Source: Anaerolineae bacterium | GTDB lineage: Bacteria; Chloroflexota; Anaerolineae; S016-19 | Reading direction: 5' to 3' | Assembly (NCBI GenBank): GCA_015486235.1 | Contig: WFSD01000163.1 | Span: 1-39,875 of the forward strand | Length of the DNA stretch: 39,875 bases | Shown here: positions 1 through 39,875 of the stretch, in pieces | How positions within the stretch are numbered: position 1 is the first letter of the stretch | Layout of the letters: each line of letters starts with the position of its first letter | Notes under the pieces: generated by a model | What the model was told of the DNA's origin: nothing | Database searches by the model: none | What the model saw: only the letters and a program-made list of their open reading frames with translations | Made by a program: the position numbers and the translations under genes

Positions 1-99
1 CAGCAGGCCATAAACCTGGCACTTTTCCAGCGCTTCGCCGAGGAGGGGATTGAATTTGCGTACCCGACCCAGACAGTTTTTCTGGCAAACAACGGATAG
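1..99 (+). CDS. C-terminal fragment of a mechanosensitive channel (MscS family), 5' truncated by window edge
   Basis: Frame 1 reads QQAINLALFQRFAEEGIEFAYPTQTVFLANNG*; the F...GIEFAYPTQTV tail is typical of MscS C-termini. Confidence 0.75.
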   Translation, partial: QQAINLALFQRFAEEGIEFAYPTQTVFLANNG

Positions 100-102
100 T
101 CC

Positions 103-127
103 GGGCAGGCACAAGACCTGCCTTTAC
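103..127 (-). repeat. GTAG-type REP-like palindrome (degenerate GTAA)
   Basis: Reverse complement GTAAAGGCAGGTCTTGTGCCTGCCC matches 20466-20490 at 22/25 nt; lies 3 nt after the MscS stop. Confidence 0.65.
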
Positions 128-218
128 CCAGTACATCGAAAAAGGGCGTCTCGTCAATGGATCATACGGTAGCGCCGATGAGCTTCCCCAGAGAGACATC
201 GACCAGTAGAATGCAATC

Positions 219-1808
219 ATGAAACGAAAGCACTACTTTTGGGTTGCGGTACTGACACTGGTACTGTTGGCCTGCGTGGGCGTTGCGGTGTGCCGGGAGC
301 GCCTTGCTATCTCCCATACCCTGTTCCTCTGGACAGGCGAAACCGAATTCCCGCAGCAGATCAAGGGCATGACGGACCTGACCGCCGATATGCTCCGCCC
401 GAAGCCGAAAACAGAGGATTTGACCCCGGTGCGCTACGCCGACGTGAACCCTTTCGGCGTGAACACGTTCCTGGAACAGGAAGCTGATCCTGCCAAGCGT
501 GAGCGGACGGTCAGGATGATTGCCGATGCCGGGTTCCGCTGGATCCGCCAGGAGTTTCCCTGGGAAGACATCGAGATCAGCGGCAAAGGGGATTTCTGGG
601 ATCACAAATGGAACCACTCCGCCTGGGACAAGTACGACCAGATCGTGGATTTAGCACATAAGTATCACCTGGGACTCATCGTACGCCTATCCAACCCGCC
701 TGCATGGAGCAGGGCGGGAGGCAACTCGGTTGGTACTTATGCCCCACCAGATGATTTCGACGATTTCGGCGATTTCGTGGCCACGGTCGTCGCCCGTTAC
801 AAAGGCCGTGTCCGATACTACCAGATCTGGAACGAGCCGAACATCTATCCGGAGTGGGGAAACAGGCCGGTAAGCCCGGAGGAATACACGCGGCTTCTCT
901 GTACGGCCTACCATCGTGCCAAAGAAGTGGATCCAAACGTAGTGATCATTGCCGGAGCCCTGGCCAGCACCATCGAGCTCGGGCCTCGAAACATGAACGA
1001 TTTCATCTTCCTTCAGCGGATGTACGATGCAGGCGCCCGCAAGTGCTTCGATATCATGGCGATGCAGGGGTATGGACTCTGGTCTGGCCCAACCGACCGT
1101 CGGATGTATCCCATGATCACCAATTTCTCCCGTCCCAGGTACATCCGGGACATCATGGTGAAAAATGGTGACGCCAGCAAAGCGATCTGGATATCGGAGA
1201 TGAACTGGGATGCTGTCCCGAACTCAGTGCCGGACAAACGCTTTGGTCAGGTAACTCCGGAGCAGCAAGCCCGCTACGTGCCCATGGCCTACGAGCGCAT
1301 CCAGCGGGATTGGCCCTGGATCGGCGTGGTGAATCTCTGGTATTTCAAGCGTGCCACAGATCAGTGGGAGCGTGAGCAAAAGCCTGAGGCGTATTTCCGC
1401 ATGGTAGCCCCTGATTTCACCCCGCAGCCTGTTTACCGGTCCATGAAAGAGTACATGCACCGACAGCCGGTGGTTTATTACGGCCATCACCAGGAAACCC
1501 ACTGGGCGCTGCGGTGGGAGGGTGACTGGCGCAGGGAGAGCGTGAAAGGCGCCGAATTTGGCAAAGCTCAGGTGGTTGGCAATGCCGGGGGCAGTCTGAA
1601 CTTTGTCTTCGAAGGACACGGGCTGGCTTTTCGCATCCTGAGAGCGAGCCGTGTTTCCGTTACCGTGGACGGGAAAGCGCGGGATTTGCCAGTGCCGGGG
1701 AATGGGTTTTTGCGTGTGACGAATGGGCTCCCCGGCGGAAGGCATCGGGCCGCTCTGAAACTGGCTCAGCCCGGCGCTGCAGTCGACGCTGTGATAGTGT
1801 ATCGGTGA
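219..1808 (+). CDS. Membrane-anchored or secreted glycoside hydrolase, clan GH-A (GH5/GH39-like) with C-terminal beta-sandwich-like domain
   Basis: N-terminal hydrophobic helix; YYQIWNEPN (acid/base) and IWISEMNW (nucleophile) motifs; 529 aa. Confidence 0.8.
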   Translation: MKRKHYFWVAVLTLVLLACVGVAVCRERLAISHTLFLWTGETEFPQQIKGMTDLTADMLRPKPKTEDLTPVRYADVNPFGVNTFLEQEADPAKRERTVRMIADAGFRWIRQEFPWEDIEISGKGDFWDHKWNHSAWDKYDQIVDLAHKYHLGLIVRLSNPPAWSRAGGNSVGTYAPPDDFDDFGDFVATVVARYKGRVRYYQIWNEPNIYPEWGNRPVSPEEYTRLLCTAYHRAKEVDPNVVIIAGALASTIELGPRNMNDFIFLQRMYDAGARKCFDIMAMQGYGLWSGPTDRRMYPMITNFSRPRYIRDIMVKNGDASKAIWISEMNWDAVPNSVPDKRFGQVTPEQQARYVPMAYERIQRDWPWIGVVNLWYFKRATDQWEREQKPEAYFRMVAPDFTPQPVYRSMKEYMHRQPVVYYGHHQETHWALRWEGDWRRESVKGAEFGKAQVVGNAGGSLNFVFEGHGLAFRILRASRVSVTVDGKARDLPVPGNGFLRVTNGLPGGRHRAALKLAQPGAAVDAVIVYR

Positions 1809-2023
1809 CCTCGTGCAGCTGTTCTAATGACCAAAGGGATCACGTCTGTCTGCAGAACTTGCTCGCAGGGGATGTGCTCTTCAACCGCCCCGCCGGATAA
1901 ACCCGGCTCTGTGGGCGGGCGCGGCACGTTGCCGCCAGCTACCCGCCAGCCGAACCGATAAGAATGCTCTCTCGACGAAAGGGTGCTCTGTTGGTTGGCC
2001 CAGAGCCGGTCCGGTTTCTGCCA

Positions 2024-4753
2024 TCACCCTTCCAGCATCCTGAGGTGTTCCCTAAGCTTCCCGGTTTTTTCCTTCAGCGCTGCCAGCTTCTCACGTTCTC
2101 TCTGGACAACTTCCTCTGGAGCGCGTTCCGTGAACCCTTTGTTAGAAAGCAGGCCTTCGGACCGCTGGATTGCTTTCTGCGCCTGTCCCATCTCTTTTGC
2201 CAGGCGTTTCCTCTCGGCCTCCAGATTCACCATGCCGGCCAGCGGCAGGTACGCTACTAGATCGCCTGACACGACAGCCACGGATTTCGCTGGGGGTTCT
2301 GTCTCGGCCACCACCTGAGACACCTCTGTATCGAGTCTGCCGAGAAACGCTATCACCGGCAGCATCTCCTCGACTTCCGATGCCATCTTCCCGGCTGTCA
2401 GGATCGCCTTGGGCCGCTTTGCGGGTTCCACGTGGTACTCTGCTCTGACGTTTCGGATGCCGCGGACGAGTTCGATGACCGATGCCATGGTTGCCTCTGC
2501 CGCCACATCACGTCCACCAGATGCAGGCCACGGGGTGACGATGAGCGCCTCTGCCCAATCGGTCTTGCCAACTGCTTTCTTCAGTATCTGCCAGACCGTC
2601 TCGGTGACGAATGGCATGAATGGATGGAGCAGTCGCAGGCTTCGCTCCAGCACGTATGCAAGCACTTTTCGGACGCTCCTCGCAGCTGCCTCGTCCCTGC
2701 CGTAAATGGCGACTTTGCCGATCTCAAGGTACCAATCGCAGAACTCACCCCAGAAGAAATCGTGGACAAGCCTTCCTGCCTCACTGAACTGGTACGCGTC
2801 TATCAATCCCGTCGCCTCCGAGACGACGGAGTGCAGTCGGCTCACGATCCAGCGCGACGGCACGTCCGGCAGGACAGCAGCGTCCAATGTCTCGTCCCTC
2901 CCAACTGCTTCCACGTCCCTGCCTGTAACATTGGATATCACGAGCCGGGACGCGTTCCAGATTTTGTTGGCAAAATTTCGGCCGTCCGCCAGCCGGGTCT
3001 TGGAAAGCTTCATATCGTTGCCCGGCGTGGATCCAGTTACCAGAGTAAACCGCAGAGCGTCAGTGCCGTATTCCTCGACCAGATCCAGTGGATCCAGAGC
3101 ATTCTTCAACGATTTGCTCATCTTCCTGCCGAGCTCATCACGGATCAGACCATGGAGGTAGATGGTGTGGAACGGTTCTTTGCCGGTCATCTCCAGACCC
3201 ATCATCATCATCCGGGCAACCCAGAAGAAAAGGATGTCATAGCCAGTCTCAAGGACGCTGGTGGGGTAGTACCGCTTGTAGTCCTCCCTCTCCTCCGGCC
3301 AGCCAAGGGTGCTGAAAGGCCAGAGGCCGGAGCTGAACCAGGTATCCAGCACGTCCTCGTCCTGGTGGATGTGGGTGCTGCCGCATTTGGGGCAGACTTT
3401 CAAGTCCTCTTCCGAGGCAATCACTGCCCCACAGTCGTCGCAGTACCAGACTGGAATCCGGTGTCCCCACCAGAGCTGGCGGGAGATGCACCAGTCACGG
3501 ATGTTCTCCATCCAGTGGAAATAGACTTTCTCGAAATGGGAAGGCAGTATCTTCGTCCGCCCTTCCCGGACGGCTGCGATAGCCGGCTCGGCCAGTGGTT
3601 TGGTCTTCACGAACCACTGGGTGGAGATCATCGGCTCGATAATCGTGTGGCAGCGCTGGCAATGCCCCACCGAATGGACATATGGCTCTTCCTTGATGAC
3701 TAGGCCTTCTTTCCGCATATCCTCCCACAGGCGGACGCGGCACTCCTCCCTGGTGAGACCCTGGTATGGACCGGCGTTCTCGTTCATGGTCCCGTCCAGG
3801 TTCATCACATTGATGAACTCCAGCCCGTGCCGCTTGCCGATTTCGTAGTCATCCGGATCGTGGGCGGGCGTGACTTTCAACGCTCCTGTGCCGAACTCTA
3901 CATCCACGTGCTCGTCGGCGATGAGAGGGATTCGCCTGCCGAGGATTGGGACGATGGCATGTTTGCCCACATACTCTTTGTATCGATCGTCGTCAGGGTT
4001 CACGGCGACCGCTGTGTCGCCCAGGATCGTCTCCGGCCGGGTGGTTGCCACTGGGAGATATCCGCCTTCCTGTATGGGATACTTGAAATAGTAGAGGGTT
4101 CCCTGTTCTTCCTCGTGCTCCACCTCCAGATCTGAGATGGCTGTGCCGCATCTGGGGCACCAGTTTACCAGGTAGCTGCCCCTGTAGATGAGCCCTTTGT
4201 CGTAGAGCCGGACGAAAGCGGCACGCACCGCCTTGGAAAGCCCTTCGTCCAGGGTGAAACGCTCCCGTTCCCAATCGCAACTGACGCCCAGCCGCCGGTG
4301 TTGCCGGGTGATCCGATTGCCGTACTCCTCTTTCCACTCCCAGACTTTCTCCACGAATTTCTCCCGGCCCAGGTCTTTTCGGCTGATCCCCTGCTCCGCC
4401 AGCTTGCGCTCCACCACGTTCTGCGTGGCGATGCCAGCATGATCCGTGCCTGGCACCCACAATGTCGGGTCGCCGATCATCCGGTGGTAGCGGATCATCA
4501 GGTCTTCCAGTGACGCTGTCAGCGCGTGGCCCAGGTGAAGTGCCCCGGTGACATTGGGAGGCGGCATGGAGATCACGAAAGGCTTGCGCGATGGGTCGGC
4601 CAGGCCGCTTTCCAGTTGTTGTTCTGGCTTGAAGAATTTCCTGGCGTCCCACCAGTCGTAGATGGCGGCCTCGTACCTGGCAGAATCGTATGCCTTGGGC
4701 ATCCCCCCCGGCTCCGGGAGAGGCAATGCGGGCGTCTTCTCGGATTTCGACAT
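2024..4753 (-). CDS. valS: Valine--tRNA ligase
   Basis: PPPNVTGALHLGH (HIGH), DWCISRQLWWGH and KMSKS motifs, C-terminal coiled coil; ATG at 4753 preceded by GGAGGAGAGG. Confidence 0.98.
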   Translation of the reverse strand: MSKSEKTPALPLPEPGGMPKAYDSARYEAAIYDWWDARKFFKPEQQLESGLADPSRKPFVISMPPPNVTGALHLGHALTASLEDLMIRYHRMIGDPTLWVPGTDHAGIATQNVVERKLAEQGISRKDLGREKFVEKVWEWKEEYGNRITRQHRRLGVSCDWERERFTLDEGLSKAVRAAFVRLYDKGLIYRGSYLVNWCPRCGTAISDLEVEHEEEQGTLYYFKYPIQEGGYLPVATTRPETILGDTAVAVNPDDDRYKEYVGKHAIVPILGRRIPLIADEHVDVEFGTGALKVTPAHDPDDYEIGKRHGLEFINVMNLDGTMNENAGPYQGLTREECRVRLWEDMRKEGLVIKEEPYVHSVGHCQRCHTIIEPMISTQWFVKTKPLAEPAIAAVREGRTKILPSHFEKVYFHWMENIRDWCISRQLWWGHRIPVWYCDDCGAVIASEEDLKVCPKCGSTHIHQDEDVLDTWFSSGLWPFSTLGWPEEREDYKRYYPTSVLETGYDILFFWVARMMMMGLEMTGKEPFHTIYLHGLIRDELGRKMSKSLKNALDPLDLVEEYGTDALRFTLVTGSTPGNDMKLSKTRLADGRNFANKIWNASRLVISNVTGRDVEAVGRDETLDAAVLPDVPSRWIVSRLHSVVSEATGLIDAYQFSEAGRLVHDFFWGEFCDWYLEIGKVAIYGRDEAAARSVRKVLAYVLERSLRLLHPFMPFVTETVWQILKKAVGKTDWAEALIVTPWPASGGRDVAAEATMASVIELVRGIRNVRAEYHVEPAKRPKAILTAGKMASEVEEMLPVIAFLGRLDTEVSQVVAETEPPAKSVAVVSGDLVAYLPLAGMVNLEAERKRLAKEMGQAQKAIQRSEGLLSNKGFTERAPEEVVQREREKLAALKEKTGKLREHLRMLEG

Positions 4754-4847
4754 GATGAGTCCCTCTCCTCCTGTGATGTGAAAAAGACCTCCATTGGCCG
4801 ATGAAGCAGATAGGTTCGATCGTATGTATTCGGCTGTCTTGGGGTGG

Positions 4848-4876
4848 ATTATAGGGTAGAGGCCGAGGGATGTCAA
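4848..4876 (-). promoter_or_regulatory. Consensus sigma70/sigmaA promoter of valS
   Basis: Minus strand TTGACA-17 nt-TATAAT, ~95 nt upstream of the valS ATG. Confidence 0.85.
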
Positions 4877-5005
4877 ACGCCGGGCGCGAAATCCCCCCTG
4901 GGGCTTTTGAAGCAAATCGAAAGCCCAAAGCCGTTTCAGGAGCTTTCTCGATGCACATGGGGCAAATCACGACTCGCCATCGGGGTTGATGGAGACCGAC
5001 GACAG

Positions 5006-5066
5006 TTCAGGGGGGAGCCTGGGGGCCCTACGGCCCCCGGGATTTGCTTCGCACTCCCCCCCTGAA
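5006..5066. repeat. GC-rich nested inverted repeat between divergent valS and the glycosyltransferase gene
   Basis: TTCAGGGGGGAG/CTCCCCCCCTGAA enclosing GGGGGCC-CTAC-GGCCCCC. Confidence 0.6.
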
Positions 5067-5148
5067 ACCACGTTTGCGGTTTCCACCATGGAAATGTAAA
5101 ATATGCAGGCTGGGAATTGTGGGAGGGTATTGTAATCGAGCGGCGGCA

Positions 5149-6255
5149 ATGAAAATAGCATTCATAGGCACCAGGGGAGTACCGGCCAGCTATAGCGGCT
5201 TCGAGACCTGCGTGGAAGAGCTTGGGAGCAGGCTGGCCCGGCGCGGACATGAGGTTACGGCATACTGCCGGCCGCACCATGTTCACTACCCCTTGCCTGC
5301 CTATCGCGGGATGCGACTGGTGAAGCTTCCGACCTTGCAGAACAAATACCTGGATACCATAGTCCATGCAGCCATCTCCTCCCTGCACGCTCTCACCCAA
5401 GGGTACGACATCGCTTTCTACTGCATCGCCGGAAACAGCCCCGTCGCCTGGATTCCCCGGATTGCCGGACAGCGGACAGCCATCAACGTCGATGGGTTGG
5501 ACTGGAAACGGGAGAAATGGCCCAGACTGGCGAAGAAATACCTCCAGTGGACAGAACGGATCGCCGGAAAGACCGCCAATGTGGTGGTGACCGACTCGAG
5601 AGCAGTACAGCGGTTCTACCGGGAGCACTATGGCACGGAGACAACCTACATCGCATACGGTGCCAGCGCCCAGAAGCGCCCGCCGGGGACCGCCCTGCAG
5701 AAATTCGGGCTGGAGCCGCGCCGATACATTCTTTTCGTCGGCAGGCTCGTGCCGGAAAATGCCCCGCACCACCTGATCGATGCATTCGACGATCTGGACA
5801 CAGACATGAAGGTCGTTATTGTCGGGGACGCGCCCTACGCCGAGGAGTACATCGCCAGCATCCGCTCCACCGACGACCCCCGCATCGTATTCACCGGATA
5901 CCAGTTCGGCGAGGCATACCAGGAATTGAGCAGCCACGCGTACGCTTTCGTCGAAACCTCCGGCGTGGGGGGGACGCATCCGGCCCTGGTGGAGCAGATG
6001 GCTTTCGGCAACTGCGTCGTGGTGAACGACACCGAGGAGAATCTGGAGACGATAGGGGATGCCGGCCTGAGCTACCACGGCGCCGATGGGGGCAAGTCCC
6101 TGCGCCAAGTGCTGGCAGATCTCCTGTCCCACCCGGAGAAAGTGGAAGCATACAGGGCGAAAGCCGCCGAGAGGGCCGCCCAGGTGTACGATTGGGAACG
6201 GGTGACGGACGCTTACGAGTCTCTGTTCCTCGATATGCTTGGAGGTGAGGGCTGA
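5149..6255 (+). CDS. Glycosyltransferase family 4 (GT-B, DUF1972-type N-terminus)
   Basis: MKIAFIGTRGVPASYSGFET start, NVDGLDWKREKW, VGRLVPEN and GGTHPALVEQMAFG motifs. Confidence 0.9.
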   Translation: MKIAFIGTRGVPASYSGFETCVEELGSRLARRGHEVTAYCRPHHVHYPLPAYRGMRLVKLPTLQNKYLDTIVHAAISSLHALTQGYDIAFYCIAGNSPVAWIPRIAGQRTAINVDGLDWKREKWPRLAKKYLQWTERIAGKTANVVVTDSRAVQRFYREHYGTETTYIAYGASAQKRPPGTALQKFGLEPRRYILFVGRLVPENAPHHLIDAFDDLDTDMKVVIVGDAPYAEEYIASIRSTDDPRIVFTGYQFGEAYQELSSHAYAFVETSGVGGTHPALVEQMAFGNCVVVNDTEENLETIGDAGLSYHGADGGKSLRQVLADLLSHPEKVEAYRAKAAERAAQVYDWERVTDAYESLFLDMLGGEG

Positions 6256-7676
6256 TGTCCAGGAAAGAAGACACCAACCTGGTCCTTTATCTGGTCGTCT
6301 CGGATCTGCTCCTGACCCTGTTGTCCATGTACCTGGCGGTGCACCTGCGGGCGGAGCTTCCGTGGGGGACGAACCTGCCTCCGCACCTGGTTTCGGTACC
6401 TGTAGGGATATATCTGATGGTTGTCATCGTCTGGGGGCTTGTGTTCCAGTTCTTCTCCGTATACGCCCCCACCCGCAGGACGCGTGCCGTGGACGAAGTG
6501 CAGCAGATCGTCGTCGCTGTCGTGACTTCGGTAGTGCTCCTCGCGGGCATCCTCTACCTGTCCTACCGGGAGGTGTCCAGACTTCTCTTCCTCTATTTCG
6601 CCGCGATAGACCTGGTGCTTCTCGTATCCCATCGGCTTCTCTTGCGGCTGTTTCTGAACTACGCCGGAGGCTCCTCCAGTGCCACGAGCAGGGTTCTGAT
6701 AGTCGGAATGGGGCGGGTGGGGCAGGAGCTCGCGCGGCAGATCCATGAGAGGAGCTGGGCGGGACTGGAACTGATCGGCTGTCTGGACGATGCCCCGGAG
6801 AAACAGGGGGATTTCTTCGAAGGAGTGCAAGTCCTGGGAAAGATAAACGACGTGGAAAGGGTGGTACAGGGAAACGAGATAGACGAAGTGATCATAACGC
6901 TGCCTGCGGCGGCCCATAGCAAAATCGAAAGGCTGGTGCTGAAGCTCCTGGGCGCGCCGGTGAGCGTCAGGATGGTGCCGGACATGCTGGACCTGGCTTT
7001 CTCCAGGGCAACCCTGGAGGATTTCGGCGGCATCCCTCTCATCGGGCTGCGGGATCCCGCCATCACCGGATTCCAGCGGCTGGTGAAGCGCTCTTTCGAC
7101 CTGGCGCTGAGCGTCACATTGTTCTTGCTCCTCTGGCCGCTGATGCTGCTCATCGCCATCGTCATCAAAGCCACTTCGCCGGGAGGCCCCGTCATCTTCA
7201 AGCAGGAGCGCGTCGGGGAAAACGGCAAATTCTTCATGATGTACAAATTCAGAACCATGGTGCCGGATGCCGAACAGGTGGCTCTGGAAAAGTTCCAGCG
7301 AGAGGGAGTTGAAAGCTTCGAGTGGCACAAGCGCCCGGACGACCCCCGCGTGACCCCCCTGGGCCGGGTTCTGCGCCACACCAGCCTGGACGAACTGCCA
7401 CAGCTTTTCAACGTCATCAAAGGGGAAATGAGCCTGGTGGGCCCCAGGCCGGAGCTCCCGTACATCGTCGCCCATTACGAGCCGTGGCAGTACAAGCGAT
7501 TTTCTGTGCCTCCCGGCATAACCGGCTGGTGGCAGGTGAACGGCCGTAGCGAGCGGACGATGCACCTGCATACCGAGGACGACCTGTACTACATCCAGAA
7601 CTACTCCCCGTGGCTCGATCTGGTGATCCTCTGGCGCACCATCGGGGCGGTGATCAAAGGTCGCGGGGCGTACTGA
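6255..7676 (+). CDS. Polyprenyl glycosylphosphotransferase (WcaJ/WbaP-like priming sugar transferase)
   Basis: Four N-terminal TM segments, Rossmann-like VLIVGMG, KRSFD, KFRTM, DDPRVT, SLDELPQLFNV, MSLVGPRP and PGITGWWQV; TGATG coupling to upstream gene. Confidence 0.93.
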   Translation: MSRKEDTNLVLYLVVSDLLLTLLSMYLAVHLRAELPWGTNLPPHLVSVPVGIYLMVVIVWGLVFQFFSVYAPTRRTRAVDEVQQIVVAVVTSVVLLAGILYLSYREVSRLLFLYFAAIDLVLLVSHRLLLRLFLNYAGGSSSATSRVLIVGMGRVGQELARQIHERSWAGLELIGCLDDAPEKQGDFFEGVQVLGKINDVERVVQGNEIDEVIITLPAAAHSKIERLVLKLLGAPVSVRMVPDMLDLAFSRATLEDFGGIPLIGLRDPAITGFQRLVKRSFDLALSVTLFLLLWPLMLLIAIVIKATSPGGPVIFKQERVGENGKFFMMYKFRTMVPDAEQVALEKFQREGVESFEWHKRPDDPRVTPLGRVLRHTSLDELPQLFNVIKGEMSLVGPRPELPYIVAHYEPWQYKRFSVPPGITGWWQVNGRSERTMHLHTEDDLYYIQNYSPWLDLVILWRTIGAVIKGRGAY

Positions 7677-7683
7677 TCAGCAC

Positions 7684-8388
7684 TCAAAATCCCAGCCCGC
7701 GTTCTTTGAGGCTCACCCAGCGCCCGCGTCCGATCACCAGGTGATCCAGGACTTTCACCCCAAGGAGTTCCCCGGCCTCCACCATCTTCCTGGTTATGGC
7801 CACATCCTGGGCCGACGGTGTGGGGTCGCCACTGGGGTGATTATGGACGGCAATCAGAGCGCTGGCGTTGCTCCTGACCGCCTCCCGGAACAAGTCCCCC
7901 ATCCGGACGCCTGCCGTGTTCAGCCCTCCGACTGACACCGTCACGATCTCCAACACCCGGTGCCTGGTGTCCAGCAGGATCGCCCGCAGGTGTTCCTGCT
8001 CCAGGAACGCCATCTCACCAACGACCAGGTTGGCCGCGTCCTGGGGCGAGGTGATCTGGGGACGCACGTCTTCCCCTTCCAGCGTAAGCCGCCTGCTGAG
8101 CTCCATGGATGCCTTTATCTGAGCGACTTTCGCCTCGCCAAGCCCTTTCTCCTGCATAAGCTGATTTACGCCGGAGCGCGCCAGTCCTCCCAGCCCGCCG
8201 TAGGATGCCAGCAACCGTTCCGCCAGCCTGACCGCGTTTTCCCCGCCCACCCCCGTGCGCAGCACGATGGCCAGCAGCTCCGCGGTGTTCAACGCCTGCG
8301 GCCCCACCAGCAATAGCCGCTCCCTGGGGCGGTCGGAGGCAGGCAGCTCCTTTATCGTGGGCCGGTATTCGTCTTCTTCTTCCCTCAC
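7684..8388 (-). CDS. radC: RadC/UPF0758 JAB-domain protein
   Basis: [31 protein letters not shown] and LDHLVIG motifs; GTG start overlaps the sirtuin stop (GTGA). Confidence 0.92.
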
Positions 8389-9155
8389 CGTCGGGCCCCT
8401 CCTTTCAACACCAGGTCGGCTATGGCCGGGAGCGCTTTCGCCACGTCCTCCCGGATCACCAGGTCCGCTTTGCCGTCCACAGTGGTCCATTGAAGGTTAA
8501 CCAGGATGAGCTTGCTGCCACGCTTCTTGGCCAGCAGCGGCAGGTCCGCGGCGGGCATCACCATGAGGGACGAACCTGCCACCAGCATCAGGTCGCACAG
8601 GAGCGCTTCCTGCTGCGCCGCTTTCAGCTCCTCGTAGGGGAGCAATTCCCCAAAGAGAACCACATCCGGCTTGAGGAGACCACCGCATTTCGGACACCGG
8701 GGAATCTCGCCCCGCTTGACCATCTCCCAGAGCTCCTCGCCGATGGGATATTTTGCGCCGCAGTCCAGACATGTAGCGGTCTCCACATGCCCGTGGACAG
8801 GGATAACCCTTCTTGCTCCGGCTTTCTGGTGCAGGGAATCGATATTCTGGGTGATGATGGCGTAGAGGTAACCCGCTTCTTCCAATCGCGCCAGGGCTAT
8901 GTGGGCCGGATTCGGGCGTGCATTCCGCACGGTGTCGATGAGCGATCTGGACCAGTCGTAGAACCTCTCCGGATGTTCCCGGAACCCCCACAGGGATGCA
9001 ACCTCGAAAGGGTCGTACCTGGCCCAGAGCCCGTAGCTGGGACTGCGGAAATCCGGTATTCCGGAAGGCGTGCTGATGCCGGCCCCTGTCAGGGCGATGG
9101 CGTGTTTCGACTCCAGGATCATCCTGGCAGCCTCTCGGATGGCTTTTCTGTTCAT
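8385..9155 (-). CDS. cobB: NAD-dependent protein deacylase (sirtuin)
   Basis: [24 protein letters not shown], two CxxC pairs, [13 protein letters not shown]. Confidence 0.93.
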
Positions 9156-9213
9156 AATCAGCGATTAGCCTGGATATGCCCCAAGTCCACGAACACCGAA
9201 TGAATACGGCACA

Positions 9214-9300
9214 AGGGATTAGGGGACAGGGGTTAGGGGGTAAGTACTGCCTTTTGCTCCCAGGAGCCCTTTCGCGCCTAACCCCTGTTCCCTAGCCCCT
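9214..9300. repeat. Heptamer-periodic inverted repeat overlapping the GT2 3' end
   Basis: Left arm AGGGATT-AGGGGAC-AGGGGTT-AGG (9214-9237); reverse complement of right arm 9277-9300 matches at 21/24. Confidence 0.8.
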
Positions 9301-10051
9301 GCCTTTCCCGCCACAGCGACGCCAGATTTCGGTACATCACCCAGTTGTAGTACGCCATCAGCAGGCTCAGGCGCAGGCCGTGGAACCCGTCCTTCCACCC
9401 TTCCAGCGTGAAATAGCGCCTCCGGAACTCCCGCAGCGGCTGCAGGACGAAATTGTGCGGCTTCGGGCGTATCCCTTGTTTGAACATGATCCCGGCCTCG
9501 TAAGACATGTAGATCCGCTGCTTGGCGTGAAACTGCTCCCAGGTGTCATAGTTGTAGTGCTCCAGCGGCGTTCGCAGGTGTCCCGCCGGGCCGTCCAACA
9601 GCACGATCTCGTGCACCTCGCGGGAGGGATCGTACATTGCCCTGCCCCTACGCAGCAAGCGGAGCTGGTAGTCGGGGTACCAGCCTGCGTGCATCACCAC
9701 TTTGCCCACGATATGGTTGTGCCGCGGCACCCACCACCCCGCTTTCTCCCGATCCTCGGCTGCTTCACGGATTTCTCGGACCAGAGCTTCCGGTATCCGC
9801 TCGTCGGCGTCCAGGAAGAACACCCACGGGGTGTCCACGGCGTCCATGGCGGAGTTCCGCTGGGCGGCGTAGTTGTCGAAAGGCCGCTGCAACACCCGCG
9901 CCCCCGCGTCCCTCGCCAGGGGTACGGTGTCGTCATCGCTGAAAGAATCGAACACCAGCACGTCGTCCGCCCAGCGGGCGGTAGAGATGCAATCGACAAT
10001 GTTCCGGGATTCGTCGTGGGTCAGGATGACGACGGTGACCTCGTTCGGCAT
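9278..10051 (-). CDS. Glycosyltransferase family 2 (WaaE/KdtX-like)
   Basis: VVILTHDE, DSFSDDDT, FLDADE, WYPDYQLRL and VHE motifs. Confidence 0.9.
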   Translation of the reverse strand: MPNEVTVVILTHDESRNIVDCISTARWADDVLVFDSFSDDDTVPLARDAGARVLQRPFDNYAAQRNSAMDAVDTPWVFFLDADERIPEALVREIREAAEDREKAGWWVPRHNHIVGKVVMHAGWYPDYQLRLLRRGRAMYDPSREVHEIVLLDGPAGHLRTPLEHYNYDTWEQFHAKQRIYMSYEAGIMFKQGIRPKPHNFVLQPLREFRRRYFTLEGWKDGFHGLRLSLLMAYYNWVMYRNLASLWRERQGLGNRG

Positions 10052-11022
10052 CAGGCGCCTGCCTCCGCCAGCCCCATCACCTGCTCGTACGCCCGCAGGC
10101 GCGCCTCCAGTTCATCCCGAGGCATCTCGCCTTTGGCAGCTCTCGCTTTCGCCCGCTGGCCCTGGTAACCCATCCCCAGGAGCAGGATACCCCGGATCAG
10201 CTGATTGTACAGCCTGCCGTGGTACTTCCGGAAATAGCGGAGCCTGCTCCGCCAGAGGGCCACGTACATTTCCGCAGGAAACTGGGAGGTGCTTCGGCTG
10301 CTGAAATGCAATGTTCCGGCCCTCGGCTCCAGGTATATCTCCCATCCGGCGTCACGCATCCTCCGGCACCAATCCACCTCCTCGACGTACATGTAGTACC
10401 CCTCGTCCAACAGCCCTACCTGCCGGATCGCCTCCGGCCGCACCATCATCACGGCCCCCAGGATGAAATCCACGGGGAATGGCTTCATGGCAGCGTAGAG
10501 AGACCTCGGGTATCGCCCGTTTAGCCTGGATTCCTGCACCCGCCAGTGGATCGGAAAGAGATCGAGGAACACCTGTTTCCAGTCGGGGAAGCGGAAAGCG
10601 GAATGCTGGAAGACACCGTCTTTGTAGTAAAGGCGCGGCCCCACCATCGCCGCCTCCGGATGGTCATCCATGAACGTGGAGAGGGCGGTCATGGTTCCGA
10701 AATTCAGCAGCGCATCCGGGTTGAGCAGGAGGACGTAGTCCACATCCGTCTCTCCGTCGGGGAAACCCATCTGCCGCAAGGCGAGGTTGTTCCCCGCGGC
10801 GAACCCCAGGTTCTCCCCCGGCTCCAGCAGGTGCACCGATGGGAATTTCTCCCGCACCATCTCCGGTGTGCCGTCGGCGGAGGCGTTGTCCACGACCCAC
10901 ACCTCGGCTTCCACATCCTTTTCCTTGGCAATCCGCTTCATCACTGCCGTGAGCGTCTGGCTGAGGTAGTTTTTGACGTTATAGCTGACGATCACGACGC
11001 CTAGGCTGTTGACTTTGCCCAT
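10051..11022 (-). CDS. Glycosyltransferase family 2 (WbbL-like putative rhamnosyltransferase)
   Basis: VIVSYN, VVDNASADGT, NLGFAAGNN, LLNPD and DEGYYMYVEEVDWCRR motifs. Confidence 0.88.
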   Translation of the reverse strand: MGKVNSLGVVIVSYNVKNYLSQTLTAVMKRIAKEKDVEAEVWVVDNASADGTPEMVREKFPSVHLLEPGENLGFAAGNNLALRQMGFPDGETDVDYVLLLNPDALLNFGTMTALSTFMDDHPEAAMVGPRLYYKDGVFQHSAFRFPDWKQVFLDLFPIHWRVQESRLNGRYPRSLYAAMKPFPVDFILGAVMMVRPEAIRQVGLLDEGYYMYVEEVDWCRRMRDAGWEIYLEPRAGTLHFSSRSTSQFPAEMYVALWRSRLRYFRKYHGRLYNQLIRGILLLGMGYQGQRAKARAAKGEMPRDELEARLRAYEQVMGLAEAGA

Positions 11023-11024
11023 CG

Positions 11025-12323
11025 TTATGGCACTCCTATGGAAATGGAGTGGGCATCAACGTAGTTGTTGAAGCTTTCGATGCCCACGTCCTCGTGTATC
11101 AGCCCGCCCCAGAAATAAACCGGGTTTCTGGGCTGTTTCTCGTCGATGATTATGGTTCCGGTGACCAGACCGCGGTGACCTGGCAGGAGGTAATAGTATG
11201 TCTTGCCGTCTATCACCCTTTTCTCCAGGTCTTGCTCCCTGCCCACGGCAAACCGGAAGGGATACGGTATGCCAGCATTGGTCTCGAAATTGATCCCGAA
11301 CCGCCATACGCCCGGCTGCTCGTACCACGACGTGTCGCCGCTACGCTTCGCCAGGGTATTGAAGTTCTCTCCGATGTGGTACACCGTCCCGGGCGGCGGG
11401 CCAGATGTGCGGATGGGCACCTTCCCGATATTCTCCACCGTGGATGTGAAAACCAGCTTCCCGCCCAGAGGCACCACTTTCGCCGAGAAATCCACCACGC
11501 CGTTCAAGATGTCTGCTCTGGGCACGCCGCCTTCTGTGATGGTGAGGGTGCGGGTGATCATGGTGTGGTTCCCCACCAAATCCGTCACCTCGCCGACAAC
11601 CGTGTACGTGCCGTCGGGGGGCGGCTCGGCACGCTTGTCAATGCCAGCGTCGTAGTCGTAGTAGTGGATGCCGGGCTCGCCCGATGGGATGTTGCGTTCT
11701 TTCTCCTCGATGGGGTATTCGGTGCCGTCGGGCCCCAAGAGGTAGACCCGCACGCGCGAAGCTTTTTTGTTCAGGTAGTAGGTTATGCCAACGCGGTCGT
11801 CTATGCCATCCTGGTTGGGGGAGAAAATCTTCTGGGAGAGGGTGAATTCCCGCAGTTCCGGCAGGACGGTGTCCGCGTTCCTGATCTCGATCTGCCCCTG
11901 GACGACCCCTCGGTGTCCTCCGTCGTCCACCGCCTCGAAAGTGTAAGTGTAAACACCGTCGGGAAGCACTTTGTCCAACGCCAGACCGTCGAAGTATTTT
12001 GTGGTAAAGCGCTCGTGGGTGGGGATGACACCACCCCAGAAGAAGTCATATTTTCCGGCGGAGCGTCGTCGGTTCTTCCGAAGGTAGAAACGCTGGCCTT
12101 TCCGATCGGTGAAGTACGCCGTAAAATCCGCATTGCGGGAGAGGCGGTAGAAAATGTGGGTCACGTCGTCTTTCCCGTCCGCGTTCGGAGATATCGTTGT
12201 CGGGACGAACTCCACATCGGTAATGAGAGGCCTGAAAGAACTGCATCCCGTCATCATCCACACGGCCATCAGAAGCACCCCCAGGGCTCCCACTAGCGAC
12301 AGCTTTTTAGTTCTCCTGTTCAT
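11025..12323 (-). CDS. Putative lipoprotein with two FlgD/Ig-like repeats
   Basis: Signal peptide ending MMTG-C; duplicated SPNxDGxDD...PDGxYT modules. Confidence 0.7.
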   Translation of the reverse strand: MNRRTKKLSLVGALGVLLMAVWMMTGCSSFRPLITDVEFVPTTISPNADGKDDVTHIFYRLSRNADFTAYFTDRKGQRFYLRKNRRRSAGKYDFFWGGVIPTHERFTTKYFDGLALDKVLPDGVYTYTFEAVDDGGHRGVVQGQIEIRNADTVLPELREFTLSQKIFSPNQDGIDDRVGITYYLNKKASRVRVYLLGPDGTEYPIEEKERNIPSGEPGIHYYDYDAGIDKRAEPPPDGTYTVVGEVTDLVGNHTMITRTLTITEGGVPRADILNGVVDFSAKVVPLGGKLVFTSTVENIGKVPIRTSGPPPGTVYHIGENFNTLAKRSGDTSWYEQPGVWRFGINFETNAGIPYPFRFAVGREQDLEKRVIDGKTYYYLLPGHRGLVTGTIIIDEKQPRNPVYFWGGLIHEDVGIESFNNYVDAHSISIGVP

Positions 12324-12888
12324 GGTCTCCCTCGACGACCCGCTCGAAGAAAATCAGCAGGGTGCTTCCGTATTTGCGTCTGTCCACCTCTCGGAAATTC
12401 TCCAGGGGGACGTCTTCCCATTCTTTCGGGTAGATCTGGACGATTACCCAGCCATACTCCTCCACCAGCTCGGGGTGCTCGTCCAGGAGCCTCAGCGTGT
12501 CTAGCCACACCCCCTGGTACTGCGGCGGGGCAACATATACAAAGTCAAATGGACCGGAATCCTTCGCGCAGCACTTCAGGAACTCGAAAACATCCCCGTG
12601 ATGAATGTAGGCGCCGGCTTCCAGGTGCGTGTGTGCCAGGTTATCCTTGATCACCCGTATCGCTTTCCGGCTCCGTTCCACGAAGTGGACTTCGTCCGCG
12701 CCGCGGCTTAGCGCCTCGATTCCCACGGCTCCCGTGCCGCCGAACAGATCGAGCCAGCGGCTTCCGGCCACACTTTCGCCGAGTATGTCGAAAAGGGAGC
12801 GCTTCACCCGATCGGTTATTGGCCGGGTGGTGCCTCCCGGAACGCTTTTCAGATTTGCTTTTTTTGCCTTCCCAGCGACTACCCGCAT
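12307..12888 (-). CDS. rsmD: 16S rRNA m2G966 methyltransferase
   Basis: MRVVAG, TRPITDRVK, LDLFGGTGAVGIEALSRGA, APPQY and YG motifs. Confidence 0.92.
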   Translation of the reverse strand: MRVVAGKAKKANLKSVPGGTTRPITDRVKRSLFDILGESVAGSRWLDLFGGTGAVGIEALSRGADEVHFVERSRKAIRVIKDNLAHTHLEAGAYIHHGDVFEFLKCCAKDSGPFDFVYVAPPQYQGVWLDTLRLLDEHPELVEEYGWVIVQIYPKEWEDVPLENFREVDRRKYGSTLLIFFERVVEGDHEQEN

Positions 12889-12958
12889 GGTTTTTCACTC
12901 CTTGGAGTTTTGACAATCGGGCTGCCCTGCCAGGCTGAGCTTTTCGCCTTGAAGGCAG

Positions 12959-13010
12959 AAAAAAAGGGGTGCTACATCTTGTGGAAGCCCGACCACAAGA
13001 TGTACCCTTT
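12959..13010 (-). terminator. Intrinsic terminator (possibly bidirectional)
   Basis: 12-bp perfect stem TACATCTTGTGG/CCACAAGATGTA extended by GGG/CCC; T7 tract on the minus strand, TTTCTT on the plus strand. Confidence 0.8.
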
Positions 13011-13088
13011 CTTCCCAGTCATGTGCCAGGCGTGAAGCCCCGGAAAGCTCCGTTTCCGCTTTGTCAAAAGTCCAATACTCCAAAAAAC

Positions 13089-13279
13089 GGTGGATTACAC
13101 GGATTCCATGCCCCCTGCCAGGCGCGTTCGAGTGCTGGAGACATACCAGCGTCCTACGCGCCAGCATGCCCAGAGATGAGATCGGCTGGCTGCAGTCAGA
13201 CCGATGCCTGTCAGGGAAGCAGCCCACCAGTGCCAAGGGTTCATGAACCTTCTTGGCATTTCGGCCCTGTTGGCGGCGC
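13089..13279. ncRNA. Candidate structured RNA (partial 6S-like motifs on + strand; identity unproven)
   Basis: Several nested stems seen by eye; GCGTTCG, CACC..CCAAGGGTTCA and GGCGGC resemble conserved 6S blocks. Confidence 0.3.
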
Positions 13280-14656
13280 TTACCGCTTGACCGAGTAGAA
13301 TGGGTGGGTCAGCATCCAGCGGGAGTAGTCCTCGGCGGTATCTATGTCCTCCCCACGCCACGCCTCTATGATCGGCACCGACAGGGATACATAAGCATAC
13401 TTCCGGACCACTTTCTTGCCCCCCTCGGTATATCGCAGAGCCAGCAGGTCAGGGAAGAGCTTCTTGTCGAAGAGCACTGGCAGCCCCTGCTCGCCGTAGT
13501 AGGATGCGTAGACCACTGGTCTATCGGTGGATTCGTACCGCCAGCGTATCCGGTTCATGATGTCCGACGTCAGACCGGGTTGGTCGCTGTGGATGAACAT
13601 GGCGGCGTCCACGTCTTCCGGCAGCGCCCTGACAGCGGCTTTGATGGATGTGCTGATCCCGACCTCCCAGTCCGGATTGACGACGATTCTCACCGGCTCG
13701 TCCGCCAGCGTTTTCCGCACCTCGTCGGCCCTGTGCCCCAGCACTACGATGATGTCGGTAAAATTGACCCCTTTCACCTGATCCAGGACGTGCTGGATAA
13801 GGGTCTTGTCACCCCAGGGGAGAAGTTGCTTTGGCCTGCCGCCCATGCGGCGGCTTCCTCCTGCCGCCAGGATCACCGCAGCTACCCGTCTCCGGGTGGC
13901 AAGCACGGGCTCTCGCCTCCCGGTGTCTGTCAGCGCCACTCTCTTCACTTCCTTACTCTTCAGGAGCTCGTTGGCCAGATCGACAGCTTTCTCCAACCTC
14001 TCGTCTGAGTCGCATTTGTCCACCATGGGGATGAACCGAGCGCCCTCCGGCACACCTTTGAGTCCGCCGTCTTTGTGTGTCAGAACCCTGGCTATCGTTT
14101 CCACCGTGATAGGGGTGAAGATCGGCTGTTTGGCCAGAGCTGCTATGGTGTCCGCGTTGTACACGATGATCTCGTTGACCGGCTTCCCCATCACCGGAGC
14201 GTTGAGCAACGAAACCACCGTGGTGGTGGTCCCCGGTATCACGGGTTCGCCCTCCGATGGAGCTTTGAAATCTTTCCTGTGAGACAGGTCTGCCTCCACC
14301 AGGACGTAGTCCACGTCTTCTATCTGGCTCACCCGGTCGATCACTTCCACCGGCACGCCACCCATCCTGCCGTCGCTGGCGGCCGGGCCTGTGAGTGTAA
14401 TGTGTGGGTGATCCAACAGCGCACCGCGAACCATCTCTTCCGCCGCATCGGGGTCCTGCGCGAAAATCAGGTAATCGCCCCAGCCCGGCCACATGGGAAT
14501 CCCCGGAACCGTAGCGGCGGTGACCACCCGCTTGCCCAGCATTTGCAGCTCGTCGGCAGTGCGGAACATGACCCTGGTCTTGCCCTGACCGCCAATGAAC
14601 GAAATCACCTCTTTCTCCCTGAGTTGTAGTGCTTCCGTAATTCTCATCTGCGTCAT
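13280..14656 (-). CDS. YqeC (selenium-dependent molybdenum hydroxylase accessory protein) fused to a MocA/YgfJ-like molybdenum cofactor cytidylyltransferase
   Basis: N-terminal GGQGKT and EAD...KAP..EPVIP (YqeC); C-terminal VILAAGGSRRMG.PKQLL, DQP and DIDT.EDY (NTP transferase). Confidence 0.85.
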   Translation of the reverse strand: MTQMRITEALQLREKEVISFIGGQGKTRVMFRTADELQMLGKRVVTAATVPGIPMWPGWGDYLIFAQDPDAAEEMVRGALLDHPHITLTGPAASDGRMGGVPVEVIDRVSQIEDVDYVLVEADLSHRKDFKAPSEGEPVIPGTTTTVVSLLNAPVMGKPVNEIIVYNADTIAALAKQPIFTPITVETIARVLTHKDGGLKGVPEGARFIPMVDKCDSDERLEKAVDLANELLKSKEVKRVALTDTGRREPVLATRRRVAAVILAAGGSRRMGGRPKQLLPWGDKTLIQHVLDQVKGVNFTDIIVVLGHRADEVRKTLADEPVRIVVNPDWEVGISTSIKAAVRALPEDVDAAMFIHSDQPGLTSDIMNRIRWRYESTDRPVVYASYYGEQGLPVLFDKKLFPDLLALRYTEGGKKVVRKYAYVSLSVPIIEAWRGEDIDTAEDYSRWMLTHPFYSVKR

Positions 14657-14713
14657 CTCCTTCTTGACCTGACTCGAGGGCAGCGTTGCATGTTGGCCCT
14701 CTTTTCCAAAACC

Positions 14714-15907
14714 TCACCCCTCGGACGCCAGTGCCACCGGCATGACTAGGGCGTCCGTCGGACAACGTACCGCGCACAATCCACACCCGAAGCAAAGGTT
14801 CGGGTCGAACACAGCTTTCTCTCCCTCCATCCAGATAGCGTGATAATGGCAACTCAGCTCGCAGAGAGTGCAGCCGATGCACTCGCTCGGGTCGTAGATT
14901 AGCGGGATGGTGTGGGTGTGCGGCTCCAGCCTCTGCCAGTTCCGAACGCCCAGCCCCACCACGTCGCGGACTCCCGCGTAGTCGTGGGAGACCAGCCATT
15001 TGTCGAGTTTGCGAGCGAGACTGCCATAGAATTCAGGGCCACGTGTGGAAGCTTCCGTGGCGATCTGCACCGCTGACGCTCCGCTCATCAAGAACTCCAC
15101 CGCATCCGCTGCGGATGCCACGCCTCCGGCACCGATGACCGGTATCCCGACGGCTCGCGCTATGTCGAAGACGTTCCGCAGCGCCAGTGCTCGTATCGCC
15201 GTCCCTCCGATCCACGCGTGGCCATCGTCGCTGGCGAAAGACGGCCGCGCCCGTTCGATATCGATGGTCATCACAGGGCCAAACGAATGGGTGGCAACTA
15301 TCCCGTCGGCCCCCGCGGCCTCGGCAGCCCTCGCCACATCCGCAATTTCCGGGCCCATGGGAGGCAGTTTCACCAGCACCGGGCCGGAGAACGCCCCTTT
15401 GGCCGCCTGCACCGCATCCCTGAGAGGCGTCGGGTCCTTCGCGATCGGGTTGCCATGGCGGGATGCGACCTCCCGGATCACCGCAGCGGCGTCGGACATA
15501 GCCCCGCCGCCGGGGCGAAGGAACTGACTCGACAGCTCCAGGCCGTCGGCAAAAGGCACCACTTTCGGGACTACCTGGTCCACTTCCTCGGCATTGAAGC
15601 CCACGCTGACCACCAGGGGTATTCCCGCTATGTCGGCCGCCGCTCTGGCCTGGGGCAGAAATTCGGACACCCACCGCCCTATCGGGTACCGGGACCACGT
15701 GGGCAGGTGGAGCATCCCACCGCGGATCTTGACCGGCGTTGGGGGGTTGGGCGCGGGCAGGAGCGAGATCGTATGGGTCACCAGCCCACCAGCACCGTTC
15801 TTAGCCACGGCCGCCAGCCGATCGCCCGTGCCCACCGCCGGGCTGGACGCTGGCAGCACCGGGCTCTTGAAATCGAGGCCTGCCACGGAAATCCTCAAAT
15901 CAGCCAT
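14714..15907 (-). CDS. Dihydroorotate/dihydropyrimidine dehydrogenase-like FMN barrel with C-terminal 2x[4Fe-4S] ferredoxin (PreA-like, degenerate active site)
   Basis: PVLVKL, IPVIGAGGV and GASAVQI motifs; CIGCTLCELSC and CFGCGLCAVRC. Confidence 0.8.
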   Translation of the reverse strand: MADLRISVAGLDFKSPVLPASSPAVGTGDRLAAVAKNGAGGLVTHTISLLPAPNPPTPVKIRGGMLHLPTWSRYPIGRWVSEFLPQARAAADIAGIPLVVSVGFNAEEVDQVVPKVVPFADGLELSSQFLRPGGGAMSDAAAVIREVASRHGNPIAKDPTPLRDAVQAAKGAFSGPVLVKLPPMGPEIADVARAAEAAGADGIVATHSFGPVMTIDIERARPSFASDDGHAWIGGTAIRALALRNVFDIARAVGIPVIGAGGVASAADAVEFLMSGASAVQIATEASTRGPEFYGSLARKLDKWLVSHDYAGVRDVVGLGVRNWQRLEPHTHTIPLIYDPSECIGCTLCELSCHYHAIWMEGEKAVFDPNLCFGCGLCAVRCPTDALVMPVALASEG

Positions 15908-16823
15908 GGCGCGCCTCCCCCGCAGCTTCCGGCAGCGCTAAGGCTCGTATTTCCTCCACGCTGGGGTAGCCGTGGTCGTCCAGCCACTTCTCCATCTCCC
16001 TCGCAATGATCCCGTAGATGCCGCTTCCCCGCATGATAGCCGCCGTGCAGACCCCCACCAGGCTCGCTCCGGCCATGATGTACTCGATGGCGTCCTTGCC
16101 GTTGCTGATCCCGCCGACGCCGATGATGGGCAGGTCGACGGCCTGTGCAATGTCGTACACACACCGCAATGATAGCGGCTTCAGCGCCGGGCCGGAGAGC
16201 CAGCCGTATGAATTCTTGCCCCCGAGCCACGGATAGCCGGTCTCCACGTTCAACCCAAAGGCGGGGCCGAAAGAGTTGGTGGCACTGATGCCGTCGGCAC
16301 CAGCCTCTTTTGCCGCCTGGGCTGCGGCCTTCATCTCCCGCCCCAGGGGGCTCATTTTCACCAGCACCGGGACATCCAGGGCGCTCTTCGCCGCGTCTAT
16401 CGCCTCGATCATAGGGCGTGGGTCCTCCCCCAGGTAGTGCGTGGAAAGCTCCAGGGCGTCGGCCCAGGGTTTGAGCTTCGGGGCAAGCTGGGCGATCTCC
16501 TGGGCGGTGTAGCCCAGGCTGATGATGAGAGGGATGCCTGCTTCGTCTGCGGCGCTCCTGGCGATGCTGTACTCCTTGCCGAGCCACCGTTCCGGCGGCA
16601 GTTCCGACCACAATTCTGTGTTGATGAACCCTCCGCGGATCGCCGCCATGTGCGGCATGGGCACCGGCGCGGCGTCCACCGAGATTGTCTTGCTCAGGAG
16701 GCCGCCCGCACCGCCCTCCGCTGCCTCCAGCAGATGCTCACCATCCCGGACGTTGGGCCCAGCAGCGGGAAGCACCGGATTGCGGAACCGCATGCCGAGG
16801 AACTCGACCGTCATGTCAGCCAT
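15900..16823 (-). CDS. Dihydroorotate dehydrogenase family 1-like flavoprotein with non-canonical active-site loop
   Basis: FRNPVLPAAGP, LSKTIS, VLVKMSP, ATNSFG, LSGPALKP and IIGVGGI motifs; ELSTHY replaces ELNxSCP. Confidence 0.82.
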   Translation of the reverse strand: MADMTVEFLGMRFRNPVLPAAGPNVRDGEHLLEAAEGGAGGLLSKTISVDAAPVPMPHMAAIRGGFINTELWSELPPERWLGKEYSIARSAADEAGIPLIISLGYTAQEIAQLAPKLKPWADALELSTHYLGEDPRPMIEAIDAAKSALDVPVLVKMSPLGREMKAAAQAAKEAGADGISATNSFGPAFGLNVETGYPWLGGKNSYGWLSGPALKPLSLRCVYDIAQAVDLPIIGVGGISNGKDAIEYIMAGASLVGVCTAAIMRGSGIYGIIAREMEKWLDDHGYPSVEEIRALALPEAAGEARHG

Positions 16824-17115
16824 GTACTACCCCTTTTCTGCTCAGTTCCCCCACTCCGACGAAAAGGATTGGGTGCTCGTCGTCCGCCAGGAACTCCGAC
16901 AGGTATACGGCGATCTCTCCCTCACGTCCATCGTCCAGCAGGAAATGGTAGTCCTGCTCGCCTTTGGAGAGACGCTCCCTTATTTCTCTTTCTCCCTCTT
17001 GGAGCTCCAGAACGCCGCCCCATTTCGGCGGATCGAACCACGTCAGGGCTATCACATCCCAGGCACTCCCATCAGTCCCGACGATCTTTCCTTTGTGACG
17101 AGTGGTAAGCGTCAT
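16816..17115 (-). CDS. Hypothetical protein (99 aa)
   Basis: ATG with GGAAAGGAG RBS; stop overlaps the next start (ATGGCTGA). Confidence 0.65.
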   Translation of the reverse strand: MTLTTRHKGKIVGTDGSAWDVIALTWFDPPKWGGVLELQEGEREIRERLSKGEQDYHFLLDDGREGEIAVYLSEFLADDEHPILFVGVGELSRKGVVHG

Positions 17116-17144
17116 GCATTCTCCTTTCCCGACCGACGACTCTT

Positions 17145-17272
17145 TCACCGCAAAGCTCGCGGAGTTCGCAGAGAACATTGAAAAGCCGTTAGCAGTTAGC
17201 CGATAGCCGGTAGCGGCCCTTGCCTCTTCAGCATTTTTCATGCTGACAGCTATCGGCTGCCGGCCATCGGCT
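17145..17272. repeat. Composite element: 9-mer-periodic TCACCGC arm plus heptamer inverted arms
   Basis: TCAC-CGCAAAGCT-CGCGGAGTT-CGCAGAG, then (AGCMGNT)n at 17184-17214 and its inverse at 17242-17272; shares AAAAGCCGTTAGCAGTTAGC with the 31544 element. Confidence 0.8.
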
Positions 17273-17274
17273 CT

Positions 17275-18609
17275 TCACATCTCCGCCACGCGCTGCCACA
17301 CTGCCGGGGCGATCTCCAGGCCGCGGGCGGCGATTCTTTCCTCGTCCAGGGTCAGGAGCTTCCTCCCACGCATCAGCACTTTCCCGCCGACGATGGTGGT
17401 ATCCACGTGGGAACCGGAAACACCGAAAACGATGTGCCACGGGAAGTTCCCGTCGGTCACGGGCGTGTACGGGCGGTAGTCCAGCAGGATGATGTCCGCC
17501 GCAGCCCCCGGCTCCAGTTTCCCCACGGGGAAGCCGAAAGCCTCCGACGCCAGCCTGGCGTTGTTCTCCACCGCCATGCGGATGACCTGGTCGGCGCCCA
17601 TCAGTCTAGGGTCGCCCCGCCACACTTTCGGCAGGAGGTAGGCGAACTTCATCTCCATGAACATGTCATTGCTGAAGCCATCGTTTCCCAGCACCACTTT
17701 CATGCCCCCCCGGAGCATGGAAGGGACGTCGGCCACGCCGACGGCGTTGTTCATGTTCGAACGCGGCTGGTGCGAGACCCACGTGCCGGAACTCCGCAGC
17801 GCCTCGATCTCCCACGGGTCCACGTGCACGGCGTGGGCAGCGATGCTCCTCGGGCCGAGTATCCCAAGGTCGAGGAGGCGATGAACCACCCGCTTGCCGG
17901 ACTTCCGGAGGCTGTCGTCCACGTCCTCCCGACCCTCCGCCACGTGGATGTGGAACCCGGCGCCCAGGGGCTCCGCCTCGGCGCGGCAGCGCTCCAGGGT
18001 CTCGTCGGAGAGGGTCAGGGAAGCGTGGAGGCCGAAAGTGCCGGCGAGGCGCGGCGATGGGTTCGACCGGAGTCGCCTCAGGAACCGGACGTTCTCCCGT
18101 ATCCCCGCCAGGGCGCCCTCAGGTCCGTTCCGGTCGGTGACCTCGTAGGCCAGGGACGCCCGCACGCCCGCCTCCTCCACCACGTCGGCGATCACGTCCA
18201 GGGAACCGTCGATGAAGTTCGGGCTGGCGTGGTGGTCGAAAAGGGTAGTAGTCCCGTGGCGTATGGCGTCGGACAGGGCGACCTGTGCGCTTATCCGCAC
18301 TGATTCCTCATCCAGCGCCCGATCCAGCTTCCACCAGAGCCGTTCCAGAATCTGGACGAAAGTCCGGGGAGGCTCTCCCGGCACCGCCATTCCGCGAGCA
18401 AAGGCGCCGTAGAAATGGGTGTGGGCGCAGATGAGGCCGGGCATGACCAGCATCCCATCGGCATCCAAAACCTCGTCTTCAGGGAAGCATTTCGTCACCT
18501 CCGCCGTGGAACCGACGGCATCTATGACGCCATCGGAAATCCGAACGGCGCCGTCTTCCAACACCCCGCCCTCGGACATGGTGAGCACCAAGCCATGAAC
18601 AATGAGCAT
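17275..18609 (-). CDS. ssnA: SsnA-like metal-dependent aminohydrolase (amidohydrolase superfamily)
   Basis: PGLICAHTHFYG, LWWKLDRAL, GTTTLFDHHASP, GLHASLT, HIHVAEG, SNMNNAVG and LGNDG motifs; start 18609 with GAGG RBS. Confidence 0.85.
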   Translation of the reverse strand: MLIVHGLVLTMSEGGVLEDGAVRISDGVIDAVGSTAEVTKCFPEDEVLDADGMLVMPGLICAHTHFYGAFARGMAVPGEPPRTFVQILERLWWKLDRALDEESVRISAQVALSDAIRHGTTTLFDHHASPNFIDGSLDVIADVVEEAGVRASLAYEVTDRNGPEGALAGIRENVRFLRRLRSNPSPRLAGTFGLHASLTLSDETLERCRAEAEPLGAGFHIHVAEGREDVDDSLRKSGKRVVHRLLDLGILGPRSIAAHAVHVDPWEIEALRSSGTWVSHQPRSNMNNAVGVADVPSMLRGGMKVVLGNDGFSNDMFMEMKFAYLLPKVWRGDPRLMGADQVIRMAVENNARLASEAFGFPVGKLEPGAAADIILLDYRPYTPVTDGNFPWHIVFGVSGSHVDTTIVGGKVLMRGRKLLTLDEERIAARGLEIAPAVWQRVAEM

Positions 18610-18667
18610 TTTTCCGCCTCTTCCCTTCTCCCCGAAATGCATAAAACGTTTCTTACAGCTCAACTAC

Positions 18668-18696
18668 ATTTTAACACACCTTTTGCAATTCTCCAA
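18668..18696 (-). promoter_or_regulatory. Putative sigma70 promoter of the ssnA operon
   Basis: Minus strand TTGGAG-17 nt-TAAAAT with extended -10 TG, in an AT-rich patch. Confidence 0.5.
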
Positions 18697-18866
18697 ATTC
18701 GCACCTGTACTAAGCGCGCAGGCGAAATATTTTGTAATGATAGGTATTTCATCTCCAGTGGCTTCATGGTGGAACGCAGCGGAGTCTCCGCTCAAAAAGC
18801 AGCCCCTTCGGGTCGCCCAGCTCAGGGCACACCCAATCCACCCGTAATTCGCACTCCGGGGATTGG

Positions 18867-19490
18867 CTATTCAGTCATCAATACGACTCTGGCGGGAGCT
18901 CCGTCACTGCCAGCGATTTTCAGAGGAAGACACGCGAGGTTGTAATTTCCTGGTTCCACGCTATCGAGCGCGAGCCCTTCGACGATAATGACGCCCGTAT
19001 CGAGGAGTATCCGGTGAACCGAGCCATCGCCGTCGGTAGCCTCGATCGAGAGGGCGTCGATCCCTACCAGACGAATCCCACGCGAGAGCACCCATTCGGC
19101 GGCGTCGGGTGTCAACGCTACGAAATCCTCCCGGAACGCATCACTGCTCCCGATCCAGGAACTGTTATCGGTCTTCAGGAGCAAGCGTGACGTGCCCGGA
19201 GGTATTCCGGCATTCTGGAGCGATGCGGCATCCACCGCTTTCACACCCTTGAGATCGGCCACGTAACACGGGCCTGCGAGCACTTCCAGCGGAAGAGCAT
19301 CTGCGCCTGCACCACTCCGGGAAATGTGGCGCGGCGGGTCGACATGTGTACCGGTGTGGGTACCCATGCACAGCCGAGAAACGTAGAATCCTTCTTCAGC
19401 AATCTCCGGGATCCCTTCCAATTCCACAGTCGGGTCGCCGGGCCACACCACCATGCCAGGGCGTATCGTCAACGTTATGTCCAGGATCAT
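18867..19490 (-). CDS. Cyclase family metal-dependent hydrolase (kynurenine formamidase KynB-like)
   Basis: VWPGDP, HTGTHVDPPRH, GIDALS, H.ILL...IVEGL and LPLKI.GSDGAPARV motifs. Confidence 0.88.
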   Translation of the reverse strand: MILDITLTIRPGMVVWPGDPTVELEGIPEIAEEGFYVSRLCMGTHTGTHVDPPRHISRSGAGADALPLEVLAGPCYVADLKGVKAVDAASLQNAGIPPGTSRLLLKTDNSSWIGSSDAFREDFVALTPDAAEWVLSRGIRLVGIDALSIEATDGDGSVHRILLDTGVIIVEGLALDSVEPGNYNLACLPLKIAGSDGAPARVVLMTE

Positions 19491-19491
19491 G

Positions 19492-20403
19492 CTATGACCT
19501 CCATTCACGCCGACTTTCCAGCAGGTACATGCCGCGTGGTGGATTGCCCCGACGGAAAATATAATCCACCACTTCGTACCCCGTGCTGAAAGCCGCTTTC
19601 ATGATCTCCCTCGTGTGTAACCGCCACGCCAGGGCAAGCTCCATGTCCTGCTCTTTCAATGCCTGGAAATCGGGCGGAATTTCCACCAATGCTGGCTCGT
19701 CCGGAGCGTTTTGTGGAAGACTCCAGGATTCGGCCGGGCGCGGTGCCCCATCTTTCCAGGAAGCCGGGTTGATTAGCGCGGCGCCAGAGCCCAGAGCTTC
19801 CTCCCAGGTAGGTGGCTGCTCCTCGCCAGACACTCTCCGGGCGACCCGCTCGCTGGCAATCCACCAATCCACCTGGAATCTGTCCGTTGGCAGGCCTGCG
19901 TATATTCCGGGCATGTCACCATACGCGTCCTCGATGTACATGTGGCTGACTGCCCCAAGCCGGGCGATGTTCAGATGGGCATTCTTGCTGAAAAGCGGGT
20001 CATAAGTCCAGACGACCCAGTCGAGCCCCAGGTTCAGGACGAATTCCCGTTGCGCAAGCTTCAGCCGGTAGCCAATCCTTTTGCTCTGGTATCTCGGCAG
20101 GACTCCCATCATGTCGGAGTAAAATCGGAAGGCCAGCTTGCCGCCTGCTTCTCCGGGCGGGACGATGACGGGATATCCAAAAAGCCATCCAACAAGGGTC
20201 TTCCCGTCGAGAGAGGTAGGCCCATCTTCCACTCCCTCGAGGAATGCCCCATAGTTCATGGCGTTTCCTTCGTTCTGGATGCTGAGGAGAAAGTGAGTTG
20301 GCATCACCTCTCGATCGGTAAAGCGCCAGACCATTTTCTGCAATTCTTCACAGGCGTAGAATTCTTCATAGCTTTCGAGTTGCTTGAGTGTCAGGCTTGC
20401 CAC
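19492..20403 (-). CDS. GNAT-superfamily acyltransferase (COG3375-like)
   Basis: SDMMGVLPRYQSKRIGYRLKLAQRE, WTYDPL..NAHLNIARLGA and PTDRF.V.W motifs. Confidence 0.78.
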   Translation of the reverse strand: MASLTLKQLESYEEFYACEELQKMVWRFTDREVMPTHFLLSIQNEGNAMNYGAFLEGVEDGPTSLDGKTLVGWLFGYPVIVPPGEAGGKLAFRFYSDMMGVLPRYQSKRIGYRLKLAQREFVLNLGLDWVVWTYDPLFSKNAHLNIARLGAVSHMYIEDAYGDMPGIYAGLPTDRFQVDWWIASERVARRVSGEEQPPTWEEALGSGAALINPASWKDGAPRPAESWSLPQNAPDEPALVEIPPDFQALKEQDMELALAWRLHTREIMKAAFSTGYEVVDYIFRRGNPPRGMYLLESRREWRS

Positions 20404-20465
20404 TGAGTACGCTCCTTAGATGCTCACAGTGTTGACATCGGGAAAATGCATTTCCAATATCCTGA

Positions 20466-20490
20466 GTAGGGGCAGGACTTGTGCCTGCCC
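20466..20490 (+). repeat. GTAG-type REP palindrome
   Basis: GTAG-GGGCAGG-ACTTGTG-CCTGCCC. Confidence 0.7.
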
Positions 20491-20517
20491 AGAGATGCAA
20501 CATCTGTTCGGCGGGTC

Positions 20518-21072
20518 TCAGGCCGCTCCCGGCCCAACGATTTCATCCGGGGTCGTGCTTGCCCCTCGCATCAGGTGACCTTCCTCAGCGTGGGGCGAAT
20601 CCTGCAGAAGCTCCACCGCATGAGGCAATGCAGGTAAAATCACCTCCAGGTTCTCCCGAACCGCCTTGGGGCTGCCAGGCAGATTCACGATGAGAGTACG
20701 TCCGCGAATGCCGGAAACGCCCCTGCTGAGCATGGCATGGGGACTAACCCGTAGGCTGGCCGCACGCATCGCTTCGGACAAGCCTGGCGCTTCCTTCTCG
20801 ATCACATCGCGCGTCGCCTCCGGCGTAACATCCCTGGAGGCAAAGCCAGTGCCGCCAGTGGTGACCACCAGGTCGAGATGATCGTCGTCGGCCCAGCGCC
20901 GCAGAACCGCAGCGATCTCGTCACGCTCGTCCGGCACCACGGCAAACCGAACCACCTCCGCCCCCAGCCTTTCACGAAGCATCTCCACCACCAGCGGCCC
21001 GGACCGGTCCTCCCGCTCCCCGCGAGAAGACCTGTCGCTTACCGTCAACACGCCTGCTCTCACTTCGATCAT
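20518..21072 (-). CDS. mog: Molybdopterin adenylyltransferase, MogA/MoaB family
   Basis: LTVSD, DRSGP, VPDE, TTGGTG..RDVTPEAT, SRGVSG and NLPGSPKA motifs. Confidence 0.88.
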   Translation of the reverse strand: MIEVRAGVLTVSDRSSRGEREDRSGPLVVEMLRERLGAEVVRFAVVPDERDEIAAVLRRWADDDHLDLVVTTGGTGFASRDVTPEATRDVIEKEAPGLSEAMRAASLRVSPHAMLSRGVSGIRGRTLIVNLPGSPKAVRENLEVILPALPHAVELLQDSPHAEEGHLMRGASTTPDEIVGPGAA

Positions 21073-21240
21073 CGTTCCACCTCTCGCCGATGTCCCGACG
21101 GCATCCCAGGTGCAGACAGGGAATCCGACGTTAAAAATGTCAGTAGGCCACACGAAATAAGGGCGTTCGAAAACTCCATTTATCATAAGTGCCGAATGAA
21201 TTGGTGACGCTCAAAACCGGTGGGATGGCGCTGCTTTTGG

Positions 21241-21292
21241 CCCTCACCTACCCCAACCCCTCCCTCTCCCGCTGGCGCAGGCGAGGGAAGGG
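21241..21292. repeat. CCCTCACC..CCCTCTCCC-type palindromic element
   Basis: Pyrimidine-rich arm CCCTCCCTCTCC pairs imperfectly with GGCGAGGGAAGGG. Confidence 0.5.
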
Positions 21293-21351
21293 CTGACAGC
21301 GGCTGCTTGCGAGCGCTTGCTCTTTCCAAACGGAGAAAGAGCTGCATAGGC

Positions 21352-21404
21352 TTGTAGGGCGGACTGTTAGTCCGCCCTTGCGAGCCAGACGGCTCGCCCT
21401 ACAA
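21352..21404. repeat. Inverted doublet of GTAG REPs (REPIN-like)
   Basis: TTGTAGGGCG...CGCCCTACAA termini; internal hairpins GGCGGACT-GTT-AGTCCGCC and GCGAGCC-AGAC-GGCTCGC. Confidence 0.75.
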
Positions 21405-21420
21405 TTCCTGCTGACCCCAA

Positions 21421-21452
21421 ATCAAATAGGCACCACGTCGTACCGTGGTGCC
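21421..21452 (-). terminator. Intrinsic terminator downstream of rpsI
   Basis: 9-bp stem GGCACCACG/CGTGGTGCC followed on the minus strand by TATTTGATTT. Confidence 0.6.
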
Positions 21453-21470
21453 CATTGGAAAGCTACCGCC

Positions 21471-21597
21471 TCACCGCAGAGCCCGCATAGCAAATCAACG
21501 AACGAATCAGCAAAACGAATTGCTCCGGGAGAATCTTATCGTTGATTCGCTTGATCGCCCATTCGCTGGTTTTGAACCTCCTCGTTCTCGGCGGTGA
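21471..21597. repeat. Nested palindromic element copy 1 (octamer arms)
   Basis: TCACCGCAGAGCCC...CTCGGCGGTGA shell; RCGAATCA-type arms and inverse TGATTCGC arms. Confidence 0.9.
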
Positions 21598-21625
21598 ACC
21601 CTTTCAATCAGATCTGCCCCAGAAA

Positions 21626-22018
21626 TTACCGCTTGGTGTACTGTGGCGCCTTGCGGGCCCGCTTGAGACCGTATTTCTTCCGCTCTTTCATGCGGGCATC
21701 CCTTGTGAGGAAGCCACCTGCCCGCATCACAGACCGCAGATCCTCGTCCATTTCGACGAGGGCTCTGGCAAACCCATGAGCAACAGCACCTGCCTGGCCG
21801 GTGATACCACCCCCCTTGACCACCACAGTTACGTTGAGCTTGTCCTCCATGCCAGCGGCTTTCAGAGGAGCCATCACGGTGATCAGGTCCACCGAACGGG
21901 TAAAATACTCCTCCACCGGCTTGTTGTTGACCACGATTCTCCCCTCGCCGGGGTACAGCCTCACCTGAGCGTTAGCGGTCTTCCGCCTGCCAACCGCATA
22001 GTTGTAACGAACTGACAT
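21626..22018 (-). CDS. rpsI: 30S ribosomal protein S9
   Basis: GRRKTA, GGGITGQAGA and LTRDARMKERKKYGLKRARKAPQYTKR. Confidence 0.98.
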   Translation of the reverse strand: MSVRYNYAVGRRKTANAQVRLYPGEGRIVVNNKPVEEYFTRSVDLITVMAPLKAAGMEDKLNVTVVVKGGGITGQAGAVAHGFARALVEMDEDLRSVMRAGGFLTRDARMKERKKYGLKRARKAPQYTKR

Positions 22019-22030
22019 CAACTCCTCCCT

Positions 22031-22459
22031 TTATAAGTCCAAAGGTTCAGGCCTCTGCGCTTTATGCGGATGATCCGGCCCCGCATATACTTTCAGCTTC
22101 TTCGACATCTCCCGCCCGAGGCGATTCTTGGGCAACATTCCCCGCACGGCGAACTCCACGGCCCGCTCCGGGTGCCTCTGCAGCAGGTCCCGAAGGCTGA
22201 CCGCCTTGAGACCGCCCGGATAGCCGGAATGCCTGTAGTAGATTTTCTGCGTAAGCTTTCTGCCCGTCACGTGAATCTTCTCCGCGTTTACGACGATCAC
22301 ATAATCCCCGGTGTCCACATGTGGGGAGAAAATCGGTTTGTTCTTGCCGCGCAAAATCCTGGCGATCTCGCTGGCAAGGCGGCCAAGCGTCTTCCCCTGA
22401 GCATCCACCACGTACCACTTACGCTTTATGTCCCCCGGCTTAGGTGTGTATGTACGCAC
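22031..22459 (-). CDS. rplM: 50S ribosomal protein L13
   Basis: [34 protein letters not shown] and GMLPKN. Confidence 0.98.
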
Positions 22460-23252
22460 TCCTATTTCCCTCCTTCAACCCCGGAACCGTAAACTCCAGC
22501 TCCGGCGGATATTCAACTCTCACAAGGCAAAGCCCCCGGGACGGCGCTGGTGGCCCCGAGCGAGAAATATCCGGCCTGTCCAGCAGTTCAGCCATTTCCT
22601 CCGGAGCCCGCATGCCCTGCCCGACTTCCAGCATCGTCCCTACCAGACGACGCACCATCTTTCGTAGAAAAGCGTTCGCCGTTATCCAGAACTCCACTTC
22701 GTTTCCCCGAGTCGCCCATTCCGCCCGATGGATGGTGCGGATTCGATTCTCTCCCTGGGGCGGGTGCCCGAACCCACCGAAATCATGGGTACCCTGGATC
22801 GCCTCTGCCGCCCTCGACATCTTGTCCACATCCAGCGGATGCTCAAGATAAGCCGAGAATCTCCTGCGCAACGGCGACCGCCACGGAGCGTTCCAAATGC
22901 GATAGACGTAAGTCCTGCTCACGGCGCTGAACCGTGGGTGAAACCCTTCCGGTGCCTCTGCCAAAGCCAAAACAGATATGTCCTTCGGAAGAATCGCATT
23001 CAATGCCCGCTGCAGCCTTTGGCCATCCTCTTTCCACCTCAATGGGAAGGAGATTACCTGACCACAGGCATGGACCCCGGCATCGGTACGTCCTGCCCCA
23101 ACCACCCTGACATGACTCCCTGCCAGCCTGGTCAAAGCCGCTTCCAGCGCGCCCTGCACCGTAGGCACATCCGCCTGCACCTGGAATCCAAAGTACTCGG
23201 TGCCGTCATATTCCACTACCGCCCGCCACATAGCGGGCCCTGCAACACCCAT
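22440..23252 (-). CDS. truA: tRNA pseudouridine(38-40) synthase
   Basis: [23 protein letters not shown] and FLRKMVR; start uncertain (23255, 23252 or 23231). Confidence 0.95.
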
Positions 23253-23632
23253 CACTCCTCGGACACCAACTCGAGCAAGACCATTTCCGCCGCATCCCCT
23301 TGCCTGCGGCCCACTTTCACGATCCTGGTGTAACCGCCAGGCCTGGAGATGTAGCGTGGAGCGATCTCGCCAAACAGTTTCTTGACGGCCGCTTTGTTCC
23401 CAAGGCGGGAGTACGCCAGCCTTCTGGCGTGAACGCCATAGGCATCTCCCTTGCTCAAACTGCGCTTCGCAAGAGTAATCAGCTTCTCGGCATTTCCACG
23501 AACCGCTTTGGCCTTGGCTTCTGTAGTATTTATCCTCTCATGTTCGAAAAGCTGGATAATCAAATTCCGGAACAGCGACTTGCGATGTCCCATGTCCCGA
23601 TTCAGCTTCCTACTGGCTATACGATGCCTCAC
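23252..23632 (-). CDS. rplQ: 50S ribosomal protein L17
   Basis: (M)RHRIASRKLNR, TTEAKAK and RPGGYTRI; GTG start with GGAGG RBS. Confidence 0.97.
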   Translation of the reverse strand: MRHRIASRKLNRDMGHRKSLFRNLIIQLFEHERINTTEAKAKAVRGNAEKLITLAKRSLSKGDAYGVHARRLAYSRLGNKAAVKKLFGEIAPRYISRPGGYTRIVKVGRRQGDAAEMVLLELVSEE

Positions 23633-23807
23633 CTTACAAACCTCCGATAACATCTCAAGGGTCTGAGAGCAGATAGTGGAGAACCGCCACAAAGGGCCAG
23701 TCCCTCATCGCCTCTATTCTCCCGTTCCATCTCCATGTACCCCTTTGTGAGCACCATCCGCTAACCGGGTCTCGTCCTTCTGGGGCTCTGCAAAAGTCCA
23801 GAACGGA

Positions 23808-24812
23808 TCACACTTTCTTTTCTTCCTCCACCACAATGCCCATGTCGTCCAAGGCATCGCGGGGCACGTACTTCAGGTAGTCCTTTTCTTTCAACTGATT
23901 TACCAGCTCTTCCAGCGACTTGTCCCCGAAGTTCCGGATGGAGGTCATAGCCTTGCGCCCCTCTGCCATGCGCTCCAGAACAGGCCCGACCGCCAGCAGG
24001 TTGCTCCGCTTCAAAGCATTGAAAGCCCTCATGCTGAGGCCCAGGTGCTCCACCGGTTCGTTATAGACGCTATCCGGTATGCGAGAAGGAACACTCGGCT
24101 TCGCTTCTGCCTCCTCCTCGACATGGACGGCCGCCTCACCCCCTATGAGTACCAGGTGACGGATTAGAATGGCCGCGGATTCCTTCAGCGCCGCATGAGG
24201 CTTCATGGTACCGTCGGTCCAGATTTCCAGGCTCAACTCGTCGTAGTTTGTCATGCGTCCAATGCGTGTTGGAGTAACCTTATACTCCACCTTCCGCACA
24301 GGGCTAAAAATGGCATCCACCGGTATCTCCCCGATGGATGTCTTCCGCTCCTGAGCCGGAGAATACCCGCGCCCTTCCTCAACGATAAACTCCAGATCGA
24401 AATCCGCCTCCGGAGAATCCACCGTCAGGATTTCCTGTTCCGGGTTCACTATGGTGATCTCCGGCGGGGTTCTGAGGTCGCCAGCAGTCAGCACACCCTC
24501 ACCTCTGACCTCGGCATAGATACGGAAAGGACCTTCAGTCTCAGGGGCTACTCTCATCCTGACCTGTTTCACGTTCAGGATGAGCCCCATGACATCCTCG
24601 CGAGCGTAAGGGATTGTCGTGAACTCGTGATGCACGCCTTCGATGCGCATCCGGGTTATAGCCGCGCCGGGCAGGGACGAAAGCAACACCCTGCGGAGGG
24701 CATTCCCCAAAGTCACCCCATATCCCCGCTCCAGGGGCGAGATCAGGAAACGCCCATGCTTTTGCGTGGCGACATCTGTTTCGATTTTCGGCAAGACCAC
24801 ATTTATAGCCAC
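23808..24812 (-). CDS. rpoA: RNA polymerase subunit alpha
   Basis: PLERGYGVTLGNALRRVLLSS, DAIFSPV and IRNFGDKSL. Confidence 0.98.
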   Translation of the reverse strand: MAINVVLPKIETDVATQKHGRFLISPLERGYGVTLGNALRRVLLSSLPGAAITRMRIEGVHHEFTTIPYAREDVMGLILNVKQVRMRVAPETEGPFRIYAEVRGEGVLTAGDLRTPPEITIVNPEQEILTVDSPEADFDLEFIVEEGRGYSPAQERKTSIGEIPVDAIFSPVRKVEYKVTPTRIGRMTNYDELSLEIWTDGTMKPHAALKESAAILIRHLVLIGGEAAVHVEEEAEAKPSVPSRIPDSVYNEPVEHLGLSMRAFNALKRSNLLAVGPVLERMAEGRKAMTSIRNFGDKSLEELVNQLKEKDYLKYVPRDALDDMGIVVEEEKKV

Positions 24813-24906
24813 CAGATACCTCCTGGCCTGATGCTACTGACACCACCCACCAAAGCCAGTTGGAAGTCATAATTCCAACCCCCACCTCGGTGCGCCAAGC
24901 GTAACA

Positions 24907-25542
24907 TCAGCGGCTGTAGTATTCCACAATCAACTGCTCGTTGACGGGTACATCTATTTGCTCCCGAGAAGGATAATCCAGCACCTTTCCGCTCATAGAC
25001 TCGGCATCCAGGGAAAGCCATTCGGGCACGCCGCGCTCCCCAAGTTTCTCAGCCAGGGATTTGAAATGAGTTTTCTTCCGGCTGGAAGGGAGAACGGTGA
25101 CCACGTCGCCCGCTTTCACCAGATAGGATGGGATATTCACCTTGCGACCGTTGACGGCAATATGGCCATGCCTTACGATCTGCCTGCCCTCGGATCGAGA
25201 TCTCGCCAGGCCGAGACGATATACCACGTTGTCCAGGCGCCGCTCCAGCAAGATCAAAAGCATAGCGCCGGTCATGCCTTTCTTCTTCTGTGCCTGCCGG
25301 AAATACCGGCGGAACTGCCGCTCCAGGACGCCGTAAATCCGGCGAGCTTTCTGCTTCTCACGGAGCTGGCGGCCGAAGTCGGAGATTTTCCTACGCCTGC
25401 CTGCCCCTCTCTTGCCGTGCTCCCCAGGCGGGTAGTTGCGCTTGTCCAACGGGCAGTTGGTGAAGCACTTCTCGCCTTTCAAAAATAATTTCTCGCCCTC
25501 GCGACGGCACAGCTTGCACACTGCTCCGGTATAACGCGCCAT
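24907..25542 (-). CDS. rpsD: 30S ribosomal protein S4 (Cys-containing N-terminus)
   Basis: [29 protein letters not shown] and IVEYYSR. Confidence 0.98.
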
Positions 25543-25628
25543 CTTCTCTCCTCGTCAAACTCCAGGTAGCACCACACACCACCGCGGTGCTGACTCCTCT
25601 TCTTCAATAACTGTTCAGGGGTAATTTA

Positions 25629-25751
25629 TCACCGCAGAGCCCGCATAGCGAATCAACGAATGAACAAATCAGCGAGACGAACTGCTCCGGGGGAATCTTA
25701 TCGCTGATTCGCCCATTCGCTGGTTTTGAACCTTCGCTTCCTCGGCGGTGA
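25629..25751. repeat. Nested palindromic element copy 2 (octamer arms), between rpsK and rpsD
   Basis: Closely similar to 21471-21597 including the TGCTCCGGG.GAATCTTATCG core. Confidence 0.9.
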
Positions 25752-25790
25752 GAATTACCTCGTCCTCGCTGCTGGCATACTTTCCAACGA

Positions 25791-26192
25791 TCAAACACGC
25801 CGCTTCTTGGGTGGCCTGCAGCCGTTATGGGGGATGGGGGTCACATCCGTGATAGACCGAACCGACATCCCCGCGGCCTGCATAGCCCGTATAGCAGCCT
25901 CACGCCCCGGGCCAGGGCCCTTGACGTACACATCCACTTCCTGCACACCAAAGGACCCTGCATCTTTCACGATCCGCTGGGCGGCCAACTGAGCCGCGTA
26001 GGGTGTACTCTTGCGGGCCCCTTTGAACCCCACCGACCCAGCACTGACCCATGTCAGCGCATCCCCTTCCTGGTCGGTCAGCGTTATGATCGTATTGTTG
26101 AAAGTCGCCTGGATGTGCGCTTGAGCTCGAGGCACCAGCCTTTTCTCTCGACGCTTTCCACGACGAGAAGCCCCCCTTTTTTGTCTGGCCAT
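25791..26192 (-). CDS. rpsK: 30S ribosomal protein S11
   Basis: [20 protein letters not shown] and [18 protein letters not shown]. Confidence 0.98.
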
Positions 26193-26273
26193 AATACCTC
26201 CTGATGATCTACATTTCTCCGTCGGTTTCCGTAACCGTTCAGCCTGATAGCATCTTTTCTAAGATGGGCTTTC

Positions 26274-26389
26274 TCACCGCAGAGTCCGCCACAACGAATC
26301 AACGAATGAGCGGATCGGTGGAACGGACCGCTCAAGGGAAGTTTCACCGCTGATTCGCCGGTTTTGACTCTCCGCTCTCTCGGCGGTGA
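26274..26389. repeat. Nested palindromic element copy 3, between rpsM and rpsK
   Basis: TCACCGCAGAG..ACGAATCAACGAATGA..TGATTCGC..CTCGGCGGTGA. Confidence 0.88.
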
Positions 26390-26402
26390 ATATCCTTCGA
26401 GA

Positions 26403-26786
26403 TCATTTCTTCCCGCGAGCCCTCTTCCGCCCAGGCACTGTCTTGCGCGGGCCGCGACGCGTGCGGGCATTGGTACGGGTTCGCTGCCCACGCACCGGCA
26501 GGTCGTGGCGATGACGCACCCCTCGGTAGCTTCCAATCTCGATCAACCGCTTGATGTTCATAGTGATCTCACGCCTCAGATCACCCTCGACCCTGTAATT
26601 CCGGTCGATAAACTCCCTCAGGCGGGCAATTTCCGACTCGGCGAGGTCCTTCACCCGGGTATCGGGGCTGATTCCCGTCCCTTGCAGGATCTCTCGGCTA
26701 CGAGAAGATCCAATACCGTAGATGTACGTGAGAGCTGCCTCTACCCGCTTGTCGCGAGGCAGATCAACGCCAGCTATACGAGCCAT
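26403..26786 (-). CDS. rpsM: 30S ribosomal protein S13
   Basis: [18 protein letters not shown] and [15 protein letters not shown]. Confidence 0.98.
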
Positions 26787-26807
26787 AAACCGACCTCCTC
26801 TTTGTCG

Positions 26808-26921
26808 TTACCCCTGCCGCTGCTTGTGCTTGGGATTCTCACATATCACGTATACCTTCCCATGCCTGCGGACGATTTTACATTTATCACACATCTTCTT
26901 CACAGAAGGTCGCACCTTCAT
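26808..26921 (-). CDS. rpmJ: 50S ribosomal protein L36 (Zn-ribbon type)
   Basis: [37 protein letters not shown] with GGAGG RBS. Confidence 0.98.
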
Positions 26922-26979
26922 GATAACCTCCTCTTTTGATAATTGTTTAAGCGATGGCAGCCATTCCGGCAGAGCCTCC

Positions 26980-27112
26980 TCACCGCAGAGCCCGCCGCAA
27001 CGAATCAACGAACGAGCGAATCAGCGAAACGAACCGCCCCAGGGAAGTCCCACCGATGATTCGCTTGATTCGCCGATTCGCTGATTTCGACTCCCTGCAT
27101 GCTCAGCGGTGA
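26980..27112. repeat. Nested palindromic element copy 4, between map and rpmJ
   Basis: TCACCGCAGAGCCC..ACGAATCA/GCGAATCA..(GATTCGC)x3..CTCAGCGGTGA. Confidence 0.88.
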
Positions 27113-27142
27113 ATCCTTCTCCCCGTCCGCGCTGCCTGAACG

Positions 27143-27889
27143 CTACTTCGTAAAAATCTCCGGCCCGTTCTCGGTGATGGCGATGGTATGCTCGAAATGG
27201 GCAGAAAGGCTGCCATCGGCGATGACCACCGTCCAGCCATCTTCGAGAACGCGGGTTTCGTAGGAACCGGCAGAAACCATAGGCTCTATGGCTATGGTCA
27301 TCCCCGGCCGCAGCCGCACCCCCGTTCCTGGACGACCGTAGTTCAGCACCTGAGGATCCTCATGCAATTTACGGCCTATCCCGTGCCCGGTGTACTCGCG
27401 GATCACGGCAAACCCGTTGGACTCCACGTAGTTCTGAACGGCCGCAGAGATGTCTCCCAGATGCCCTCCAGCGACGGCGTTCGCTATACCAGCCTCCAGG
27501 CTACCTTTGGTAACGTCCAAGAGACGCTGCGCATCCGGCGAGATCTTCCCCACCGGCAGCGTGATGGCGGCGTCGCCATACCAGCCCTTGTAAATCGAAC
27601 CGACGTCCACCGAGACGATGTCGCTCTCCTTGAGCACCCTCTTGCGAGAGGGTATCCCATGCACCATCTCGGTGTTGATCGAAGCGCATATGGTCGCCGG
27701 GAACCCGGCGTATCCCTTGAAAGCGGGCTTTGCCCCTTCTCTGGCGATAATCTTCTCCGCCAAATCGTTGAGCTCCGCCGTGCTCACCCCTGGTTTGACG
27801 GCATCCCGCATGGCGTCCAGCACCATGCCCACGATGTGCCCTGCATGGCGCATCAATTCCAGCTCATACTTAGCTTTAAGGACAATCAT
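27143..27889 (-). CDS. map: Methionine aminopeptidase type I
   Basis: CASIN..VHGIP, D.G...GWYGD, GHGIG..LHEDP, EPM and AHFEHT. Confidence 0.97.
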   Translation of the reverse strand: MIVLKAKYELELMRHAGHIVGMVLDAMRDAVKPGVSTAELNDLAEKIIAREGAKPAFKGYAGFPATICASINTEMVHGIPSRKRVLKESDIVSVDVGSIYKGWYGDAAITLPVGKISPDAQRLLDVTKGSLEAGIANAVAGGHLGDISAAVQNYVESNGFAVIREYTGHGIGRKLHEDPQVLNYGRPGTGVRLRPGMTIAIEPMVSAGSYETRVLEDGWTVVIADGSLSAHFEHTIAITENGPEIFTK

Positions 27890-28550
27890 GCGATTTTATG
27901 GCCGCCTCCAAGGCCACCTGAACCCCCTCGATTTCCTGCTCTCCATCTATCTCAACCAGCAAACCGCGCTGGCGATAGTACTCGATCAACGGCGCGGTTT
28001 GCTCAAAATACACCTTGAGGCGATTTTTTGCAACTTCCGGCCTGTCATCCGGACGCTGGTAAAGCTCGCCGCCGCAGATATCACATTTACCCGGCACTTT
28101 CGGCGGGTTGTACAACATATGGTAAACAGCACCACACTGTCGGCATATCCACCGCCCGGAAAGCCTGGCCAAAAGGACTTCATCCGACACCTTGATGTAC
28201 GGCACGAACCGCAGGGAGGTGCCTTTTTCCTTCAAGATATCGTCCAGAGCCCTTGCCTGCGGTATATTCCTGGGGAAACCATCCAGAATCGCCCCTCTGG
28301 CACAATCTGAATGGGAAAGCCGCTCCTGCACCATGCCTATGGTCACCTCATCCGGGACCAACTCCCCTTTCTCCATGTACTGCTTCGCCAGCAGGCCAAG
28401 CTCAGTCTCGCTCTCAAGGTTCCCGCGAAAGATATCCCCGGTGGATACCTGTGGTATCCCCCATTTCTCGCTCAGCATCCGGGCCTGGGTGCCTTTCCCG
28501 GCTCCCGGAGCACCCAACAAAACAAGGAAAAGAGGACTGCCGTCGTCCAT
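27876..28550 (-). CDS. adk: Adenylate kinase (Zn-binding LID)
   Basis: GAPGAGKGTQA, STGDIFR, LDGFPR and CRQC...CDIC. Confidence 0.97.
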   Translation of the reverse strand: MDDGSPLFLVLLGAPGAGKGTQARMLSEKWGIPQVSTGDIFRGNLESETELGLLAKQYMEKGELVPDEVTIGMVQERLSHSDCARGAILDGFPRNIPQARALDDILKEKGTSLRFVPYIKVSDEVLLARLSGRWICRQCGAVYHMLYNPPKVPGKCDICGGELYQRPDDRPEVAKNRLKVYFEQTAPLIEYYRQRGLLVEIDGEQEIEGVQVALEAAIKSHDCP

Positions 28551-28590
28551 TGTTTTCCCCCTGATCTGTCCCAAGACACCCGACACCTGC

Positions 28591-29883
28591 TTATCTCAAG
28601 AATCCCTCGTACTGACGCATCAGAAGCTGGGCCTCCAATTGCCTCATCGTATCGAGGACCACACCGACGACGATCAGCAAGCCAGCGCTGGTCATCAGCA
28701 TGATAGGAGCATTGACCACCCCACGAACGAACCACGGGAGGATTGCCACAAGGCCCAGGTAAACAGCGCCTACCAAAGTGACTCGGCTGAGCACTCTGTT
28801 CAGATAATCCTCTGTTTTCCTTCCGGGACGGATACCCGGTATGAATCCGCCCTGCTTTTGCAAAGTCTCCGGCAGGTTCTGCTCACGGAAGATCACGTCG
28901 GTGTAGAAGTAAGTAAACCCGACCACCAACAAGAAATATGATATCCAGTAGAAAGCACTGCCCACGTTGAAAAGGCTCACCGTCCCGTTGGCAATATCGG
29001 CAAGCCACTTAGCCGAAGAGTACTGGAAGTAGCTCGCCACCGTGCCAGGGAAGATCAAAATGCTTTGGGCGAAGATCAGCGGGATCATGCCTGCGGAATT
29101 CACCCGCAACGGCACATGCGTGCTTTGCCCGCCGACCATCATCAACCGGTTGCCTCTGATGGTCCGAACCCGTTTCCCATACTGAACCGGGATTCTGCGC
29201 TCTCCCTGCTCCACCACTACGATGGCCACCACCGTGATAACGGTGATCAGCACGATCACAACGAGTGCCCATGGGTTCTGAACCACGAGCTGCCCCAGAC
29301 GCTGTGGGACTCTCGCCACGATGCCGCCGAAGATGATAATGGAGACGCCGTTTCCGATTCCTTCCTGGGTGATCAGTTCGCCGAGCCACATGGCGAAAGC
29401 GGTTCCAGCGGTCAAGACTGTGATGGTCGTGAATGTTTCCAGCGGATAGCTGGTGAGGCTGAACCTGGTCAGCACGCCCTGCTGCGCCAGCAGCGCCGAC
29501 TGCCCAAAACCCTGCAGGACTGCCAGCGGGATCGTCAGGTAGTTGGTGTACATGTTGATCTTTTCCCTGCCAGACTCACCCTCCTTGGAGAGCGCCTCCA
29601 GTTGCGGAATAATGGGCATCAACAACTGCATGATGATGGAGGATGTGATGTACGGATACACCCCCATTGCCATCACCGAGAAACTGGACATAGCGCCGCC
29701 GGAGAACATATCCAGCATTCCCAGCAACTGGCTGTTGGCAAACACCTGAGCCAGCCGGGTGGCATTCACCCCAGGGACGGGGATATGAGCAGCCAGCCGG
29801 TAGATGGCCAGGATGAAGAGGGTGTACAGGATCTTCTTCCGAAGATCCGGCAACCTCATGGCGTTGCGCATAGCATCAAGCAT
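28591..29883 (-). CDS. secY: Preprotein translocase subunit SecY
   Basis: MGVYPYITSSII, GIGNGVSIIIF, FIPGIRPG and LLIVVGV. Confidence 0.98.
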   Translation of the reverse strand: MLDAMRNAMRLPDLRKKILYTLFILAIYRLAAHIPVPGVNATRLAQVFANSQLLGMLDMFSGGAMSSFSVMAMGVYPYITSSIIMQLLMPIIPQLEALSKEGESGREKINMYTNYLTIPLAVLQGFGQSALLAQQGVLTRFSLTSYPLETFTTITVLTAGTAFAMWLGELITQEGIGNGVSIIIFGGIVARVPQRLGQLVVQNPWALVVIVLITVITVVAIVVVEQGERRIPVQYGKRVRTIRGNRLMMVGGQSTHVPLRVNSAGMIPLIFAQSILIFPGTVASYFQYSSAKWLADIANGTVSLFNVGSAFYWISYFLLVVGFTYFYTDVIFREQNLPETLQKQGGFIPGIRPGRKTEDYLNRVLSRVTLVGAVYLGLVAILPWFVRGVVNAPIMLMTSAGLLIVVGVVLDTMRQLEAQLLMRQYEGFLR

Positions 29884-29895
29884 CAGCAACCTCCC

Positions 29896-30351
29896 TCAGG
29901 GCAACGGCAGTTTTTCTACTGATCCGCCTGCAGCGATGATTTTCTCTTTGGCACTCCTGGAAAAACGATGGGCTTTCACCGTGAGTGGATGGATCAGATC
30001 GCCGTTTCCAAGGATTACCACGGGGTACTTCGTGGACTTGATCACACCACGCTCTGCCAGCGCCTCCGGCGTGACTTCGCTTTCAGGTGGGAACAGTTCC
30101 GCCAGTCTTCCCAGGTTCACCTCGGCATATTCCACACGCCAGATATTGGTAAAGCCCCGCCTGAAAGGCAGCCTGCGGACGAAAGGCAACTGTCCGCCCT
30201 CGAAGTAAGGACGCACGCCGCCACCGCTTCGGGCATTCTGGCCTTTGGTGCCCCTGCCAGCAGTCTTCCCCTTTCCTGCAGAGATACCGCGGCCGACCCT
30301 GCTCTTCCGCCGCTTGCTGCCGGGAGCGGGTCTCAGGTCATGCAATTTCAT
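29896..30351 (-). CDS. rplO: 50S ribosomal protein L15
   Basis: [19 protein letters not shown] and FEGGQLP. Confidence 0.97.
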
Positions 30352-30356
30352 AGCAC

Positions 30357-30554
30357 TCACCCCTCCCCAGAAACCTCTTCGACCTGCAACAGGTGGGCAA
30401 CCTTGTTCACCATCCCCCTTATCACAGGCGTATCTTTCTTCACCACTTCATCTTGCAGGTGCCTCAGCCCGAGGGCCCGCACCGTGGCTTTCTGATCCTT
30501 CTTCCGTCCGATGGGACTCTTCACCAGTTTTATTCGAAGGAACTTCTCAACCAT
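30357..30554 (-). CDS. rpmD: 50S ribosomal protein L30
   Basis: LVKSPIG, ALGLR and [11 protein letters not shown]. Confidence 0.96.
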
Positions 30555-31089
30555 TTCGCCCCTTCCTCCAGAAAGACGGCGTGACCATCTCCACAGGCTT
30601 GCCGCGGCGTTTTGCCTCGACTTCCATATCCTTCAACTGCCCCAGCGCCTTCATAGTGGCCTGAACCACATTGAGCACGTTGGAACTGCCCAGTGACTTG
30701 GTCAGCACGTCCTTAGCGCCGGCAGCTTCCAGGACAGCGCGGACTCCGCCACCAGCGATAACGCCGGTACCAGGAGAGGCGGGCTTCAGCAACACCTTAG
30801 CCGCCCCGAAGTCGGCGATGACTGGGTGAGGGATAGTTGTGCCCAGAAGGTTGACTTTTTTCATGTTTCTGCGGGCTTGCTCGCTTCCTTTCCGAATTGC
30901 CTCGGGCACCTCACCGGCCTTTCCAATCCCAACGCCCACGCTGCCGTTGTGATCGCCCACGACAACCAGGGCGCGGAAATGAAAGCGACGGCCACCCTTG
31001 AGGACTTTTGCCGTCCGGGCAATGTGAACTACCCGCTCGTCGAGTTCAGCCTGTTCCTCGAATCCAAAACTTTCCTGTTCGTTAGCCAT
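30547..31089 (-). CDS. rpsE: 30S ribosomal protein S5
   Basis: [16 protein letters not shown] and PGTGVIAGG. Confidence 0.98.
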
Positions 31090-31104
31090 CTACACTCCCT
31101 CGCC

Positions 31105-31470
31105 TCAGAAATCCAAACCGGCTTCGCGGGCCGCATCGGCCAGGGCTTTCACCCTGCCGTGAAACTTGTAGCCGCCGCGGTCGAAGACCATCTGCTTCAT
31201 CCCCAGGGACAAAGCCCGCTTCGCTACAAGCTTGCCAACCTCTTTAGCCTGCTCTGTTTTCTTCTTCCCTTCCATTGCCCCTCTGATTTCAGGATCAAGC
31301 GTGGATGCAGACACCAGAGTCTTCCCCTCCACGTCATCGATTACCTGAGCATAAATGTGCCTCGAGCTTCGAAACACATTCAGACGTGGGCGCTCAGGGG
31401 TACCGAACACCCGCTTGCGCACACGAAGATGCCGCTTCCTGCGGGCTTCACTTCGGCTCGATCGAGCCAT
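31105..31470 (-). CDS. rplR: 50S ribosomal protein L18
   Basis: [13 protein letters not shown] and [21 protein letters not shown]; ATG with GGAGG RBS. Confidence 0.97.
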
Positions 31471-31543
31471 CGCGCTTCCACCTCCATGAAAATTTCCCAG
31501 GCCAAACCCCCTGGTTAGCCTAAACACCCCTGAAAAGCATTCT

Positions 31544-31689
31544 TCACCGCAGAGCCCCTCAAAAAGCCGTTAGCAGTTAGCAGTTAGCAGTTAGCAGTCA
31601 GCCGTAAGCCGATAGCAACAGGATTTTCGCAAAAGCTAACGGCTGCCGGCTAACGGCTATCGGCTCTCTCCCCGCGTACTCCGCGGTGA
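31544..31689. repeat. Nested palindromic element copy 5 (heptamer arms), between rplF and rplR
   Basis: Same TCACCGCAGAGCCC...CTCCGCGGTGA shell, but inner arms are seven AGCMGTT-like units (31565-31613) and four inverse units (31635-31665). Confidence 0.9.
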
Positions 31690-31696
31690 GTCTCTC

Positions 31697-32242
31697 TCAC
31701 TTCTTGCCGGCCTTGCCCGCTTTCATCCGGATGTGCTCGCCAACGTAACGGATCCCCTTCCCTTTGTACGGTTCGGGTGGTCTGATCTTCCGGATCTCAG
31801 CGGCGGTCTGCCCCACCATGGCTTTGTCGTTCCCATCCACAGCGATGACCCGCGCCGACTTGTCAACGCTGAGCTTGATGCCGGGCCTGGGCACCACCCT
31901 CACAGGGCTGGAATAGCCAACGCTGATCACCAAAGTGTCCCCGTCCATCTGGGCGCGGTACCCCACGCCGACGATTTCCAGCTTTTTCTGGAATCCTTTG
32001 CTGACGCCGGCGACCATGTTAGCGATCAGGGCACGGGTAAGGCCGTGCAGGGCCCGGTAAGTTCTGCTGTCGTTTGGCCTGGAAACGACGACCTGATCCC
32101 CCTCCTGCTTGATTGTCAGGCCGGGATCGAAAGTCCAGCGGAGATCTCCCCGTGGCCCTTTCACCACCACCTCATTGCCGGCCCCTACTTTCACCTCCAC
32201 CCCTGGCGGGATGAGCACAGGCGTTTTCCCTATTCGAGACAC
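31697..32242 (-). CDS. rplF: 50S ribosomal protein L6
   Basis: MSRIGK, GVGYRA and RPPEPYKGKGIRY. Confidence 0.98.
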   Translation of the reverse strand: MSRIGKTPVLIPPGVEVKVGAGNEVVVKGPRGDLRWTFDPGLTIKQEGDQVVVSRPNDSRTYRALHGLTRALIANMVAGVSKGFQKKLEIVGVGYRAQMDGDTLVISVGYSSPVRVVPRPGIKLSVDKSARVIAVDGNDKAMVGQTAAEIRKIRPPEPYKGKGIRYVGEHIRMKAGKAGKK

Positions 32243-32254
32243 TGTAAACCCTCC

Positions 32255-32650
32255 TCACCAGACATAACAGACGACTTCGCCGCCGACGCCAGACTTTCTG
32301 GCCTTCCTGTCGGAAAGGACGCCCTCGGGCGTGGACAGGATGGCTATCCCCATGCCACTCAGCACCCACGGGATCTCATCGTGCTTGACGTAAATGCGTC
32401 GGCCAGGCTTGCTTACCCGCTTCAGGTTCGTGATAACGGGCTGCTTCTCCCGGTCGTACCGCAGCACAATGCGCAACTGTGGCTGCGGTTTCTCGTTCGT
32501 TACGTCGTAGTGCTGGATGAAACCCTCTTCTTTTAATATCCTGGCAATGGCCAGCTTCATCTTCGAACTGGGCATCGAAACCCTTCGCTTGCGGGTCATA
32601 GCCGCGTTGCGAATGCGGGTCAACATGTCCGCAATAGGATCCGTCATCAT
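32255..32650 (-). CDS. rpsH: 30S ribosomal protein S8
   Basis: [22 protein letters not shown] and GGEVVCYVW. Confidence 0.98.
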
Positions 32651-32738
32651 AAGCAATCACTCCACTTTTTTCTGGCTCCGCGGGCGGTATCGGATGGCTC
32701 CAGTTTTATGGCACCCGACCTACCCCGGGCAGGCTCAC

Positions 32739-32921
32739 TTACCAACTGGACTTGGTAACGCCAGCGATCTCGCCTTTCAGCGCCGCCTCACGGAAACAAA
32801 TGCGGCACATGCCAAAGCGCCTGATGTAGCCGCGAGACCTGCCACAAACTTTGCAACGGTTTCGCTCCTGCACCTTGTACTTCCGACGTTTCTCTCGGGC
32901 AATCATACTTTTCTTAGCCAC
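32739..32921 (-). CDS. rpsN: 30S ribosomal protein S14 type Z (Zn-binding)
   Basis: MAKKSMI, RCKVCGR and CRICFRE; 60 aa. Confidence 0.97.
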
Positions 32922-32924
32922 AGA

Positions 32925-33488
32925 TCAACCTCCTAAGCCTCTCCCGAACGGCATGCCCAGGAACCTGAGCAACTCACGTCCTTCTTCATCACTCTCCGCC
33001 GTGGTCACAATAGTGATCTCCAGGCCACGAGCTTTGTCCACTTTGTCGTAGTCGATCTCCGGGAACGCCAGTTGCTCCGGCAAGCCCAGAGTGTAGTTCC
33101 CGCGGCCGTCGAAAGCATCCGGTGATACCCCCCTGAAATCGCGCTGCCGAGGCAATGCGATATTCATCACCCTGTCCAGGAAATCGTACATCCGGTTCCC
33201 ACGCAGCGTCACCTTGACCCCGATAGGGTTTCCTTCCCGCAACTTGAACGCAGCGATAGACTTCCGTGCCCTGGTGACGATCCCTTTCTGCCCCGTGATG
33301 ACCGCCATGTCATTCAAAGCAGCATCCAGGGCTTTGGAATTCTGCAACGCCTCTCCAAGACCGATGTTAACCACCACTTTGGTGATCCGGGGCACCCGCC
33401 ACACGTTCTTGTAACCGAACTCCTCCATCATCGCGGGGACGACTTCCTCACGATATCTGGCTTTCAATCTCGGTAGCACCTCTGCCAT
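32925..33488 (-). CDS. rplE: 50S ribosomal protein L5
   Basis: ITGQK, FKLREG, RDFRG and [10 protein letters not shown]. Confidence 0.98.
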
Positions 33489-33503
33489 CAGCTACACCTC
33501 ACC

Positions 33504-33854
33504 TTAACCAATCACTTCGCCGCACTTCTTGCAATAGCGGACTTTGCTGCCATCGGGCATGAAATGGTATCCAACCCTTGTGGGTCTCCCACAATGGGGG
33601 CAGACCAACGCGACTTTAGAAGCAAACATAGACGCTTCCCGCTCGATGATACCCGCCTGGGTGCTCACATTGCCAGTACGGCGCTGATGCTTCTTTATCA
33701 GATTAATTCCGGCGACGACCACACGATCTTTGCTCCGGGCCTTACCCATGTTCTTCGGGTTAGGGCGACCGGGGATCACCTCTTTCACCTCTCCCCGTTT
33801 TCCTTTCTCGTCACCGCTCAAGATCTCTACTGTATCACCCTTGCGAATCCGCAT
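33504..33854 (-). CDS. rplX: 50S ribosomal protein L24
   Basis: KGDTV...GDEKGKRG (KOW) and GIIEREA; CPHC/CKKC. Confidence 0.96.
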   Translation of the reverse strand: MRIRKGDTVEILSGDEKGKRGEVKEVIPGRPNPKNMGKARSKDRVVVAGINLIKKHQRRTGNVSTQAGIIEREASMFASKVALVCPHCGRPTRVGYHFMPDGSKVRYCKKCGEVIG

Positions 33855-33865
33855 CTGAAAACCTC

Positions 33866-34234
33866 CTATAACACCTCTGGAGCCAGCGAGACGATGCGCA
33901 TGAAGCCTTTCTCCCTGAGCTCTCTGGCCACCGGTCCGAAAATGCGGGTACCTCTCGGGTACTTGTAGTTATCTATGATGACAGCTGCACTATCGTCGAA
34001 CCTGATGTAGGAGCCGTCCCTACGACGATACTTATGGGACGTGCGCACGATCACCGCTCGGACGATATCCCCTTTTTTGACAGCAGAGTTGGGTGCGGCC
34101 TGCTTGACAGTCCCCACCACAACATCCCCAATGTACCCGTACCTCCGGGTACTCCCGCCCATCACGCGGATGACCAGGATCTCCTTTGCGCCAGTGTTAT
34201 CCGCAATTTTCAGCCTGCTCTCCTGCTGAATCAT
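33866..34234 (-). CDS. rplN: 50S ribosomal protein L14
   Basis: [28 protein letters not shown] and SLAPEVL. Confidence 0.98.
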
Positions 34235-34246
34235 CTCTTCACTCCC

Positions 34247-34495
34247 TCACTCGCGGGAAAGGGTCTCCACTACCACCCAGCGCTTTTCCTTGCTGAGGGG
34301 GCGGCTTTCGAGGATGCGGACCACATCCCCTTCCCGGCATTTATTTTCTTCGTCGTGTGCTTTGTAGCGTTTGTGGTGACGCACAACCTTGCCGTAAATA
34401 GGATGAGGCTTTGCCCGCACCACTTCCACTACCACGGTCTTGTCCATCTTGGCGCTTACCACGCGGCCCACCAATGTCTTACGCCCGCCCTTCAT
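34247..34495 (-). CDS. rpsQ: 30S ribosomal protein S17
   Basis: [20 protein letters not shown] and RPLSKEKRW. Confidence 0.97.
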
Positions 34496-34707
34496 CTAGC
34501 CTCCTCCTCTTCCCAGCCAATCAGCTCCATCTCCCGCAGGGTGGTTTTCATCCTCGCGATATCCTTGCGCAGAGATCTGGGACGATTGGAATCCTTGAGC
34601 TGCCCAAAGCTTTTCTGGAAGCGAAGGTTCATCAGCTCCTGGTACGCCTCATCCAGGCGGTGAAGGATCTCCTCCCTCGTCATCTGACGGAGTTCACTCG
34701 CTTTCAT
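34492..34707 (-). CDS. rpmC: 50S ribosomal protein L29
   Basis: MKASELR, LRFQ and RKDIARMKT. Confidence 0.96.
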
Positions 34708-35138
34708 TCCTCACCTCCCTCACCCTCCAGTTCAGTTCTGGAGATAAACCGGGTGTGGATAGGGAGCTTGTGCGATGCCAGCCGCATAGCCTCCATAGCT
34801 TGCTCCTCGGTCACGCCGGATATCTCGAAGAGAATCCTACCCGGCTTGACCACTGCAACCCAGTGATCCACGTTCCCCTTGCCACTGCCCATGCGGGTCT
34901 CGGCAGCTTTGGCCGTCACGGGTTTGTCTGGAAAGATACGAATCCAAAGCTTGCCACCGCGACGGACGTACCGGACGATAGCGCGGCGTGCAGCCTCGAT
35001 CTGGCGGCTGGTAATCCAGTAGGGTTCTAGCGCCTGCAGTGCGTATTCGCCAAAAACTATAGTAGAACCCCGATACGCCTTCCCCCTCATCCGCCCGCGA
35101 TGGGCCTTTCGATACTTGACTCTTTTTGGCATCAACAT
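34704..35138 (-). CDS. rplP: 50S ribosomal protein L16
   Basis: [19 protein letters not shown] and RMGSGKG. Confidence 0.98.
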
Positions 35139-35168
35139 CGTCATCAACTCCTGATTACCGGCCGCTGG

Positions 35169-35840
35169 TCAGGCATAACTGGAAACATTTTCTGTTTCCT
35201 CGGGCGCTTTTTCCTGGAAGACATCGCCTCTGTATATCCAGACCTTGACCCCGATACGACCGTAAGTTGTAAGCGCTTCTGTCTTCGCGTAATCGATGTC
35301 GGCGCGCAGCGTATGTCTGGGCACCCGGCCATCGCGAGCGGTGACGCTGCGGGCCATCTCCGCGCCAGCCAGACGCCCTGAGCAAGTTACCATAATTCCC
35401 TTTGCCCCACCACGCATGGCACGATCGACTGCTTGCTTCATTGCTCGTCGGTAGGAAACACGGCGTTCCATCTGCTCAGCTATACTCTCAGCAACCAGAT
35501 ACGCGTCCAGCTCGGGCCTCTGAATCTCCTTGGCCTCCACCTTGATCCGCTTTCCGGTGAGTTCAGCCAGTTTATCCCTGAGCTTGTTTACGGTTACACC
35601 TTTCTTCCCGATTACGATTCCGGGCCTGGAAGAATGAATGGTAACCTCTATCCGCGTCGGGTAGCGGTCTATCTCGATGCGAGAGACCCCCGCCCCTTTT
35701 AACTCGTCCCTGATCAGTGCTCGGATCTTCCGATCCTCCTCCAGATTCTTGACGTATTCGGTTCCCTCCGCGTACCAGCGGGAATCCCATGTCCTGATGA
35801 CTCCAATGCGGAAGCCAATAGGATGAACTTTTCGCCCCAA
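35169..35840 (-). CDS. rpsC: 30S ribosomal protein S3
   Basis: [31 protein letters not shown] and TLRADIDY; TTG start. Confidence 0.98.
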
Positions 35841-35860
35841 AGCATCTCCTCCTTTTCAGC

Positions 35861-36196
35861 TCACAGTCTTTCGTCCAACACCACGGTGATGTGGGAAGAG
35901 CGGCGCAATATCGGCTTGAACCGACCGCGTGCGCCAAACCGACGCCACTTGCGGGTTGGAGCCTCGTCCGCGTATATGCGTTCGATGTACAGGTCCTCCC
36001 GCGACAGTCCGAAATTCTCTTCCGCATTCTTGATAGCGGAGTTAAGCACCTTGGTAATGGGTTTGACGGCGCCCTGAGGCATGAACCGCAACTGTGCCAA
36101 TGCCTCATCCACAGGCAGACCGCGGATCTCGTTTATAACCAGGCGTGCCTTCAAAGGTGAGATGCCCACATACTTGCTCACGGCCCGGACTTCCAT
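35861..36196 (-). CDS. rplV: 50S ribosomal protein L22
   Basis: ISPLKARLV, SAIKNAE and ARGR...SHITVV. Confidence 0.97.
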   Translation of the reverse strand: MEVRAVSKYVGISPLKARLVINEIRGLPVDEALAQLRFMPQGAVKPITKVLNSAIKNAEENFGLSREDLYIERIYADEAPTRKWRRFGARGRFKPILRRSSHITVVLDERL

Positions 36197-36198
36197 GT

Positions 36199-36471
36199 CT
36201 ACTCCCTCCTCCCTTTGACTATATGGCCTCTGAAGAAGCGGGTTGGCGCGAACTCACCTAGCTTATGGCCGACCATATTCTCGGTGATGTAAACCGGGAT
36301 GTGGCGGCGTCCGTTATGGACAGCGATCGTATGCCCCACCATCTGCGGGAAAATAGTGGAAGCCCGAGACCATGTGCGGATAACTTTCTTGTTTCCGCTA
36401 CGGTTCATCTCTTCAATTTTTCGCAGCAGTTTGGGATCCACGTATGGCCCCTTTTTCAAAGATCGTGACAT
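36199..36471 (-). CDS. rpsS: 30S ribosomal protein S19
   Basis: [16 protein letters not shown] and [11 protein letters not shown]. Confidence 0.98.
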
Positions 36472-36485
36472 CGCTATCCTCCTCC

Positions 36486-37322
36486 TTACCGGCTCTTCTT
36501 GCTACGGCGCCGTACGATAAACTTATCTGTGGTCTTGCGCCGCCTGGTCTTGTAACCCAAAGCAGGCTTGCCCCAGGGGGTCTTCGGCCCCGGCATGCCA
36601 ATGGGCGAACGCCCTTCACCGCCGCCATGGGGATGCGAAGCAGGGTCCATGGCAGATCCACGGACCTCCGGCCTGCGACCCAGCCACCGCTTCCGGCCAG
36701 CCTTTCCGAGTTTGATGTTGGCATGGTCCGGGTTGGATACCTGCCCGATGGTAGCCATGCAACGACGATCCACCAGACGCACCTCACCGCTTGGCAGGCG
36801 GATGTGGACGTATGGCCCTTCTTTCGCCAAAAGTTGCGCTGCGGTTCCCGCGGAGCGCACCAACTGCCCTCCCCTGCCAGGATAGAGCTCAATGTTGTGA
36901 ATCATGGTGCCCAACGGGATATTGTCCAATGGCAAGGCATTCCCCGGCTTGATCTCGGCTTCCGGTCCGGACATCAATGTGTCCCCCACGCTTACCTCCA
37001 GCGGGGCCAGGATGTAACGTTTCTCGCCATCGACATACGAGAGGAGAGCTATGCGGGCGCTACGATTAGGATCGTACTCAATGGAAGCGACCCTTGCCGG
37101 GACTCCAACTTTATCACGGCGGAAATCGATGATGCGATAGCGTCGCTTGTGCCCGCTGCCCCGCTGCCGGATAGTGATCCGCCCCTGGTTGTTGTGGCCA
37201 GAGCCTCTCTTCGTCGAAATGAGCAAGGAACGCTCAGGCTCGGCTTTTGTGATCTCCTCGAACGTGGAAACGCTCATCCCACGCCGGCCGGGCGACGTTG
37301 GCTTGTAAACTTTGATTCCCAT
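36486..37322 (-). CDS. rplB: 50S ribosomal protein L2
   Basis: [21 protein letters not shown] and HPHGGGEG. Confidence 0.98.
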
Positions 37323-37403
37323 GTCACTTTACTCCGCAAGCTTGATGCCGGCCATCCAGCCGGTCGGCGGGCGATACTCGCTTGCTTTTTGGCCGCCCGC
37401 CCC

Positions 37404-37635
37404 TGCAACCACGAATATTGCAACCACGAATTACACGAATTACACGAATTGCACAAAGCTACACGAGTTACACGAAACTGCACGAATTGCACAAAACTGC
37501 ACGAACTACACAGAGCTACACAAATTGCACAACGCTGCACGAATTGCACAAAGCTACACGAACTGCACAGAGCTACACGAACTGCACAGAGCCACACGAA
37601 TTGCACAAAGCTACACAAATTACGCAAATTACACG
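37404..37635. repeat. Tandem 9/10-nt satellite with a 19-bp higher-order period, between rplW and rplB
   Basis: 21 full T(A/G)CAC-core units at 37432-37629; 37450-37620 is nine consecutive [10-mer + 9-mer] pairs. Confidence 0.92.
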
Positions 37636-37919
37636 CCTTCGAATATGGTGATGGACTCATCAGGTTCCAGGGTTATGATCGCTTTCTTCCACCCCGGCTT
37701 CCGCACGGATATCCGCCTCCCATATCGCTTTCGCTTGGAAGGCATGTTGATGACCCGCACATCCACCACATGGACCTCGAAAACTTTCTCTATGGCTTCC
37801 TTCACCATCCTCTTGTTAGCACGCTTGTCAACCTCGAAGACATATTGGTTGTACTCGTCCTGCAGGTGGTCTGCCTTTTCGCCCATTATGGGCCTTTTCA
37901 GGACTTCGTAAACATTCAT
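37629..37919 (-). CDS. rplW: 50S ribosomal protein L23
   Basis: LKRPIMGEK, YVFEVDKRANK and WKKAIITL; ATG with GGAG RBS. Confidence 0.96.
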   Translation of the reverse strand: MNVYEVLKRPIMGEKADHLQDEYNQYVFEVDKRANKRMVKEAIEKVFEVHVVDVRVINMPSKRKRYGRRISVRKPGWKKAIITLEPDESITIFEGV

Positions 37920-37932
37920 TCTGGCTCCCTCC

Positions 37933-38562
37933 CTACCCCAGGACATCCGTGATTGCCTCGAGGGCATCCAGCGGGATGATCAAAGTGTCGAACTCGAGGA
38001 TATCCCGGACGTTCAGGTATTTTGCGTGCAGGGTCTCGACACCGGGAAGGTTACGCGCCGCCCGATAGACATTCTCGTACGATGCCCTCCCCCCATTGAT
38101 CAACACCAGTGCGCTCCCTTCCACATTCAAGCCGTAGAGGAGAGCGGCCATCTCCCTGGTTTTCGGGGGCACCCGACTCACATCGTCCAGCAAGACAATC
38201 TGCCCTTCTTCGGCTTTCACGGTAAGGGCCGAGCGGAGTGCCAAATGGCGCATCTTCTTCGGCATATCCTTCCTGTACGACCGTGGCTGCGGGCCGAAAA
38301 CTGTGCCGCCGCCCTTCCATTGGGGCGCCCTGATAGACCCCTGGCGGGCCCGACCTGTACCTTTTTGCCGCCACGGTTTCCTGCCTCCGCCTCTGACTTC
38401 GCTTCTACCTTTCGTCTTGTGAGTGCCCAGACGGGCATTGGCAAGCTGTCGGACCAGTGCCTGGTGCATCACAGCCTCGTTCACCGGCGCGCTGAATATG
38501 CTCTCCGGGAGATCGGCTTCGCCGACTTTCTCGCCATCAATGTTGAAAACTGGCATTTGCAT
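37933..38562 (-). CDS. rplD: 50S ribosomal protein L4
   Basis: [27 protein letters not shown]; start could be 38568 or 38571. Confidence 0.98.
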
Positions 38563-38575
38563 CTTCACCACTCTC

Positions 38576-39217
38576 CTACCCTTGCTTCCGAGCTCCCCGG
38601 ATGATCAACAAGCCGTTCCTCGAACCAGGCACGGCACCTTTCACCGCCAGGACGCCTTTCTCGGCGTCGACTTTCACCACCTGCAGGTTCTGCACTGTAA
38701 CGCGTGCGCTTCCCATGTGTCCAGCCATGCGGGTCCCTTTGTAAACCCGGCCCGGCGTGGTACCAGATCCAATGGAACCAGGAGCACGCCAACGGTCGGA
38801 CTGCCCGTGAGTCTTAGGCCCACCGCTAAAACCATGCCGCCTGACGCCACCCTGAAACCCTCGGCCCTTGGAAGTGCCGGAGACATCAACCCGCTCGCCT
38901 TCCTTGAAGATATCCACGGTAATCTGCTGACCGATCTCGAAACTATCGCTCTCAGAATCGCTCAGGCGGAACTCTCGCAGCACTTTCAAAGGAGGCAAAC
39001 CATTTTTCCTCAACCGTATCAGGGCAGGGCGGGTCAGTTTCCATTCCGGGACCTCCTGGAAGCCAAGCTGCACCGCCGCATAACCATCCACACCAGGTTT
39101 GCGCACTTGCGTAACATAGCAAGGCCCAGCCTGAATTATGGTCACGGGGACAACTTCCCCGTTGTCCAGTATCAGCTGGGTCATACCAAGCTTCCTGCCT
39201 AGAATTCCTTTCATCAT
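38576..39217 (-). CDS. rplC: 50S ribosomal protein L3
   Basis: GILGRKLGMTQ, SKGRGFQG, THGQS and GHMG. Confidence 0.98.
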   Translation of the reverse strand: MMKGILGRKLGMTQLILDNGEVVPVTIIQAGPCYVTQVRKPGVDGYAAVQLGFQEVPEWKLTRPALIRLRKNGLPPLKVLREFRLSDSESDSFEIGQQITVDIFKEGERVDVSGTSKGRGFQGGVRRHGFSGGPKTHGQSDRWRAPGSIGSGTTPGRVYKGTRMAGHMGSARVTVQNLQVVKVDAEKGVLAVKGAVPGSRNGLLIIRGARKQG

Positions 39218-39302
39218 TCCTCCTTGGGGGACTGTCGGCCTAGGCCTACCGCATCATCCCTCAGGCGCTTCCGCACCTGTTGCTATGTGATCTCCCAGTC
39301 CC

Positions 39303-39614
39303 TTAGAGTTTGATTTCGATATCCACACCAGCTGGGAGATTAAGCTCCATCAACCTCTCGATGGTCTTCGAGGACGGCTCCCGGACCTCGATGAGACGCT
39401 TGTGAGTCCTGATCTCGAATTGCTCCCGCGAGTCCTTGTCGATGAAAGGCGATCGAGTAACCGTAAATTTCTCGATCCTGGTCGGCAGGGGTACAGGCCC
39501 AACCACTGAAGCGCCCGTTTCCTCGGCCGTCTGCACGATATCCCGCACCGACTTGTCCAGCACCCGATGATCAAAAGCCTTGAGCTTTATCCGAATGCGC
39601 TGCTGTCTGACCAT
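39303..39614 (-). CDS. rpsJ: 30S ribosomal protein S10
   Basis: [17 protein letters not shown] and [14 protein letters not shown]. Confidence 0.98.
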
Positions 39615-39687
39615 GTTCTCCCTCTTTCGGTATCATCCGGGGCCCCAGAGACCATCGAGCCACAGGACCCCCTCGGAAGTTTCACCA

Positions 39688-39875
39688 TCACTCGATGATT
39701 TTGGTGATGACGCCTGCGCCAACTGTGTGTCCACCCTCACGAATTGCAAAACGCTGCCCTTCTTCCAATGCCACCGGCGCTATCAGCTTCACTTTCAGAT
39801 TCACATTGTCACCAGGCATCACCATCTCCACTCCCTCAGGCAACAATATCTCCCCAGTCACATCCATCGTCCGTA
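39688..39875 (-). CDS. tuf: Elongation factor Tu, C-terminal fragment (truncated by window edge)
   Basis: Manual translation [23 protein letters not shown]...[22 protein letters not shown]. Confidence 0.97.

Follow-up and report, generated by a model that had tools for sequence, protein, structure and literature searches.

The window, a stretch of 39,875 nucleotides that corresponds to contig C163 of an Anaerolineae genome (G000), carries the S10-spc-alpha ribosomal operon on its minus strand. A composite hairpin element lies in the spacer between the ribosomal protein genes rplF and rplR (Table 1). Read from 31544 on, its layout is TCACCGCAGAG-CCCCTCAAAA-AGCCGTT-(AGCAGTT)x3-AGCAGTC-AGCCGTA-AGCCGAT-AGC, followed by the loop, the inverse 7-mer arm and a closing arm. 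The 7-mer hairpin (interior) is held between the two arms of another repeat (shell), and shell arm A, the first on the mRNA, begins 7 nt past the rplF stop codon, which is TGA in G000 and TAA in the sister genome G002. Contigs of run X1, which may be the source sample, tile the element with zero mismatches. The mRNA strand of the element folds at -73.4 kcal/mol (z -4.1), a stability reached by none of 200 shuffled sequences. Against an expectation of 0.82, the window contains 12 copies of the shell word, and none of 100 shuffles had as many. No promoter or terminator pattern was found at the element, and Rfam at gathering threshold gave no match in the window.

Table 1. Positions of the composite element, its parts, its host genes and related copies in the window
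Feature	Position	Strand	Remarks
Composite hairpin element, 146 bp	31544-31689		rplF-rplR spacer; read base for base
A-rich spacer CTGAAAAGCATTCT	31529..31543	+	extends the shell in one subfamily
Shell arm B, shortened	31544..31564	+	terminal TCACCGCAGAG and linker
Heptamer arm, 7.6 units	31565..31616	+	AGCAGTT run locally expanded; TRF period 7
Loop, 18 nt	31617..31634	+	
Inverse heptamer arm, 4.4 units	31635..31665	+	TRF period 7
Shell arm A, two 9-mer units, 24 nt	31666..31689	+	GCGGTGA end
rplF (50S protein L6)	31697..32242	-	host gene upstream
rplR (50S protein L18)	31105..31470	-	host gene downstream
Second shell and heptamer copy	17145..17272	+	left shell arm complete with three units, right one lost
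Shell and octamer copy	21471..21597	+	after rpsI
Shell and octamer copy	25629..25751	+	rpsK-rpsD spacer
Shell and octamer copy	26274..26389	+	rpsM-rpsK spacer
Shell and octamer copy	26980..27112	+	map-rpmJ spacer
IS66-type terminal repeat remnant	25607..25618	+	beside the 25629 copy
IS66-type terminal repeat remnant	26231..26242	+	beside the 26274 copy; motif scan
Degenerate IS66-type terminal repeat	27136..27146	-	over the map stop codon, beside the 26980 copy; read by eye, unscored by the motif scan that covered the other ends

A preliminary description of this DNA had reported that the element shares its outer sequence with shells that enclose octamer arms. Re-reading bears this out: the first 14 nt are common to the element and the copies at 21471, 25629 and 26980, the 26274 copy is one base off, and the GCGGTGA end and the heptamer interior are exactly as given. 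It overlooked the second heptamer composite (17145-17272, left shell arm only), the orthologue of which in G002 is almost unaltered, and the remnants of IS66-type ends beside three of the four octamer copies of the window. The A-rich spacer CTGAAAAGCATTCT also stands 5' of a heptamer copy of G000 (C30) and of an octamer copy of G002 (L080).

The neighbouring spacers differ between the genomes of the genus. At rpsK-rpsD, G002 holds a complete IS66-type MITE whose shell has a non-periodic interior. The rpsM-rpsK copy and G002 L037:13500-13610 are the same element, but the inner loop has opposite orientations with respect to the shell, as recombination between the inverted arms would produce. The map-rpmJ site is empty in G001, G002 and G003. 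At the 3' end of map (27143-27160), where a MITE end overlaps the stop codon, the final codons of G000 and G002 differ sharply (8 mismatches in 30 nt).

Shells, interiors and the transposon layer

A catalogue of G000 made by profile searches (E up to 1e-5) contains 50 heptamer and 44 octamer hairpins, counts that are slightly inflated by near-duplicate copies across contigs (C65/C185/C439, C12/C193, C66/C176). Both shell arms are present in 10 of the heptamer hairpins, one arm in 14 and none in 26; the corresponding figures for octamer hairpins are 14, 3 and 27. By chance, a shell arm is met in 0.5% of 80-nt windows. Facing pairs of the shell word 50-300 nt apart number 26 in G000 and none in the reversed genome; 14 enclose an octamer interior, 10 a heptamer interior and one a non-periodic interior (C99), and one is probably due to chance. 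Shell-only, interior-only and composite forms are all present, and gradual intermediates between 7-mer and 8-mer arms were not seen in the G000 catalogue. These hairpins without a shell arm, together with the interior-free shells and one MITE family that carries two interiors between identical flanks (see below), support the earlier view that shell and interior are separable modules.

The same description had raised the possibility of a shell/interior junction at a fixed nucleotide, which does not hold. Offsets from the shell end are family-specific on side B: 37-39 nt, or three 9-mer units, in 12 heptamer copies other than the present one, 29-30 nt in 3 and 20-21 nt in 5 (21 in the element at 31544), compared with 18-20 nt in 14 octamer copies. 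On side A, 9 of the 17 heptamer copies and 12 of the 19 octamer copies have an offset of 24-25 nt.

Within each family the loops of shelled copies are alike and those of free hairpins are not (median local score 20 vs 12; 20+21 heptamer and 17+23 octamer loops were extractable by pattern). This indicates that the composites were amplified as units and that the free hairpins arose separately. The copies in the window, which had been read as separate swaps, thus probably descend from few amplified masters, likely one 7-mer and one 8-mer that were spread by the MITE, and are not independent events. The 18-nt loop of the element is likely a deletion derivative of the loop of about 33 nt common to shelled heptamer copies. 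The shelled heptamer copies of G000 and G002 have the same orientation to transcription at 19 of 20 co-directional junctions (octamer copies, 13 of 18), which is unusual for a repeat spread by a transposon.

Many shells are enclosed by a MITE with the ends GTAACTGTTCAG...CTGAACAGTTAC. G000 and that part of G002 which was sampled gave 13 pairs of such ends, 10 with a perfect 8-bp duplication and 6 with an enclosed shell. In G000, 18 of 41 shelled copies (7 of 24 heptamer, 11 of 17 octamer) have an end no more than 150 nt away, against 1 of 53 unshelled ones (0 of 26 and 1 of 27); the background is 2.2%. The ends match those of PF03050 elements (L383, L387, L388, L390, L391) within 0-2 mismatches. 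One of these, L383, is a 1,445-bp single-transposase element of the class with matching ends and an 8/8 duplication; its NCBIfam IS66 score, taken over the domain alone, is 165, the cut-off being 180. PF03050 occurs in 12 of 101 class genomes, and no such transposase was found in G000-G003, which are fragmented and 92-98% complete. By its terminal repeats and 8-bp target duplication the composite family belongs to the IS66/ISBst12-type MITEs, and since such ends and duplications bracket shelled composites, transposition in trans would have spread them. Exact copies of the MITE end are highly amplified in two genomes of the class, with 63 in G070 and 36 in G098, and likewise in G002 with 45.

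The copy at 31544-31689 itself has neither ends nor duplication of its own: no MITE end lies within about 170 nt and no direct repeat of at least 6 nt flanks it, so its transposon history is deduced from its likeness to the family. Three of its neighbours in the window keep one end. The shell was also considered as a transposable unit with its own duplication and rejected, because it has no flanking repeat and the duplications belong to the outer MITE.

Genes bracketed by the arm words

The shell, too, is a periodic hairpin, built of 9-mers, and represents a nuclease cassette in gene-less form, from which the gene would have been lost. Its arms match those flanking GxxExxY genes (TIGR04256/PF13366): they bracket both sides of 5 of the 29 GxxExxY loci of the class, and one stands 5' of the GxxExxY gene of G002 (L375), directly past the host stop codon. 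The stronger arm has a period of 9-10 at 13 of the 16 GxxExxY loci that scored (29 examined). Arms are complementary at 14 or more of 18 nt at 28 of 29 GxxExxY loci and 26 of 28 loci of the four-helix-bundle genes described below, against 30 of 150 mismatched pairs. The two GxxExxY genes of G000 itself are broken and have other arm words.

When 185,579 genomes were scanned with the three-unit shell arm, at least 121 loci in many phyla were matched. Among the matches listed, 70 loci close into a hairpin within 300 nt (loops of 11-214 nt), one of these 70 closed shells has a 7-mer hairpin with a different word nested in it, and 2 of 121 loci lie near a GxxExxY motif, 41 having short flanks. By an ORF test, no GxxExxY gene was closed inside both arms among the matches listed (at least 121).

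The protein model of GxxExxY (pLDDT 96) has a PD-(D/E)XK-type fold, with D64 and K76 invariant and E74 near-invariant. Its best fold match is Cas4 SSO0001 (Z 8.0, rmsd 3.7, 97 aligned), one of many similar matches and generic in kind; a search of PDB sequences with the GxxExxY profile gave no match. The fold comparison gave no specific match to a Holliday-junction resolvase: Hjc reached Z 6.4 and was tied with many others. From its predicted fold, the GxxExxY protein would be the obvious candidate for a cutter.

A second outer family, starting CCTAACCTGGACGAGCCAGAACC, has a variant of the 9-mer shell with at least four interiors (AGCCGTC 7-mer, GGGGTTA 7-mer, GCGAATCA 8-mer and CACAGAT 9/10-mer). 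It is found in G000 (C62, C68, C74, C83, C110, C133, C319, C326, C418, C420) and G002 (L058, L071, L080, L114, L145, L154).

The words of the interior match the arms of a different gene, that of a four-helix-bundle protein (TIGR02436/PF05635). Such genes are bracketed by AGCCG-type 7-mer arms, the word family of the element's own heptamer arm, in G001 (L369) and G017 (L321), and by GCGAATCA 8-mer arms in G002 (L373) and G003 (L374). The last two cassettes are 76.5% identical, share the arm word and occupy different gene junctions. The stronger arm at four-helix-bundle loci of the class has a period of 7 in 23 and of 8 in 3 of the 26 that scored (28 examined). One junction, which from the gene sequences we take to be cas6-cas1-like, holds different cassettes in the four genomes of the genus: a GGGGTTA-armed gene in G003, that gene plus an additional AGCCGTT arm in G000, an AGCCGAT-armed gene in G001 and a GCGAATCA-armed gene in G002.

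These links came from the search of the genus. A metagenome scan for an octamer arm with a ribosome-binding site gave 23 loci, with no four-helix-bundle gene evident. At five metagenome loci (L359, L362, L364, L365, L367), a purine-rich octamer array stands singly, its inverse arm absent, and takes up the space from a stop codon to the ribosome-binding site that follows; what is presumably the same cas6-cas1-like junction is among them. Gene-less loops were compared with cassette loci as possible remnants of the cassette genes; BLAST gave no match, so the gene-loss step is without a direct trace. The notion that the arms provide stop codons in all frames was likewise dropped: it is true for AGCCGTT, AGCAGTT, AGCCGAT, GGGGTTA and GCGAATGA, and false for GCGAATCA and the 9-mer on the sense strand.

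Replacement of interiors between related copies

Three genomes of the genus were compared with G000: G002 (mean identity 92.4%, 257 of 364 fragments), of which 70% was sampled, and G001 and G003 (about 75% in rplF). Swapping of interiors is real, and the incoming interior replaces resident DNA and is not inserted into the loop. Between L149 and L162, two MITE copies of G002, the initial 82 nt and the final 77 nt are 100% identical and the interiors differ; each copy has a duplication of its own. In L149 an octamer hairpin has replaced the third 9-mer unit together with the old loop, which argues against the clean insertion into a loop proposed at first. Both interiors are present in runs of two other studies; in run X2 the octamer path has a depth of 66, the common flanks 159-196 and unique DNA 16-18.

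The rplF-rplR spacer is empty in G001 and G003, holds the shell with the 7-mer interior in G000, and has octamer arms from the stop codon on in G002, the allele of which contains a 100-N gap; G002-type junctions are also present in run X2. In the pair C83/L154, outer sequence and shell variant are the same and the interior is either the GGGGTTA 7-mer or an 8-mer. At C46:3429 (C46:3429/3767) and C12, 7-mer and 8-mer hairpins alternate without any shell and with both flanks intact. REP-like hairpins alternate with periodic hairpins at the same sites.

For a systematic count, 663 orthologous co-directional spacers were used, 26 of 689 rows having been removed because one G002 spacer matched several G000 junctions. 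The repeat type was the same in 15, flagged as different in 9 and present in a single genome in 15 and 16. Inspection by hand reduced the 9 to 7, as C163:13473 is the same family with its loop inverted and C147:2287 is ambiguous; C46:1161 and C12 look like further swaps and were excluded from the 7. The 7 hand-checked swaps, rplF-rplR included, exceed the 0.8 expected from all spacers, 1.5 from those of at least 40 nt and 2.5 from diverged spacers only (p 3e-6 to 4e-3), an excess that vanishes (p 0.12) when the junctions open to insertion are assumed to number only about 100.

The last 30 nt of the upstream gene diverged more at 21 changed junctions (0.113), a set that includes diverged copies of the same family and two paralog-mismatched rows, than at 487 stable ones (0.060-0.067; p 0.009). 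The stop codon was changed at 8 of the 21 and 30 of the 487, respectively. Further upstream no clear rise was seen at changed junctions.

Mechanism, alternatives and known systems

We favour, somewhat above even chances, a nest of gene-less elements in which 7-base arms sit in 9-base arms and a MITE amplified the whole, the inner hairpins being swapped when DNA cut close to a stop codon or hairpin is repaired by copying another cassette. Such a course would begin with arm words that each bracket a small gene of their own, as they do elsewhere in the genus or class, and loss of the gene from between the arms would leave a gene-less hairpin. An incoming hairpin would then overwrite part of a resident one, as seen in one family and presumed for the rest, giving subfamilies with their own junctions. 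IS66-type ends and 8-bp duplications, which bracket the intact shelled composites, would mark the step of amplification. The copy at 31544 may have arrived at the rplF-rplR spacer or been converted into its present form there; its MITE ends would have been lost, arm B and the loop shortened, and AGCAGTT expanded by slippage. The cut would be made by the putative PD-(D/E)XK nuclease of the GxxExxY family and the copying done by host recombination. By folding out of the mRNA, the long stem would let the operon tolerate the insert.

The main competitor, a serious one that we regard as possible though less likely, needs no dedicated swap enzyme: several kinds of hairpin would insert independently into a few tolerant spacers, and ectopic gene conversion through shell or MITE homology, template switching at palindromes and allelic exchange among strains would shuffle the interiors. 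A small set of tolerant junctions would explain the overlap of sites, and REP-like hairpins share those sites with periodic ones. The periodic shell arms provide microhomology, one side of the junction (24-25 nt) is nearly common to both families and L149, and at rpsM-rpsK a loop has been inverted between its arms. However, the shell-less swaps at C12 and C46:3429/3767 exchanged hairpins without mutual homology and kept both flanks, and new arms often start at the stop codon with the last codons changing along. The loops of free hairpins are unrelated, so these hairpins are not copies of a few donors, and related cassettes with the same arm word stand at different gene junctions.

A host regulatory RNA of the spc operon (a processing site, an attenuator or a protein-binding array) kept for its function is improbable. 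It would suit the stable fold, the 19:1 orientation of shelled heptamer copies relative to transcription and the placement of most copies between co-directional genes, but 81% of all junctions are co-directional anyway, the site is empty in G001, G003 and other class genomes examined and filled with a different repeat in G002, and neither the Rfam search of the window nor the search of the element for terminators and promoters produced a match. Least probable, and largely refuted, is the shell as a sequence-specific landing pad whose loop 7-mer and 8-mer cassettes enter at a fixed base: the same shell does hold several interiors (7-mer, 8-mer, non-periodic; four kinds in the CCTAACCTGGACGAGCCAGAACC outer family) and its side A junction is nearly constant, but side B junctions vary by family and copy, resident DNA is removed, over half of the interiors are shell-less and swaps occur at shell-less sites too, G001 and G003 carry octamer and heptamer words with no facing shell-word pair among the matches listed, and elsewhere 1 of 70 closed shells among the matches listed holds a periodic hairpin.

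A wider reading, held tentatively and with more doubt than belief, is that the four-helix-bundle and GxxExxY cassettes form a distinct class of mobile elements. They would target the stop-codon ends of genes and resident hairpins, overwrite without target duplication and hide in the mRNA by the pairing of phased arms; competing 7-, 8-, 9- and 10-mer alphabets would oust one another from shared junctions, and MITEs would be secondary carriers of the nests that result.

Some 23S rRNA genes contain ORF-bearing intervening sequences in which a PF05635/TIGR02436 four-helix-bundle protein is enclosed by a long stem. The protein family and a stem that could fold the gene out of the transcript are common to both systems; however, the cassettes described here stand in mRNA spacers, as the 31544 element does between rplF and rplR, have tandem 7/8-mer arms, are mostly gene-less and change between sister species. 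The arms lack the short GTAG-headed palindrome typical of REP sequences. REPIN/RAYT elements and BIME mosaics, in the accessible text of PMC3116915, are similar in being gene-less extragenic hairpins of about 100-150 nt with a link to a cognate gene and higher-order composites; here, in contrast, arms are tandem-periodic and replacement prevails over tandem clustering.

The outer layer on its own is ordinary. ISDge4 of the single-ORF ISBst12 group of IS66 is described, in the accessible part of PMC12898284, with a GTAACTGCTCAGCA end and an 8-bp repeat; GTAAC..TCAG ends, 8-bp duplication and the single transposase of full-length relatives such as L383 agree. That group covers only the layer that the 31544 copy has lost, and periodic arms and replacement are outside IS66 biology. 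Ssn nucleases with NTS/SRM hairpins resemble our cassettes, as far as the available text of PMC11893778 goes, in the small single-domain nuclease gene bordered by a hairpin repeat peculiar to it, the many gene-less copies throughout the genome and the raised sequence diversity beside repeats. However, Ssn proteins are GIY-YIG nucleases with short non-periodic hairpins, whereas the genes within the arms here are TIGR04256 and TIGR02436, and GxxExxY is a predicted PD-(D/E)XK protein whose gene lies between phased, mutually pairing arms of 9-10-mers. In T-even phages, free-standing homing endonucleases ("intronless homing") are, in the sections of PMC2988022 consulted, likewise nuclease cassettes between conserved genes that alternate at one site and co-convert flanks. 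Those phage cassettes lack repeat arms, cut at a great distance from where they insert and pass from allele to allele; the present elements also occupy unrelated junctions and are dominated by gene-less forms, and the raised divergence is limited to the last 30 nt and the stop codon. Intergenic heptamer repeats of Beggiatoaceae, Xanthomonas and Nostoc are 7-mer runs between co-directional genes, often over stop codons; the available portions of PMC4679880 and PMC4692102 do not link them to armed gene cassettes or swapping, and the terms "four helix", "intervening" and "23S" are absent from that of the former. On the features tested, the inner layers fit none of the compared systems.

The accessible text of a recent preprint (bioRxiv 10.64898/2026.10.21.760802) does not contain "four helix", "heptamer" or "intervening", and its supplements could hold such clusters; one legend in the part of PMC10910872 that was available mentions a 23S rRNA IVP near CRISPR. 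In the openly accessible partial texts covered, no description of armed cassettes or of their cut-and-copy replacement was found. Within the same partial texts, none naming TIGR02436 was found and GxxExxY appeared only in isolated mentions.

The locus ties together three things that are unexplained, namely the abundant intergenic repeats of 7-9 bases, the GxxExxY nuclease and the "IVS protein" with its four-helix bundle, linking all three layers in one genus and adding a before/after pair within one family. Such natural pairs, in the two-interior MITE family and in the spacers of two species of about 92% identity, define breakpoints and candidate substrates, and the role of both widespread proteins thereby becomes testable. 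If the nuclease does drive hairpin-directed replacement at stop codons, this would be a new route for DNA to spread inside essential operons.

Further repeats lie in the window. The rplW-rplB spacer (37405-37646) contains, from the rplW stop codon, a 19-bp tandem array of 10.4 copies with CACGAAT-type 9/10-mer units; G002 has about two units and G001 and G003 none, and the word resembles the arms of other GxxExxY loci (L313). At 9214-9300 there is a gene-less GGGGTTA-type heptamer hairpin, and the same word arms a four-helix-bundle gene in G000 (C124) and G003 (C107). A further family after rpsI (21189-21420), with hairpins headed GTAGGGCG and CCCTCACC, has dozens of matches in G002 and G003, and a block similar to it is present in the secY-adk spacer of G002 and absent in that of G000. 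Two related 43-nt palindromic repeats of the GGGCAGGCACAAG type, at 100-142 and 20451-20493, stand in opposite orientation.
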